DNA from: Turneriella sp.
GTDB taxonomy: Bacteria > Spirochaetota > Leptospiria > Turneriellales > Turneriellaceae
DNA length: 64,000 nt
NCBI GenBank assembly: GCA_965279515.1
Contig: CBDIID010000003.1
Span: forward strand, 992,001-1,056,000
Direction of reading: 5' to 3'
This document shows positions 1-64,000 of this stretch, one piece after another. The position numbers and the translations under genes are program-made. How positions within the stretch are numbered: position 1 is the first letter of the stretch; each line of letters opens with the position of its first letter. Under the pieces are notes generated by a model that searched no databases, was not told the origin of the DNA, and saw only the letters and a list, made by a program, of their open reading frames with translations.

Positions 1-1363
1 CGACAACCTCAAGGCTCACAGGAAAAACTGCCACGATGTATTTACCGACAGCAAAAGGTTTCGGCGGCGTGGGTTTTTGACCGGGTTTCAGTGGTTTAAC
101 CGGCGTCGTTGGCACAGGTTGCTCTGATTCGGGGGCGACCTCAGGCTTCACAGCGCTTTGTTCCGCCGCGGCAATGGCAGCATCGTAATTGGCCTGGTCG
201 GGGGTCAGTACCGTCACTGTATCAGCAATGATCTCGCGCGGCGACAGTTCACGGGCAAAACGATAGCGGTGCGCATAACGCTCGGTAAAACGGACCGGCG
301 TTGGGCGGCCCCGGTCCATATCGATGGTCTCGAAGGAGTGATGGAATGCGAAACGGTGGTACGTGACCGAAGGACGGTCGAAATTCACACCTAGACCATC
401 CGGGAACTCTTTCGCCGCTGCGTATTCAAAAGAGAGTTTGGAGCCCTGCACGGTTTCACCGAAACCAACACCCCAGTGGATGGACTTGAAATTATCTGAC
501 CCCATGGACTGGGTAAAACCGCCGCGCACCGCGAGAAAGTGCGCCAGCCAGTACTCAAAACCATAACGCATGCGCGTCGGTACGTTCATGGCGTTAACGG
601 CATCGACATTAAACATGACTTTGTAAGGGAATTGAAGACTCACACCCGCATTGTATTCTTCACGGTTGTCGCCGCGGCTCACTTCATTATCCAACTTCAT
701 GAGCGGATGCAGGTTGCGTGCAGTAAAACCTGCCGACATGCGGGGCAGCCAGCGTAGCGCGTCGCTGTAGTGAGAAGGGTCAAATGTGCCCAGGAGCCCC
801 AAGTCGATGAACAGACCTTTTTGCTGCTGCGGATACACAGCGCCCTGCGGTGAATCCTGAAAATTAGCGCCGAACCATTTGACGTTGATACCTGCATTGA
901 TCTTGCGGATCCATACGGGGGCACCATAAGACAGCCCGGCGATGTAGGAATATTTATTGCGATCGGGCAGCGTGTTGACGCCCTTCTCGGTGTATTCGTT
1001 GTCCTGCGCCCTGTTAAAAACGCCGGTTAAACCCAGACTACCATAAGGCAGTGGAATCGACATCAGTAACGAATGACCCGCGACGTCGTTGGCCGCGCCG
1101 TGGTATGACAAGCCGTACTCCACGTAGTTAATGACTGCAAGCCCGGCAGGATTGTAATAAAGCGCCGAAAGATCGTTGGAATTACCGGTCTGGGCCATGC
1201 CCATACCGTAGGAGCGTACGCCCAGTGGCGTATTGAGCGCAGTTGCTGCCGAAAGCGCCGATACAGAAGCACCATCGGCCTTCGCCGCCGTCAGTACGGA
1301 CAACGGCAACAGGAATAAAAACGCCACCGCAAGAAGAGTTACTGTTTTTTGCGCGTACTTCAC
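1..1363 (-). CDS. UPF0164/PorV-FadL-like outer-membrane beta-barrel protein with a C-terminal extension; runs off the left edge of the window
   Basis: Absent from the ORF track because there is no stop in the window. Manual translation from GTG 1363 gives signal peptide MKYAQKTVTLLAVAFLFLL..., then GVRSYGMGMAQTGNSNDLSALYYNPAGL (FadL/PorV plug motif), amphipathic strands, GFEYWLAHFLAVRGG and a Pro-rich linker. The frame stays open to position 1. Confidence 0.85.
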   Translation of the reverse strand, partial: MKYAQKTVTLLAVAFLFLLPLSVLTAAKADGASVSALSAATALNTPLGVRSYGMGMAQTGNSNDLSALYYNPAGLAVINYVEYGLSYHGAANDVAGHSLLMSIPLPYGSLGLTGVFNRAQDNEYTEKGVNTLPDRNKYSYIAGLSYGAPVWIRKINAGINVKWFGANFQDSPQGAVYPQQQKGLFIDLGLLGTFDPSHYSDALRWLPRMSAGFTARNLHPLMKLDNEVSRGDNREEYNAGVSLQFPYKVMFNVDAVNAMNVPTRMRYGFEYWLAHFLAVRGGFTQSMGSDNFKSIHWGVGFGETVQGSKLSFEYAAAKEFPDGLGVNFDRPSVTYHRFAFHHSFETIDMDRGRPTPVRFTERYAHRYRFARELSPREIIADTVTVLTPDQANYDAAIAAAEQSAVKPEVAPESEQPVPTTPVKPLKPGQKPTPPKPFAVGKYIVAVFPVSLEVV

Positions 1364-1503
1364 GATAGCAGTTTGCCCAAGCCGACAGCTTATGGCCAGT
1401 GACGAACTCGTCAATCAAAAAGACGCGACTACGCTGCGTTCCGGACATTTTTTTATTTTTTCATTGTGCTTTACTGCGCGCGTCGGCATGGCTCACTGCC
1501 TGA

Positions 1504-2634
1504 GTGCAAATCCTGCGCGCCATTGCGGGAAAATTTTTCGCCTTCTTTATAATAGCCCTCGCTGCGGGACATCCGACTTTTGCTCTCTACCAGGAATACC
1601 AATTGGCGGGCAGTATCGCCTCGGGGGGCGGTTATAGTTTTGGGACTGGGCAATACCGCCTATATGCAAACCAGGCTTTGCTGAAAAAAGATTTTTTGGG
1701 ATTCGAATACGATCTCGATAGCTTCTATGCCGATTATGGTTATGCGATCGCCGATTCTTTTCGCGTCGGCGTCAGCGGCAAGGCGCATATCTTCGACTAC
1801 CAGAATCTCAACCACATTGTCGACCCCGCGACGGGCGAAGAGCTCAAGGCGGTTTCGCTGAACTCGCCTTTTTACCGCGGCCAGGGTTATGCCGAGGCGC
1901 GCTACAAAAACCTCGCACTGCGCTACTCGGCAGGCGCGCAAAAATATCTGCTCGCCAAACGCGAGACAGCAAACAACACGCTGACCGTAGAGGCACCGGG
2001 CGCGATGTTTGTCCACAATGCGGCCCTGGGTTATTGGGATATCCAGCAGATCAAGCCGTATGCTTTCACGGGCATGGCGGCATACCTGAGCGTCGAGGAG
2101 CACCGCCTTTCTTCTTTATATGTCTGGCAGTCTGCCGGTACGAACTTGTCGGCGTCGCGCTCACAGGTGACCACACACGAGCTGCATGTCCGCGCCGGTA
2201 CACAGCTCGATGGCGATAGCGTTAAACTCATGGCTGCCATACGCGCAGGCGCGACGAATTTTGCCCTGCCCGGTGAAGCGCCGGATGTCATCGAATCGTT
2301 TTCGATCGGCGGCCCGGAGAACCGATACCGCCGTGTCGCAGGTTATGCGTTTTCCGAATTCCGTGTGCCGGCATTCGGCATTGTGAACCTCGACGCGATA
2401 ATCCGCATGGGCGGACCCGTCCATCTCTGGCTCGTCGCCGATGCTGCGCTCTTCGACCGCGAATACAATGCGCGGCGTTTCCATGCCGGTGCCGGTGCCG
2501 GCCTCATTGTCGATTTGCCCGACGGCATGCTCGGCGGCCGCAGCGCTTTTTTCTCACGCATCGAAATGCCCTTCTTTGCCGCAGGCAGCGGGCGTTTCCA
2601 GATTTTTCTTGGGCTGAACGGACAGATATTCTGA
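1504..2634 (+). CDS. Outer-membrane beta-barrel, Omp85/BamA-barrel-like, with no POTRA domains
   Basis: Signal peptide, alternating strands, FSIGG...RRVAGY loop resembling the Omp85 VRGY lid, and a C-terminal beta-signal ending in F. Confidence 0.65.
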   Translation: MQILRAIAGKFFAFFIIALAAGHPTFALYQEYQLAGSIASGGGYSFGTGQYRLYANQALLKKDFLGFEYDLDSFYADYGYAIADSFRVGVSGKAHIFDYQNLNHIVDPATGEELKAVSLNSPFYRGQGYAEARYKNLALRYSAGAQKYLLAKRETANNTLTVEAPGAMFVHNAALGYWDIQQIKPYAFTGMAAYLSVEEHRLSSLYVWQSAGTNLSASRSQVTTHELHVRAGTQLDGDSVKLMAAIRAGATNFALPGEAPDVIESFSIGGPENRYRRVAGYAFSEFRVPAFGIVNLDAIIRMGGPVHLWLVADAALFDREYNARRFHAGAGAGLIVDLPDGMLGGRSAFFSRIEMPFFAAGSGRFQIFLGLNGQIF

Positions 2635-2635
2635 T

Positions 2636-3712
2636 ATGATCGATAAACAAATACGGACAATTCTCGACGCCACTCTCGGCGGCCGGCGCATGACACCCGA
2701 AGAGGCGCTCTACCTCTGGCGCCACGGGGATTTCAAAGATTTAGGCAATGCGGCGCATGAAGTGCGCAACCGCATCAATCCACCTGCCGAGGTTTCTTAC
2801 ACCGCATTCCGCGTTGTCAACTACACGAACTACTGCAACGTCGAATGCAGCTTCTGCTCCTTTATGGATGAAGTGGGTTCGGGAAAGGGTTATAACCTGG
2901 ACATCGAGACGATCCTGAATAAAGTCGAAGAAGCCATCAGGCTCGATTCGCCCCAGCTTTTTCTACAGGGCGGAGTGAACCCTGAGCTGCCGATGGCCTA
3001 CTACACAGACACGCTCCGGGCGGTGCGCGAAAAATTTCCGCAGGTGCATATCCGCGCTTTTTCACCGGTGGAAGTCCTCTTTATGGAGTCGCTGACGCAG
3101 CAGCCGCTGCGCGACGTTTTTAAGCAGCTCAAGGCCGCGGGCATGCACAGCTTCCCGGGGGCCGGCGCCGAAATACTCACCGACCGTATGCGCGACATTC
3201 TTTCCCCGAAGAAGGCCTCGACCAGCGAGTGGCTGCGCGCGATGCAGACAGCCGAAGAATCGGGGCTGAAGAGCTCGACGAATATTGTCTGGGGCAGCGA
3301 AGAGCATGACGATGAGATCATTGAACATCTCGCGCACCTGCGGACTCTGCAGGATAAAACCGGCGGGGTACTGTCGTTTGTGCCCTGGACTTTCCAGGCG
3401 CAGACCAAAGGCTTCAAACTGCGCAAAGTGCCGCCGCATGAGTACCTGAAGATGGTCGCGCTGTCGCGCCTGTTCTTTGACAATATCCCACACATTGAAG
3501 TGTCGATCATGGTTGCCGGCAAGCAACTGGGCGAACTCGCCCTCCACTTCGGCGCAGATGATATCAACTCACCGGTCATCGAAGAAAATGTGCTGCGCTC
3601 GTTCGGCCTGAAAAGCACTGCAGAATCCAAACAATTTATTGAAGAGGCCGGCTTCACACCGATTCGGCGCAGCTTTAGTTATGTTCGCGGCCAGGCCTCA
3701 GACATGGGGTAA
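2636..3712 (+). CDS. mqnC: CofH/MqnC-family radical SAM enzyme (cyclic dehypoxanthine futalosine synthase-like)
   Basis: NYTNYCNVECSFC (CxxxCxxC), LQGG, HIRAFSPVE, PGAGAEIL, SFVPWTFQ, FGADD..S...EENV. Confidence 0.8.
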   Translation: MIDKQIRTILDATLGGRRMTPEEALYLWRHGDFKDLGNAAHEVRNRINPPAEVSYTAFRVVNYTNYCNVECSFCSFMDEVGSGKGYNLDIETILNKVEEAIRLDSPQLFLQGGVNPELPMAYYTDTLRAVREKFPQVHIRAFSPVEVLFMESLTQQPLRDVFKQLKAAGMHSFPGAGAEILTDRMRDILSPKKASTSEWLRAMQTAEESGLKSSTNIVWGSEEHDDEIIEHLAHLRTLQDKTGGVLSFVPWTFQAQTKGFKLRKVPPHEYLKMVALSRLFFDNIPHIEVSIMVAGKQLGELALHFGADDINSPVIEENVLRSFGLKSTAESKQFIEEAGFTPIRRSFSYVRGQASDMG

Positions 3713-3830
3713 ATCCCCACTATTGGGGATATGCGGCATTTTGCCGTACAGAATTTAGAAAAACACATTTACAGTAGGAATATACCGGTCCAGAGTTGCG
3801 GCCGGTGCTTGGACAACACCACAACATCAT

Positions 3831-5006
3831 ATGACAATATTTAAATACACGATTGCGTTATGGATTATTTCTTTATTGCCGGGGCTCGCCGCCGACGGTC
3901 GTTTTGTTTCCATGCACGGCAAAGTGCAGGTATTCGAAAAGGGCCGCTGGGCGAAGGCCGAGCTCACCAGCAAGATCACCGAGCAGTCGAGCGTCCAGGT
4001 GGGTTACCGCAGTGGTGCAATCGTTGGCCTTCAGGATGGTAGCCAGATTGCGATGAAGCCGAACAGCGTGGTGAGCTTCAATTATCTCGGTACAGACATC
4101 AACAAACCCAAATCGGAGATTTTCGTCGTGCAGGGTGGTTTAAGTGCCTTCGTAAAAAAACCCGAGGGGAATGCAAAGCATGTCTTCCATATACGCACAC
4201 CGAGCATGATCGTCGGCGTGCGCGGCTCGTTCATGGAACTCTCCAAAAACGGCGAACAGCACCATGTGACGGCAGTGCAATCACCAGCGTTTATAAAGAA
4301 CGATCCGACCGCGGCGACAACGCGCGAACGCCTGCAGAAGGCATTTGCTGTTTTAGAGCGCGCCTACCTTATGGACCGCGATGAAAAATTGCGTGTCGAA
4401 CGGCGCATTCGTGAAGCCAAGGTTGCTGAAGATGCCGAGGCGCTGCGCACCGTTGTAAATCCAACTCTGGCGACGCCGGAGATTAAAGAAGGTATCAGGG
4501 AAATCAACAACCATAAAATCTTAACAAAAGAACTGCTGATTCGGCAGAAGCAGATCTATTCGACAGATGCTTCCGATCGCCGGGAAATCATCAAGGTACT
4601 ATTTTCTGTGCGGGCTCTCACCTTGTTGCAGCTGGCATGGGCTGAAGCTGCATACAGGGCCGAACTCGACGCCTATCTCATCGCGCAAAAGACACAGGAA
4701 AAGAAAAAACAGGATACGGAAGAAGACGACGAACAATTTTTGAATACCATCGGCCTGACAATGATTCCCCAGGGCGATTCCGCTTCGGCCTCGGGCGATA
4801 TCAAAGGGCCCCTCTTTCAAAGAACCTTCGATTCACGCGCCGAGCGCAACTATTCGTCGGGCAGCTCGTCTGCTGAGAGCAGCTTTCTGGGCGGCAACAC
4901 CGACTCGCAGGCCGGTTTCGGCAACGATGTACAGGGCCTCTATAATTCCATCAACTCAGTCACACAACCGTCAGACGTCGGCGGACCTACCTTACAGAAA
5001 TTCTAA
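3831..5006 (+). CDS. Secreted FecR-domain protein with a large helical insertion
   Basis: Signal peptide; FecR-like beta motifs DGSQIAMKPNS, VVQGGL and IRTPSMIVGVRG; a charged helical segment follows. Confidence 0.75.
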   Translation: MTIFKYTIALWIISLLPGLAADGRFVSMHGKVQVFEKGRWAKAELTSKITEQSSVQVGYRSGAIVGLQDGSQIAMKPNSVVSFNYLGTDINKPKSEIFVVQGGLSAFVKKPEGNAKHVFHIRTPSMIVGVRGSFMELSKNGEQHHVTAVQSPAFIKNDPTAATTRERLQKAFAVLERAYLMDRDEKLRVERRIREAKVAEDAEALRTVVNPTLATPEIKEGIREINNHKILTKELLIRQKQIYSTDASDRREIIKVLFSVRALTLLQLAWAEAAYRAELDAYLIAQKTQEKKKQDTEEDDEQFLNTIGLTMIPQGDSASASGDIKGPLFQRTFDSRAERNYSSGSSSAESSFLGGNTDSQAGFGNDVQGLYNSINSVTQPSDVGGPTLQKF

Positions 5007-5051
5007 CATGGAAGACCGTCAGTTAAAAGCGAGATTTCATGGGAGAATTCA

Positions 5052-8000
5052 ATGCGTAGAATAATATTCTTTATCACTCTTGCAACGGTCGTTCTGGCAT
5101 GCGCCAAAAAAACTGTTCCCGGGTCGTCGCTGCGGGGGCTCGCCAAGCTCCAGTTAAACGGCGGCGCGGCCATCTCGCAGCCGGTTTCCGACGAATATAG
5201 TCCATACGTACTGCAGATGGGGGACAATTACCTCATGTTAGTGTTTGGTTCGAACCGGAGCTGCGGCAGCTGCAGCGGGCATAACCTTTTTGTGTCCCGC
5301 TCTGTTTCGCCGTACGCGAACGATAAGGTCTTTCCGGCATTCGAGTCGCCTGCTATCCTCACTATCTCGGCAGCGCCGCTCAATTTTAGCAACCGGATTA
5401 ACTTCGCTGTCGCAGCAGCCGGCAATAACCTGCGCATCTATCTCACAAATGCCGGCGGTGTGATTCAGGTGACACCCAACATTCCGCCCAATGCGCCCTA
5501 TGATACAACGCTTTTGACAATACCGAATACCGCCGGGCAGACCGCAACAGTCGTCGGTGTGGAGTTTGCCAACACTAAACTCTATGCACGGCAGAACGGA
5601 ACAGTTTACTCTTTCGAGCCGACTGTTGCCGCTGGGCCACTCACTGCAATGGCAACGGGCCAGACAGCCACCTCAGTGGCCAGCGTCGACGGCGCGTATA
5701 CATCCCGCTATGATGGTTTCTTTTCACTCATCGACGGCACAATCACTAGCATGTCGCTCTACGGCAATGGTGGTAATTTGGTGTCGGTAAATACCGCTGT
5801 GGCGAAAGCGCGCCTGAGCGCCCGACACGTCAGCGTTATGAATGGCGGAGGGTTTGGCGGCGCCTTAATGTTTGTTTCAGGCCAGGAAGCCGGCGAGACG
5901 AGTGAAGATATGTATGTCGTGGATGGTCTGACTGTCTACCAGATGTGGCAGGAGATAAATCCCAAGCCGCCGGGAGCCCCGGACGGTGGTTCAACTCCGG
6001 TCGCAACCGCAACGGCCGACCCTGCCTTTTCTCCCGTGGCTGGGCACTATGGTATGCCCATATCTGTCACGATGACTTCGACAACGACAGGCGCAACGAT
6101 ATGCTACACGACCGATGGAGTAACTGACCCGGCGTGCAGCGCAACGGCAACTTGTATAACGAGTAGCACTTACTCCACTCCGGTTTCTGTGACTTATACG
6201 ACGGCAAATTTCAGGACGCGTGCCTGTAAGGTTGGCCTGACAGATTCGGCGGTGATCTCTGCAACGCATGTTTCAGACGGCACGCAGCCAAGCACACCGG
6301 GTTCACCGGTCGCCGATGGCACCACCTCTTCGCAGGTACAACTCAGCTGGACTGCCTCAACCGACGCCGCAACCCCGCAACCACAACTGGTTTATGAAAT
6401 CTGCCAGACAACGATCAACAACGGCTGTAACACATTCACAGCGACCTTCACAAGCTCTGCCGGGGCGACTTCGTATAACTCGAATGGATTATCTGCTTCG
6501 ACCACGTATTATTACCGCATCCGCTCGCGCGATTTGGCAGGTAACACCAGCGGTTATACCGGTCAGTTAACAGCAGCAACCCTTACCGCTCCGACGGTCA
6601 ATACGCCGACCTTCAATCCGGTTGCAGGCACTTACAATGCAACCCAGAATGTCACGATCAGTACGACCACGGGCTCTGCGCTTCTATGCTACACGACCGA
6701 CGGCAGCACTCCTGCTTGCAACGCCACACCGACGTGTACAACCGGAACCACATATAGCAGCGCCGTAAATATCGCCGCGACGGCTACACTCCGCGCAATC
6801 GGCTGCCGCAATGGTTATACGAATTCATCGGTTACGGCGGGAGGGTATACAATCGACACTACGGCGCCTGTCATTACCGGCACCGCCCCCATAACGGGTG
6901 CGACAGTTTCGAATACGCAGGTCAGCTATTCCGTGGACGAAACTTGCGCCTCAGGAAACATAACATGGACGTGGACAGGGGGTACGCCGGATGGTGGCCC
7001 GCATATCAGATCTTTAGTCGGGGGTGAGCTAACCTCAGGCAGTCACAACAGTATTACCCTGACAAACAATCCCACATTGGTTTCCGGGGCAGTATATTCA
7101 GTTTCTTTTAACTGTACGGACGCAGCCGGGAACGCCGCTACGACGGTCACCAGTACAAACGTGACTCATTCGGCTTCTGGTGGTACGACATGGACGGGAC
7201 GAACCATGCCTAGTGCTGCCGATTGGCGTTCGGTCACTTATGGGAATGGAGTATTCGTGTCCGTTGCCGCTGGCACAAGTACCAAAGCCGCAACCTCGCC
7301 AGATGGCATAACCTGGACAGCAAGAACTCTACCCGGTGCCGCGAATGAATGGTATTCCGTCACGTACGGAAACGGCGTCTTCGTTGCGATAACGCAAGGT
7401 AGTACTGCAGCCGCGACATCGCCTGACGGTATTACCTGGACGGCGCGCACTCTACCGAGCGCTGCTAATTGGATTTCAGTTACCTATGGAAACGGCGTTT
7501 TTGTCGTCGTCGCAAACAACAGCACCGCAGCGGCAACATCACCCAATGGCATTACCTGGACGGCGCGCACTCTGCCTGTCTCTACTCCATGGAGATCGGT
7601 GACTTACGGTAATGGAATGTTTGCCGCCGTTTCTGACGGGCCAAGCACAATTGCGGCAAGCTCCCCAGATGGAGTTACATGGACGCAGAGAACTTTGCCA
7701 AGTTCCCGACAATGGTACTCCGTAACATATGGGAACGGCGTTTTTGCGGCGATTGCCTTGTCGAGTAACTCGGCAGCCACGTCAACGGACGGCATTACTT
7801 GGGCTGCAAGGACTTTACCCAGCTCTACGACATGGTGTGCCGTAACTTACGGGAATGGCATCTTTGCGGCTGTAGCGCAAGCCACCACTACGGCGGCAAC
7901 CTCAACAGACGGAATCACCTGGACAGCCCGAACATTGCCAAGCTCTGCTTCATGGTCTTCGGTTGCTTATGGAAATGGCATGTTTGCCGCTGTGAGTATT

Positions 8001-9242
8001 TTTGGTACCGGCGCCGCAAGCTCGCCCAATCCGGACACGACACCACCGACAATGGTCAGTATTAATCCGACCGATTCGGCAAATAATATTTCAGCTGGCA
8101 CGAGTGTGCAGATAGCTTTCAACGAAACGATTAACGCCGGAACGATTTCAGCAACGACAAGTGCCACATGTACCGGTACGCTTCAGCTTTCCGCTGACAA
8201 CTTCTCGACCTGTGTTCCGATGAGCAGCACTATACCCACACCTTCCGGCAACGATACAATCTTCACCATGACACCAACAAATTTATTAGCCGTATCCACC
8301 ACCTATAAAGTGCGAATAACCAATGGTGTTCTAGATAGCTCAGGCAATGCCATGGTTCTCTATACGCAAGGTACTGGTTTCACCACCAGAAGTACTCTCC
8401 CCGGAGAATCCTGGACTGCCCGGACATTACCGAGCTCCGCGAACTGGCGCTCCGTTGCATATGGAAACGGAACTTTTGTTGCCGTAGCAACAGGGAGTAC
8501 CAACGCCGCGACCTCAACCAACGGGATCACGTGGACGGCGCGCACACTACCCAGCGCACTGAGTTGGTATTCCGTCACGTACGGAAACGGGACTTTCGTC
8601 GCCGTAGCAAATGGCAGTAATGTCGCAGCAACTTCGCCAGACGGCATCACATGGACCTCCCGCACTTTACCTAGTTCCACAGGCTGGGCATCGGTCACAT
8701 ATGGTAACGGAGTCTTCGTCACTACAGCGTCGGGTAGCAACGCCGCCGCAACTTCTAGCGATGGTATCACCTGGACTGCACGCACACTACCCAGTTCAAC
8801 GGCATGGATTTCTGTCACTTACGGAAATGGGGTTTTTGTCGTTGTAGCTTATAATACAACCTCCGCTGCGACGTCCCCCGATGGTATCACATGGACAGCC
8901 CGTACGCTACCGGGCTCCGCCGCATGGATTTCAATCGCTTATGGCAATGGAGCTTTTATAGCCGTACCTTACGGAGGCGGCGTTGCGCTTAGATCCACCG
9001 ACGGGATAACATGGACGCAACCAAGTTTGCCCACCTCAAGTGGCTGGTCTTCGGTAGCCTACGGAAACGGTGTATTCGTCGCGGTTGCTGAAGGTGTGAC
9101 GATCGGCGCAACCTCTCCGGATGGCATTTCGTGGACACAACGCACCATTCCCAATGGATTCTGGCTGGGAGTTACTTACGGAAATAATATCTTCGTATCC
9201 GTTGCTCAAGGACCTAGCACGGCGGCCGCCACTTCACCGTAA
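5052..9242 (+). CDS. Large surface lipoprotein: N-terminal domain, two CHB_HEX_C/Fn3-associated-like domains, Fn3, Ig-like domains and two 7-repeat Asp-box beta-propellers
   Basis: Lipobox VVLAC; two P.F.P..G.Y...CYTTDG..P repeats; Fn3 motifs LSWTASTD...GLSASTTYYYRIRSRD; Big_5-like DTTPP...P.....LAVSTTYKV; 14 copies of WxSVTYGNGxFVAV..AATSPDGITWTARTLP. Confidence 0.85.
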   Translation: MRRIIFFITLATVVLACAKKTVPGSSLRGLAKLQLNGGAAISQPVSDEYSPYVLQMGDNYLMLVFGSNRSCGSCSGHNLFVSRSVSPYANDKVFPAFESPAILTISAAPLNFSNRINFAVAAAGNNLRIYLTNAGGVIQVTPNIPPNAPYDTTLLTIPNTAGQTATVVGVEFANTKLYARQNGTVYSFEPTVAAGPLTAMATGQTATSVASVDGAYTSRYDGFFSLIDGTITSMSLYGNGGNLVSVNTAVAKARLSARHVSVMNGGGFGGALMFVSGQEAGETSEDMYVVDGLTVYQMWQEINPKPPGAPDGGSTPVATATADPAFSPVAGHYGMPISVTMTSTTTGATICYTTDGVTDPACSATATCITSSTYSTPVSVTYTTANFRTRACKVGLTDSAVISATHVSDGTQPSTPGSPVADGTTSSQVQLSWTASTDAATPQPQLVYEICQTTINNGCNTFTATFTSSAGATSYNSNGLSASTTYYYRIRSRDLAGNTSGYTGQLTAATLTAPTVNTPTFNPVAGTYNATQNVTISTTTGSALLCYTTDGSTPACNATPTCTTGTTYSSAVNIAATATLRAIGCRNGYTNSSVTAGGYTIDTTAPVITGTAPITGATVSNTQVSYSVDETCASGNITWTWTGGTPDGGPHIRSLVGGELTSGSHNSITLTNNPTLVSGAVYSVSFNCTDAAGNAATTVTSTNVTHSASGGTTWTGRTMPSAADWRSVTYGNGVFVSVAAGTSTKAATSPDGITWTARTLPGAANEWYSVTYGNGVFVAITQGSTAAATSPDGITWTARTLPSAANWISVTYGNGVFVVVANNSTAAATSPNGITWTARTLPVSTPWRSVTYGNGMFAAVSDGPSTIAASSPDGVTWTQRTLPSSRQWYSVTYGNGVFAAIALSSNSAATSTDGITWAARTLPSSTTWCAVTYGNGIFAAVAQATTTAATSTDGITWTARTLPSSASWSSVAYGNGMFAAVSIFGTGAASSPNPDTTPPTMVSINPTDSANNISAGTSVQIAFNETINAGTISATTSATCTGTLQLSADNFSTCVPMSSTIPTPSGNDTIFTMTPTNLLAVSTTYKVRITNGVLDSSGNAMVLYTQGTGFTTRSTLPGESWTARTLPSSANWRSVAYGNGTFVAVATGSTNAATSTNGITWTARTLPSALSWYSVTYGNGTFVAVANGSNVAATSPDGITWTSRTLPSSTGWASVTYGNGVFVTTASGSNAAATSSDGITWTARTLPSSTAWISVTYGNGVFVVVAYNTTSAATSPDGITWTARTLPGSAAWISIAYGNGAFIAVPYGGGVALRSTDGITWTQPSLPTSSGWSSVAYGNGVFVAVAEGVTIGATSPDGISWTQRTIPNGFWLGVTYGNNIFVSVAQGPSTAAATSP
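7191..8027 (+). repeat. Coding tandem repeat, 7 units of about 120 nt (40-aa propeller blades), array 1
   Basis: Seven YGNG-containing units counted in the translation. Confidence 0.9.
8412..9239 (+). repeat. Coding tandem repeat, 7 units of about 120 nt (40-aa propeller blades), array 2
   Basis: Seven YGN(G/N)-containing units counted in the translation, ending at the stop codon. Confidence 0.9.
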
Positions 9243-9271
9243 AGGATACTGAAAGTTTACCGGACAACAAA

Positions 9272-9886
9272 ATGAACAGATTTAGAATTTTTGCCATGAT
9301 AATTATTACGGCTTTTGCTTTGCCAGGAAATATTATCCCGCTCCTGACCGACAACCTCATCCTCGACGAAGAGCTCTCCGCCATCCGCGCGATCACCGTG
9401 ACCAAGAAGGCCACTTTCTCCGATCTCTGCAAGATTGTGCTCATCCATAGGGGTGAGCTCGAAAAATACCCGACCGACGAAGAACGCTGCGCCCGCGTCG
9501 CCGAGCTCGGCATCTACAACACGAAATCCGTCGACTATATCCACCTGACACCACTGCGCAAAGGCGCCGTTGCAAAGGCAGCAATCAACCTGCACAAGCT
9601 CGAAACCACCCTGCTCTTTCAGCTTTTGAACTGGGAATGGTATGCCATCCAGAACGCCGAAGCACTCGGCATCATCGAAAAGGGTTCGAATACCTGGGAT
9701 GAACTCTCGGGCGAAGAGCTCATCATCACCATGGATCTTGCACTCGCCAAGGCCATGGAAAAAGACGGCTGGATGAAGGAAAAAAATCCTTACAAAGAAT
9801 TCGGCTTTGATTCTTACCAGGACATGGACAAAAAGACAAAACCGGAACCGAAACCGACGCAGAAAGAAGAAACGGAAAATCCGTAG
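9272..9886 (+). CDS. Exported hypothetical protein, helical, with SLH-like pseudo-repeats
   Basis: N-terminal signal sequence; repeated (E/A)LGI motifs followed by ATFSDL/LRKGAV/LSGEEL helix starts, as in SLH-like repeats. Confidence 0.6.
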   Translation: MNRFRIFAMIIITAFALPGNIIPLLTDNLILDEELSAIRAITVTKKATFSDLCKIVLIHRGELEKYPTDEERCARVAELGIYNTKSVDYIHLTPLRKGAVAKAAINLHKLETTLLFQLLNWEWYAIQNAEALGIIEKGSNTWDELSGEELIITMDLALAKAMEKDGWMKEKNPYKEFGFDSYQDMDKKTKPEPKPTQKEETENP

Positions 9887-9895
9887 GATTCAACT

Positions 9896-11485
9896 ATGAA
9901 AGTGACGCTGAGATTTATCCCCTGCCTGATTATTGCCCTTGCCGTTGCGGGCACGGCGACGTACGCCGCAAAAGCGAAGAAGAAAAAGCCAAAAGCCGCG
10001 AAAATCGAAGAGACGAAACCGGCGGCACCGGCTTCTGCGGCGGACAAATCTGTGATCGGGCGCGAGGCCGCGGAGTTTGAAAAGAAATTGCCCGCGGCAG
10101 AAAAAAAACCGGATGCATCTGCGGCCGACAGGGCCATAATATCCGAGCCACCTCCGCCTTCCGTCCCCGCCGCCGTGAGCGATGCCGAAGAAGTTCCGAA
10201 AAAACACTATTTGCGCGGCGGTCTGATTGCCACAAATACCTTCTATATCGATCCGACGATTAATCCTGGCCTTTACTCAGGCTTCTTCCGCCCGTTCGGC
10301 AAATACACGTACGATGAAAAATGGGAGTTCAGCGCGCGGGGAAACATCATCGTGAAGCACTACGCCCAGCAGCTGGCAACACTCAAACAGACGAACGTTG
10401 TGGGCAGCCTCGAGATACTTTCAGCCGAAACCAAAATTGCCGGCCACCAGATCATGGCCGGCCGCAACTTCTATGCCATCGAACAGGGGCTGCTCTTTGC
10501 CAACTTTGCCGACGGCATTTCGTACAATGGTAAATACCGCTTCGGGCAGATCCGTGCCTTTGCCGTCTACTCGGGTGATTATGGCTCTTCGCTGTGTTCG
10601 CTCAATGTTACCGGCTGCAATGGCGATCCGGGGCCGTTCGTCAATACCCCCAACCTCGCGCCCGACTCCGGGATTCAGAATTCAGGCCAGAGGCTGTTTT
10701 TCGCCGCGGAATATTTCTCACCCGAATATCTCGGCGGCCAGCTGTTCTCTTATTTTCTTTATTCGCGCGATATGATTAAGGAGAGCGCGGCAGCAAAGTA
10801 TGAGTACAATCCCTGGTATGGCGGCATCGGTGCGCGCGGATATATCAATAACTCCGCCTACCGCTACCGCGGCGAGTTTATCTACCAGGGCGGCAGTACC
10901 TACAACCAGTTGCTGAACGGCTCATCTGAAGCAACGACGATCTCGGCTTTTGCGGCGCTGGTCAACTTTACCTGGAGCATGCCAGTCCTGAAAAATTTTG
11001 ACCCCCAGCTGCTCGCCGATTTTGCCATCGGCTCGGGCGACGGCGACAGCACACGCGTCACGAACGGTTCGCAGTCGAATACATCCGGCAATTACAATGC
11101 CTTCCAGAATTTCGGCAGTTTTTCCGGCGGCCTTGCCCTCAAGCCCCGCCTTGCGAATATGCAGGTATATCGTCTCGGCACGTATTTTCGTCCGTTCAAA
11201 TCGATGTATGCGCTCCGCAACCTTTCGGCGCAGCTGAAATATTCTTATTACCGCAAGAGCGTGGCGGCGGGCGGGATATCAGACCCCGGCGCGACCGAAA
11301 CAAATGCCGATGTCGGCCACGCAGCCGACCTGGCCTTGGTCTTCAATGCCAAGGCGGATGTCCAGTTCTTCTACGGCTTTGGTCTCTTCAAGCCCGGTGG
11401 CGCCTACCCCGTCACGGCGTATGACGGCACAGCCGGGCAGGCATGGCGTTATGCGCACCTGATCAGCCTGACGCTGATTTTCTAA
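9896..11485 (+). CDS. Outer-membrane beta-barrel (alginate-export-like C-terminal half) with a K/A/P-rich N-terminal linker
   Basis: Signal peptide, low-complexity linker, aromatic-rich alternating strands, GSGDGD...YNAF and GHAADL...FKPGGAY motifs, terminal F. Confidence 0.75.
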   Translation: MKVTLRFIPCLIIALAVAGTATYAAKAKKKKPKAAKIEETKPAAPASAADKSVIGREAAEFEKKLPAAEKKPDASAADRAIISEPPPPSVPAAVSDAEEVPKKHYLRGGLIATNTFYIDPTINPGLYSGFFRPFGKYTYDEKWEFSARGNIIVKHYAQQLATLKQTNVVGSLEILSAETKIAGHQIMAGRNFYAIEQGLLFANFADGISYNGKYRFGQIRAFAVYSGDYGSSLCSLNVTGCNGDPGPFVNTPNLAPDSGIQNSGQRLFFAAEYFSPEYLGGQLFSYFLYSRDMIKESAAAKYEYNPWYGGIGARGYINNSAYRYRGEFIYQGGSTYNQLLNGSSEATTISAFAALVNFTWSMPVLKNFDPQLLADFAIGSGDGDSTRVTNGSQSNTSGNYNAFQNFGSFSGGLALKPRLANMQVYRLGTYFRPFKSMYALRNLSAQLKYSYYRKSVAAGGISDPGATETNADVGHAADLALVFNAKADVQFFYGFGLFKPGGAYPVTAYDGTAGQAWRYAHLISLTLIF

Positions 11486-11523
11486 CTGATTGACAGGGCG
11501 TTTCGACCTCCGTTTTTCACGGG

Positions 11524-12315
11524 ATGTCTTATCGCTTTCTCAAAGTCGACGAAAAGAAAATCACCCTGAAATCCGGCGCCGAAGCGCCTTTTGCCATGGT
11601 GACGATCGACTCGCCCCCCCTGAACCCGCTTTCTTCCGGAGTCTTCCATGATCTCGACGCGTTGATTTCAACGCTCGAACAAAATAAGACCCGCGTTGCT
11701 ATCATCACGGGAGCGGGCAAAGCCTTCGTCGCCGGTGCCGATATCAGCGAGATGAAGGGCATGGATAAGGCGAAGGCGAAAGAATATTCGCTGCTCGGCC
11801 ACAAGATTTTTTCCCGCATGGAGAACTCCCCCGTGATTTTCATCGCCGCTGTGAACGGTTTTGCCCTGGGCGGCGGCCTTGAACTCGCGATGGCATCTGA
11901 CATACGTATTCTCGTCGAAGGCGCGCAGATGGGTTTACCCGAGGCCACGCTGGGGCTGATCCCGGGTTTTGGCGGCACGCAGCGACTACAACGTCTCATC
12001 GGCCAGAGCGCGGCCAAATACCTGGCCCTCACGGCCGAACGCATCGGCGCAGAAGAAGCGCTGAGGCTCGGTTTGGCGGCAAAGGTTGTCAGCGCAGATA
12101 AACTCATAAGCGAAGCGGAAATCCTCACCGGGAAAATTCTCGCCTTAGGACCCCAGGCAGCTCAAACGCTGAAAGCGGTGATACGCGACGGCGCCGATAT
12201 GCCCTTGCCCAAGGCCCTCGAATTTGAGGCTGAAGAATTTTCCAAGCTATTTTACGGTTCCGAAGCGCAGGAGGGTTTGAGTGCGTTCCTCGAAAAACGT
12301 CCGGCCAAGTTCTAA
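11524..12315 (+). CDS. Enoyl-CoA hydratase/crotonase
   Basis: AFVAGADI, AVNGFALGGGLELAMASD, PEATLGLIPGFGGTQRL. Confidence 0.95.
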   Translation: MSYRFLKVDEKKITLKSGAEAPFAMVTIDSPPLNPLSSGVFHDLDALISTLEQNKTRVAIITGAGKAFVAGADISEMKGMDKAKAKEYSLLGHKIFSRMENSPVIFIAAVNGFALGGGLELAMASDIRILVEGAQMGLPEATLGLIPGFGGTQRLQRLIGQSAAKYLALTAERIGAEEALRLGLAAKVVSADKLISEAEILTGKILALGPQAAQTLKAVIRDGADMPLPKALEFEAEEFSKLFYGSEAQEGLSAFLEKRPAKF

Positions 12316-12352
12316 AAAGAAAACCAAGGAGCCTAAGAAGAACAAGGACCAG

Positions 12353-13021
12353 GTGATATTCGGTAAAAAGAAAGCAAAGGCGGCAGAACCCAAGTCCGTT
12401 CTGGACTCGGCGACGTCGGATGAGCTTTTCATCGTCGACCAGGTGCGCAAGCTCCAGGTTGAGCGGTTAAGAAAAACCTATGACGATTTTTTTCAGAATC
12501 CCGAATTCACAAAAATATCCAAATATTTCTTCGAGCAGATCTATGGCGCAGGCGACAAGGCAAGCCGCGACGCCGCGTTCAATAAGATCTATGAAAAACT
12601 TTCAGCAGCGGTGAATCCCAAACGCATCACGCGTGTCACACAACTCAAACAACTCAACGAGTTGACCGACGAGCTCGATCTCGCAGTCGCGCGCAGGTTC
12701 ATGGCCATGAAAAAAAAGAGCGCGATGACGCTGAAAGATTTTGAGACATGTTATAAGGCCTTGGGCAACAAAGCCGAACGCGAAATCCAACTGGCACTTT
12801 TAATGGAAACCACCCGTTTTTTCCATAAACTCGCACATGTGCCCCTGCTCGGCTTCGTCATCAAACCAACTCAACTCGCGGCGAAAATGCTCGGCGTCGA
12901 ATATATTATGGAATTTTTCATGGAGGGTTACCGCTCCTTTAAATCGGTGAAAGACGCCGAACCCTTTATGGTTGCCATCGAAGAGCGCGAACGCGCTTAC
13001 CTCAACAAATTATTGCCCTGA
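12353..13021 (+). CDS. Hypothetical helical protein resembling the FFLEELY-motif family (start uncertain: GTG 12353 or 12281)
   Basis: RLRKTYDDF...YFFEQIYG...RD pattern; SD-like sequence before GTG 12353. Confidence 0.6.
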   Translation: MIFGKKKAKAAEPKSVLDSATSDELFIVDQVRKLQVERLRKTYDDFFQNPEFTKISKYFFEQIYGAGDKASRDAAFNKIYEKLSAAVNPKRITRVTQLKQLNELTDELDLAVARRFMAMKKKSAMTLKDFETCYKALGNKAEREIQLALLMETTRFFHKLAHVPLLGFVIKPTQLAAKMLGVEYIMEFFMEGYRSFKSVKDAEPFMVAIEERERAYLNKLLP

Positions 13022-13879
13022 CGCACCGGGTAAAGAGCGCAAAATTTCGCGCACCAGCGGCAGATCGTTCTGCCGCGAAGAATCACCGCGGAATCCCGCA
13101 TGGCGGCCGGAATGATCTGCCAATAAATACAGGTTAGCCTTATCGTGCACCGGCGACGCCGCGGCTTCGCACTGCCGGGCATCCGCATCGAAGACAAAAT
13201 TGCTGCCATCATAGAGAATGCCATCCTCTACCCCCGAGCGGTTACAGTAGATATAGTTCTGCCCGTACGATTCTGCAAATACCTTGAGGCGGTTTTTCCA
13301 CGTCAGCGTCGAATCAAATGCCGCGGCGCCTGCGGAATAACCGCGCGCGGGGGAAGAAGAAATGACGATGATACTTTCGGCACCCGATTCAGCGGCCGCA
13401 TACGCCATTTCCATGTGCCAGGCGTCTTCACAGATGAGTATTGCGCTCTTCCCTAAAACGCCGTCATAAGCTGTGAAGGCACTCCCCCTTCTGAAATAAC
13501 GCGCCTCGTCGAACATGCCGTAGGTGGGCAAAAAGATTTTTTTTTGAATATGCAGTATTTTGCCCGCGGACAAGACCACGGCCACGTTATAAATTTCCTT
13601 ACCTTCGCGCAGCGGCAGGCCGACGATCCACTCGGTTTTTGCGGAAAGGCCGGTTGTGGTGAGGTCAGCCGCAAACGTTAAAATCTGTTCTTCAGTCATT
13701 GCCGCTTCAGCGACAAGACTTTCGAGAACATAGCCGCTGAGTGCCAGCTCGGGCAGCACAATGACGTCAGGATTTACACCCGCTTCGGCCACAGCATGCG
13801 CGAGATCGGCAATGCGCGCCGTATTGCGGCGCCAATCGCCAAGCACCGACGCATAGGGAATACAAAGAATACGTTTCAT
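13010..13879 (-). CDS. Carbon-nitrogen hydrolase; stand-alone glutaminase domain of the NAD synthetase type
   Basis: PELALSGY (Glu), KIFLPTYGMFDEARYF (Lys) and ICEDAW (Cys) form the catalytic triad motifs. Confidence 0.85.
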   Translation of the reverse strand: MKRILCIPYASVLGDWRRNTARIADLAHAVAEAGVNPDVIVLPELALSGYVLESLVAEAAMTEEQILTFAADLTTTGLSAKTEWIVGLPLREGKEIYNVAVVLSAGKILHIQKKIFLPTYGMFDEARYFRRGSAFTAYDGVLGKSAILICEDAWHMEMAYAAAESGAESIIVISSSPARGYSAGAAAFDSTLTWKNRLKVFAESYGQNYIYCNRSGVEDGILYDGSNFVFDADARQCEAAASPVHDKANLYLLADHSGRHAGFRGDSSRQNDLPLVREILRSLPGASGQ

Positions 13880-13885
13880 CGCACT

Positions 13886-16357
13886 TTAACGGATATCGAG
13901 ATCGTAAGGCATCAGGAAAAGCATCTTCTCATCCCTGATGCTTTCTGTCTTACCGATAATCTTTGCCGCTTCGCGCAGCAACCCGGGCAGCATGAGTTTT
14001 CGGGGATCACCCAGCGATAAAAGATTCTGCGCGTCACTCGGATAGACCTGGATCTGGTAATAGTTTTCGTCGATGCGCGCTTTTTCGCGCACAATTTCGA
14101 GGGCGAGCATGAGGCCGCCCTGCTTGTCTGCCAGCTTACGTTCAATGGCATCCTTGCCGCTATAGACGCGCCCGCCGGCGAGGGGTTTGATTTTTTCGCT
14201 GGTCTGGCCGCGGTTGTCGGCGACGCGTTTCAAAAAGAGATCGTAAAATTCGCTGAGCTGCTCGCGGATCAGCAGGCGTTCATCGTCGGTAAAATTTTCC
14301 GTCTCGCTGTAGATCGCGGTGTTCTTGTGGGTCTTAAAAGTATGCTTTTTAACGCCCAGCCAGTCGTAGAGACCCTTGACATTGAATTTGCCGGTGAAGA
14401 TACCGATCGAACCCGTCACGCTGGTATTGTTGGCAAGAATCTGATCGCCCCCCACAGCGAGATAATACCCGCCCGAAGCGGCGGTATTGCCGAGTGAAAC
14501 GATAATGGGAAAATCGGCGCCGCGCGCCTTTTTGACCTCGCGGATTTTATTCCAGAGAATATCTGAAGCGAGGCTCGAGCCGCCGGGGGAATCGATACGT
14601 AAAATCAGGCCCTTGATGTTGCCATCGCCGCGGATCTGCTCGAGCACTTCCTGGATCGTGTCAGAGCCAATCGTGCCACCGGAGAAAAGCCCTTCAGGGC
14701 GTGATGTGCCCGACATGATTTCGCCTGAGAGTACCAGCACAGCAATCGCAGGCTTGGTACCCCAGGTGTCGTCATAAAAGCGCGTCTTAAAATAATCCGC
14801 TGCGCCGATTTTCCAGCCAGGCGCCGTGAGATTCTGCGCTGTCAGCTGGTTTTCCACATCGGAGAGATACGCGACCTCGTCGATCAGACCCGCTTCATGC
14901 GCCTTCGTGGCAGAATAGAAACCTTTATCGAGAAGGCCGTCGAGGCTCTCGCCCTTCACCCTGAGGCGACCCGCGAGAATCGCTGCCTTCAGCTCGCCGA
15001 CGTTCGACTTCAGGAGCGCTTCGAGTTGTTCGCGGTCAAACTTTGTAGGCTCGGAACGCGTGAGCCTCTCGGGTGCGGATTTATAGTCGCCCAGCGCAAC
15101 AAAATCCGCTTTAACCCCGACTTTCTGCAGCAGATCTTTGACGAAGTATGCCTCGGCCTTCAGCCCCGAAACATCGAGCATCGCCGACTGCGGCATAAAA
15201 ATGCGGTCTGACATACTCGCGATATAATATTCCTTGTTGCCGGCATTCTCGAGGTAGGCATACACGGGCTTCTTTTGCTGAAAGCTGAGCAGCGCCGCAC
15301 GCAACTCTTCGGCCTGGCCCCAACCTCCATGAAAACCGCGGCCGGTAATGAGGATGCCCCGGATCTGCGCGTCCTTTTTCGCCGTCTCGATACTCTTTAA
15401 GAGTTCGAGAAACGTAAAATTTTCCGAAAGAAAAAGAAAACCCTCTTGTTTTCTTTCGTCGATCTTATCGTCGAGATGGATTTCAAGATAACGCCCGAGC
15501 GCGGTAATACCGGTGGCATAACGTTCGCGGCCGATGAGAATACCGCCGCCCAAAAATGCACCGCTGTCTTTCGGCGTACTCGCCTGCAGTGAAATCTGGC
15601 TGATGTACTGCGCAAACCGCAAGCCAAAAAAAGCACCGTTCGCCTGGCTATAACCTGCATAGAGGCTGTTACCAGGCCAAAGCGTCGCCTCGGCGAGAAG
15701 TTTGGGAGTCATGTTGCCCCATGTGGTGCGCGAGTTAAGGTTGGCGTCGACCGAGATTGTCAGGTTCTCTGTATACTTTCCGGGTAAGGGGCGTATACCA
15801 ACACCGAGATCCCAGTTGGTTTCGAAAATCTCGCCCTGGAAAAGAGGTTTGTTCAACGCGCGGCCGACCGCCCCTATCGAGAGCCGGCGCCACGGGCGCA
15901 GTATCATCCCGACATCCCACTGCGTATAACGATCGAGATAAGAGAAAGAAGAATTATACCAGCTGTAGGATGTCCCAATCGAAAGAAACGGCGTATTGAT
16001 GAGCCCCATACCCAGCGTATAACGGCGCGCATAATCGTCGGTGTCGCCCAGCCGCCACTGCGTCGAAAACGCAACGCCCAGAAGATTCAGGAAGATCATA
16101 TGATCGTCGAGCTTATTCTGCTGGTTGCGTCCGTAAAAATAACCAAGCTGCAAGGCGTGGTAGCCTAAACCCGCGGGATTAAAGTAGAGACTGGTGGTAT
16201 CGTCCGATGTGGCAACCGATTTCTGTGGCAGGTTCGGCGTATCGATCATGCGGTTTGTCTGCAGCGCATCGCCCTGCACGGGAGCCACCTGCTGGGCGAA
16301 GAGAACAGAGGGGCTTAAGAGCCCCATGGCCAGAAGCAGAAAATTGGCTATCCGCAT
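13886..16357 (-). CDS. sppA: Signal peptide peptidase SppA (67K type) with an N-terminal PorV/FadL-like barrel
   Basis: GDYKSAPE, RIDSPGGS, AASGGYY and TGSIGI motifs; the N-terminal ~280 aa contain DDTTSLYFNPAGL and beta-strands. Confidence 0.9.
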   Translation of the reverse strand: MRIANFLLLAMGLLSPSVLFAQQVAPVQGDALQTNRMIDTPNLPQKSVATSDDTTSLYFNPAGLGYHALQLGYFYGRNQQNKLDDHMIFLNLLGVAFSTQWRLGDTDDYARRYTLGMGLINTPFLSIGTSYSWYNSSFSYLDRYTQWDVGMILRPWRRLSIGAVGRALNKPLFQGEIFETNWDLGVGIRPLPGKYTENLTISVDANLNSRTTWGNMTPKLLAEATLWPGNSLYAGYSQANGAFFGLRFAQYISQISLQASTPKDSGAFLGGGILIGRERYATGITALGRYLEIHLDDKIDERKQEGFLFLSENFTFLELLKSIETAKKDAQIRGILITGRGFHGGWGQAEELRAALLSFQQKKPVYAYLENAGNKEYYIASMSDRIFMPQSAMLDVSGLKAEAYFVKDLLQKVGVKADFVALGDYKSAPERLTRSEPTKFDREQLEALLKSNVGELKAAILAGRLRVKGESLDGLLDKGFYSATKAHEAGLIDEVAYLSDVENQLTAQNLTAPGWKIGAADYFKTRFYDDTWGTKPAIAVLVLSGEIMSGTSRPEGLFSGGTIGSDTIQEVLEQIRGDGNIKGLILRIDSPGGSSLASDILWNKIREVKKARGADFPIIVSLGNTAASGGYYLAVGGDQILANNTSVTGSIGIFTGKFNVKGLYDWLGVKKHTFKTHKNTAIYSETENFTDDERLLIREQLSEFYDLFLKRVADNRGQTSEKIKPLAGGRVYSGKDAIERKLADKQGGLMLALEIVREKARIDENYYQIQVYPSDAQNLLSLGDPRKLMLPGLLREAAKIIGKTESIRDEKMLFLMPYDLDIR

Positions 16358-16395
16358 GGCGGAGGGACGGAGCGGTGAGTCAAGGTGTCGAGCCG

Positions 16396-16911
16396 TTAAG
16401 GTTTGGTGGTGAAGGACTTGGCGATCTCACCTACGCTCCATGAGTGGCGGTCACGTGCCTCGGTTTGCAGGGTCTGGATCAAAACCCAGACATTTCTTCC
16501 GGAAATATAGACGCCGGTACCTTGTAGGACTTCGGTTTTCTCAACAACAATTTTGTAAGCCCCGATACAGCCATCCTTGACATCCATAAATTTCAGCTGC
16601 GTCGGGGTTGGATTGCGCTTATTCTCCGGAATGAGATTGGTACGCCCACCTTCGGCCGCTGCTTCGGTTTTTGCAAGGTATTCGCACGCGGTTACTTTTC
16701 CCTTGATAGTATCCGTCATAATCTGCACATTCGCCGTGCCATCTGGTGCTGTAGCCATGAATGGAATTCCTGTTTTAGTAAGGATGAGTGTCCAGTCGCC
16801 AGGATATTGCACCTTAAATTTTGGCTTCGGGTGCACGAAGGTTTTCATGTCCACACCAGCTGCAGCTGCGAAACATGAAAATACTAAGGCTACGCCCACA
16901 AAAAATTTCAT
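16396..16911 (-). CDS. Exported PsbP/Mog1-like fold protein
   Basis: Signal peptide; FKVQYPGDW at the N-terminus and IAKSF at the C-terminus, typical of the PsbP-like fold. Confidence 0.55.
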   Translation of the reverse strand: MKFFVGVALVFSCFAAAAGVDMKTFVHPKPKFKVQYPGDWTLILTKTGIPFMATAPDGTANVQIMTDTIKGKVTACEYLAKTEAAAEGGRTNLIPENKRNPTPTQLKFMDVKDGCIGAYKIVVEKTEVLQGTGVYISGRNVWVLIQTLQTEARDRHSWSVGEIAKSFTTKP

Positions 16912-16948
16912 GCACTCCCTTACCCGTCGTGAATCGCTTCGTCAAATA

Positions 16949-18820
16949 CTATCGCGACAAACCTACCCGGACGCGGTGCACAGTATAGGCAGCTTCGGCC
17001 CATGCGGGTTTAAATGCAATCGCTGTTGGATGCAGGCCCAGCCCGGCGAGATAGTCCCTGACCCGGGTATCGGCGAAAAACTCGGGACTAAAGGCAATTT
17101 CCCCGGCACCGGCAAACTGCTGAATCTTGGCAGCATAGTTGACCGTATTGCCGAAATAATCGATGCCGTTGTTAAGATTCACGGCAAGGCAGGGGCCGGC
17201 ATGGATGCTGATGCGCAGCGAGACGCCGCCGGTTTCTGCACTGCCGTCAAATGCGTTTTGTAATTCAACCGCGGCGCGCGCGCACTGCAATGCATCCGCA
17301 AAAGCGACCATCGCCGCATCGCCGATGGTCTTCACGACGGCGCCGTTAAAGGCGCGCACAATCTCATAGGTTTTCTGGAAGTGTTTGCGCACCGACTGGA
17401 AAGCCTCGCCGTCGCCGCTCTTCAGGTAAAGGCTCGTGGACCCGACGATGTCGGTGAAGAGAATATTCTGGTTGCCGAGCTCAATTTTAAGGCCGTCTGC
17501 CAATGACTGGCCGCCAAAAAGATCGCGGAAAATCTGCGTACTGAAAAGTTCAGCCGGGCGCAGTGCATCGTTATCTTCTTCGCGGCGCTCGATAACAAGG
17601 GTTTCATCCCTGTCATGCGGGTTTTCAAAAACGAGCTGCGGATGTTCTGCAGTCTTGAGTGGGCCCAAATGCCTGCCAATCAAACCACGTACTTCGTTTC
17701 CGGCGCCGACAGATAGCGGTAGATACTTCTTGTTGCCCACGACCCGCGCGCGGTATTCTCCCGGTTCAAGGTCGGTGTCGAGCGTCAGCGTCGCACGCGC
17801 GGCAACGCGGCGCTGGATATAGATATGCCGCTTCGTTGCAGGCTCTGCCGCGCAGTAGAATTTTTTCTCCGCGCGCCTGATCTCCGGATTCACGTGGAAG
17901 ACAACTTCCATGTTGCCGATTTCCTCTGTAGAAAAGGTGATATCGCAGGCATCGCAGCGCTCCTCGCCTGGCACATCGCCTAAGGAATCGACGGTCTTCC
18001 TCACACCCCGGCAATGCGGGCATGTGACATCCCACGAGAGCGAAAGCAGCCCCACACGGCTGGCGTACAACGCCGCAGGGATGACGCGCGTTAAGGCGAC
18101 ACCGAGGCCGCGCGCGACAGGCTTCAGGCGGATGCGCGTCAGCTCTTCGTCCGTCGCCGTGGTAATATAGGCGGCGAGTTTTCCGATATCGGCCGCGTCG
18201 GCGCCAGCGGCCACGGCGCGTTCTGTGAGCGCCGCGATTCGTTGCGCTATTTCGGGGTTCTTCTCAACAGGGGAAGCGGCGGCATAAACAGACCGCTGGC
18301 GCGCTTCAAAATCCTTGCGAATACGGATCGCTTCGCCGATTTTCGCAAGCGCGGCCGCATAACTTTTCTTCAGGCCGGGCATCCCCACCTTCAGTAACAG
18401 GCGGCCCAAAAGACCGCGCGGAACCCAACCAAAATAAACGTAAAAATCCGTGCCAGAACCAGCGGCAGCCGGCTTCAGCAAATAGCGCGAGCGTACGTAT
18501 GTCGCAAAACCGCGTGAATAGATACGCGCGTTGTTGAGCCCGCGGTGGTATTCCCATTCCCAGGGCACCTCTTCCCATTCAGACAATATGCCGGCGTTCT
18601 TCGCACTGCCAAAGAGACGGCCGTTTTTCTCAACATAGGTCATCTGCGGCAGGCCGAGTAGTTTGTTAAAGGTGGATGTATCAATGAGAAACGGCCAGAG
18701 ATCCGGAAGCGATTCTTTCAGCGAAAACTTCCAGAGAAAATCGAGCGGCACTCTGCCGCCGGTTTCGTCGCCGCGCCAGGGATATTCCTTAAGAAATTCT
18801 GCGATTTGCAAATCCGGCAT
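16949..18820 (-). CDS. Class III adenylate/guanylate cyclase with SRPBCC-like, Zn-ribbon and DUF5939-type N-terminal domains
   Basis: FTDIVGST, KTIGDAAM, DYFGNTVN; CPHC...CDAC upstream. Confidence 0.9.
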   Translation of the reverse strand: MPDLQIAEFLKEYPWRGDETGGRVPLDFLWKFSLKESLPDLWPFLIDTSTFNKLLGLPQMTYVEKNGRLFGSAKNAGILSEWEEVPWEWEYHRGLNNARIYSRGFATYVRSRYLLKPAAAGSGTDFYVYFGWVPRGLLGRLLLKVGMPGLKKSYAAALAKIGEAIRIRKDFEARQRSVYAAASPVEKNPEIAQRIAALTERAVAAGADAADIGKLAAYITTATDEELTRIRLKPVARGLGVALTRVIPAALYASRVGLLSLSWDVTCPHCRGVRKTVDSLGDVPGEERCDACDITFSTEEIGNMEVVFHVNPEIRRAEKKFYCAAEPATKRHIYIQRRVAARATLTLDTDLEPGEYRARVVGNKKYLPLSVGAGNEVRGLIGRHLGPLKTAEHPQLVFENPHDRDETLVIERREEDNDALRPAELFSTQIFRDLFGGQSLADGLKIELGNQNILFTDIVGSTSLYLKSGDGEAFQSVRKHFQKTYEIVRAFNGAVVKTIGDAAMVAFADALQCARAAVELQNAFDGSAETGGVSLRISIHAGPCLAVNLNNGIDYFGNTVNYAAKIQQFAGAGEIAFSPEFFADTRVRDYLAGLGLHPTAIAFKPAWAEAAYTVHRVRVGLSR

Positions 18821-18826
18821 TGGACC

Positions 18827-18855
18827 AAGATACGTTAATTTGTATCCCCGGTCAA
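18827..18855 (-). promoter_or_regulatory. Putative sigma70 promoter giving a leaderless cyclase mRNA
   Basis: TTGACC-17 nt-TATCTT, 6 nt upstream of ATG 18820, with no SD. Confidence 0.5.
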
Positions 18856-18925
18856 TTTATTGGGATTTTAGCCTGCGACAAAAACCGATTCCTCGCTGAC
18901 GCTGAAAATCCAATGCGGTATAAAC

Positions 18926-20395
18926 ATGCAAAACATCCTTAAGACCATGTCCCCTGCCAGCGAAATCGACAAGGCGGATTACAAGGCGCGTGAAGAGAAG
19001 ATTCGCCTGCGCCTGCTCGAGCTGCAAAAGGAACTTGCCGTCTCGAAAAAATCCGTGCTGATCCTGATGAACGGCGTCGAGGGTTCAGGCAAAGGCGAAA
19101 CCACGAAGAAGATACTCGAATGGGTCGACGCGCGCGGCGTCGAAACCACCGCCTTCTGGACTCCCGAAGCCGAAGATGCGGAATACCCGCAGCTTTGGCG
19201 TTTCTGGAACAAGCTGCCGCTGCGCGGGCGTATGGGAATTTTTTTCGGCTCGTGGTACACGCACCCGATCATCGCCCGGGTTTTTCGCCAAATGGACCGC
19301 GCGGGATTTTTACGCAGCCTTGAAGATATCTCGAAACTGGAAAAAATGCTGAGCGCCGAGGGGGTTATCCTCATTAAACTCTGGATGTACCTCTCGCCCG
19401 CCGACCAGAAAGAGCTCTTGCGCGTTGCGAAAAAAAAATCCACGACGCGCTGGCGTATCTCGGCAATCACTAAAAAATTCGCCCGGAAACGCAAACGTTT
19501 CCATAAGATCGATCTCGAAGCACTGACCGCAACGCATACCGCCGCCACGCCCTGGACACTTGTCGATGCGCGTTTTCCGCGCTACCGTGAAATTTTTGTC
19601 GGGGAAACCCTGTTGGCAAAATTCGAGAAAGCGCTCAGCACACCCAACCCCGAATATTCAGGCATCTGGATTCCCGCAAAAAAACCCTGCCTTGCCGCGC
19701 TCGACATGACACTGAAGCTCACTGACGCGGAGTATAAAGAGAAAGCGGAAAAATATTACGCCGAAATCGCACGCCTCACCGACCGCCTTTCAACGACGCA
19801 TAAAAGCGCGCTTTTTCTGTTTGAAGGCCCAGACGCGGCCGGCAAGGGCGGAGCGATCCGGCGCGTGATCTTCGGCATGGACCCGCGCCACTACCGCGTC
19901 AACGCGGTCTCGGCGCCCACCGACGTCGAAAAGGGGCATCCCTACCTCTGGCGGTTCTGGCAAAAAGTGCCGCCCGCAGGCAGGGTTACAATCTTCGACC
20001 GCTCGTGGTATGGCCGCGTACTCGTCGAGCGCATCGAAAAATTCTGCACCGAGGCTGAATGGCAGCGCGCCTTTGGCGAAATCAATGATTTTGAGAAAGC
20101 CCTCTATGATTCAGATACGGTCATCCGGAAATTTTATCTTTCAACTTCTTCCGAAGAGCAGCTCAACCGGTTCCGCGATCGCAAGGTAACACCGTACAAA
20201 CAATACAAACTGACCGAAGAAGACTGGCGCAACCGCGACAAGTGGGATGCCTACCAGGGCGCAGCGGATGATATGTTTGAGAATACATCGACCATGTTTG
20301 CACCGTGGGTTGTCGTTGAAGCCAACGACAAGAACTATGCCCGCCTTAAGGTACTGAAAAATGTGGTAGAAGCATTGGAAGAGGCGGTCGGTTAA
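18926..20395 (+). CDS. pap: Polyphosphate:AMP phosphotransferase (two-domain PPK2, class II)
   Basis: Tandem PPK2 domains: GVEGSGKG/FGSWY and EGPDAAGKG/FDRSWYGRV. Confidence 0.92.
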   Translation: MQNILKTMSPASEIDKADYKAREEKIRLRLLELQKELAVSKKSVLILMNGVEGSGKGETTKKILEWVDARGVETTAFWTPEAEDAEYPQLWRFWNKLPLRGRMGIFFGSWYTHPIIARVFRQMDRAGFLRSLEDISKLEKMLSAEGVILIKLWMYLSPADQKELLRVAKKKSTTRWRISAITKKFARKRKRFHKIDLEALTATHTAATPWTLVDARFPRYREIFVGETLLAKFEKALSTPNPEYSGIWIPAKKPCLAALDMTLKLTDAEYKEKAEKYYAEIARLTDRLSTTHKSALFLFEGPDAAGKGGAIRRVIFGMDPRHYRVNAVSAPTDVEKGHPYLWRFWQKVPPAGRVTIFDRSWYGRVLVERIEKFCTEAEWQRAFGEINDFEKALYDSDTVIRKFYLSTSSEEQLNRFRDRKVTPYKQYKLTEEDWRNRDKWDAYQGAADDMFENTSTMFAPWVVVEANDKNYARLKVLKNVVEALEEAVG

Positions 20396-20462
20396 TTTTC
20401 ACTCGGTTCGCCTACGCTCACCGAGCGAAAATCAATCGGTCACTGAGCGGAGCCGAAGTGAC
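20396..20462. repeat. REP-like inverted doublet between the convergent pap and gap genes
   Basis: TTCGCCTACGCTCA (20407-20420) is inverted relative to TGAGCGGAGCCGAA (20444-20457), 12/14 match; each unit is enclosed in its own stem. Confidence 0.65.
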
Positions 20463-20467
20463 GACGA

Positions 20468-21463
20468 TTAACCGACTAAGGCCGCGAGGTCGATCACGCG
20501 GGTGGAGTAACCCCACTCGTTATCATACCAGGTCAGCACGCGCACCATGTTGTCCTGGATCACCGCGGTCATTTGACCGTCGACAATAGACGACAGGGGA
20601 TTACCTTTAAAGTCATTGGAAACCAGCGGCAGGTCGGTGTAGCCGAGAATACCTTTGAGGGGACCTTCTGCCGCAGCTTTGAGCGCAGCGTTTACAGCCT
20701 CTTTTGTCGTATTCTTTTCCGTTTCGACGGTCAGGTCAACGACCGAAACGTCGGGGGTCGGCACACGGATCGAGATACCGTCGAGCTTGCCCTTGAGTTC
20801 AGGAATCACGAGCGAGAGCGCTTTTGCCGCGCCTGTCGAAGTCGGAATCATATTGAGAGCCGCAGCGCGTGCACGGCGGAGATCCTTATGGGGAAGATCC
20901 AGAATCTGCTGGTCGTTCGTATAGCTGTGAATCGTCGTCATCAGACCTTTTTTGATACCGAAATTTTCGAGGAGCACCTTGGCCACCGGCGCAAGGCAGT
21001 TGGTCGTGCATGAAGCGTTGGAGATGACCTTGTGCTTGGCTTTGTCGAAATTCTTTTCGTTCACACCGATGACGAATGTGCCGTCTTCGTTCGTTGCCGG
21101 CGCTGAGATAATAACCAATTTCGCACCACCCTTGTCGATGTGCGTCTTCGCCTGTGTGGCGTCGGTAAACCGGCCCGTCGATTCAATGACGATGTCACAG
21201 CCGAAAGACCCCCACTTTTGTTCGTCGAGCTTCGCGATGGCCGTCGCGTGGATTTTTTTGCCGTCGATGATGATGTGTTCTTTGTCGCTGGAAACTTCGT
21301 GGTTCCAGACGCCGAATACACTGTCGTATTTCAGCAGGTGGGCAAGGGTGCCGGTGTCTGTAAGGTCGTTCACCGCGACAATTTCTACGTCTTTGCGGCC
21401 CCAGGCGGCGCGGAATGCGTTGCGGCCGATGCGGCCAAAACCGTTAATACCAATTTTTACCAT
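20468..21463 (-). CDS. gap: Glyceraldehyde-3-phosphate dehydrogenase, type I
   Basis: GINGFGRIGR, SNASCTTNCLAP, WYDNEWGY. Confidence 0.99.
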   Translation of the reverse strand: MVKIGINGFGRIGRNAFRAAWGRKDVEIVAVNDLTDTGTLAHLLKYDSVFGVWNHEVSSDKEHIIIDGKKIHATAIAKLDEQKWGSFGCDIVIESTGRFTDATQAKTHIDKGGAKLVIISAPATNEDGTFVIGVNEKNFDKAKHKVISNASCTTNCLAPVAKVLLENFGIKKGLMTTIHSYTNDQQILDLPHKDLRRARAAALNMIPTSTGAAKALSLVIPELKGKLDGISIRVPTPDVSVVDLTVETEKNTTKEAVNAALKAAAEGPLKGILGYTDLPLVSNDFKGNPLSSIVDGQMTAVIQDNMVRVLTWYDNEWGYSTRVIDLAALVG

Positions 21464-21507
21464 AGGTTTGACTATAAATCAAAAACGCGCTGTCGAGGAG
21501 AAATGGC

Positions 21508-22281
21508 TCACCATTCGCCGAATCTGCCCCGGATGGTAATACCATCGGTGGCCTTGGTGCGTCGCTCTTTTCGCATCACCTGCTCTACATAGGTGAGCGA
21601 CATACCGTACTTTTTGGCGAGCTGTTTCGCGGTCGCGCCTTTGTTATATTCCACCGCGACTTTGCGCACAAGCTTGTCGGAGTACTTGGCGCGGGCATGG
21701 TTTTCACCGGATTTCATTTCCTGTGGCATGCCACGCATCTCAATGTGCCGCGGGTTGACGCACATTCCGTTGCCGCAGAGGTTAAAGGGCTTTGAACGGA
21801 AATTACGCCGCTTTCCGTTGGGGGGATTTTCCACGACATACTTACGGGCATCGACCACCAACCGGTGGCCGTGGATGGCGTTGACGGTGGTGAGCGCGGG
21901 CGCCCCGCCCTTGGTAGCCCCCTGCCAGTCGTGGCAGGCCGTCTTGACACCCGGTCGCACACGGCTGCCGACCTTCACGAACATATCAAAAACCGTATGC
22001 GCCCGTAACTTTGCCGGCCGCGGCATGCCGATTTCTTTTTGCAAAATGCGGTCCGCAATCTCGAGCAGAGTCAGCTTATCGGTCTTGTACTTTCCGGGGG
22101 CTTTGCGGATTAACTTCTGCATCAGCTCAATATTCACCCGCTGCAGACCTGGCTTCAGCGTATACGGTGAAGAATCGGAGCGGAAAAAACGCCTGTTTTT
22201 TTTCACAAATTTGCGGCTAACAATGCGTTTCTTCGCTGCCGGGGCACCTGTGCGCCTGGGCGCTGCTGGACGAATTCTCAT
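21508..22281 (-). CDS. Degenerate HNH/His-Cys homing-endonuclease-like protein with a C-terminal HTH and a basic N-terminus
   Basis: CHDWQG...LCGNGMCVNPRHI...GENHARAKYS...LAKKYGMS matches the phage HNH+HTH architecture, but the catalytic residues are altered. Confidence 0.75.
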   Translation of the reverse strand: MRIRPAAPRRTGAPAAKKRIVSRKFVKKNRRFFRSDSSPYTLKPGLQRVNIELMQKLIRKAPGKYKTDKLTLLEIADRILQKEIGMPRPAKLRAHTVFDMFVKVGSRVRPGVKTACHDWQGATKGGAPALTTVNAIHGHRLVVDARKYVVENPPNGKRRNFRSKPFNLCGNGMCVNPRHIEMRGMPQEMKSGENHARAKYSDKLVRKVAVEYNKGATAKQLAKKYGMSLTYVEQVMRKERRTKATDGITIRGRFGEW

Positions 22282-22291
22282 GGCTTAAAGA

Positions 22292-24169
22292 CTAATACAT
22301 GCTCTCGATAAGTTTTGCATACTTATCGGCGATCACATTGCGCTTCATCTTAAAGAGGTTCGTAATTTCGTCGCCCACTTCCATGGCCTTAGGGAGAAAA
22401 CGGAAATCAGAAACGCGCTCAAAACCTTTGAAGCCGTTTTCGGACGAAACCTGTTTCTTAACGATACGGTTGAAGTGATCGACGAGTTCTTTGTTTTTAT
22501 TGAGATCTGATTTCGGGTCGGCAGTGATCGAAGCGATCTCTTTGACCTTTTCGAGATTCGGCCAGATAAGCGCAGTGAGCGTTTTTTTATCCTGGCCCAC
22601 GACAATCACCTGGTTGATCTGCGCATCTTCGAGCAGCTTGTTTTCGATCGGCACCGGCTCGACGTTTTCACCGCCGAGAAGCACAATGGTATCTTTCGCG
22701 CGACCACGGATAGAGAGCGTGTTGTTGTAGCTGAAAAAACCCAGGTCGCCGGTATTCAACCAGCCGTCGACGTTGATTGTCTTCGCGGTCGCCTCTTCGT
22801 TCTTATAATATCCCTTCATCACCTGCGGACCGCGCACATGGATCACACCGATCTGGCCGGTTTTCACCCGTTCGCCCTTATCGTTGAGGATCGCCACTTC
22901 AGTGCCATTCGGCACGAAACCGACGCTGCCTTGCACGATCTTGCCTTCTGTGCGCACGGAAATGATCGGCGCGCACTCGGTCATACCATAACCTTCATAG
23001 ACAGGAATCCCAATCACATTAAAAAACTCATCGACGTGTGCCGGCAGGGCGCCGCCGCCGGAGATACTGCCGCGGAAACGGCCACCCATCGCCTCGCGGA
23101 TCTTACCGAATACCACGCTGTCAGCAACACGCGATGGCAGGTAGAGGTTAGCCGCCACAAACGCGGAGCTCAAAGTCTTCGTCATGCGCTCGAAGTCAGA
23201 CTCAGGCTGCATCGCCAGTTCGTTGCCGGCGAGGTAATCCACGGCTTTTTTATATGCCTTGTTGATCGTATAGGCCGCTTCAAAGAGCATCTTGCGCGCC
23301 GGCTCTGATTTTTCAATGCGCTGCTGAATACCCTGGTAAAGGCTTTCCCACAGGCGGGGTGCAGAGGGCATGAAGGTCGGTTTTACCTTGGCAAAATCAT
23401 CGCGCACATCGCGCACGTTGGTATAATAAATCGGGATGCCCTTCGCAATGGCGCCGTAATCTACCGCACGCTCAAAAATATGCCATACTGGAAGCAGCGA
23501 TAACATGCTATCATCGGGGCGCAGGCCGATCGCTTTGGGCACTTCGTTAATGTTATAGACCATGTTGCCGTGTGACAGCATCACACCTTTGGGCATACCC
23601 GTTGTGCCCGAGGTATAGATGATCGTGAAGAGATCGTCGGGCTTGACCGACGCGCTGCGCTTTTTGAGGTCTGCGAGCTTTTTGTCGCGCAGCGACGCTC
23701 CCTGATCGAGCAGTTGCTGCAGGGGCAGAATCTTATCGGTCGCTCCCTTAAATTTCGGATCGAGAACGATGATGGTTTCTACACCCGTATCGGCGATCAC
23801 CGACTGGAGTTTTTTCAGCGTCGCATCGTTTTCGACGATGCAGATCTTACAATCAGCATGCGACATAATATATTTGATCTCATCGGTCGTCACATCTGTG
23901 CCGCGCGGAACATTGGCAGCGCCGGCTAAAAGACAGGCCATGTCAGCAGTAATCCATTCAACGCGGTTATCGGCGAGTTGACCGATACGGTCGCCGTTTT
24001 TGACGCCCATTTCTATCAGGGCGATCGCCGTATTCTCGGCGTTACGCAGTGCATCGCCGTAGGTCGTACCGACAAAATCCTTTTTGTCGTTCTTGCTATA
24101 GAACATCTTCTTGCTCCCGTACATTTCGCCGGCCTGATAGAAGATTTCGTTAATGGTGTTGTAAGACAT
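22292..24169 (-). CDS. fadD: Long-chain fatty acid-CoA ligase (AMP-binding)
   Basis: YTSGTTGMPKG, EGYGMTE, TGDLG, GRAKDTIVLLGGENVEP. Confidence 0.92.
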   Translation of the reverse strand: MSYNTINEIFYQAGEMYGSKKMFYSKNDKKDFVGTTYGDALRNAENTAIALIEMGVKNGDRIGQLADNRVEWITADMACLLAGAANVPRGTDVTTDEIKYIMSHADCKICIVENDATLKKLQSVIADTGVETIIVLDPKFKGATDKILPLQQLLDQGASLRDKKLADLKKRSASVKPDDLFTIIYTSGTTGMPKGVMLSHGNMVYNINEVPKAIGLRPDDSMLSLLPVWHIFERAVDYGAIAKGIPIYYTNVRDVRDDFAKVKPTFMPSAPRLWESLYQGIQQRIEKSEPARKMLFEAAYTINKAYKKAVDYLAGNELAMQPESDFERMTKTLSSAFVAANLYLPSRVADSVVFGKIREAMGGRFRGSISGGGALPAHVDEFFNVIGIPVYEGYGMTECAPIISVRTEGKIVQGSVGFVPNGTEVAILNDKGERVKTGQIGVIHVRGPQVMKGYYKNEEATAKTINVDGWLNTGDLGFFSYNNTLSIRGRAKDTIVLLGGENVEPVPIENKLLEDAQINQVIVVGQDKKTLTALIWPNLEKVKEIASITADPKSDLNKNKELVDHFNRIVKKQVSSENGFKGFERVSDFRFLPKAMEVGDEITNLFKMKRNVIADKYAKLIESMY

Positions 24170-24187
24170 GCGGGATGTATGTGGTTT

Positions 24188-24231
24188 AAAACGCCGCGGT
24201 CAAGCAATGTTCGCGGCGGGTTTGTTTTTTT
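24188..24231. terminator. Probable intrinsic terminator, possibly bidirectional
   Basis: CGCCGCG...CGCGGCG stem with T-tracts on both strands, directly after the stop of 24233-24850. Confidence 0.5.
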
Positions 24232-24232
24232 C

Positions 24233-24850
24233 TTACCGGCTTTTTTGGCTTTCAGTCTTTTGTATTACCTTCACGCCACCAGTCCTCTGAATAATCACCT
24301 CGGTCGGGTATGCGCCGTTGGGCATAAATCCGCGCACAAAACGCAAAACCAAACCCTGGCTCTCATTCCTGAGCGTAGGCGCCTCCAGGTGCGACAGATT
24401 CATGACCACAGCCTCGAACTGCGCATAGTCGAGCACGCGCATGAAGTCGTCTACGTCGGGCTCCGCTTTGAGCCAGCCCTGCGCGCGGACGAAATCCGCA
24501 AAATCACGCTCGCCGTGAATGCCATAGCTTATCGCCGTCTTATCGACAACCGCGCTCATCACCCCCGTGCCCGGATAAGCACCGGGAAAATATGCACGCA
24601 CGAGCAGCGTCTGGAAGGGGCCTTCGCGCACCTCGGATTTGATTTCACCTTTATACTTGGCGGCAACCTCTTGCTCGAGGCGTTTCTGCAATTTTTCCGC
24701 CGCCCACATCTGTTCTTTAGTGATTTCCGGGCCCGGGCGCACTTTACCCATGAGCGGTGGCGGTTTCATATGCACCGGCGGTTTCTGCGCACGCAGGGAG
24801 AAAAACAAGACCCCGCCGATCAGCAATATCGTTTTACGCATAGCAGGCAA
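24233..24850 (-). CDS. Exported hypothetical protein
   Basis: Signal peptide, Pro-rich N-terminus, fills the gap between genes. Confidence 0.65.
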   Translation of the reverse strand: MPAMRKTILLIGGVLFFSLRAQKPPVHMKPPPLMGKVRPGPEITKEQMWAAEKLQKRLEQEVAAKYKGEIKSEVREGPFQTLLVRAYFPGAYPGTGVMSAVVDKTAISYGIHGERDFADFVRAQGWLKAEPDVDDFMRVLDYAQFEAVVMNLSHLEAPTLRNESQGLVLRFVRGFMPNGAYPTEVIIQRTGGVKVIQKTESQKSR

Positions 24851-24879
24851 TTAACACCGTGCGCCGAGAGCCGTTGTAA

Positions 24880-25365
24880 ATGGAAAAATCCTCACTACCC
24901 TACAGGCCGAATGTCGGCATCGTTGTTTTTAACAGCGAGGGATTAACCCTTTTGGGTGAACGCCTCGATCACCTGGGAGCCTGGCAATACCCGCAGGGCG
25001 GCGTCGACCCGGGTGAGGATTTCCCGACCGCGGCAAAACGCGAGCTCGCTGAAGAGACCGGCATTACAGACGCAGAGTTTATTTTTGAAACGACGGATTT
25101 TCTCTACTACGACTTTCCCGCAAGCCTCACGATACCGCGCATGACCGACCGTTACCGCGGGCAAAAACAGAAATGGTATCTCGCCTGGTGGGATTTCCCC
25201 GTCGAGCGAGCCAACCTCAAAACGCATACGCAGGAATTCGGCCGCGTCATGTTCATGCCGATGGCAGAGGCGACGAACCAGATTGTGCCTTTTAAACGCG
25301 ATATCTATGCCGAACTCGAGCGCCAGTTTCTGCCACGCATGCATGATTTTATCCGTTCGCGTTAA
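24880..25365 (+). CDS. rppH: RNA pyrophosphohydrolase (Nudix)
   Basis: YRPNVGI, WQYPQGG...RELAEETG, YRGQKQKW, VPFKRDIY. Confidence 0.95.
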   Translation: MEKSSLPYRPNVGIVVFNSEGLTLLGERLDHLGAWQYPQGGVDPGEDFPTAAKRELAEETGITDAEFIFETTDFLYYDFPASLTIPRMTDRYRGQKQKWYLAWWDFPVERANLKTHTQEFGRVMFMPMAEATNQIVPFKRDIYAELERQFLPRMHDFIRSR

Positions 25366-25624
25366 ACCCGGCTCCAAAAAACCGGGGATAATAATCGCCG
25401 CAGACGGTGTCGTCGTTGTGAAAGTTGCGGCGCGGCCTGTGGAGGGCAAGGCGAACGCTGCGGTGATTCAGGCGCTCGCTGAGATGATTAAGATTGCACC
25501 TTCACAGATAAAACTCGTGGGCGGTGACAAAAGTAAAACGAAACGGTTTGAGATTCCCGACGCCCACCTTTCTGCGGCGATTAATTTTTCAGAGCTAGTT
25601 CGCTCTTACTCAGGCGCGAGCTGA
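25343..25624 (+). CDS. DUF167/YggU family protein
   Basis: VRVKPGSK...PVEGKANAA...GDKSKTK; ATG 25343 overlaps the end of rppH. Confidence 0.88.
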   Translation: MILSVRVKPGSKKPGIIIAADGVVVVKVAARPVEGKANAAVIQALAEMIKIAPSQIKLVGGDKSKTKRFEIPDAHLSAAINFSELVRSYSGAS

Positions 25625-26096
25625 CTTTGTGCAGTGTACGGTAGAGCGCGTGCATCTCGTCGCCACCGAGCACTTCACTGACCTGTTGCTGCGCTTCAGT
25701 CCAGAGCGGAAAAGCCTTATCGAGCACCGTTCTGCCCTTTTTAGTCAGCTGCAATAATCTCTGGCGCTTGTCCTCCCCTGCAGTAAGTTCAATCAGCTTG
25801 TCGCGCAAGAGCGGCTTCATATTTTTCGTCAGCGTCGTGCGGTCCATCACGAGAAATTGCGCCAGCGCACTCATGCTGTGTTTGGGATAATAAGCCAGGG
25901 CTATCAGGACAGAAAACTGCGTTGAGGTAATGCCAGTCGAAGCGAGATTGCGGTCATAAATCGCCGTCACCGCGCGCGCGGCCTTGCGCAGGTTAAAATT
26001 GATGCAAGAAAGCCCCGCACGCTTTAAGTCACCCCGTTCCACGGTATATCCTTCCCCGGGCGATGGCGGCGTAAAGCGTGATAGGGTTTGCGTCAT
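25581..26096 (-). CDS. MarR-family regulator (BadR-like, with an N-terminal Cys)
   Basis: CINFNLRKAARAVTAIYD, MDRTTLT, DKRQRLLQLTKKG. Confidence 0.93.
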   Translation of the reverse strand: MTQTLSRFTPPSPGEGYTVERGDLKRAGLSCINFNLRKAARAVTAIYDRNLASTGITSTQFSVLIALAYYPKHSMSALAQFLVMDRTTLTKNMKPLLRDKLIELTAGEDKRQRLLQLTKKGRTVLDKAFPLWTEAQQQVSEVLGGDEMHALYRTLHKVSSRLSKSELALKN

Positions 26097-26611
26097 ACAG
26101 CCAGAACTTCCTCCCGCTTGCGGAATTGTTTCTGCAGAGCGCGTACACGCAGCGTAAAATCCTCACTCGCCCACTCGAAATTGGGAATAACCAGGGACTT
26201 CAGGAATCCATCCAATTCGGGGTCATGCTTCACAGGCCGCCCTTTCGCGACGTTGACGTAGACAAATTCAACCCAGGCGATCGCGTGGATTTTCAGTCCG
26301 TCGCTGCTCAGCATCACCGCCTCGGGGACGATGCGGAAATTGTCGGCGTGGAGTAACCGTGTCTGTATGCGCACCGTTTCGTTATAACGCGCAGGCATCA
26401 GGTAGCTGATATGGGTCGTGCCGACGACCCAGCCGTTTCCGGTTTTCGTGGTATGCTCATAGATGTCAAAACCGTAGGCCTGTTTCAGTTGCTGCGTGCG
26501 CGCGTTCATGATATAGTTCAGGTATTTTACGTTATTCAGGTGACCGAACGGGTCACAGTCCTGGAAGTCGATCCAGGCTGTGGATTCGGGCTCTAAGTTC
26601 AGTTTAGTCAT
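26093..26611 (-). CDS. Acyl-CoA thioesterase (4HBT/hot-dog fold)
   Basis: DCDPFGHLNNVKY; 4-nt overlap with the marR gene. Confidence 0.92.
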   Translation of the reverse strand: MTKLNLEPESTAWIDFQDCDPFGHLNNVKYLNYIMNARTQQLKQAYGFDIYEHTTKTGNGWVVGTTHISYLMPARYNETVRIQTRLLHADNFRIVPEAVMLSSDGLKIHAIAWVEFVYVNVAKGRPVKHDPELDGFLKSLVIPNFEWASEDFTLRVRALQKQFRKREEVLAV

Positions 26612-26626
26612 TCATCCTCCCGCACA

Positions 26627-26672
26627 TAAGTGCATATGCACTTAAATTATGTGCATATGCACTATTTGGCAA
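26627..26672 (-). promoter_or_regulatory. Sigma70 promoter with a double palindromic operator for the thioesterase-marR operon
   Basis: TTGCCA (26672-26667)-17-TAATTT (26649-26644); perfect palindrome TAAGTGCATATGCACTTA at 26627-26644 and GTGCATATGCAC at 26651-26662. Confidence 0.85.
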
Positions 26673-26860
26673 CTTTTTTTAGCGAACTTGTCAGGCCTCC
26701 GGCTCGGGATCATTTGCGATTGACCCCCGGCCAAGACTCCCCGGCCCTGTGCGACCGATTCCAGAGGCCAACAATGGTAACAACATCTATACCGGTAAGC
26801 CTATCCCTCTAGCCAACGCTGTAAGCTGGTAACCGGAAAACAACGTCTTAGGAGAAAGTT

Positions 26861-27235
26861 ATGAAGAAGAATGTATTGATGCTGGGCGCCCTCGCGCTTA
26901 CGGCTGTGATGACTCTCAATTGCAAAAAGGGCGCAGGTGAACTGACGGCAGCCGCCGGCGAATACCTGACTATACTGGAAAATGCAGCAACGACCATGGA
27001 AAAGGCAGCCGACGGAAAAGAAGCGGCAGCGGCGATGCTCGCGGCGCATGCTGCAACGACACCTATGGAAAAGAAATTTCCACAACTCAAGGACATCGAC
27101 AAGGCGCCCGAACTGGCTTCTGTCATGCCGCGCTACACTGCGGTGAAAACGCGCATGGAAACTGTCATGACAAAATTTCTGACTAGCCCTGAATTCGTCG
27201 AAGCGATGCAGAAAATCTCAACTGTAGAGAAATAA
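26861..27235 (+). CDS. Small helical lipoprotein
   Basis: AGGAGA SD; lipobox TLNC. Confidence 0.85.
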   Translation: MKKNVLMLGALALTAVMTLNCKKGAGELTAAAGEYLTILENAATTMEKAADGKEAAAAMLAAHAATTPMEKKFPQLKDIDKAPELASVMPRYTAVKTRMETVMTKFLTSPEFVEAMQKISTVEK

Positions 27236-27241
27236 GCTGCA

Positions 27242-27823
27242 TTAAAAAACCGGCGGGATAAACGGCAGCATATTCAGGCTGTCGCGCGTCAGGTGAATCT
27301 TTTCACCCGATGCCTCCCCTGGTTCTTTTTTTCCCGCCGCCGCATTCTGACTTTTGCGGTACTCGGCAATCTGCCGTACCACATCGGCAGCCATCACATC
27401 GATATCCTTAAAGATCGCACCGGAAACCAAAGCCTTCCTGTTTAGATTGCCGATTGCGGCGCCTTTATCAGCCCTGAAAACTGTCACCGAAATATCGGCG
27501 GTATCGCCTTTTTTTCCGGGTGTTGTCTTAAAGAAGCCGTAGATGATGAGGTCGGCGTCGATTGCCAGCGCATGCGCACGCAGGTCAGCGATCTCCATGA
27601 CGCCGTCTTTCTTTTCGAGGCTGACGGCGAGATCCGCTGATTTTTCCGCCGGGATAGGCTCATAGACAAACTGTTTATCCATCGAACTCTGTGCCGCGTC
27701 GGTCAGGCTGGCGCTGACACCCAGGTAGCCGTCCATAATGGCGTAGAGATTCGCGCCGCAGAAAACTAACATAAGAGACAGGGGAATTCGGAGAAAACGA
27801 GGTTTCAGAAAATCGGCAAACAT
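27242..27823 (-). CDS. Exported hypothetical protein, TolB-N/CsgG-like alpha-beta domain
   Basis: Signal peptide; ADLIIYGFF...ISVTVF pattern. Confidence 0.55.
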   Translation of the reverse strand: MFADFLKPRFLRIPLSLMLVFCGANLYAIMDGYLGVSASLTDAAQSSMDKQFVYEPIPAEKSADLAVSLEKKDGVMEIADLRAHALAIDADLIIYGFFKTTPGKKGDTADISVTVFRADKGAAIGNLNRKALVSGAIFKDIDVMAADVVRQIAEYRKSQNAAAGKKEPGEASGEKIHLTRDSLNMLPFIPPVF

Positions 27824-27871
27824 ACGGTAGACAGGCCCACCGCTGCCCGCCCCGATCAGGGGAAAAGAACT

Positions 27872-28432
27872 TTAGCGGCGGCGCTTGGGTTTCACCGTCG
27901 CCATTTTGGTCGGCTGCAGCTTGATGATCTCCGCGCCAGATTCGCCAAAATCAGCTTTGAACTCTTTTTCACGGTAACGGTTGATAAAATCCAGATTCTG
28001 CACAAAGCGGTGCACCGGCCGAAATACGGTGAGCACCAATGCCACAACAACGGCGAGTGATACGCCTGTGTAGATATAACCAAAACCCACAGTGACGCCG
28101 ATCGCGGCTGTGGTGAAGATCGTCGCCGCAGTGGTAATCCCATGGACTTCGCCGCCCGCATGCATGATAACGCCCGCGCCCAAAAAACCAATGCCCGTCA
28201 CAATCTGTGCGGCGATACGGCCCGGGTCACCGCCGAAGCGGCCGGCGACGGCAACAGAAAGTACCGCAAAGAGCGCCGTGCCCAAGGTGATGAGGATCGT
28301 GGTTCTGAGCCCGGCCGCCCGGCGGAAAATCTCGCCTTCGATACCGATGATCGAACCGGCGATGAGCGCGGCGACGAGCCGCGGCCCGTACTCACTCATG
28401 GTCTGCAGGAACGCGGTCAGATCTTCATTCAT
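27872..28432 (-). CDS. MgtC/SapB family membrane protein
   Basis: AGLRT, DPGRIAAQIVTGIGFLGAG, GITTAA. Confidence 0.93.
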   Translation of the reverse strand: MNEDLTAFLQTMSEYGPRLVAALIAGSIIGIEGEIFRRAAGLRTTILITLGTALFAVLSVAVAGRFGGDPGRIAAQIVTGIGFLGAGVIMHAGGEVHGITTAATIFTTAAIGVTVGFGYIYTGVSLAVVVALVLTVFRPVHRFVQNLDFINRYREKEFKADFGESGAEIIKLQPTKMATVKPKRRR

Positions 28433-29644
28433 CTACCAGAGAGCTTCGACAAATTCACGCACGCGGTTGAGGCCCTTTTCGATCTGCGCCTCGCTTGTCG
28501 CATAGCTGATACGGAAACCGTCTTCGTAGCCGAATGCCGAACCCGGCACGACAGCGACCAGTTTCTCATCGAGTAAGCCCTTCGAAAAAATCTTGCCCGT
28601 GTCCTTTTCGCCGGTGCGTGCCGCCAGCGCCGCCCAACCGGGAGCGGCCTTGAGACCGGAAATATCGGGGAAAAGATAAAATGCGCCGGCAGGTTTAAAA
28701 ACTTTGACGCCTTTAAGCCCCGAGAGCATCGAAAAGCCCAGGTCGCGGCGTTTCTCAAACACCACACGCATGTCTTCGACACACTGCTGTTCGGCGTTCA
28801 AAGCCGCGACGGCGCCGCGCTGCGAAAAGCTTGTCGCATTCGAGGTGGATTGTCCCTGCAGCATGTCCATGGCCGCGATAATTTCTTTGGGACCGCCCGC
28901 ATAACCCAGGCGCCAGCCCGTCATCGAATAAGCCTTCGAGAGACCGTTCACGACAATCGTGCGCGGCCGCAGTTTTTCAGACGCCGTTGCGATATTGAGG
29001 AACTCCACACCGTAGGTGAGTTTTTCATAGATGTCGTCGGTCACAACCAACAGGTCGGGAAACTTTTCGAGCGCCGCCGCCAGCGCGCGGATCTCTGCCG
29101 GCGTGTATGCGGCGCCGGTCGGGTTGGAAGGCGAGTTCAGGATAAAGACCTTGGTCTTATTCGAAACATGTTTCTCGATATCTGCAGGTGTGATTTTGAA
29201 GCCGGCCTCAAACGAAGTCTGTATCAGCTTCATCGTGCCGCTGGCGAGCAGCACGATATCCTTATAGCTTACCCAATACGGCGCGGGGCAGACCACTTCG
29301 TCGCCGTCGTTGATGACCGACAGGAAAAAATTGTACAGCACCTGCTTGCCGCCGGTAGAAATGATAATCTGGTTCGGCTGGAAATCCAACTGGTTATCTC
29401 TTTTGAATTTTTCAATGATGGCTTTTTTAAGTTCGGGAATGCCCGAAACCGCCGTGTACTTCGTAAAGCCCTGGTTCAGCGCTTCAATCGCCGCGGCCTT
29501 GATGTGTGCAGGCGTATCGAAGTCGGGTTCACCGGCACCGAAACCGACGATATCTTTGCCTTGTGCCTTGAGTTCGGCGGCGCGCGCAGAGATCGCGAGT
29601 GTGGGGGATGGTTCAATTAAATCGAGACGGCGGGCGAGTTGCAT
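28433..29644 (-). CDS. aspC: PLP-dependent class I aminotransferase (aspartate aminotransferase type)
   Basis: GAGEPDFDTP, NSPSNPTG, DDIY, SKAYSMTGWRLG. Confidence 0.92.
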   Translation of the reverse strand: MQLARRLDLIEPSPTLAISARAAELKAQGKDIVGFGAGEPDFDTPAHIKAAAIEALNQGFTKYTAVSGIPELKKAIIEKFKRDNQLDFQPNQIIISTGGKQVLYNFFLSVINDGDEVVCPAPYWVSYKDIVLLASGTMKLIQTSFEAGFKITPADIEKHVSNKTKVFILNSPSNPTGAAYTPAEIRALAAALEKFPDLLVVTDDIYEKLTYGVEFLNIATASEKLRPRTIVVNGLSKAYSMTGWRLGYAGGPKEIIAAMDMLQGQSTSNATSFSQRGAVAALNAEQQCVEDMRVVFEKRRDLGFSMLSGLKGVKVFKPAGAFYLFPDISGLKAAPGWAALAARTGEKDTGKIFSKGLLDEKLVAVVPGSAFGYEDGFRISYATSEAQIEKGLNRVREFVEALW

Positions 29645-29818
29645 GACTCCGCAATTAGAGGGCGAAACAGGCCGTCGAGCAGTTGCGTTATGGCTTTTCC
29701 GGGTCCAATTTCCCGGTTTCTGGCCTGATCAGGCAAAACCTCGGCAAAATCCTGCAGCCCTCACTCGTAGCTCAATTAAGGCTTTACAGAATGACAAAAA
29801 ACAGCCGGCTTGCAAACC

Positions 29819-30292
29819 ATGAAAAAAATGATACAACTTATCTCTTTATGCACTATCCTCTTTATGGCAGCTTGTTCGAACAGCTCTTCTGGCAGTTCGA
29901 GCAGTTCATCTTCTAGCAGTTGCACACAACACCGCGCCTTCTCACATACCCTCAGCTCCATGGGTACGTCACCTAACAATTTTGCAGTGTCTGGAACTGC
30001 AACCATGACCGTCACAAAAAACACCTGCCCCAAGTTCGCGAACGGTGTCGCCTCGGGCTCGACGACGCTGACGCGGGCGGGAACAACCCTGGCTGTTACT
30101 ATCGGATCTGACACGCTAACATTGCAGGTGCAGTCAGGCGGAAACAATCTGACGACTACATCCATTAACAATGACAATAGTTTTTGTAAGAACGCCTTAA
30201 CAAATATCACGGGCGCCTTAGCCTACCCCAACTCTTTCGCCTGGGAATATGACCTGACCGTCACGCAAATCTCTGGCTGCAGCGCTTTTTAA
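29819..30292 (+). CDS. Lipoprotein with a poly-Ser tether
   Basis: MKKM...MAAC lipobox followed by SNSSSGSSSSSSSSS. Confidence 0.75.
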   Translation: MKKMIQLISLCTILFMAACSNSSSGSSSSSSSSSCTQHRAFSHTLSSMGTSPNNFAVSGTATMTVTKNTCPKFANGVASGSTTLTRAGTTLAVTIGSDTLTLQVQSGGNNLTTTSINNDNSFCKNALTNITGALAYPNSFAWEYDLTVTQISGCSAF

Positions 30293-30339
30293 ACGTTGTC
30301 GTCGAAGCCAACCCGCTTAAACCGGGTTGGTGAAAGATT

Positions 30340-30528
30340 TCATCGGGTGCCGGGCAGTTTCAAGCTCAGGGCTGAAAGAAGAGTTTGCTCGACCGGTGTG
30401 GGCTCAGTAAGCGCATTCATCAGGCCATAGAAACCGACAGGTGAGGCATGCGCCATATCGCGCTCAATCTTGTCATCGAGCCAGCGGCCTATTAACTCAG
30501 GAATATGGGATGTCAGTGCTTTATCCAT
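30340..30528 (-). CDS. Small hypothetical protein (62 aa)
   Basis: Fills the intergenic gap; purine-rich sequence before the ATG; no recognisable motif. Confidence 0.4.
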   Translation of the reverse strand: MDKALTSHIPELIGRWLDDKIERDMAHASPVGFYGLMNALTEPTPVEQTLLSALSLKLPGTR

Positions 30529-30628
30529 CGCTTTCTCTTTATCTGAATTAGACGAAGTCGCCCGAAGAGCCACGACGGGTTTATCCCTAATATTCTTGCA
30601 ACATTATGTCTCATTGCGGCAATGCCGC

Positions 30629-30994
30629 ATGGAAATTAAAACCGTCTCGCTGTACGCGATGGCGGCCTTCTTTGCCGCAGCCGGCATAGGCCATTTTATT
30701 TTTACAAAATTTTTTCTGCGCATCATGCCGCCGTACCTGCCGTGGCATAAGCCGATCGTCTATTTAAGCGGTCTGGCTGAAATGGGTCTTGCAGGCCTGC
30801 TGTTAATACCGCAATACAGCGTCTGGTCCGCCTGGGGAATTATCGCGCTGCTCGTCGCCGTGTTCCCGGCAAACCTCTACCACCTGACTTCGGGCGGGGC
30901 GGGCATGCGCATTCCGCAATGGGCGCTGATCATGCGCCTGCCGCTGCAGTTTGTGCTCATCGGCTGGGCGTTCTGGCACACACGCATACCATGA
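30629..30994 (+). CDS. DoxX-like membrane protein
   Basis: AGIGHF...IMPPYLP...SGLAE...VFPAN...RLPLQ. Confidence 0.88.
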   Translation: MEIKTVSLYAMAAFFAAAGIGHFIFTKFFLRIMPPYLPWHKPIVYLSGLAEMGLAGLLLIPQYSVWSAWGIIALLVAVFPANLYHLTSGGAGMRIPQWALIMRLPLQFVLIGWAFWHTRIP

Positions 30995-31419
30995 AAGTCG
31001 CGATCGCAGCAGACCATGGCGGCTTTGAGCTCAAAGAAGCCCTGAAAAAAAAATTAACCGCATACGAAATCACAGATCTCGGCACCAACAGCAATGACTC
31101 GGTGGATTACCCCGACTTCGGTGCGGCCCTCGCGCGCCGTGTCGCCTCGGGCGAATTTGAACGCGGTATCTTGATCTGCGGCAGCGGCATCGGCATATCC
31201 ATCGCGGCGAACAAGATCAAAGGCATACGCGCGGCGCTCTGCCACAACGCCTACACGGCAGAGATGGCGCGCAAGCACAACGACGCCAACATCATTGCAA
31301 TGGGCGGCCGTGTTGTGGATGAAAAGACGGCCACCGAAATGACTGAAATCTTTCTGAAGACAGACTTCGAGGGTGGCAGACATGCGCGGCGGGTGGAGAA
31401 AATAAGCGCACTTGAATAA
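30991..31419 (+). CDS. rpiB: Ribose-5-phosphate isomerase B
   Basis: ADHGG, DYPD, CGSGIG, HNDAN, FEGGRHARRV. Confidence 0.97.
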   Translation: MKVAIAADHGGFELKEALKKKLTAYEITDLGTNSNDSVDYPDFGAALARRVASGEFERGILICGSGIGISIAANKIKGIRAALCHNAYTAEMARKHNDANIIAMGGRVVDEKTATEMTEIFLKTDFEGGRHARRVEKISALE

Positions 31420-31421
31420 TC

Positions 31422-31497
31422 AAACGCAGAGTACGCGAAGTTGCGCAAAGGGTTTGCGCCCCCCTTTTCTTGGCGGAACTCTGCGTACTTTGCGGTT
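31422..31497. repeat. Long imperfect inverted repeat (CGCA(G/A)AG-type REP-like element)
   Basis: 29-nt arms at 31422-31450 and 31469-31497, 23/29 complementary. Confidence 0.7.
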
Positions 31498-33151
31498 AAT
31501 CGTTTTGTCCCCAGCAAAATCGCTGACTGTTATCCTATTGTCTTCCATCCTCTTTCTGCTGCCTTTCGTCCAGGCGCAGGAAGGCACGCGGCCTGCGGCA
31601 ACACAGAGAAAAGTTTTTACCGCGGGCGATAAATTTCTCACACACTACAGCGAGAACATTGAAGAAATCAATACCGGCAAGGCAAAGGCTCTCCGCCTGG
31701 TCAGGCAACCGAATACCAAGCCTGTACGCGACGACCTGCTTGTTGATTTCGAAAGCGACGTGCTTTTTTCAAACCCCGCGCACCAGGGCCTGATCACCAA
31801 GGCCAGCGTCGATCGTGTGACACATAACGGCATGAACGGCCTCGCGGGTCACTTCACGCTGCGCGAACACAAGCTCGCACTCAAACTACCACCCTACCTG
31901 CACCTTGCAGGCAACGGGCAGACGCGCGAAACCGGTGATTTTTCCTTTGCCTGTGAGTTTGAGCCCGCAGCCGCTGATGGCGAACTGTTGCGGCGTGAAA
32001 ATTTTATCTCGGGAAAACAATACCTGTTTTCGATTGTGCTTGTGAATGGCCGCATCACGGTAAAATTCTGGAATCTGCTCGTGCCGACCGGCATTGAGGC
32101 GAAAAGGGTACAGGAAAGCGCGGAGCTCAAGGCGCTCGACAAGGTAAAAGCAGGCAAACGTAATCTTCTTGTACTGACCTATAACGAAGCTGCCGGAGTC
32201 ATACGGCTCGAACTCAATGGCCGTGAGCAGGCACTCTACAAGGCGCGGCGCGACGCTGGCGACCATTTTGTCCTGACGTTCGACAGCCTGGCGTCTGCGC
32301 CCTTCGTGCTGTTCTCGCCTTTCAGGGGTTATGCGGATAATATCTTGTTCTCGAACCGGGTTTTGACAGCGGAGGATATCCGCCATTATGGCCGCCTCGA
32401 CCCGTACGGAGACCGCTACGAACAACGCAAGGGAATACTGCGCAGCGGCGTATTCGACATGGGCTATTCGCAGAGCACAGTGACCGGCGCCGCGGCCGAC
32501 ACCGAAACCACGCGTGAGAATGATATGGCTGTCTTTGCGCGCTGCTTCGACCGGCGCTTTGACCCGGCGCTTTCGGAACGCGACCTGGCCTTCGGGAAAA
32601 TCGCCGGCTTCAGCGAAAAGAAATGCCGGTTTATCCAGTTCAAGGCGGTCTTTGCGGCCGACAATGCCGGGGACACATCGCCGCTTTTGAGAAATATAAA
32701 ACTCGAGTACCGGGCAAATCCGCCGCCCGACCGGCCACTGTTACCTAAAATCATTTCTGCGAAAAACGAAACCCTGGAAATCGAACTGACCCCCAATACC
32801 GAGCTCGATGTAGTGCGCGGCGGGCGCTATATCTTGTATTACGGGCACAAACCGCATAAGATCGAGGGCGCTGTATATTTCACGACGGCGACAAACAGCG
32901 GCGGTATATTTAAGGGAGAAAAGATTGCCCATAAGGTTCCGATCCGCCTGAAAATATCGAACGATACTCTGGCGCAGAACAAAGCGTGGGCCGATAAAAA
33001 TCCGCGCTTCAGGCACCGCTATCCGGTTTTAGAAACGGGCATCGGTTATTATTTCTGGGTGACCGCCTGCGACAACGCCTGGGGCGAGGCGCAGGAGCTG
33101 GCCGACCATGAATCACAGCCATCGGAAGCGGTTTTTGCCCGGTTCGAATAA
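31490..33151 (+). CDS. Exported LamG/concanavalin-like and Fn3-like domain protein (start uncertain: TTG 31412, 31490 or 31505)
   Basis: Signal peptide ending VQA; FRGYADNILFSNRVLT (LamG-like); YYFWVTACD...ESQPS (Fn3-like). Confidence 0.65.
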   Translation: MRLIVLSPAKSLTVILLSSILFLLPFVQAQEGTRPAATQRKVFTAGDKFLTHYSENIEEINTGKAKALRLVRQPNTKPVRDDLLVDFESDVLFSNPAHQGLITKASVDRVTHNGMNGLAGHFTLREHKLALKLPPYLHLAGNGQTRETGDFSFACEFEPAAADGELLRRENFISGKQYLFSIVLVNGRITVKFWNLLVPTGIEAKRVQESAELKALDKVKAGKRNLLVLTYNEAAGVIRLELNGREQALYKARRDAGDHFVLTFDSLASAPFVLFSPFRGYADNILFSNRVLTAEDIRHYGRLDPYGDRYEQRKGILRSGVFDMGYSQSTVTGAAADTETTRENDMAVFARCFDRRFDPALSERDLAFGKIAGFSEKKCRFIQFKAVFAADNAGDTSPLLRNIKLEYRANPPPDRPLLPKIISAKNETLEIELTPNTELDVVRGGRYILYYGHKPHKIEGAVYFTTATNSGGIFKGEKIAHKVPIRLKISNDTLAQNKAWADKNPRFRHRYPVLETGIGYYFWVTACDNAWGEAQELADHESQPSEAVFARFE

Positions 33152-33192
33152 GAAAAGTAGCCGACGGGCCATCCCCTCAATACCTTTGAGCC

Positions 33193-34101
33193 ATGGTTAA
33201 AAGAGTCTTTCTGTTTATTCTGACGAACATCCTTGTCGTCGCAACGATTTCTATCCTGCTGAGCGTCTTCGGCGTCACGCACTACGTCGAACGCGCGGGT
33301 AAGGCCTATCACCTCAACCTGCAGAAGCTGATGATCATCTGCCTCGTCTGGGGTTTCATCGGCGCGTTCATCTCGCTTGCGCTCAGCAAGGTCATGGCGA
33401 AGTGGATGATGGGCCTCTCGGTCATCGATCCGCGCAAAGCGTCGGGCATTGAAGCGCAGCTGGTAGTGACGGTACACCGCCTCGCGAAAGCCGCGGGCCT
33501 GACGACCATGCCCGAAGTTGCGATCTATGACGCCGAAGAAGTGAATGCCTTCGCCACCGGCCCCACACGCTCAAGTTCGCTCGTTGCTGTCTCCACCGGT
33601 CTTTTACGCTCGATGGAATGGGCAGAAGTTGAGGGAGTTTTAGGGCACGAAATCGCACACATCGCCAACGGTGACATGGTGACAATGGCGCTGCTCCAGG
33701 GCGTGGTCAACGCCTTCGTAATGTTCCTGTCGCGCGTCATCGCCTTTGCGATCAGCTCGGCAGTCAGCCGCAGCGACGAAGAAAATTCATTCCCACGCAT
33801 GCTGAATTTTATCCTGACGATTGTTTTCGATATCGTATTCACGCTCTTGGGCTCGATGGTGATTGCAGCCTTTTCGCGGTTTCGTGAATACCGCGCCGAT
33901 GCCGGCGGTGCTTCGCTTGCCGGCCGCCAGAAGATGATAGCCGCATTAGATCGCCTGCGCCGTACGCATGAGCAGGTTGATAATTCACAGGCTCCGGCAC
34001 TTGCCGCAATGAAGATTTCAAACAAAGGCGGATTTCTCGCCCTGTTCTCTACGCATCCGCCGCTCGAAGACCGCATCGCGCGTCTGCAGCGTGGCGGTTA
34101 G
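33193..34101 (+). CDS. htpX: Zinc metalloprotease HtpX
   Basis: NAFATG, HEIAH, FSRFREYRAD, STHPPLEDRI. Confidence 0.97.
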   Translation: MVKRVFLFILTNILVVATISILLSVFGVTHYVERAGKAYHLNLQKLMIICLVWGFIGAFISLALSKVMAKWMMGLSVIDPRKASGIEAQLVVTVHRLAKAAGLTTMPEVAIYDAEEVNAFATGPTRSSSLVAVSTGLLRSMEWAEVEGVLGHEIAHIANGDMVTMALLQGVVNAFVMFLSRVIAFAISSAVSRSDEENSFPRMLNFILTIVFDIVFTLLGSMVIAAFSRFREYRADAGGASLAGRQKMIAALDRLRRTHEQVDNSQAPALAAMKISNKGGFLALFSTHPPLEDRIARLQRGG

Positions 34102-34106
34102 GCTGC

Positions 34107-34340
34107 CTAGATTTCCATCTTTTTCTTAACCCGGTGCAGCAACTTCTTGTAGCTGCGCCCGAGACTTAGGAAGAGAAAAGTTAATCCCACGCCAATGGCG
34201 ATACAGGCTGCCATGATGCCACCCAATGGCAGATGTGCATTGATAAAGAAAATCTGAATCTGCACCTTCTGCCCATTCAACAGCAAAAATAAAATCAGCA
34301 AAAGCGCAGAGATAGCCAAAACATTCAGGCGTATCGGCAT
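34107..34340 (-). CDS. LapA/DUF1049-like small membrane protein
   Basis: TM helix, N...V.I.I motif, PLG, second TM helix, basic tail. Confidence 0.7.
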   Translation of the reverse strand: MPIRLNVLAISALLLILFLLLNGQKVQIQIFFINAHLPLGGIMAACIAIGVGLTFLFLSLGRSYKKLLHRVKKKMEI

Positions 34341-34367
34341 AACTTAAAACCGGGAATGGAGAGGCGC

Positions 34368-34394
34368 CGGTACGGCAACCTCGTTGCCGTACCG
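34368..34394. repeat. Perfect 12-bp hairpin (REP-like or RNA-stabilising)
   Basis: CGGTACGGCAAC-CTC-GTTGCCGTACCG with no U-tract. Confidence 0.55.
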
Positions 34395-34399
34395 ATCCA

Positions 34400-34663
34400 C
34401 TAAATCTGGCTCGTGTTTGCGCTGCCACACATCGGGCAGTACTGCGTGTCATCCATCTCGTCGTCTTCTTCTTCGAGATAAACTTCCCAGCGGTAGTCGC
34501 AATCTTCGCAGGCATAACTGACCGCGATCTCGCGCTCACCGCCTACGCCCTCTTCATCATCCTCTTCAGGATCTTTCGGGCGAGCTTCTTCGTCTTCGTC
34601 TTCTTCCCCCTCTCGGCCCAGATAAAGTTTGGGTCGGATTTCGTCGTCTTTCATTTCGAACAT
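34400..34663 (-). CDS. Small, highly acidic Zn-ribbon protein
   Basis: CEDC...CPMC; D/E-rich; AGGTG SD before ATG 34663. Confidence 0.75.
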   Translation of the reverse strand: MFEMKDDEIRPKLYLGREGEEDEDEEARPKDPEEDDEEGVGGEREIAVSYACEDCDYRWEVYLEEEDDEMDDTQYCPMCGSANTSQI

Positions 34664-34836
34664 GCACCTACGCGACGCCAAAAAGCGAAAAGGCGGGTCA
34701 AGTATTTTTGGCAATCTCTCCCTTTTTTGCTTATTGTATCAATAAGATACGTGAAGATCGCAATACATTTGACCGCTTATCCAACACACGACTTAAGTTG
34801 CTATCTTTCGCGCCGGCACTATGGAGATAACCAGCA

Positions 34837-36816
34837 ATGACACCACAAAAACAAGGCCCCTTGGGCTCGGGAAGCCCCAATAAAACGATGAAAAATATCG
34901 CATTAGTCCTCCTCATCGTCATCATGGCCGCCCTCACTTATGAGGTATTTCAGGAACAACAGGGCAAAGTCACCGAAATCCACTATTCCCGGTTTTTGAG
35001 TCTGGTTGAAACAGAATCGCTCGCCGTTACGGAACAGGCGCCGCTAACCATTCAGGGGCATAACATCACCGGTAAGTTTTTCGACAAAGAAAAAAAGACC
35101 GACGTGCTTTTCAAAACAGTCATCCCCTACGTAGACGACAAACTGCTCGATCTGCTGAAGACGCACAAAGTGAAATATTTCAAAGGTGCAGCCGTCGAAG
35201 AAAGTTTCTTCTGGCGCACAATCATGCCACTCTTGCCATGGATTGCCATCGTCGGCTTTTTCTGGTTCATGATGGCGCGCCAGGTGCAGTCGACCGGTAA
35301 CCGCGCGCTGACATTCGGCAAGTCGCGCCCGAAGATGGGCCCCGACATGAAAAACCGCATCACCTTCAACGATGTTGCCGGTGTTGAAGAAGCAAAAGAA
35401 GAACTCAAAGAAGTGGTGGATTTCCTCAAGGCCCCGCAAAAGTTCCAGGCGATCGGCGCAAAAATCCCCCGCGGTGTTTTGCTGGTCGGCCCTCCCGGTA
35501 CGGGTAAGACACTGCTCGCCAAAGCCGTTGCGGGCGAAGCGGGAGTTCCGTTCTTCTCCATCTCAGGTTCTGACTTTGTCGAAATGTTCGTGGGCGTCGG
35601 CGCAAGCCGCGTGCGTGATCTTTTCGGACAGGCGAAGCGCCAGACGCCGTGTATCGTGTTCATCGATGAGATCGATGCCGTGGGTCGCCTCAGGGGCGCA
35701 GGTCTCGGCGGCGGTCATGACGAACGCGAGCAGACACTCAACCAGCTGCTCGTCGAGATGGACGGCTTTGAAGAGAACGAAGGCATCATCATCATCGCGG
35801 CGACAAACCGCGCCGATGTACTCGACCCTGCACTCCTTCGCCCGGGCCGCTTCGACCGTCAGGTCGTCGTGGATACACCGGACGTGCGTGGCCGCGAGGC
35901 AATCCTGAAAATCCACAGCCGCAAGGTACCGATGGAAGAAGGTGCGTCGATGGATAAAGTTGCGCGCGGAACGCCGGGCTTCACCGGTGCCGATCTCGCG
36001 AACCTCATCAACGAAGCAGCGCTGCTCGCTGCGCGCCATGACCGCAAAAAGGTTACCGAAGACGATCTCGACCATGCGCGCGACAAGGTAATGATGGGTC
36101 CTGAACGGAAATCATTCCTCATCATCCCTGAAGAAAAGAAAATCATCGCCTACCACGAAGCAGGCCATGCAATTCTCGCCGAACTTCTCGAACACGCAGA
36201 GCAGATCCACAAGGTTACGATCATTCCCCGTGGCCGCGCGCTGGGTATCACACAACACCTGCCCGAACAGGAAAAACACATGCGCTCGCGCAACTACTGG
36301 CTCGACCAGCTGGTGGTATTCATGGGCGGGCGCCTCGCAGAAGAAATCGAATTCGAAGACGTCACGACAGGCGCCTCGAACGATATCGAACGCGCAACCA
36401 ACATCGCGCGCCGCATGGTGACGGAATGGGGTATGTCAGACCGTGTGGGCCCGATGCGCCTTTCCGGTTCAGACACGAATGCAGTTTTCCTGGGCCGTGA
36501 CTACACACGCCAGGGCGATCACTCCGAAGAATATGCAAAGATAATCGATACCGAAGTGAAGCGCATCATTGATACAGCTTTCGAACGCGGGCGCACGATG
36601 CTCAAAAAGAACAAAAAGCGCCTCGATCAGGTCGCGCAGGCACTGCTCGACCGTGAAACAATCACCGGTGCCGAGCTGCGTGAAATTATGAGCGGCCGCA
36701 AGCTGAAACCCCTGGCTCCGCCACCGCCGCCACCCGAAAAAAGCGGAGATAAAAAACCGCTGAATCCAACTCCGTCATTCGGACAAGACCTGCTGTCCGG
36801 GGCGCAGCCGGCCTGA
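34837..36816 (+). CDS. ftsH: ATP-dependent zinc metalloprotease FtsH
   Basis: Two TM helices, [22 protein letters not shown]. Confidence 0.99.
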
Positions 36817-36858
36817 GCCACGGATGCCTAAGGGTCGGCGCCTGACACGGAGGGCGTC

Positions 36859-37815
36859 TTGGGCGTGAACCAGCTTGACTCCCCCGGCCCGATCATCTAT
36901 ATCTTCTTAGATGGTGTGGGTTTAGGGGAGAATGACCCCGCTAAAAACCCCTTCGCGCGATTTAAGACGAAATTCTTTGGTCCGCAAGCCGGCCAGGCGT
37001 TTGCCATGCCGGGCGAGGTCATTGCGACAGACGCGCATATGGGCATCCCGGGCCTGCCACAATCAGCCACGGGCCAGACGGCGCTTTTCACGGGTTACAA
37101 CGGCCCTGAAATTCTCGGCCGGCATGTGAACGGATTTCCCACCTTCACGCTGCGCCCCTACTTCAAGGAGAAAAATATCCTGAAAGTGATGAACGATGCC
37201 GGGCTCAATGCGACCCTCATTAATTCGTATTCGAGCGTCTACCTGAAGAGGTTGCAGCACCCGCGCGCCGAGCGCATGCTCTCGGCTTCTTCGCTGATGC
37301 AGAAACATTCGGGTAAGCCCTACTTCACCACCGAGGATTACCTTGCGGGGCGCAGTCTTTATATGGACATGAATAACTGGTTTCTGCGTAAAAATGGCCT
37401 GGATGTGCCGTTCGCCAAGCCCTATGACAACGGACGCAAGCTCGCCCAAATCGCGCGCGGCTACGATCTCATCATCTATGAATATTTTTTCACCGACAAA
37501 GTCGGCCACGAGCAGTCGTTTGGAGCCGCCAAGCGCATCATCGGCCACGTCGACCAGTTCCTCTGCGGCGTTTGGGACGAGCTGGATCCGGCGCGCGAGA
37601 CCGTCGTAATCAGTTCAGACCACGGGAACCTCGAAGACCTCTCGGTGAAGACCCACACCCGTAACAAGGTGGGAACGTTTACCTACGGACGGCATCTCGC
37701 CGCCTTCAGGGATAATGTCAAAAACCTCGCGGATATCCCGCGCGTGATTCTCGACATTTTTGGTTTGCCGTTTGCCAGCGATTTCAAACCGAGTTCTACC
37801 GCCGCGCCGGCATAA
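36859..37815 (+). CDS. Alkaline-phosphatase-superfamily metalloenzyme (phosphoglycerate mutase/phosphopentomutase-like)
   Basis: FLDGVG, PQSATGQT, TDKVGH, SDHGN, HTRN. Confidence 0.85.
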   Translation: MGVNQLDSPGPIIYIFLDGVGLGENDPAKNPFARFKTKFFGPQAGQAFAMPGEVIATDAHMGIPGLPQSATGQTALFTGYNGPEILGRHVNGFPTFTLRPYFKEKNILKVMNDAGLNATLINSYSSVYLKRLQHPRAERMLSASSLMQKHSGKPYFTTEDYLAGRSLYMDMNNWFLRKNGLDVPFAKPYDNGRKLAQIARGYDLIIYEYFFTDKVGHEQSFGAAKRIIGHVDQFLCGVWDELDPARETVVISSDHGNLEDLSVKTHTRNKVGTFTYGRHLAAFRDNVKNLADIPRVILDIFGLPFASDFKPSSTAAPA

Positions 37816-37827
37816 CGGTGAGCGGCT

Positions 37828-39351
37828 GTGAATAACGTGCATATAGCAATCGTCGACGTCGGCTCGAACAACATCAAACTCGAAATCTTCGAGCTGAATT
37901 CTGAAGGGCACTCACACCTCGTTTTCGCCGAAAAATTTCAGGCGCGGCTCGGCTCGGATGTCTTTCTGACACGTAAACTGAGGCCCGAAAGCGCAGAGAT
38001 CGCTGTCGAGGCTTTGAAGCAGATACGCCGCATTACGCAGGAATTCAAATGCAAGCAGACTGTCGCGATCGCGACAGCGGCGCTGCGCGAATGCGAGAGT
38101 GCCGAATTTATCGACCGCATTAAACGCGAGTCGGGTATAACCGTCCACGTTATCTCGGGCCTTGAAGAGGCGCGCTTCGTCTATAACGGCGTGCGCGCGC
38201 ATACTTCGCTGGGCGACAAAAATTATTTTATCAACGATATCGGCGGCGGGTCCACGGAAATCCTGGTCGCCAGCGACCAGAACATCCACTTCGTCGAAAG
38301 CCTGCGCCTGGGAACAGTGCGCCTAAGGGAAATGTTTGCCAGCGAGGCCAAGGATCTTGTGAAGCTGATTGACCGCTACGTTGCGCGCTCGGTCGAGCCT
38401 TACCTGGCCGATATCGCGCGGTTTAAGCCCGAAGCCGGCCTCTGCACGGGCGGTACCGCGCGCACGCTGCTTGAGGTGCTGCGCGAGATGGGTGTTTCAC
38501 TCAAAGAAGAACTGCGGCTGCCCTGTGTCGACACGCGTGATTTTGCCGAAGTCGTCGACCAACTTTCCGGCATGAGCAAAAAGGAACTCGCGCGGCTAAA
38601 GAGCATCGACGAGGGCAGACGCGATATTATCCTTCCGGGCGCGGCACTGCTGTTATCGCTACTGAAGCATACCAAGCTGAACCGCTTTTTGGTTTCTCCC
38701 AATGGCCTGCGTGACGGCGCGCTGGCCGACTATGTTTACAATAAGGTAAATAAGAATATTTACCTGAGAAGCCAGACGCAGTTTCGCGAAGCGGGACTGA
38801 CGACCATCGTCGATAAATATAAAATGGACCGCGAACATTCGCAGCACGTCGCGAATCTCGCCGTTCAGATTTTCGATATTTTTACCGAAGTGCACCGCCT
38901 GCCGCCCGAAACGCGCGATCTATTGAAAGCCGCCGCGATGCTGCACGATATCGGTAAATTTATCGATTATTCGCAGCACCATAAGCATGCGCTGTACATC
39001 CTCAGTAACATGAACCTGCCGGGTTATAACAACGACGAGCGCGATATCATCGCCCACACGGCGCGCTACCACCGCAAATCGAACCCCAAGGCCTCGCACC
39101 TCGAATACGAAAAGCTAACCGCGCGCAAACAGGAGATTATCCTCAAACTTTCGGTGATGCTGCGCCTGGCTGACAGCCTCGACCGCAGCTATTCGAGCTC
39201 GATCATCGGCCTCAAGGGACAAAAGATCGACGCAAAGACCTGGCGCATTGAATTCGATGCCAATGCCGACAGCCAGATGGAAAAATGGGCTTTCAACCGC
39301 AAAAAGGAGTTTTTTGAAAAAATCTTCGATACGCGTCTGGTGCTGGCCTGA
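37828..39351 (+). CDS. ppx: Ppx/GppA exopolyphosphatase with HD domain
   Basis: DVGSN, ATAALR, EEAR, DIGGGSTE, LHDIG. Confidence 0.95.
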   Translation: MNNVHIAIVDVGSNNIKLEIFELNSEGHSHLVFAEKFQARLGSDVFLTRKLRPESAEIAVEALKQIRRITQEFKCKQTVAIATAALRECESAEFIDRIKRESGITVHVISGLEEARFVYNGVRAHTSLGDKNYFINDIGGGSTEILVASDQNIHFVESLRLGTVRLREMFASEAKDLVKLIDRYVARSVEPYLADIARFKPEAGLCTGGTARTLLEVLREMGVSLKEELRLPCVDTRDFAEVVDQLSGMSKKELARLKSIDEGRRDIILPGAALLLSLLKHTKLNRFLVSPNGLRDGALADYVYNKVNKNIYLRSQTQFREAGLTTIVDKYKMDREHSQHVANLAVQIFDIFTEVHRLPPETRDLLKAAAMLHDIGKFIDYSQHHKHALYILSNMNLPGYNNDERDIIAHTARYHRKSNPKASHLEYEKLTARKQEIILKLSVMLRLADSLDRSYSSSIIGLKGQKIDAKTWRIEFDANADSQMEKWAFNRKKEFFEKIFDTRLVLA

Positions 39352-39391
39352 AAAACCTTTTCCAGCGTGTTTAGCCTGACGGTCCTGCCCT

Positions 39392-40435
39392 GTGGGTCTT
39401 GCACTCGCTTTTGAATCCAGCTGCGACGAAACAGGCGTAGCGCTCGTCGAAGACGGGCGGCGTGTTGTTACGGCGCCGCTTTTCAGCCAGATCGCCACAC
39501 ACCGGCCCTATGGCGGCATCGTGCCCGAATACGCAAGCCGCGCCCACCTCGAAAAATTTACGCAACTGACCGAAGAAATCCTGCGGCACCACGCCCTGAA
39601 ACCCGGTGATCTCGACTACGTGGCTGTCACGACGCGGCCTGGTCTCATCGGTGCGCTGCTGGTCGGCTACCAGAGCGCCACCGCGGCGGCCCGTTATTTC
39701 AAGACGCCGCTGATCGGCGTACACCACCTCGAAGCGCATCTTGCGGCGGTGCGCCTCTCGGGCATGGACATTCCCTACCCTGCACTCGGGCTCTTACTCT
39801 CCGGTGGCAACTCGGCGGTCTACCGCCTCGCCGCTCCGGGCAAAATTTACCTGGTCGGTGACACACTCGACGACGCGGCGGGTGAAGCGCTCGATAAGGC
39901 GGCGCAGATTTTGGGCTTTGGTTATCCCGGCGGCCCGCTGATCGAAAAAGCGGCAACGGCATACGCCGCTGCGCGGGGGATATCCCCCGGCGAAGAAGAC
40001 AAGCTCGGGAGTGAAAATATTTTCCCGGTGATTTTGAAAAGCCTGCCGCGCGAAAAGGTGGAGTTCAGCTTCAGCGGCATTAAGACTTCGCTGCTGAGGT
40101 ACCGCACCGACAATGCGCAGAGTGACGCGGACAAACTGGCGTTTTTCTACCAGGAAAGGATTGTCGAACATATTCTGCGCAACCTGAAACACGCTCTCGC
40201 GGCGCAGGGGCCATTGCCCGTCATCGCCGCGGGTGGCGTGCTCGCGAATAAAAGACTGCGCCGCGGCCTCGAACAAACCTGCGCCGCCGCGGGTGCGCAG
40301 CTGCTGATTCCTGAATTTAAATACTGCACCGATAACGCGGCTATGGTCGCAGCGGCGGCGCAGCTTTATTTTGAGAACGGCCTCACCTCGCCCTACGAAA
40401 ACGTCACTTCAGGGAATGCCTTCGTGGCAGTTTAA
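39392..40435 (+). CDS. tsaD: tRNA threonylcarbamoyltransferase TsaD
   Basis: ESSCDET, HHLEAH, DDAAGEA.DK, FSFSG.K, CTDNAAM. Confidence 0.96.
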   Translation: MGLALAFESSCDETGVALVEDGRRVVTAPLFSQIATHRPYGGIVPEYASRAHLEKFTQLTEEILRHHALKPGDLDYVAVTTRPGLIGALLVGYQSATAAARYFKTPLIGVHHLEAHLAAVRLSGMDIPYPALGLLLSGGNSAVYRLAAPGKIYLVGDTLDDAAGEALDKAAQILGFGYPGGPLIEKAATAYAAARGISPGEEDKLGSENIFPVILKSLPREKVEFSFSGIKTSLLRYRTDNAQSDADKLAFFYQERIVEHILRNLKHALAAQGPLPVIAAGGVLANKRLRRGLEQTCAAAGAQLLIPEFKYCTDNAAMVAAAAQLYFENGLTSPYENVTSGNAFVAV

Positions 40436-40496
40436 TATGGCAGGCATAAGACCCGGCGACGGAAAATTCCCGGCTTTTTGCCGCAAGATAGCGGGC

Positions 40497-41492
40497 ATGG
40501 AAAAAAATCCCGCATTTGTTTTTTACGTCGGTGAAAACGCCGAGGAACTCGAAGAGCTGGTCAAAACCGTGCGCGAGAAACTCGTCAAGGCCTACGGCAC
40601 TTGCGACGAAGTGCATCTCTCGGGCCTCGATAACGAAGTCTCGAGCTGGCACGCCGAGATGATGACGATGCCGATGTTCCCCAGCGGCCGTTTGATTCTG
40701 ATACGCCACGCTGAGGCATTACTGAAGCGCATCGAAGGCCAGGCGAAGGTGCTTGCCAACTACCTGCACGATACGGCTGCAGCCCCGGATTTTACGGTAT
40801 CGATACTGCAATTTAAGGAAAAAAAACTCGGCAAAAAAATCCAGCCGCTCGAAGAGCTGGCCTTAGTCTACGAGGAAATCCCCCTTGGCCCCGGCGAGAT
40901 CGCCGAACACATCGCCGAACGCGCCGCGGCGCTGGGCTATAAGATCGACCGCGACACCATCGAGCTCATTGTTGAAAAATCGGCCGGTGCACAGAAAACG
41001 GCGTTCGCCAATTTCGACCGACTTTTAACATTCCGCCTGCACGAAAAAGAGATCCGGGTCGAAGATGTCGAAGAAGTCGTCGGGCAGTCAGACAGCAATC
41101 TGCACTTCCGCCTCATCGACGAAACCGCGCGGCGCAATATCGCCGAATGCCTGCGCATTCTCGAGGTACATGCGCTCGACGAAGCCGAGTTACTGATCGG
41201 CGCGCTGATTCGCCTGTTCAGCGAATCGCTGCGCCACCACTATTACCGCGCATCAGGAATGGAGCTGAATGAAATCGGGCAGATCATCGCGACGCGGCCG
41301 CTGACTGGTTATCCGCTGAAGAAAAGCGCCGAACGCTGGACGATTCTCGTACAGAAATACTCCCCCGCAGGTATCAAACTGATTATGGACGCGCTGCTCA
41401 AGGCCGACCAGCTCTGCAAAGAGATCCGCGATGCGACACAACAGCAGGTGATTTTAACGAGTTTTTATCTGATGTTATCCAGGGCAGTTTAA
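40497..41492 (+). CDS. holA: DNA polymerase III delta subunit
   Basis: YVGEN, PMFPSGRLILIR, I..EDVEEVV, LLKADQLCK. Confidence 0.85.
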   Translation: MEKNPAFVFYVGENAEELEELVKTVREKLVKAYGTCDEVHLSGLDNEVSSWHAEMMTMPMFPSGRLILIRHAEALLKRIEGQAKVLANYLHDTAAAPDFTVSILQFKEKKLGKKIQPLEELALVYEEIPLGPGEIAEHIAERAAALGYKIDRDTIELIVEKSAGAQKTAFANFDRLLTFRLHEKEIRVEDVEEVVGQSDSNLHFRLIDETARRNIAECLRILEVHALDEAELLIGALIRLFSESLRHHYYRASGMELNEIGQIIATRPLTGYPLKKSAERWTILVQKYSPAGIKLIMDALLKADQLCKEIRDATQQQVILTSFYLMLSRAV

Positions 41493-41633
41493 GAGGCTGT
41501 GTTAAAACGCGCCAGAAAGCCGGAAGCCTCGGCGTTTGCTCAGGCAAACGCCTGCTAAAGCGGCCGGAACGGCCTGCTTCCGTCTTTCTGCCGTGCCTTT
41601 TGGGCACGGTTCGCGCATTTTCACGCAGCCTCT
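41492..41633. mobile_element. Putative 142-bp MITE or structured non-autonomous element
   Basis: Terminal inverted repeats AGAGGCTGTGTTAAAACGCG and (reverse complement) AGAGGCTGCGTGAAAATGCG, 17/20; nested internal stems; no clear target-site duplication. Confidence 0.6.
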
Positions 41634-41653
41634 GCGAGCGTGTAACGCACGCT

Positions 41654-42292
41654 CTAAACAATATTAAAGTATTCGAAAATTTTCGGCGAGAACGAGATAT
41701 ACTGTTTGCCTGCGACGTCTTTGCGGATGTGCAGCAGGTTCTGGTTACGCAATTTCAGCAGGCTGCCGTTGGCATCTTCGACGGTGATGCCATAGGTCTT
41801 TTTCAGGTATTCGCAAAAGCCCATGTAGGGCAGGAGCAGAATTTCACCCGAGGCATCCTTATGCCCTTCAAGGTTCCAGAACGCCGACATCGCCTTGAGA
41901 ACCCGCGTCTCCTTGCTGAAAACCAGCAGCTCGCTGATCTGGTTATCGGCGTTTCTCAGGCGTTCGCAGAGCTTGCGGATCATGTTGACCGCAAACGACG
42001 TATTGCTGTTAACCATATAATCGAACGATTTTTTATCGATTCTCAGGATAATACTTTCGACGGCAACGGTCGCAGTGGCAGAGCGCGCTGAATCAGTGAA
42101 AAGCGCCATCTCGCCGAAAAATTCCCCGTCGCGCAGCGTCGCGAGAATCTGCTCGGCATTGCGCGCGCGCTTGGAAATATTCACCTGTCCCTGGTGGATG
42201 ATGAACATCTCTTCGGCGTGATCGCCTTCCTTGAAAATTGTCTGACCGGAATTGTAGGTAGAACCGAATCTTTTAACGAGTTCAGCGCTCAT
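41654..42292 (-). CDS. Crp/Fnr-type cyclic-nucleotide-binding protein
   Basis: IFKEGD, GEFFGEMAL, RSATA. Confidence 0.9.
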   Translation of the reverse strand: MSAELVKRFGSTYNSGQTIFKEGDHAEEMFIIHQGQVNISKRARNAEQILATLRDGEFFGEMALFTDSARSATATVAVESIILRIDKKSFDYMVNSNTSFAVNMIRKLCERLRNADNQISELLVFSKETRVLKAMSAFWNLEGHKDASGEILLLPYMGFCEYLKKTYGITVEDANGSLLKLRNQNLLHIRKDVAGKQYISFSPKIFEYFNIV

Positions 42293-42513
42293 GGGCTCTT
42301 CATTACATCATCGACGGCAGAAAGGACGCTCTTAAATTTTTCAAATTGCTCGTAACTTAAGGCAACGCCTTTCTTGGTCGGCGCCAGCTCGCCCGCCTCG
42401 TTGGTATACCAGGTGCGTATATGCAGCAGCTTCTTACCCTTGAATTCCCCGACCTCAACGCGGATGACTTCGCCGCGTCCCTTTTCAATATCGATCAATA
42501 CTTTATTTTCCAT
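42289..42513 (-). CDS. PC4/YdbC family ssDNA-binding protein
   Basis: EFKGKKLLHIRTWY...PTKKGVAL. Confidence 0.9.
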   Translation of the reverse strand: MENKVLIDIEKGRGEVIRVEVGEFKGKKLLHIRTWYTNEAGELAPTKKGVALSYEQFEKFKSVLSAVDDVMKSP

Positions 42514-42521
42514 GGTACATC

Positions 42522-43514
42522 CTATAAGGGTAAAACGGGAATCTTTTTCTTCAGGTTACCCTTGATTTTTCTTGTAATCGCCCCCCTGAAATCGGCGGCA
42601 AAGGTTTTGGCGAGTTTTGCCTCAGGTGCAAGCGTCTTAAAACTGAAACTGAAGAGCCCGGGGCTGTCTTCGACCATCGGCCACATATTTTCCGGTGTGA
42701 GTTTCAGGAGCGGCATATTATAAAGCGGTTCTCCCGTCAGCTTCATGTGCCTGAGATCGATGGCAGTATAAAGTGTCCAGTCGCCGCGGCGGATATCCGC
42801 TGAAATGCGGAGCTCTGCATCGCCGGCAAGCACCCTGAACTTTTTGCTGCTCAACTTTGTGTGCTTTTCGAGGCGATTGAGTTTCACCGTTGCCATAATC
42901 TCGCCGTCGCTGAGGCGCATCGCCTCGGTACCCTTTACGAAGGCCAGTGCAATTTTTTTTGCATCAGCGGAGAGCCTCGCATTTTCGGCGTGCATCTTTT
43001 CAAATTGCACCACGGTCGCGCCGTGTTCATTCTCACGCACCGAAAAAATCGTTTGGATAGTGACATCGCCCACCTCAGGAACGGGCACAATGCCGTCGCT
43101 GACCTGCACCTTAAGCCCCTCAGGCCCCACCCCGTCGCCGAGGCGGAGATCCGGCTTATCGCCCGGCTTCACGAAGCAGCCGCGCCTCAGCGCATCGCTC
43201 TTCACGGTGACCGCCTTTACCTGGAGTTCCGTGAGTTTACGCTCTTTCAGCCGGAATTTGCCCGTCGCTTCGGCGACCTCGAGCACCACCTTGCCTTCGC
43301 AGGTGGTGCCGGGCTTGCCCATCACCTTCGCGCCCGTCATCACAAAAGCCTGGTTGAGAAACGAGACTGACAGCTTTTCGACGGTAATCTCTTTCGGCAG
43401 GCGCGAGAGCAGATATGCCTCGACACGGAAAATAAACCACAGCAGCAGCGCCGTGACGATGACGGCAAACGAAGCGACAAAAAGTTTAAGATAAAAACGG
43501 AAACGGGATTTCAC
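42522..43514 (-). CDS. Membrane-anchored beta-rich protein (AsmA/DUF748-like)
   Basis: N-terminal TM anchor followed by repeated beta-strands. Confidence 0.5.
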   Translation of the reverse strand: MKSRFRFYLKLFVASFAVIVTALLLWFIFRVEAYLLSRLPKEITVEKLSVSFLNQAFVMTGAKVMGKPGTTCEGKVVLEVAEATGKFRLKERKLTELQVKAVTVKSDALRRGCFVKPGDKPDLRLGDGVGPEGLKVQVSDGIVPVPEVGDVTIQTIFSVRENEHGATVVQFEKMHAENARLSADAKKIALAFVKGTEAMRLSDGEIMATVKLNRLEKHTKLSSKKFRVLAGDAELRISADIRRGDWTLYTAIDLRHMKLTGEPLYNMPLLKLTPENMWPMVEDSPGLFSFSFKTLAPEAKLAKTFAADFRGAITRKIKGNLKKKIPVLPL

Positions 43515-43523
43515 GCGCGCATC

Positions 43524-43856
43524 TCAACCCGGAGGCCAGCCCATATGGCGCCCGGAGAGAATATGCCAGTGCAGGTGATAGACGGTCTGCCCGCCGTGCT
43601 CCCCGGTATTGGAGACGAGGCGGAAGCCCTTTTCAAGCTTCTCGTCCGCGACGATCTTGCGCATCGCCGCAAGCATGTGTATTGCGGTATCGTCTGCCAG
43701 ATCCAGGATATTTTCCATGTGCGTCCGGGGGATGAGGAGTATGTGTGTGGGTGCAACGGGATTGATGTCGCGGAAGGCAAGCACGTGCTCGTCTTCATAG
43801 ACTATTTTCGCGTGGATTTTTTTCTCCGCGATCTTGCAGAACAGGCAATCACTCAT
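43524..43856 (-). CDS. Histidine triad nucleotide-binding protein
   Basis: CLFCKI, AFRDINP, HLHWH. Confidence 0.96.
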   Translation of the reverse strand: MSDCLFCKIAEKKIHAKIVYEDEHVLAFRDINPVAPTHILLIPRTHMENILDLADDTAIHMLAAMRKIVADEKLEKGFRLVSNTGEHGGQTVYHLHWHILSGRHMGWPPG

Positions 43857-45384
43857 ATGGCTCCTCAGCGTGGTTCATCCGTTTCTCGACAATGCCGGGC
43901 CGGATGCCGAGCATCTCGTAGCGTTGCTCTTCGTAGTAAAGAAGAATATCGCGCGCACCGATACGGCCGAGTTCGCCCTCGACATAGGGGCTGCCGTAGA
44001 GCTGGATTATCTTCTCGGCGCGCCGCATCTCTGCCCATTCGCCTCCCATTTTTGTCGGGTTGGAATTTTTGCCCTTTGAAAACTGGAGAATCTGCACATT
44101 GCCGCGCGCCTGCGGGTGCGCTTTTGTCGTTGCCCGGGTAACACTCGCGCCCAGGATCTCGGCCGTCGGTTCCATCTTCTTATTATGCAGGATCGTCCGC
44201 GTACGGGCATTTTTGCGCGCCGTCAGAGACATATACCCCGAGGCCTTAACCCATTCGAAAAAATCGCCGTACGATTTACTGTTCTCCTCACGGTTGATGA
44301 GAATAACGTGATCCTTTCCTTTCACGAGCTCGCCGCCGGAACCGAAGATCTCTGCCTCGTCGCTGTAGGCAGAATATTTTTTCCGTTCGAGTGAAACTTT
44401 TTTCCGCAGCGTGAGTTTCTGTCCGTACGGCAGGTCTTCACGCTGGATAAGCGTGCCCTCTTCCGAGCGAACCGCAGAATCCACGGGATTTTTAGCGGCG
44501 GCAGATTTCTTTTTCGCGGGCGCAGATTCGGGATCTTCTTCCCCGTCGGGCCGGCTGAAATAAGCGCGCACATGGCCGTGAAAATCGGCCGTATTCGTGG
44601 CGATATTCCACTGGATCGAATCGGCAAGAAAAAGATCGGCGGCTGTGAAGATCCGCGGATTGGATTCGGAGCGCATCAGGTCTTCAGGCTCGATAAACTC
44701 CGCCTGGTTGGCATAGAGCACGCTGTTTTCAGATGTTGCCACGACATTGCCGCGGGCAATCGAAACCGAGGTCTCAAAATTCCTTTCCATTTCATGCGAA
44801 GTGATAGTAATTTTTTCTTTCTTGGCACCTTTCGCGGATTTTTTTTTGTTCTTCACTTTCGCCACAAGCCGGGCATTACCCCGGACGACCGCACGGTTCT
44901 CGGCGCGTATAAAGAGCGCTTCGTCGGCGTTGATTCGCGTGTCGTCGCGCGTATCGATAATCTCGACCGGGCCCCTGGCATAGGCATAACGCCCGTCGTC
45001 GCCATAGATTTCGATGTGCGGCGAAGCCATGCGCAGGTTTTTCGAAGAAACCTTCGCGTGGCCTTTGAGACGCATGATTGTATCATTTTTTTTCTCAAAA
45101 GGATTCATGCCCGTTTCTTTGACAAATTCGTCGCCGCTGAAGTTGAAACGGCCGCTTTTCTTTTTGGTGTTTTTTTTCATCGCCGGCGGTTGCGACTTCA
45201 GACTACCGGGCTTCTCCGACGGTTTTCCGGCTTCGGGTATTTCGGGTTTGTTTTCAGGCGGCAGAATTTCTGCCGCGGCAACAGGTTTTGTTTCGGCTTC
45301 TGCGGCTATACGCACCTGTTTACTGCCGCAAGCGATGAGCACAACGCCAACCGCGAGCCCCAGTAGAAGACGCTTACAGATCAT
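43849..45384 (-). CDS. LptA/OstA-like lipoprotein with multiple beta-jellyroll repeats
   Basis: Lipobox LIAC; repeated ARGPV/ARGNV/LYGSP strand motifs. Confidence 0.7.
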   Translation of the reverse strand: MICKRLLLGLAVGVVLIACGSKQVRIAAEAETKPVAAAEILPPENKPEIPEAGKPSEKPGSLKSQPPAMKKNTKKKSGRFNFSGDEFVKETGMNPFEKKNDTIMRLKGHAKVSSKNLRMASPHIEIYGDDGRYAYARGPVEIIDTRDDTRINADEALFIRAENRAVVRGNARLVAKVKNKKKSAKGAKKEKITITSHEMERNFETSVSIARGNVVATSENSVLYANQAEFIEPEDLMRSESNPRIFTAADLFLADSIQWNIATNTADFHGHVRAYFSRPDGEEDPESAPAKKKSAAAKNPVDSAVRSEEGTLIQREDLPYGQKLTLRKKVSLERKKYSAYSDEAEIFGSGGELVKGKDHVILINREENSKSYGDFFEWVKASGYMSLTARKNARTRTILHNKKMEPTAEILGASVTRATTKAHPQARGNVQILQFSKGKNSNPTKMGGEWAEMRRAEKIIQLYGSPYVEGELGRIGARDILLYYEEQRYEMLGIRPGIVEKRMNHAEEPYE

Positions 45385-46690
45385 CGGATGTTATCAGCCG
45401 CACCGTGCGGCTGTTCGTGACATAACCGTACATCCACAAAATCATGACGGCAAAACGGTTACGGAAACCCACCAGGTAGAGAATATGGATGAGCGACCAC
45501 ATCAGCCAGGCGATGAGGCCGGTAAAATGCGCGCGGCCGATTTTCGCCACGGCGCGGCCGCGGCCAATCGTCGCCATCGAACCCTTGTCCCAGTAATGGA
45601 AAGGCGGGATGGATTTTTGTTTGAGTTCGGCTTTGATCTTTTTCGCGAGATATTGCCCCTGCTGTATCGCCACGGGTGCAATACCGGGCAGAGGTTGTCC
45701 CGTGGCCGTTTCAATACAATGCGCCGCATCGCCGATGACAGAGATCTCGGGATATTCCGCCAGCGACAGATCAGAACCGACGACAGCGCGCCCTGCGCGG
45801 TCGAGCGGCGTGCCCAGGGTTTTCAGCAGGGTTGCGGCAGTATTACCCGCCGCCCAGAATATATTGGCGGTGGAAACAAGTTCATCGCCGATCTGCACGC
45901 CGTCGAACATGACATTCTTCACTGCCACGCCGGTTCTCACTTCAACCCCAAGCCGCGTCAAAGCCTTCTCGGCGCTCTTGCCGAGCGACCCCGGAAACGC
46001 CATCAGCAGGTGTTCGCCACCTTCCACAAGTATAATGCGCGTCGTATCGGGGTTAATCCCCCGGAATTCTTTGCGCAGCGTATGGTGCGCAATCTCGGCA
46101 ATCGAGCCTGCCAGTTCAACCCCGGTCGGCCCGCCGCCGACGATGACGAATGTCAGGAGCTTTGTCAGCTCTGCTTTGTCTTCTTTGCCGATCGCCAGCA
46201 TCGCCTCGGCCTTCTCGAAAGTCGCGAGAATTTTCTGGCGGATGCGCAGCGCGTCGGCGAGGTTTTTAAGCCCGGGCGCATTTTTCTCCCACTCATTACG
46301 CCCGAAATAGGAATGGCGTGCTCCCGCGGCAATGACGAGGCGGTCATAAGAGAATTCATCTCCCGAAACCAGGCGGATTTTTTTCTCCTTCGGTAATATA
46401 TCACCCACGCGGTTCATCAGCACACGCACGTTTTTCTGCGAACGGAAGATAGCCCGAAGCGGCATCGCAATATGCCCCGGCGACAGCGCGGCAGTGGCGA
46501 CCTGGTACAGCAGCGGCTGAAAAAGATGGTGGTTCGCCTTATCGATCAGAGTGATATTGATATCGGCCCGCCCCAGGCGCTTGGCCAGAGTCAGGCCGCC
46601 AAAACCACCGCCGACAATCACGAGGTGCGGTTTATCAAAACCGGCATCTTCGGGATGAGCGGCTATGGGGGGCCAGTTATTCCCGGGCAT
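45374..46690 (-). CDS. ndh: Type II NADH dehydrogenase (NDH-2)
   Basis: GGGFGG, FQPLLYQVAT, GGGPTGVELAG, WAAG, KGSMATIGR. Confidence 0.93.
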   Translation of the reverse strand: MPGNNWPPIAAHPEDAGFDKPHLVIVGGGFGGLTLAKRLGRADINITLIDKANHHLFQPLLYQVATAALSPGHIAMPLRAIFRSQKNVRVLMNRVGDILPKEKKIRLVSGDEFSYDRLVIAAGARHSYFGRNEWEKNAPGLKNLADALRIRQKILATFEKAEAMLAIGKEDKAELTKLLTFVIVGGGPTGVELAGSIAEIAHHTLRKEFRGINPDTTRIILVEGGEHLLMAFPGSLGKSAEKALTRLGVEVRTGVAVKNVMFDGVQIGDELVSTANIFWAAGNTAATLLKTLGTPLDRAGRAVVGSDLSLAEYPEISVIGDAAHCIETATGQPLPGIAPVAIQQGQYLAKKIKAELKQKSIPPFHYWDKGSMATIGRGRAVAKIGRAHFTGLIAWLMWSLIHILYLVGFRNRFAVMILWMYGYVTNSRTVRLITSDDL

Positions 46691-46705
46691 GCGCTACTGG
46701 GCGTT

Positions 46706-47587
46706 TCAGAAATAGCCCGGCAAGAGGCTATTGTATTTTTTGCGCAGTGCCGCGGGGCGTTTATCGGGCGCCGTCATGATACCGAATTTCACGGAACCTG
46801 TTAGAGTATTGAGGCTGCCTTTTTTGGCGATGAGGCCCGCCATCGCAGCCTTCAGCACACGCTGTGCATTTTCAGAATTTTTTTTCACGACGGCCATGAC
46901 CTCTTCAACGGTCACTGCATGGTCATGGTCGCGCCAGGAATCGTAGTCAGTCGCCATACAGATCATCTGGTATGGCAGTTCGAGCTCGCGCGCGAGCTTC
47001 GCTTCAGGCAACACGCTCATATTGATGATGCCCGCGCCCCAGGATTTATAGAGTTTTGATTCGGCGCGCGTCGAGAACTGTGGTCCCTCCATACAGATCA
47101 GGGTCTCGTTTTCATGGTGCGGCAGGTTGAGGCTCTGGATCGCCTGCTTCAGAATCGCAGCCAGCCCGGCATCCATAGGGTCGCCAAAGGAGACGTGCAC
47201 AACAATACCTTCATCAAAATAGGTGTCGCGGCGGTGGCGCGTGCGGTCGATGATCTGGCTCGGCAGCACAAAATGCCCCGGTGGGATTTCCTCTTTAAGA
47301 GAACCTACTGCCGAAAAGGCCACCACGGCTTCACAGCCGAGCATTTTCAGCGCCGCGAGATTGGCATGCGCCGGTATCTTCGTCGGCGGAATAAAGTGGC
47401 CCTTGCCGTGGCGCGGTAAAAAAGCCAGTGTTAAAGACTTACCACCCTCTTCATAAGAAGCCAGAGTAATTTCGTCGGAGGGATTGCCCCAGGGCGTTTT
47501 CACGCGGATCTTTTCAATAATTTTCATGCCTTCGACGCCATAGACGCCGGTGCCGCCGATGATGCCAATATCTGCCTTGTGTTTCAT
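46706..47587 (-). CDS. mtnP: S-methyl-5'-thioadenosine phosphorylase
   Basis: GIIGGTG, PRHG, EGPQFSTRAES, TDYD. Confidence 0.95.
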   Translation of the reverse strand: MKHKADIGIIGGTGVYGVEGMKIIEKIRVKTPWGNPSDEITLASYEEGGKSLTLAFLPRHGKGHFIPPTKIPAHANLAALKMLGCEAVVAFSAVGSLKEEIPPGHFVLPSQIIDRTRHRRDTYFDEGIVVHVSFGDPMDAGLAAILKQAIQSLNLPHHENETLICMEGPQFSTRAESKLYKSWGAGIINMSVLPEAKLARELELPYQMICMATDYDSWRDHDHAVTVEEVMAVVKKNSENAQRVLKAAMAGLIAKKGSLNTLTGSVKFGIMTAPDKRPAALRKKYNSLLPGYF

Positions 47588-47588
47588 A

Positions 47589-47693
47589 CCTCTCCTCCGC
47601 GCAAAGCGCCGACCCTCCCCACTACGTGGAAAGGGTAGTAAGCCAATTTTTCCCCCCTCTCCACATTTGTGGGGAGGGGGACAGGGGGTGGGG
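47589..47693. repeat. C/G-rich palindromic REP-like doublet (CCCTCTCC...GGGAGGGG...GGGGGTGGGG type)
   Basis: Hairpins ACCCTCCCCAC-TAC-GTGGAAAGGGT and CCCCCTCTCCACA-TT-TGTGGGGAGGGGG, in inverted orientation. Confidence 0.7.
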
Positions 47694-49187
47694 TTAACCT
47701 ACCAACTGTCTTGCGACTTCAGTTAAAAGCCGTACACCATATCCGCTGCCCGACGCCGTGTAAACATTGAAGGGCTTCTTGATCATGCCGACGCCGGCGA
47801 TGTCGAGGTGCACCCACATCTGGCCGTCGTCGATAAATGCGTGCAGAAATTCGGCCGCTGTCGATGCACCGCCATACCTGCCGCCGATGTTGTTGAGATC
47901 AGCAATGTCGGAATTCAGCAATTCACGGTAGCGCTTGCCGACGGGCAAGGCCCAGACCGGCTCGAGCGATTCCGCCGCCGCCTTTTCGAGGAGTGCACGC
48001 GCGGTGGCATTGTTCGAAAACAGGCCGGCATAAAAATCGCCGAGCGCAACAACGCAGGCGCCGGTGAGCGTCGCCATGTCGATGACCACCTCAGTCTTAT
48101 AATGCTTCTGAACATACGTCAACGCGTCGGCGAGAATCAGCCGCCCCTCCGCATCAGTGTTCTGCACCTCGACGGTCTGGCCATTGAGCGCTGTGTAGAC
48201 ATCCCCCGGCTTAAACGCCGTGCCCGAAGGCATATTCTCAACCATCGCCACCGCACAGACGACATTGACATGCAGCTTCTGCTCGGCGATCGACGCCAGC
48301 GCATGCATCGCCATCGCGCTGCCTGACATGTCGTATTTCATCTCGTGCATGTCGCCGCCGGGTTTCAGGGAAATGCCGCCGGTATCGAAGGTCACACCTT
48401 TGCCGACGAGGCCTAGCGTTTTCTTCGCCTGCGGATGGCGGTACTCCAGTATAATGAGGCGCGGTTCGCGCGCCGAACCTTCGGCGACGGCGATAATACC
48501 GCCGGCCCCCATCTGGCGTAATTCTTTCATACCGTAGGATTTCATCTTGAGCGAGTATGTGCGCGCGAGGGCGGCGGCGCGTGTCTCCATTGTCTGCGGC
48601 GTCAGGTAATTTCCCGGCAGCGCCTGGGTTTGCCGCATGGCATTGATATGCCGCGCCTCGATGAGCGCCGAGGCCAGAATCGTTTCGGCGACTGACAGGA
48701 AATTGGCGGGCACCACGACACGGGTCTCTTTCACCTTCACTTTTTTGCGGTTCTTTTCGGCCTTGAGTAAGTCCGAAGGGTATTCGGCATTGCCCTGTGC
48801 TACGGCGAGTAACCTTAACGCCGAACGCAATCCCACTTTTTCATATGTCTCACGGTCGATGACGATATCGTAGACGTCGAGTTTTGCCGCCGCCTTTTGC
48901 AGCGCCGCTGCGACGGTATCGGCGAAAATCTCGGCGTCGAGTTTCTTCAGGTCGCCGAGGCCGACGAAGATGCCCTGTTTCAGGAATGTCGTCTCACCCG
49001 GGTCGGCCTTAAAGTATGCCGGCAAATCGCCGATGCCGGCCAGTTCGCCCTGCGTGATGAAGCGGACCTGCGGGCGTTTTGGGTCGCTCTTGGCGACGGC
49101 CCCGCAGCGGAGCTTATGCGGATATTCGAGAATATTTTTGTTATCGGACGCGCTTTTTTTAGCGGTTAGTTTTTTTTTGGCGGGCAT
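47694..49187 (-). CDS. pepA: Leucyl aminopeptidase (M17)
   Basis: GKGVTFDTGG, MKYDM, NTDAEGRL, ATLTGA, HLDIAG. Confidence 0.96.
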   Translation of the reverse strand: MPAKKKLTAKKSASDNKNILEYPHKLRCGAVAKSDPKRPQVRFITQGELAGIGDLPAYFKADPGETTFLKQGIFVGLGDLKKLDAEIFADTVAAALQKAAAKLDVYDIVIDRETYEKVGLRSALRLLAVAQGNAEYPSDLLKAEKNRKKVKVKETRVVVPANFLSVAETILASALIEARHINAMRQTQALPGNYLTPQTMETRAAALARTYSLKMKSYGMKELRQMGAGGIIAVAEGSAREPRLIILEYRHPQAKKTLGLVGKGVTFDTGGISLKPGGDMHEMKYDMSGSAMAMHALASIAEQKLHVNVVCAVAMVENMPSGTAFKPGDVYTALNGQTVEVQNTDAEGRLILADALTYVQKHYKTEVVIDMATLTGACVVALGDFYAGLFSNNATARALLEKAAAESLEPVWALPVGKRYRELLNSDIADLNNIGGRYGGASTAAEFLHAFIDDGQMWVHLDIAGVGMIKKPFNVYTASGSGYGVRLLTEVARQLVG

Positions 49188-49284
49188 GGTTGCCAACCCG
49201 AGTCTCAAATCCGATTAACGCGAAAAGGAAAAAGAAATCCGGTAAAAGGATAGGCGGCCTGTATTCGCCGTGCGGCTTTGCCGT

Positions 49285-49893
49285 ATGCGCCGCATCCGCG
49301 CTCAGGCGGGTTTTACTCTCATCGAACTCATGGTCGTACTTGTGATTGGCGGCTCGCTGCTGCTTCTGGCGTATAACCTGCTAACCAGTTTTATGCAGGC
49401 TCGCCTTTCGGGTAACCAGGATATCGCCTTCGAGGGCTATTTCCAGGACGCGCGGCGGCAGGCTCTCATCATGGCAAAAACGCTGACCCTCGAAGTGAAC
49501 CTCGAAAAAAAGACCTTCGGCCTCAGGGAATACGACTCGCGCCTTGAACTGAGTCCCGACGCGGCATTGCAACAGCTTGCCGACGTAAAACGCTACCGTT
49601 ATGAACGAGAGCGCGACAAAGAAAAAGAGAAAGAAGAGGCGCCGAAGCCCAAATGGGTCAACCGGGAGCAGAAGTTGCCGACGGTACTCAGGAAAATTCT
49701 CTCGAGCTCGGGTCTCGAACTTGCTGGCCCCATTATCTGGATCCATTTTTATCCGACGGGAAACTCCGATTCTGTCATTCTGCAGTTCGGTGAAACGAAT
49801 CCGAACTTCGTCTACATACCGCGCTACAACCTGGCGCCTGTTCACCTGAATGAAATCCGCATGTTTGAGCGCCAACGGGTGGTGCAGCGGTGA
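49285..49893 (+). CDS. Prepilin-type minor pseudopilin (GspH-like)
   Basis: AG|FTLIELMVV; C-terminal FYPTG motif typical of GspH. Confidence 0.8.
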   Translation: MRRIRAQAGFTLIELMVVLVIGGSLLLLAYNLLTSFMQARLSGNQDIAFEGYFQDARRQALIMAKTLTLEVNLEKKTFGLREYDSRLELSPDAALQQLADVKRYRYERERDKEKEKEEAPKPKWVNREQKLPTVLRKILSSSGLELAGPIIWIHFYPTGNSDSVILQFGETNPNFVYIPRYNLAPVHLNEIRMFERQRVVQR

Positions 49894-50387
49894 AGCTCAT
49901 ACGCGCATTCAGAAAATACGTCGTGCACAAGCGGCGGCGCGGCTTTACGCTCATCGAAGTTCTCATGGCAATGATGCTGACTGCGTCGCTCAGCGGCCTG
50001 ATCATCGGCAGCCTCGTCAATGCCATGGCGATGCGGCAGAAGGCATTGAGTCTTAACCGCGCGATTACTCTCGCGAAGAAAAAAATGCACGAAATTAAGG
50101 CGCTCAACAAAACCGACAGCGGGCGCGGCGACTTTAAAGACGTACCGGGTTACCGCTTCGAGTACCTGATCCGCGAGCAGGAACTCGACCTGCAGAAGAT
50201 AGCCGACGAAATGGGCGCGGGCAAAGAGGTCGCCAACAGCGCGGCAGCGAAATATTTTAAAGACCGCAACACATCGGCGAAGAGCGCCACGGGTCTGACA
50301 TTCAAACTTTTGCACTTCCACGTCGACGTCTCCTGGAACGATAAAGACAAGTACTCGCTCGACTATTACCGCGGGCTCGGAATATGA
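49890..50387 (+). CDS. Prepilin-type minor pseudopilin (GspI-like)
   Basis: RG|FTLIEVLMA; A..LA..KM.E and V.VSW motifs; 4-nt overlap with the upstream gene. Confidence 0.8.
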   Translation: MKLIRAFRKYVVHKRRRGFTLIEVLMAMMLTASLSGLIIGSLVNAMAMRQKALSLNRAITLAKKKMHEIKALNKTDSGRGDFKDVPGYRFEYLIREQELDLQKIADEMGAGKEVANSAAAKYFKDRNTSAKSATGLTFKLLHFHVDVSWNDKDKYSLDYYRGLGI

Positions 50388-51013
50388 AACGCCGCGGTTT
50401 TACTCTCGTCGAGCTGCTCATCGTCATCGGCCTCGCGGGGTTTATCTTCACCACGCTCATGGCTGTCTACATGCAGGTGAAAAAGTTGTCTTATGACCAG
50501 ACGCGCGTCTCAAGCCAGTCGTCGGCCGTCATCGAGCTCGGCGTCGCCATCAGCTATGATCTCGAAAACCTGATCTTTGAAAAGTATAATGTCCGCCAGG
50601 TCTTCAGCGTAGAGAAGGAACTGCACGGGGGCAAACGTTTTGATGCGTTTGTATTTCCCTCCGCGGCGCTCAACGCGAACCCCTCGGTACTCCAGGCGCG
50701 CAGCTTCATGGTATCTTATTTTGTCGAACGCAATCCGAACGGGCAGGATTATACGCTGTACCGCGCCGAAGACATGTACATCGACTATAAGAACCTGTTC
50801 CGCGGCGTCGCTGTGCCGATGCTTAAATTCATCGACGAATTCAAGGTCGAAGGTTCGAACAACGGCATTGATTATGAAGAGACCTGGGATTACAAGACGC
50901 GGCGGCAGATTCCCCGCTATATCAGGGCGACGATCCGTTACCGCCCGAGCGAACTTTCTAACGAAATCAGCGAATATGTCATCGACGTACGCCCGCCGAT
51001 ACTCTGGAACTGA
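50384..51013 (+). CDS. Prepilin-type minor pseudopilin (GspJ-like)
   Basis: RG|FTLVELLI; DL, VSY, LYR and WD....P motifs; 4-nt overlap with the upstream gene. Confidence 0.8.
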   Translation: MKRRGFTLVELLIVIGLAGFIFTTLMAVYMQVKKLSYDQTRVSSQSSAVIELGVAISYDLENLIFEKYNVRQVFSVEKELHGGKRFDAFVFPSAALNANPSVLQARSFMVSYFVERNPNGQDYTLYRAEDMYIDYKNLFRGVAVPMLKFIDEFKVEGSNNGIDYEETWDYKTRRQIPRYIRATIRYRPSELSNEISEYVIDVRPPILWN

Positions 51014-52177
51014 TCAGAGGCGCCAGAGTTCGCCCAGCAGGCTGTCGGTGAATTTCAACCCGAGATGGCTCTGCACATAGGTTTGATTCCTGCGTTCAAA
51101 CCAGCCCTTCTCCACAGCGCTCTCAAGAATGCGCAGTGCGTCGCGGCGCTGACCCCCGTCTGCAAACATGGCCAGAATGCGGTTCGCGTGAAATGGCCGT
51201 TTGAGGCGTAAGAGGTTGATGAGCTGGTCGCGCTCCGAAACCCCGGTATCCTCATCGCCTGAACTGCCTGCGAGGTATTTTTCCAGCGACCGCGCATGGA
51301 AGAGCCGCCGCCGCCCGGTAAAACCATGCGCCGACACGCCGAGGCCCAGGTAAGGCCTGCCTGTCCAGTAGATGAGGTTATGCAGGCAGGATTTATCGCC
51401 GTGGCAAAAATTAGAAATCTCATAGCGGGTGAAATCCTGCTTTTCCAGGTGCTGAATCGCTGCTTCCATCTGCCGCACCTGCTGCGTATCGCTGGGTCTC
51501 ACCAGGGCCTTCGCTTCGATGCGCTGCTTGAGCAATGTACCCGTCTCGACCGTCAGCTGGTAGAGCGAGACGTGGTTTACGCCCTCGCCCAGGGCAAAAT
51601 CGAGATCTGCCAAAGTGCTGCGTACGCTTTGTCCGGGAACGCCGGTAATAAAGTCGGCGTTGAAGTTTAAAAAGCCAGCGGCGCGGACACGTTTCAGCAC
51701 TGCGCTGTAAGCAGCGGGGTTATAGAGGCGGCCCAGGTACTTGAGCACCGGCTCATCGAGGCTCTGCATACCGACACTGATACGGTTCACTCCCGCCTGC
51801 CGCCAGGCGCCGAGAATATCTTCCGTCAACGATTCCGGGTTGGCTTCGGCGCTGATTTCAAGTACGGGGCGACGCAACGGAAAAATTTCCGTAACTGCAC
51901 GGATCACCTGCTCGACCACAAAGCCGGGGGCTTTCGACGGGGTACCTCCGCCAAAAAAGACCGATGCCAGAACAGGGTTCGGCGTATCTTCTTTCAGCGA
52001 TGCGAATTGACGGTTCAGATCTTCGAGCAGGCGGTCAAGGTAGCGGCGCCAGAAAGTATCATCGACGTGGCGGTTGGCCAGCGAATAAAAATCGCAATAG
52101 GCACATTTGACGTCGCAGAATGGCAGGTGCACATAGACGCCGCAAAGACGCCCTCTCTGGCCGCGGCGCGGCTTCAC
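51014..52177 (-). CDS. hemW: Radical SAM heme chaperone HemW
   Basis: YVHLPFCDVKCAYCDF, GGGTPS, EANP, YEISN, HNLIYW. Confidence 0.92.
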   Translation of the reverse strand: MKPRRGQRGRLCGVYVHLPFCDVKCAYCDFYSLANRHVDDTFWRRYLDRLLEDLNRQFASLKEDTPNPVLASVFFGGGTPSKAPGFVVEQVIRAVTEIFPLRRPVLEISAEANPESLTEDILGAWRQAGVNRISVGMQSLDEPVLKYLGRLYNPAAYSAVLKRVRAAGFLNFNADFITGVPGQSVRSTLADLDFALGEGVNHVSLYQLTVETGTLLKQRIEAKALVRPSDTQQVRQMEAAIQHLEKQDFTRYEISNFCHGDKSCLHNLIYWTGRPYLGLGVSAHGFTGRRRLFHARSLEKYLAGSSGDEDTGVSERDQLINLLRLKRPFHANRILAMFADGGQRRDALRILESAVEKGWFERRNQTYVQSHLGLKFTDSLLGELWRL

Positions 52178-52183
52178 TTGTGC

Positions 52184-52720
52184 TTAATAATGCAGCAGAC
52201 TTTCGACTGCGGCAAAACCCGCCTGTTTCAGTTTACCGCGGCCTTCGAGAAAGTCGAGCTCGATGGCAAAGAGAATTTTTTTCACATCGGCGCCGGCGTC
52301 GCGTAGTAAACAGGCAGCGGCAGTCGCGGTACCCCCCGTCGCCAAAAGATCATCGACGACGGCCACCTTGTCGCCGGCTTTCACGGCATCTTCGTGGATC
52401 TCAATCGCGTCGGTGCCGTATTCGAGCTGGTAGGTGGCCTTGAGCGTCTTCCAGGGCAGCTTGCCGGGCTTGCGCAGCAGCACGAGACCGATACCCAGCT
52501 CGGTCGCCAGTGCGCTGGCAAAAATAAATCCGCGCGACTCAATGCCGGCAACATAGCGCAGGCTTTCGCCCTTCAGCTGGTCTGCCATGGCGTTGATGAT
52601 AGCCTTGAACGCAGCTGCATCCTGCAGCACAGGTGTGATATCCTTGAACTGAATACCGGGCTTCGGAAAGTCCGGTACGTTGCGTATCAGTGCGTCGATT
52701 TTTTTTCCAATCTCTGTCAT
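52184..52720 (-). CDS. apt: Adenine phosphoribosyltransferase
   Basis: PDFPKPGI.FKDI, LEYG, VDDLLATGGT. Confidence 0.98.
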   Translation of the reverse strand: MTEIGKKIDALIRNVPDFPKPGIQFKDITPVLQDAAAFKAIINAMADQLKGESLRYVAGIESRGFIFASALATELGIGLVLLRKPGKLPWKTLKATYQLEYGTDAIEIHEDAVKAGDKVAVVDDLLATGGTATAAACLLRDAGADVKKILFAIELDFLEGRGKLKQAGFAAVESLLHY

Positions 52721-52727
52721 ATTTTCC

Positions 52728-53708
52728 TTAGGGGCGATCCTGTAATTTCAGGAAACCCGGTATCATATAATTTTGCACATAGTCTTTGACGCCGTCTTCG
52801 AGCGAAGTTTTCTTCAGCTGAATGCCGGTAGCCGCAAGTTTCGTCATATTGGCTTCGGTGAAATACTGGTAACTGCCGACGAGATTCGACGGCATGTCGA
52901 TGTATTCGATTTTTTTCTCCGCGCCCATCGCGGCAAAAACCGCCGAAGCGAGGTCATTCCAGCTGCGCGCGCCACCCGAGCCGAGGTTAAAAACCCCGTT
53001 GATCTGCGGTTTTTTTATCAGCTGCAAAATGACGTCCACACAATCTTTAATGTAGACGAAGTCGCGCTTTTGGTCGCCGTCAGTGTAGTCGGGGCGGTGT
53101 GATTTAAACAGCTTCAGAAAACCGTTTTCACCGATCTGGTTAAAAGCCTTGTACACGACGCTCGACATGTCGGCCTTATGGTATTCATTGGGGCCATAGA
53201 CGTTAAAAAACTTGAGACCGGCGATGTTCTTCTGCCAGCCATTCTGTATCGCCACCTCGTCGAAAATCTGTTTCGAATAGCCGTAACGGTTGATCGGCTG
53301 CAGTGTCATGCTGGTGGCATCGTCGTCGTCAAAACCCTTTTCGATGCCGCCGTACGTCGCGGCGCTCGAGGCATAGATGAGTCGAATGCCCTTTTCGAGT
53401 GCAAATTCGGCGAGCATGCGTGTGTACGCATAGTTATTCGCCATGAGGTAATCCCCGTTGGTCTCGGTGGTCGCTGAGCAGGCGCCCATGTGCACAATGG
53501 TCTTCAGGCCCTTCAGTTCAGGCGTACCAAGCGAGGCCAGAAACTGGGATTTATGCAAATAATGGCGGTATTTGAGCGAAACGAGGTTTTTCCACTTCGG
53601 GGATTCGTCGAGATTATCGACGATGACAATATCTTTTTCACCCTCGGCATTGAGGCGTGCCACAACGGCGCTGCCGATGAAACCCGCTCCGCCTGTTACG
53701 ACGATCAT
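52728..53708 (-). CDS. rfaD: ADP-L-glycero-D-manno-heptose 6-epimerase
   Basis: MIVVTGGAGFIGS, HMGACSATT, YGYSK, FNVYGP.E.HK, YQYFTEA. Confidence 0.96.
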   Translation of the reverse strand: MIVVTGGAGFIGSAVVARLNAEGEKDIVIVDNLDESPKWKNLVSLKYRHYLHKSQFLASLGTPELKGLKTIVHMGACSATTETNGDYLMANNYAYTRMLAEFALEKGIRLIYASSAATYGGIEKGFDDDDATSMTLQPINRYGYSKQIFDEVAIQNGWQKNIAGLKFFNVYGPNEYHKADMSSVVYKAFNQIGENGFLKLFKSHRPDYTDGDQKRDFVYIKDCVDVILQLIKKPQINGVFNLGSGGARSWNDLASAVFAAMGAEKKIEYIDMPSNLVGSYQYFTEANMTKLAATGIQLKKTSLEDGVKDYVQNYMIPGFLKLQDRP

Positions 53709-53787
53709 GTGGGAGAAGCGGGAGCGGCGCACACTCTGAAAAGCACAAACGCTTGTCCCCATGTTTCAAGGATAGTAACCGGATAGG

Positions 53788-54522
53788 GTGACGTTTAAAG
53801 TCCTAATCATCGAGGATAACCATAGCTTTATCGACAGCCTCAAGGTGATGCTGCGCGACCTACCCCTCGATTTTGTCCACGCCTTCCGCTACACCGATGC
53901 GCAGGCAATCATTGAAAAGCACGGCGTGTTTTATAATAAACAGGCAGAAGACGCAACGCAGATCGCTGCTGAACAGGTAGAAGCCATCATCGATGCGGCC
54001 ACGACAGGTAAAAAACGCGCCTCAGTGCCTACGGCAAAACTTTACAATCCCGGTGGTGTGTTCCTCATCATCGTGGAACAGAATACAGAAACCAGCATGA
54101 AGGGCACCGATTTTATCGGCCACGCGGTACGCAAATTTCCCGGCATTTCTGAATCTGATTTTATTTTACTGACTCACCGGCTCGAGCTCGTACCGGCAAA
54201 AAATTATGTATTTCCTGTGCTTGAGAAACCGCTGCGCGCTCCGCAGATTCGCCAGGCTGTCGCGGTGAAACTCAAACATGCGCAAGACATCGTCGACATG
54301 CAGGCACGCGTCGAAGCCCAGAAACTGGACAAAAGCGAAAAACAAGTGGCGGCGGCTCCGGCAGCGGCAAAAAAGAAAGGCTTCCGTGATCTCCTGAAGA
54401 TAAACCGCAAGGCAGAAGAAACGGCTGAACCAAAAGCCGAAGAGAAGAAGACCGTTAAAAAAACCAAAAAGGCCGCACCCGCGAAACCGGCAAAAAAGAC
54501 CGCTAAAGCAAAATCAAAATAA
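53788..54522 (+). CDS. Atypical receiver-domain protein with a Lys/Ala-rich C-terminal tail
   Basis: KVLIIEDN, FILLT and LEKP are retained; Glu occupies the expected phospho-Asp position. Confidence 0.7.
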   Translation: MTFKVLIIEDNHSFIDSLKVMLRDLPLDFVHAFRYTDAQAIIEKHGVFYNKQAEDATQIAAEQVEAIIDAATTGKKRASVPTAKLYNPGGVFLIIVEQNTETSMKGTDFIGHAVRKFPGISESDFILLTHRLELVPAKNYVFPVLEKPLRAPQIRQAVAVKLKHAQDIVDMQARVEAQKLDKSEKQVAAAPAAAKKKGFRDLLKINRKAEETAEPKAEEKKTVKKTKKAAPAKPAKKTAKAKSK

Positions 54523-54563
54523 GCCGGAAAAAATCCGCCGGCGCAGGCAAGCTCCCTGCAAAA

Positions 54564-55313
54564 CTACATATGATCGAGCGCGCATTTGATGCTGAGGCCG
54601 CCCTCCACGGGCGTTACCTCCATCGACCAGAGATGCACACAGCCGCCTTGTTTGGTGCGCCAGCCGCAATCTTTGATCGTGCCGCTCTGCGCCTTGAATG
54701 AAGCGTACGTTAAAGAACGGAAGTGTGACGCGCAGCGTTTGCAAATCTGAAAACCGATTTCATCGTCGCGCGCGGGAATAAAAAGCGTCATGGTGCGGAT
54801 GCCCTCTGTGACAGAACCCTCGGCAGAAACATTGCCGCTAAATTTTTGCTGCCAGGTGTAAGAGCCGGCGCCTTTTGCCGCCTGGGCCGGATCATCGCCT
54901 GCCCGGGTCTCAGGCCCCTCAGGCGTAAAGGCCGTGCGCGCATAATCGGCGAGTCCTGAACAGTTTGCCTGCGGTAACGGTACGGGGCTTAAAAAACCTG
55001 AAAAGATCCAGCCGGATTTCCCCTGGTATGTGGCCTGGACCCACTGGCCGGTTTTTCCTGAGCGTGTCTCCGGGTTTCCCGCAGGTTTACCCACAGTCAC
55101 AGAGGCGCCGAACGGAAGCGCCACGAGCTCTTTGGCGGTTGCCGAAGGTTGTTCGTTCAGCGGCAGCGAAGGTTCAGCAAAGACATACATATTCACCGGC
55201 AGGGCAGATTCCGCTGAAGCGCCCTCTTTGGGCTTGCAACCGGCAAAGACCGAAACCACCGCAAAAAGCGGAAAAATAAAAATAACACGAGAAAAAATAT
55301 TTTGCAATGGCAT
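54564..55313 (-). CDS. SH3b-domain lipoprotein
   Basis: Lipobox FAGC; L...PS......LPFG..V...W......GWIFSGFL. Confidence 0.82.
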   Translation of the reverse strand: MPLQNIFSRVIFIFPLFAVVSVFAGCKPKEGASAESALPVNMYVFAEPSLPLNEQPSATAKELVALPFGASVTVGKPAGNPETRSGKTGQWVQATYQGKSGWIFSGFLSPVPLPQANCSGLADYARTAFTPEGPETRAGDDPAQAAKGAGSYTWQQKFSGNVSAEGSVTEGIRTMTLFIPARDDEIGFQICKRCASHFRSLTYASFKAQSGTIKDCGWRTKQGGCVHLWSMEVTPVEGGLSIKCALDHM

Positions 55314-55344
55314 CCTTAAGGATTTTTGGGATCACCGCTCATTC

Positions 55345-55482
55345 TGTCACGGCTAAAATAGATGCAAGCTGCAACCAGCCGCGTGCCGGTGCGCTATGTA
55401 CAGGTAAATGCAAAATAGTTACGGGCAAAGAAAGCGGCAGCGCCAGTATCAGCGCCCACGAAATGACCTGCCAGCCGCCATA
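55345..55482 (-). pseudogene. Fragment of a DMT/EamA-family transporter
   Basis: GGWQVISWALILALPLSLP matches the internal TM segment of EamA/DMT transporters; no start, and the frame decays into a stop. Confidence 0.6.
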
Positions 55483-55511
55483 GGGTGCGGGTGTGAAACA
55501 ATATACGAAAT

Positions 55512-56012
55512 TTAACCGGGGCTTTTCGGGCGGATCGGTATACAAATATCTTCCTCTGAGTTCGGATCGCCATTTTTATACCTATTCCCCAGGACTTCAA
55601 AATGAGGCCGGTCATCGAGAGCGTACGGCGAACCGGGCAACCAATCCCCATGGATGTATTCAAATATTCGCGTGTCTGTGTTGAGGCCCTTATAGGGAAA
55701 AATGGCGTAGAGACCGGCGGGCACTACCAGAGTTTCCATATTGCCGGGGATATCTTCAAAATCGTTGACTTCGACGCCGGCCCATCTTTGAAAATTAGCT
55801 TCGGGATTGAAATCTTTCTTAGAGAATGAGAAGTTTTTGGGATAGACACCGAGCGAAAGCAAATCGCCGTTAATCCGGTTCTTTATCTGTGCGCTCTGTG
55901 GCATGAACTGACCCCAGAGCAGGCCGACCTTATAATTCAGAAAACTCATTTCCATACCGATGCCAATGATTTTTTTCCCGGCGATCGATTCAATCTTGGG
56001 TATGACAGTCAT
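55512..56012 (-). CDS. GyrI-like small-molecule-binding protein
   Basis: IIGI, LWGQF, WAGVEV, PAGLYAIF.YKG, WLP.S.Y.LDDRPHFE, EEDICIPI. Confidence 0.9.
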   Translation of the reverse strand: MTVIPKIESIAGKKIIGIGMEMSFLNYKVGLLWGQFMPQSAQIKNRINGDLLSLGVYPKNFSFSKKDFNPEANFQRWAGVEVNDFEDIPGNMETLVVPAGLYAIFPYKGLNTDTRIFEYIHGDWLPGSPYALDDRPHFEVLGNRYKNGDPNSEEDICIPIRPKSPG

Positions 56013-56587
56013 GGTAAGGATACCTCTATTCCATATTTTGCCAGCAAACCGGGTAAGCCAGATAAATCAAATCGGGCCTTGCGGATACGGTTGGCTTCGG
56101 GATCAATAACAAAGCCATACGATTCGCGGAAGTCCACCTTCTCTAAATTAGTCCTGTAAAAACCAGTGTTGGTTAAATTACACGCCGAGAAAACGGAACC
56201 TGTAAGGTCGGTTTTTTCGAAATCGGCCTGCGATAGATCGCAGTGACTGAGCATAGTTTTCCTGAGCCTTAGCTCTGAAAAACATGACTGTCGCAAATTG
56301 CAGGATTGGAACGAAAACCTTAAAGAGAACGGATTGCAAGAGGAGAAATTTACCCCCAGGAGCTTGCAGTCTCTGTAAAGGCAATCTGTTATTGTCGTGT
56401 TGTTCAGGGATACCAGGCTAAAATTGCAGCTCACAAATTCGCAATCCAGGAATCGCAGATCTGCCAGGTCGCAGGATTCAAAGTTACAAGCGAGGAACTT
56501 ACAGCCGGAATATTCCGCAGGCGGCAGGTGACTTACCCGAAAATCCTGATCGGAAAATACCTGACTCTCAAAAAGCTCCACAATCAA
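56009..56587 (-). CDS. Pentapeptide-repeat protein (Qnr/MfpA/YjcF-like)
   Basis: Continuous C.F..C.F/ADF..TDL pentapeptides; IDPEANRIRKARF C-terminus; TTG or GTG start. Confidence 0.9.
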   Translation of the reverse strand: MIVELFESQVFSDQDFRVSHLPPAEYSGCKFLACNFESCDLADLRFLDCEFVSCNFSLVSLNNTTITDCLYRDCKLLGVNFSSCNPFSLRFSFQSCNLRQSCFSELRLRKTMLSHCDLSQADFEKTDLTGSVFSACNLTNTGFYRTNLEKVDFRESYGFVIDPEANRIRKARFDLSGLPGLLAKYGIEVSLP

Positions 56588-56628
56588 ATGATGTATATTT
56601 TACATCATATATATTGTAAATAATATAT
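56588..56628. promoter_or_regulatory. Two adjacent AT-rich palindromes, likely MarR operators in the divergent promoter region
   Basis: ATGATGTA-TATTT-TACATCAT (56588-56608) and ATATATT-GTAAAT-AATATAT (56609-56628). Confidence 0.6.
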
Positions 56629-56683
56629 TATTACGCATGAATTTTCCTGTGCAGCTTGCACGAATATTGTAACGCTGCCGTGG

Positions 56684-57148
56684 ATGGAAAAAAAGTCACA
56701 AAATCTGGGGTTTCTGCTTTCGCAAATCGGTGCGTATATCGGTATTGAATTCAGGCAGAGGTTACAGCAACTACAGATTTCCAGTGGTCAGGCGGGCATT
56801 ATGCGCTTAGTGAGTTTATCCGCAAAGATCAGCCAACGGGAACTTGCCAATAAACTTTCCGTTAACCCCAGTCGGTTGGTCATCTTACTGGATGAGCTGG
56901 AAAAAATGAAATTAATCCTGCGCACGGTCGACAGCAGCGACCGGCGGAATCACAACCTGCGGCTGACAGAAGATGGCGTAAAAATGGTAAAGAAGGTGGG
57001 CAACATTTCACGAAACCTGACGGAGAGCTTATGCGGCGCTCTTACGCCCGGCGAAAAAGACATGCTGGAGAGCTTGCTGCAAAAAATAGCTACGGATCAG
57101 AACTTAGCGCCGAACGTCCATCCGGCTTTCAAGGCAAATCTGGAATAA
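56684..57148 (+). CDS. MarR-family regulator
   Basis: SQRELA, LDELE, DRR...L.LT..G. Confidence 0.93.
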   Translation: MEKKSQNLGFLLSQIGAYIGIEFRQRLQQLQISSGQAGIMRLVSLSAKISQRELANKLSVNPSRLVILLDELEKMKLILRTVDSSDRRNHNLRLTEDGVKMVKKVGNISRNLTESLCGALTPGEKDMLESLLQKIATDQNLAPNVHPAFKANLE

Positions 57149-57199
57149 TCTTTTTAACCCGCAAGCACCTGGCAGAATGCGGCTACCGGTAACCCCGGT

Positions 57200-57595
57200 C
57201 TAAAGCTCCTGCCAATGAACACCGCAAACGGAAGTGGTATAGTCGCTGGATTTTTCAAAACCGTCATCACGGGCAAAGGTCAGGGCTATTTTATAGCTTC
57301 GGGTCGTCTTGAACTGGGAAACCAAAGGGCGACAATCCTTTCCTGTACTCCCCCAGATGGTGATGGATTTCCTGTTTTCCCGGCCTTGAAAAACCTGGAT
57401 TATTTCAGCGGTCATGCCGCCCGGCCGCCCGTAACGGTTTTTCTTAAAAGGCACCGGCATAAAACGAATGTGTACCACGAGGTTTGCCTGTTTGGCACTC
57501 GCGGCAAAATCACCGGCAAGCTTACATTCGCACGAGGCTACAGGCATCGCATACGCAACAAAAAAATAAAACGATACGCAAAGACGCAGAACCAT
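57200..57595 (-). CDS. Secreted TIMP/NTR-like (Cys-X-Cys) OB-fold protein
   Basis: Signal peptide then CEC, A.LVV, QVFQG, DC...F...Y and a final C; four Cys in the mature chain. Confidence 0.65.
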   Translation of the reverse strand: MVLRLCVSFYFFVAYAMPVASCECKLAGDFAASAKQANLVVHIRFMPVPFKKNRYGRPGGMTAEIIQVFQGRENRKSITIWGSTGKDCRPLVSQFKTTRSYKIALTFARDDGFEKSSDYTTSVCGVHWQEL

Positions 57596-57626
57596 TAAGG
57601 ATTTACCGGTAGATTTGACTTGCGGG

Positions 57627-58166
57627 CTAGTGACCCGGCTTCAACGCCGCGAGAATGTCCGCTACCGCCATCATCTTCCCCTGCCCTACGTCACCGCAGA
57701 CAGCCTCGCCGTTTGCAGAATCCAGAATGTGATAACCGTAGGATTTTAAAGTTTTCAGATTTGCCTGTGTCGCCGGATGGGAATACATAAAGGGATTCAT
57801 CGCCGGCGCGATAAAGCGCGGACCATCGTAGGCAAGCAGCGTCGCTGTGACGATATCGTCTGCGCGGCCCGCCGCCGCGCGCGCGATCAGGTCGGCGGTT
57901 GCCGGTGCGACCAGCATCAGGTCGGCGCCCGTACGGATGTCGATGTGCGCCATCCCGTGAAGCTGTGAGCCTGTGCTGAGCCCTGCCGAAGCATCGGTGA
58001 TGACCTTCTGCGACGAAAGCGCCTCGAACAATACCGGGTTAATCCATGCCGCCGCGCTGCGTGTCATCGCCACGCGCACCGTGTGCCCTGCCTTCGTAAG
58101 CTCGCGTACGATGTCGCAGGCCTTGTAAATCGCCACCGAGGCACTGATGCCGAGAATAATAGTCAT
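57627..58166 (-). CDS. coaC: Stand-alone phosphopantothenoylcysteine decarboxylase
   Basis: AIYKA, AHI, APATAD, PAMN, VCGDVGQG; no CoaB domain. Confidence 0.88.
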   Translation of the reverse strand: MTIILGISASVAIYKACDIVRELTKAGHTVRVAMTRSAAAWINPVLFEALSSQKVITDASAGLSTGSQLHGMAHIDIRTGADLMLVAPATADLIARAAAGRADDIVTATLLAYDGPRFIAPAMNPFMYSHPATQANLKTLKSYGYHILDSANGEAVCGDVGQGKMMAVADILAALKPGH

Positions 58167-59341
58167 TCTTCCGATTCCTTTTCGATATACTCAAAATTTC
58201 CATTGATGTGCACCGGATCAAAAAACCGCATCGCATCGGTTCGCACCCCCACTTTGCCGTTGTTGAGACTATAACCTTTCAACACGCGCTCTGCTGTGGT
58301 TCGCGAAATCTGGCCGTTGGCAAAAAGCCACGCACTGCGAAAGAAGGCGTGCGCGCGCGCAAAAATTTTTGCTGTGAGCTGCTTGCGGTCGACCTGGCGC
58401 AGGGAATTATCGAGCGGATGCCGGTATTCGCGCACGTCGGCGACCGAAAAAAGCTGGCCCCGATTACCGTTCTGGTACTCGGCATACGAGCGCGCCGGAT
58501 ACAGGAGACTGCTGTTAAAATGCAGCGCGTCGGCACGGCGACGGTTGTAGATCAAACCCCAGTGCGCGAGCCGCGGGTTCTGGAAAATGCGGTTGAATAA
58601 AATCTGTTTTTTATAAGAGCGTAGCGCAATTTTGAACAGCGGGTGTTTGTAAATGCTCGGGGGGATATCCCCCTGGGCACCAAACTCATCGCGCGCGAGA
58701 TTCGGCCACGCGCGCACGAGCGAAAGCGCATAAAAGCCGAGAATGAGGTCACGCCAGCGCGTCGGCAAGGTCATCTTGCGCAGTGCCCGGTACTGCCGCA
58801 GATCAGAACCAATACCGTCGAGGTTGTAGAGGTCGAAAACCGTCTCGACCGCACGGTGCCGCGCCTCGGCGCGCAGTTTTTCAGCGCGGTCTTCGGCATA
58901 ATAGTTCCCCGAGAGAAAATAGACAATCGGGTGAAGAATCGTATCGAGCGCGACGTGGCTTAGGTAGCCGAGCGCAAAGAGCAGCAGGGCGCCGCGCTCT
59001 TCGTGATGGAGCGCCCGCCCCGGCGTCAGCGGCTTTTGCAATTCGGGTGAGTTCAGAATTTCGAGCATGGCGAGAACATGCGCCAGCGAATTTTCACCGT
59101 GCGTGCCGTGTATCAGCTCACCCCAGATAAGTCCGCGGTGTTTGATGCGGAGTTCCCACGGCATACGGACATCGTAATAAAAGATGTCGGGCGATACCGA
59201 ACCGAAGTATAGCGGCTCAGGATGCTTCTCAAAGAGAAAATAAATTTCGCCGCCGATTTTTTTCTTGTAGGCGTTTGTCGACGCGGCCATCGTATGCGCC
59301 GCGCGCTCGGCAAGCAAACAGTGCGTGATTTCCTTGGGCAT
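58163..59341 (-). CDS. Zinc-dependent phospholipase C/S1-P1-like family protein (cytoplasmic)
   Basis: MP...TH, GSVSPDIFYY, H, GYLSHVALD..HP, H...E...D. Confidence 0.8.
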   Translation of the reverse strand: MPKEITHCLLAERAAHTMAASTNAYKKKIGGEIYFLFEKHPEPLYFGSVSPDIFYYDVRMPWELRIKHRGLIWGELIHGTHGENSLAHVLAMLEILNSPELQKPLTPGRALHHEERGALLLFALGYLSHVALDTILHPIVYFLSGNYYAEDRAEKLRAEARHRAVETVFDLYNLDGIGSDLRQYRALRKMTLPTRWRDLILGFYALSLVRAWPNLARDEFGAQGDIPPSIYKHPLFKIALRSYKKQILFNRIFQNPRLAHWGLIYNRRRADALHFNSSLLYPARSYAEYQNGNRGQLFSVADVREYRHPLDNSLRQVDRKQLTAKIFARAHAFFRSAWLFANGQISRTTAERVLKGYSLNNGKVGVRTDAMRFFDPVHINGNFEYIEKESEE

Positions 59342-59375
59342 GCTTCGATACTCAGCAACCAGGTACGGGTGGCGC

Positions 59376-59807
59376 CTACTGCTGCTGGATAAATTCCTTC
59401 AGCATTTCGGCTTCGCGCTCCGTCTTTTTCAACCGGGCGTTAATAATATCATCGAGCGAGATGAGTCCGACCACTTTTTCATCTTGCATCAGCGGCAGAT
59501 GGTGTATGTGTTTCTCTGTCATCACCGAAAGCGCCTGATCGAGGCTGTTTTCTGCGGGAATCGTCGTAATCGTTTTCGACATGATTTCCCAGACTTCGAT
59601 TTTGTTGAGTTGCGTATAACGCTCGGCAACGAGCCGCATCACATCTTTTTCAGTGACAATGCCAACGAGCCCGCCGGCGGGCGTTAAGATCAGGAGCCCG
59701 CTCTCTTTAATGGCAAGCATGTGCTTCACGGCCGTGAGAACACTGTCCGACTGTTTGACGACAGGCATCGGCTCGGCTTTAGCTTGAACGACTGTAAGGA
59801 CGCTCAT
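59376..59807 (-). CDS. CBS-domain protein
   Basis: GIVTEKD, IHHLP...GLISLDD. Confidence 0.92.
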   Translation of the reverse strand: MSVLTVVQAKAEPMPVVKQSDSVLTAVKHMLAIKESGLLILTPAGGLVGIVTEKDVMRLVAERYTQLNKIEVWEIMSKTITTIPAENSLDQALSVMTEKHIHHLPLMQDEKVVGLISLDDIINARLKKTEREAEMLKEFIQQQ

Positions 59808-59815
59808 AACCTTCC

Positions 59816-60943
59816 CTACGGGGTCTTATTCAGGCCGTCAATATATTGATGGTAACGGTCGGCCTCGCCCTTACGCGATGAAAACCCCTTAATCGATACG
59901 CCTATCGCCAGGTCTTGCTCGTTGGTATTGCCGATCCAGGCAATTTCGGTAAACACCGTGATCGGCTGCTGTAGTTTAAAAATCACATCGAAACTAAAAC
60001 CTTTCTGGTGCACGAGAAATTTTTTGAGCTCGGGGTCGGTAAAGATGAGACGCAGGCCGCCACGCGAAATATCGCCGACGGATTGCCGCTTGTTGATGAG
60101 CATGGTATTCGAATCGCGCATCTGGTCGACCATTTCAAACGCCAGCATCTTGAGTTCGAGGGCCGTATCCATACCCAGCTGTTTCTGGTGCGAAATTAAC
60201 TGAATGTAACCCAAGGGCACAGATTCACCGTCATGTCCCAGATAGATGATCGGTACAATCATCTCGGATAGGATTTTCTTCTTTTTATACTCTTCCATGA
60301 CCGAGCCAATCTCGGTATTCAGGTGTTCCCGGTAGTCAACAAAACCATCGATGTCTTCGGGAATATACGACATCAGGTCCTGCGTATCGGTCACCATGAG
60401 AATCTTATGCGTCTTGCGCACGAGCTCTGTCTTCTCATCGCCCTTTTCAAAAATTCTCACTTTCACTTCGTCGGCAAAATCCTTGAGGCGCTGCTGAAAC
60501 TTCTCGAGGTGAATCTTGACCGAAGTCGGCACATTGAAGAGCGAGGCGTTGATGGTATTACGCGCCGCACGGATATTATTGATGACAACAATGTCGGATG
60601 TCATCTTGTAACGGGGCGAACGGCGCTCATTGGTGGCAATCCGCACTTTGATGACGGCAAGTTTGTACTGCGAGTTGATGACCTTCTCGACCACCTCGGC
60701 GTGTATCTCGAGCTGCTTATTAAAGGTGTGGAAAAGCACGATCGGGCCTTCGAGCTCGCGCAGCGAATCAACGATTATAAGATTGGGCTCCCTGAATTCG
60801 AGAATCTTTAATTCGATTTTTTCATAAAAGCCCTTGATGTAAAATGCCTTGCCCGTCGCATACTGCTTGAGCATGGTCGCAAGCTTCGCCGGGTCCTGAA
60901 TGACCTGGTACTTCCGCTCGGTGCGCTCTTTAAAAACGTTCAT
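59816..60943 (-). CDS. DUF1577-like protein with split PilZ motifs
   Basis: ERRSPR and DISRGG separated by a long insert containing IVPI...PLGYIQ. Confidence 0.75.
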   Translation of the reverse strand: MNVFKERTERKYQVIQDPAKLATMLKQYATGKAFYIKGFYEKIELKILEFREPNLIIVDSLRELEGPIVLFHTFNKQLEIHAEVVEKVINSQYKLAVIKVRIATNERRSPRYKMTSDIVVINNIRAARNTINASLFNVPTSVKIHLEKFQQRLKDFADEVKVRIFEKGDEKTELVRKTHKILMVTDTQDLMSYIPEDIDGFVDYREHLNTEIGSVMEEYKKKKILSEMIVPIIYLGHDGESVPLGYIQLISHQKQLGMDTALELKMLAFEMVDQMRDSNTMLINKRQSVGDISRGGLRLIFTDPELKKFLVHQKGFSFDVIFKLQQPITVFTEIAWIGNTNEQDLAIGVSIKGFSSRKGEADRYHQYIDGLNKTP

Positions 60944-63657
60944 CCGGTGAGCGAAGTAAGCATCTGCGCCAAAGCGTCAAGACGGGTATTGTATTCTTTG
61001 AGCTTCTCGCGTTCTGCCTCGACAAGTTCTGCTGGGGCCCGCTCGGCGAACTGCGGTGAATCGAGTTTTGCCTGGGCTCCTTGCTTGCCCTTCTCGATGG
61101 TCTGGATGTCTTTTTCAATGCGCGCCTTTTCACGCGCAAGGTCGATATTCGCCGCCAGGTCGAGATAGATGTCTCCGGTTTTCAGGACCATACGCACCAT
61201 CTTGCCTTCAGGTTTCGTAAAATGTACATCGCCAAGGCGGGCGAGATTCTGCAGAAACGCCTTCTGTTCGCCGATAAATTTTTGCACCTTGGCATCGTTG
61301 AGGGTCAGATAAACGGCAATCCTTGCGCCGGGTTCGACCGAAAGTTCTGCGCGCACCTGTCTGATCTTCGCAGCGACCTCCAGCATCGCCTCTGTTTGGT
61401 TATCAGCCGATGCGATCGCTCCCTGTATGGTGGCGTCGGGCTTAGGCCACGGCGCCACAATCAGCAGCTTCTGATCGCCCGCACCGGGCAGGTAACTTGC
61501 CAGCTCTTCGGTGATAAACGGCATCACGGGATGCAGAATCTTCAATGCCGCCGAAAATACGGTGTAGAGAGTATAGAGCGCACCGGCGCGGAGGTTATCC
61601 TCTTTTAAGGCAACCTTCGTCATTTCGATATACTGGTCGCAGAACGTCTTCCAGAGAAAATCGTAAATCGCCAGCGCATAATCAGAAAAATGAAAACCCG
61701 CCAGCGCGGTATTACATTTCTCAATCGTGCGGTAGAGTTCGCCTAAAACGTAAAGATCGATGGCCGAAAGCGACGGCGCCTTTTCCGGAATTTTATAATC
61801 TTCCGGCGTATTCATCAGCAGGTAGCGCGCCGTATTGTAGATTTTATTGCAGAAGGCCTGGTAACCCTTGAGACGGCTCTCGTCGTAAATAATGTCTTTG
61901 CCGTCGGGCATGATACTCACGAGAAAAAAGCGGAATGCATCGGTACCGTACTCCTCCATCTTTTCCAGGGGATTCACGACATTGCCTTTTGATTTCGACA
62001 TCTTCTGCCGGCTGGCATCGCGCACCAGCGAATGGATCAGCACCTTGTCGAACGGGGTTCTTTTCATGAAGTGCATACCCATCATCAGCATGCGCGAAAC
62101 CCAGAAGAAGATGATATCAAAACCCGTAACGAGCGTGGAGGTCGGATAAAAATTCTTCAGCATGTCGCTTTCAGGCACTTTACCTTCGGGCCAGAGAGCA
62201 TCGATCTTGGCGATATCCGCCGGCATCAGTGTCGAGAAAGGCCACAGCGCCGAAGAGAACCAGGTATCGAGCACATCCTTATCGCGTGTCAGGTTTTTTG
62301 ACTTGCAGTGCGGGCATTCCGTCGGATCAACCATGGTGACGGAAACTTTTTCGCAAGCCCCGCAATACCACGCGGGTATCTGGTGGCCCCACCACAGTTG
62401 GCGGCTGATACACCAGTCTTCGATTTTGTTCATCCAGTCGAAAAACAGGTTTTCCCAGCGTTTGGGATAAAACTCCGTCGCACCGGATTTAACAGCTTCC
62501 GTTGCCTTATCTGCCAGTGGACGAACCTTGACGAACCACTGCATCGACAACCGCGGCTCAACAATCGCACCCGAGCGGTATGAATGGCCGACGCTGTGTT
62601 TGATGGATTCGATTTTCTCGATCATGCCTGCCGCTTCCATGTCGGCGACAATTTTCTTGCGGCACTCTTCGCGGCTGAGGCCCTTGTATGGCCCGGCGTT
62701 CTCGTTCATATGCGCCGACTCGGTCATCACATTGGTCAATGGCAACTTATGGCGCACGCCCATGGCGAAGTCGTTAAAATCGTGGGCAGGCGTCACCTTA
62801 ACTACGCCCGTACCAAAATCCTTATCCACCGCTTCGTCGAACACAAACGGAATTTTTTTGTCGATGAACGGAACCAGCGCGAATTTTCCTTTAAGCGCCG
62901 CATACCTTTCATCCGAGGGGTGCACAGCCAGGCCTTCATCGCCTAAAATTGTTTCAGGGCGTGTCGTCGCCACGACTACATAGGCATTACCCTCATGCGT
63001 CGCACCCTCGAGCGGATAACGCACAAAATAGAGGCTGCCGTTTATCTCGCGGTGCTCCACTTCAATATTCGAAAGCGCCGTCTTGTCCTTTGGGCACCAG
63101 TTAATCATGCGCTCGCCGCGGTAAATGAGGCCTTCGTTATAGAGCTGCACAAACACGCGGCGAACGATGTGGCTCAGGCCCTCATCCATCGTAAAACGCT
63201 CCATCTGCCAGTCGACGCTCTCGCCGAGCTGCCGCATCTGGTGCGTGATCATGCCACCCGACTCGGCCTTCCACTGCCACACGCGTTCTTCAAATTTTTC
63301 GCGGCCTAAATCTTCACGGCGGATGCCCTCTTTTGCCAGCAGCCGCTCGACCACGTTCTGCGTGGCAATACCCGCGTGGTCGGTACCTGGCACCCAAAGC
63401 GCGGCCTTGCCGCGCATGCGCTCATAACGTATCAGAATGTCCTGCAAGGTGTGGTTGAGGGCATGCCCCAGGTGCAGCGAGCCCGTCACATTGGGGGGAG
63501 GAATTACAATGCTGTAACAATCTTCGGGACGCAGGGATTCATCCCCCTTGCCCGTATTATTTCTATAGTTAAAAAAACCGTCTTTTTCCCACCGCGCATA
63601 CCATTTTTCCTGCAGCCCTTGCGGGTTATACAGCTTATCGAGTTCACGCAGCGCCAT
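60940..63657 (-). CDS. valS: Valine-tRNA ligase
   Basis: PPPNVTGSLHLGH, DWCISRQLWWGH, KMSKS, C-terminal coiled coil; ATG 63657 preferred over the 66-codon upstream extension. Confidence 0.98.
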   Translation of the reverse strand: MALRELDKLYNPQGLQEKWYARWEKDGFFNYRNNTGKGDESLRPEDCYSIVIPPPNVTGSLHLGHALNHTLQDILIRYERMRGKAALWVPGTDHAGIATQNVVERLLAKEGIRREDLGREKFEERVWQWKAESGGMITHQMRQLGESVDWQMERFTMDEGLSHIVRRVFVQLYNEGLIYRGERMINWCPKDKTALSNIEVEHREINGSLYFVRYPLEGATHEGNAYVVVATTRPETILGDEGLAVHPSDERYAALKGKFALVPFIDKKIPFVFDEAVDKDFGTGVVKVTPAHDFNDFAMGVRHKLPLTNVMTESAHMNENAGPYKGLSREECRKKIVADMEAAGMIEKIESIKHSVGHSYRSGAIVEPRLSMQWFVKVRPLADKATEAVKSGATEFYPKRWENLFFDWMNKIEDWCISRQLWWGHQIPAWYCGACEKVSVTMVDPTECPHCKSKNLTRDKDVLDTWFSSALWPFSTLMPADIAKIDALWPEGKVPESDMLKNFYPTSTLVTGFDIIFFWVSRMLMMGMHFMKRTPFDKVLIHSLVRDASRQKMSKSKGNVVNPLEKMEEYGTDAFRFFLVSIMPDGKDIIYDESRLKGYQAFCNKIYNTARYLLMNTPEDYKIPEKAPSLSAIDLYVLGELYRTIEKCNTALAGFHFSDYALAIYDFLWKTFCDQYIEMTKVALKEDNLRAGALYTLYTVFSAALKILHPVMPFITEELASYLPGAGDQKLLIVAPWPKPDATIQGAIASADNQTEAMLEVAAKIRQVRAELSVEPGARIAVYLTLNDAKVQKFIGEQKAFLQNLARLGDVHFTKPEGKMVRMVLKTGDIYLDLAANIDLAREKARIEKDIQTIEKGKQGAQAKLDSPQFAERAPAELVEAEREKLKEYNTRLDALAQMLTSLTG

Positions 63658-64000
63658 AGGGTAAACCTGAGGGACGACTCGTCCCGAAAACCACAAGACA
63701 CCGCGGCAGACCATTTCTGGCCCCATTGAATTCTCTGATACATTACAGATTAACACGTAGAAAGCTAGGTGAAAACACATAGATAAGCCGGTGGTGATAT
63801 TTTTTTTTGGCGTGCATCCCCCACATTTCCCCGTTGAAATAGTATATTCAATCACTGCAGAATTTTAAGGAATAGATGCCATTTTTTACCGGGGCAACAA
63901 TACGACAAAACGCTATTCGGGGCGACTCGTATTCAAATTTGAACTTTTACATTAAGGTGTATCCGATCGGTATGGACAGGCCCAAAACATCAAAATCCGC

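Follow-up and report, generated by a model that had tools for sequence, protein, structure and literature searches.

A conserved spirochaete gene triad with interchangeable lipoproteins: a possible envelope-spanning receptor linked to CHASE2 adenylate cyclases

What purpose is served by a FecR-domain protein, a very large lipoprotein, a small exported protein and a barrel encoded side by side in the spirochaete Turneriella sp. (assembly GCA_965279515.1, the source genome)? The locus lies in a stretch of 64,000 nucleotides of contig CBDIID010000003.1 (G000:C3:992001-1056000 in genome coordinates), which was analysed as a whole and is referred to below as the window. A sequence-only reading had proposed that the genes form a dedicated machine that exports, anchors or senses through the lipoprotein. 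The four co-oriented genes that it described, separated by gaps of 45, 29 and 9 nt, were indeed found on the + strand, and export of all four products is borne out by the single hydrophobic stretch in each of them, which is confined to the N-terminus (the signal-peptide cleavage sites were assigned by visual inspection). The proteins are denoted F, L, S and B, and the features of the locus are the following (positions are those of the window).

3713-3749, + strand: two adjacent 7-bp hairpins directly 3' of the upstream gene, a candidate terminator
3831-5006, + strand: F, FecR protein, 391 aa, consisting of a signal peptide, the FecR domain, an insert of ~140 aa, a linker and a predicted C-terminal docking strand
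4224-4229, + strand: Gly132-Ser133 of F, aligned with the Gly-Thr self-cleavage pair of FecR/FoxR, putative cleavage site
4983-5003, + strand: residues 385-391 of F, its last seven, predicted to form an added beta-strand on the base of L
5052-9242, + strand: L, lipoprotein, 1396 aa
5133-5969, + strand: base of L, residues ~28-306, conserved, predicted atypical beta-propeller
5907-5930, + strand: residues 286-293 of L, docking edge of the base in the predicted complex
5997-7175, + strand: stalk of L, with CHB_HEX_C_1/Fn3_assoc, Fn3 and Ig-like domains
7191-9239, + strand: variable tip of L, 14 repeats of ~40 aa arranged as two groups of seven
9272-9886, + strand: S, SLH-fold protein (predicted), 204 aa
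9896-11485, + strand: B, barrel (predicted), 529 aa

The hairpins (folding energy -19.2 kcal/mol) and a TTGACA at 11490-11495, both pointed out in the sequence-only reading, are present at these positions; however, a consensus scan of the window picked out neither, and the numbers of promoter-like (9 observed versus 7.7 +/- 2.2 by chance) and terminator-like matches (19 versus 13.8 +/- 4.4) are close to those expected by chance.

The FecR domain of F (PF04773, residues 63-149, E = 2.6e-8, above the cut-off) is preceded by only ~21 residues, too few for a cytoplasmic anti-sigma part, and by fewer than 45 in most of 92 homologues; the sole hydrophobic stretch of the protein is N-terminal. Neither an ECF sigma factor nor a TonB-dependent receptor was detected among the 59 window ORFs scanned for families (8 plus 51 at E 1e-8, shadow ORFs excluded), and neither an ECF sigma factor nor a TonB-dependent transducer was found among the flanking genes scanned at other loci. 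With no anti-sigma part, sigma factor or TonB receptor, the locus is not a canonical FecIRA signalling system, as had been argued at the outset. Genes for a polysaccharide synthase or a TPR lipoprotein, which accompany the barrel in AlgE-type polysaccharide export, are likewise missing among the window ORFs, and clustering of the loci from the family of the source genome, Turneriellaceae, revealed no conserved neighbour of either kind.

What F has retained is the self-cleavage pair. A G-T or G-S dipeptide occupies the aligned position in all 92 aligned homologues, is invariably G-S in the long forms (13/13) and is kept in 35 of 35 Turneriellaceae FecR proteins. According to the accessible parts of PMC12036975, E. 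coli FecR cleaves itself at the Gly-Thr pair, after which the two halves remain associated and signalling requires them to come apart; similar self-cleavage has been suggested for Leptospira FecR proteins in the portion of PMC13719327 available to us. Judging by the alignment, F is likely self-cleaved at Gly132-Ser133. The insert of ~140 aa, which is charged and helical-looking, is restricted to long forms of the protein, and the group that includes F forms a long branch in the FecR tree. The Turneriellaceae F tails all terminate in a strand, and the penultimate residue is K or R in all 34 of them. In total, the source genome encodes 20 FecR domains.

The small protein S matches no Pfam family, including SLH (PF00395), at E 0.1. 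Nevertheless, the suggestion that it is SLH-like is supported by two lines of evidence that agree with each other: SLH structures come first in a Foldseek search with the structural model of S (pLDDT 95.1; SpaA-SLH, TM 0.66, E = 8.7e-4), and a profile of 95 S homologues matches the SpaA SLH domain (E = 1e-4). S is thus predicted to carry an SLH fold and, by virtue of this, would bind the cell wall. In a protein atlas, S falls in unnamed spirochaete clusters, the nearest named cluster being SLH at 0.87, which is a lead only. B is an Alginate_exp/AlgE-like protein (PF13372, E = 1.5e-11, with which the atlas agrees) with a Lys/Ala/Pro-rich N-terminal region and a C-terminal Phe, and is predicted to be an outer-membrane beta-barrel of the AlgE family. 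Alginate_exp is its sole Pfam match at E 0.1, with no DUF560 or TPR match and no NCBIfam family listed, and the B profile matched none of the solved sequences at E 1.

The lipoprotein itself, with a lipobox around Cys17, consists of a conserved, propeller-like base of ~280 aa and interchangeable tips. Although the Pfam scan of the base yielded no family above the cut-off, its model is confident (pLDDT 91.6), and the only similar solved structures are distant propellers (TM at most 0.48). In the tip of L, a Big_5 domain (residues 995-1112) separates the two repeat sets, which, as read from the repeat pattern, may correspond to two 7-bladed propellers. We scanned 19 of the 27 tip references alongside L and found five LamG, six NHL and four DUF1554 tips and one DUF5122 propeller, whereas two proteins have the stalk only and one carries Big_5 with window-like repeats; six further lipoproteins are made up solely of the base and lack a tip. 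The exchange is illustrated by one locus (L031) that shares with the window the downstream genes (77% DNA identity), the base, the stalk and even the length of 1396 aa, but has a different propeller. In each of three complete genomes, at least six bases are encoded as opposed to two or three triads.

The gene-neighbourhood comparison proposed for homologues of 9272-9886 showed that FecR and barrel genes co-occur with S and with variable lipoproteins: the three accessory genes are a unit conserved across spirochaetes, in keeping with the FecR/helical-protein/barrel triplets beside variable surface proteins mentioned in the sequence-only reading. S, F and B, referred to as the triad, are all present in 32 of the 37 loci fetched from Turneriellaceae, the other five being cut by contig ends, and a base lipoprotein is found in 18 of the 37. 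In the source genome, S-F-B sets occur four times and base lipoproteins also number four, three of them beside sets and one alone; most genomes elsewhere have a single triad. The S profile matches 131 of 401 sampled genomes of the phylum, mostly once, and none of the 76 genomes sampled from a large family within that class. In 60 further loci, picked for spread rather than at random (two of them are weak extra Turneriellaceae matches), the triad occurs together in 57, in several gene orders, and F is likewise present in 57; the barrel-position genes missed by the first profile still proved to be B homologues (19 proteins, E = 2.5e-20 to 2e-3, HH probability 99.9%). Outside Turneriellaceae, lipoprotein genes, called by a custom lipobox pattern, account for 31 of the 118 genes touching the triad versus 21 of the 273 genes located three or more away, and in 30 of the 60 further loci none of the genes that touch the triad encodes a lipoprotein.

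A library search with S recovered 790 representatives, among which are an SLH-barrel fusion (P0152; E = 4e-72 to the barrel profile), SLH-FecR fusions (P0181, L187-L189), an SLH-OmpA fusion (P0141) and a weak LysM-S fusion. In three records from Phycisphaerae, B adjoins an S-FecR fusion, in one case together with a divergent CHASE2 cyclase. The FecR tail of these planctomycetes continues directly into a fused domain of its own, and no lipoprotein partner gene was detected in these records. This fused domain was considered as a homologue of the other spirochaete lipoprotein bases and rejected (HH probability 0.2%). Only the spacing agrees: from the Gly to the strand there are 107 residues in three of the four fusions and 115 in the fourth; in 90 free F proteins, the distance from the Gly to the C-terminus has a median of 114 residues.

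What the triad may communicate with is suggested by its most frequent additional neighbour elsewhere, a point that the sequence-only reading did not cover. A CHASE2 protein is encoded within ~6.5 kb of the triad in 36 of the 60 further loci, compared with ~1.5% expected by chance (the CHASE2 profile was built from 13 of the 36 linked proteins; Pfam directly confirmed 26, 25 with a cyclase domain). All 33 full-length linked spirochaete cyclases belong to one starred clade of a FastTree phylogeny in which the unlinked cyclases used for comparison, 19 in number, had been selected by hand among the top CHASE2 matches. CHASE2 proteins are also frequent where the module is lacking (325 of the 401 sampled genomes; 76 of 76 in the family with no S matches), and neither S nor the triad barrel was found beside 20 other CHASE2 loci, five of them from Turneriellaceae. 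Since a dedicated cyclase is linked to the module elsewhere, 'senses through' is favoured over 'exports' among the functions originally proposed. The analysis turned up nothing that speaks either for or against export through the barrel.

The source genome departs from this pattern. There is no CHASE2 gene in any of the 37 Turneriellaceae loci, nor in the four loci of the source genome, and the linked cyclase clade is absent from this genome, which is 99.99% complete: the ancestral cyclase partner has been lost or replaced. The single CHASE2 cyclase above the cut-off (G000:C3:4749395-4751863) lies 3.7 Mb from the module, unlinked to it, and in the tree joins three unlinked cyclases (99*) rather than the linked clade; its candidacy as an orthologue of the linked cyclases was therefore rejected by the tree (FastTree only). 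This unlinked cyclase is kept in 18 of 20 Turneriellaceae genomes, with 78-94% identity within the genus. No alternative conserved membrane receptor was recognized among the 69 clusters of genes neighbouring the Turneriellaceae loci, as judged by the first 50 residues.

How F and L might be connected is indicated by structure prediction. Complexes were predicted for the base of L and the last 36 residues of F, strand addition having been foretold beforehand, and scored 0.87, 0.84 and 0.85 as opposed to 0.01, 0.00 and 0.00 for three controls; the score mark is reached by 116 of 157 solved versus 2 of 215 mismatched pairs, counts that apply only approximately with our own alignments. The runs share at least 80% of contacts, of which the confident ones place F385-391 antiparallel to L286-293, beside L30-34; an Asp in the docked edge is invariant in 19 of 19 bases. 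The fold of the F tail in the complex is uncertain, given its pLDDT of 45-46. The contact between the FecR protein and the lipoprotein, for which complex modelling had been recommended, is thus predicted (0.85 versus at most 0.01 in controls), and the model supports binding of the C-terminal strand of F to the base of L. The type of F tail also matches the type of lipoprotein (6 of 9 versus 0 of 47; Fisher p = 2.6e-6); this match was rejected as independent support because it reflects only one or two changes on the tree and a single independent pair.

Taken together, these observations can be accommodated by a scheme in which the module is an envelope-spanning receptor that relays a signal from the lipoprotein tip to a CHASE2 adenylate cyclase, a reading for and against which we find the scales evenly balanced. 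S would hold B to the cell wall; the F domain would reside in the periplasm while its linker runs through B, and the last strand of F would capture, outside the cell, the base of an interchangeable lipoprotein. Binding or a pull at the tip would alter the cleaved F domain and then the CHASE2 cyclase, with separation of the FecR halves serving as the switch. The surface exposure of L, the passage of the F linker through B, the separation of the halves and the contact with the cyclase are all parts of the scheme that we infer from this arrangement. The gene linkage, the conserved base with variable tips, the conserved G-S/T pair and the linkage to a single cyclase clade all speak for a relay. 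As the source genome lacks the ancestral linked cyclase, either the unlinked CHASE2 cyclase or another receptor would have to provide the output there; against the relay, that cyclase could be used by any of the 20 FecR domains. The want of CHASE2 genes in the Turneriellaceae loci, the placement of the unlinked cyclase outside the linked clade, the frequency of CHASE2 where the module is lacking and the long FecR branch tell against the relay as well, whereas the retention of one CHASE2 cyclase in 18 of 20 Turneriellaceae genomes counts in its favour. A bolder generalization, which we put forward tentatively and consider doubtful, would make these systems a class of touch receptors of spirochaetes and some planctomycetes, in which a self-cleaved FecR protein, its tail threaded through a wall-anchored barrel, would capture any of the interchangeable lipoproteins of a genome by beta-sheet completion and convert a pull on the lipoprotein tip into cAMP, the FecR fragments being the missing CHASE2 ligand.

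In Turneriellaceae, the module might instead only tie adhesin-like lipoproteins to the wall for display at the surface, signalling having been lost with the dedicated cyclase. Because that cyclase is missing from the source genome, anchoring is still a serious option there, even if we deem this account rather unlikely. It draws on the failure to find the dedicated clade in a 99.99% complete genome that nevertheless has four triads where others mostly have one, so that the module may only tether or display there; the long FecR branch and the helical-looking insert in the group of F point the same way, the docking prediction is compatible with it as well, and SLH plus barrel is the plan of the OmpM tether described in the accessible part of bioRxiv 10.1101/2021.05.31.446380. 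By contrast, pure display does not sit well with the G-S/T pair kept in 35/35 Turneriellaceae FecR proteins, with six base-only lipoproteins that have no tip to display or with the strong conservation in Turneriellaceae of one CHASE2 cyclase without an adjoining partner.

An improbable alternative is an export machine, the option named first in the sequence-only reading, in which B would be a lipoprotein translocon, the base a targeting domain and the F tail a cargo hook. A conserved base joined to unrelated tips does resemble a targeting domain, lipoproteins outnumber triads (at least six versus two or three in three genomes), and AlgE-family barrels are polysaccharide export pores according to the Pfam description; however, the dedicated cyclase clade and the kept self-cleavage pair would be left unexplained, the Phycisphaerae FecR tail leads straight into a domain fused to it, a lipoprotein partner gene not having been detected there, and the loci showed no POTRA, TPR or energising partner. 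Still harder to sustain is a periplasmic sensor of envelope state, whereby L faces inward and B, S and F report the distance or tension between the outer membrane and the wall. Such a role would suit the 30 of 60 further loci in which no lipoprotein gene touches the triad and the existence of base-only lipoproteins, yet the exchange of LamG, NHL, DUF1554, DUF5122 and Ig/Fn3 tips at the same locus fits binding outside the cell, and triads that have no lipoprotein of their own can be served by unlinked ones that share the base. Finally, despite the FecR domain and the varying gene order, we can hardly credit a set of loose neighbours or a relic of FecIRA-type iron signalling, which is contradicted by linkage conserved in two phyla, by the fusions and by the lack of an anti-sigma part, sigma factor or TonB receptor nearby.

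If the touch-receptor reading is true, a cell would alter what it senses by swapping tips. The module also bears on how spirochaetes handle their many variable lipoproteins, which is poorly understood. The source genome, in which the dedicated cyclase has disappeared while the outer parts have multiplied, provides a natural experiment that separates 'display' from 'signal'.

A literature search, for which subscription papers were mostly out of reach, found no published description of the module, and it belongs neither to Slam/type XI export nor to FecIRA signalling. In the former, a barrel gene adjoins the gene of a lipoprotein with a conserved recognition domain; B, in contrast, lacks DUF560 and TPR, and the conserved cargo domain of L is N-terminal. 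With FecIRA systems (E. coli FecR, Pseudomonas FoxR), as far as they are covered in the accessible parts of PMC12036975, the module shares the FecR domain and the Gly-Thr/Ser pair, but it has no transmembrane anti-sigma part, ECF sigma factor or TonB-dependent transducer, and the C-terminus of F is a long linker and a strand. The RsgI SEAL-domain mechanosensors, for which the available portion of bioRxiv 10.1101/2023.06.27.546760 proposes constitutive self-cleavage, with the halves held together and their force-driven separation regulated, offer an analogy only, being Gram-positive anti-sigma factors of another fold.

Closer parallels exist for the individual parts. OmpM/SlpA tethers combine SLH and a beta-barrel, fused or encoded in adjacent genes (bioRxiv 10.1101/2021.05.31.446380, accessible part), just as the two are adjacent in the window and fused in P0152; unlike in those tethers as described there, the barrel of the module is AlgE-like, its SLH is below Pfam detection and the FecR protein is always present. 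According to the same part of that preprint, SLH and CsaB are virtually missing from Gracilicutes, and OmpA is the sole spirochaete tether. The module, with its predicted SLH fold, occurs in a group for which near-absence of this fold was reported. A Burkholderia operon encodes a secreted LysM-FecR protein beside a CHASE2 histidine kinase (PMC5192318, in the portion available), that is, a secreted FecR and a wall-binding domain next to a CHASE2 receptor, and there the signal sensed by CHASE2 is stated to be unknown. Compared with this operon, the module has its wall-binding part on a protein of its own, with an SLH fold, and comprises a barrel and a variable lipoprotein in addition; in other genomes, a cyclase takes the place of the kinase as the output.

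The remaining parallel is NsrA, a barrel protein that carries a FecR domain. According to the accessible parts of PMC7529298, PMC13001267 and PMC5498481, NsrA of Sinorhizobium meliloti is a single protein of ~1200 aa that presumably binds the signal by loops of its own and acts upstream of the inner-membrane CHASE2 cyclases CyaK, CyaD1 and CyaD2; an extracytoplasmic FecR-domain protein of the NsrA-CyaK regulon, SMc02177, is dispensable for signal perception. The two systems have in common an outer-membrane barrel, B being likened to NsrA by description, and a FecR protein. A CHASE2 cyclase is linked to the module at 36 of the 60 further loci, but that of the source genome is unlinked and of another clade. 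Those parts of the NsrA papers mention neither an SLH protein nor a swappable lipoprotein. On the receptor reading, the module would represent a form of trans-envelope signalling that has received little study, and its predicted interface lends itself to direct testing.

The triad of genes for a predicted SLH-fold protein (S), a FecR-domain protein (F) and an AlgE-like barrel (B) exists in one type without an adjoining lipoprotein, represented in this genome (G000:C3:1230207-1233077) and in other fetched loci (L047-L049, L051-L053, L055 and L063), and this type precedes an oxidoreductase and a sigma-28-like gene (gene names assigned by eye). In L035, L036, L042 and L061, the reading of barrel or lipoprotein genes is split into two pieces, which may represent either assembly errors or true breaks. 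One S-like gene is solitary, with neither F nor B adjoining:

G000:C3:4636416-4636958, minus strand, and L144: fifth S-like gene, diverged

In lipoproteins adjoining triads in which F has the other type of C-terminal tail, the first strand is followed by an amphipathic stretch, which terminates in Ala-x-Ala and resembles a second cleavage site. Tandem lipoprotein arrays found in one genus are distant relatives of the base, the conserved N-terminal lipoprotein part.

L103, L104, L114, L116, L117, L121, L146, L149, L151, L154: lipoproteins with the amphipathic Ala-x-Ala stretch
L162-L165, L170-L172, L177, L178, L183, L184: tandem arrays of distant base relatives

Upstream of the four-gene set, the window encodes a protein which may be a further outer-membrane barrel:

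window 1504-2634, plus strand: protein of 376 aa that begins with a signal-like segment and ends in Phe

The protein has no match in Pfam or NCBIfam, its gene is present in one copy in this genome, and a CofH/MqnC radical SAM gene starts 1 nt after it.

Cyclase-like ORFs number more than 40 across this genome, and FecR domains 20. The two stand side by side at these three sites:

G000:C3:1782299, 4191571 and 4619622: membrane cyclase-like genes, each directly followed by a FecR-domain gene

CHASE2 adenylate cyclases of clades other than the one found beside the triad in many other spirochaetes have their own repeated neighbours, namely, a putative lipoprotein together with a small, apparently secreted protein (L243-L246, L249, L250). 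The Phycisphaerae sets, in turn, are adjoined by large secreted repeat proteins (L187, L189), which look adhesin-like.
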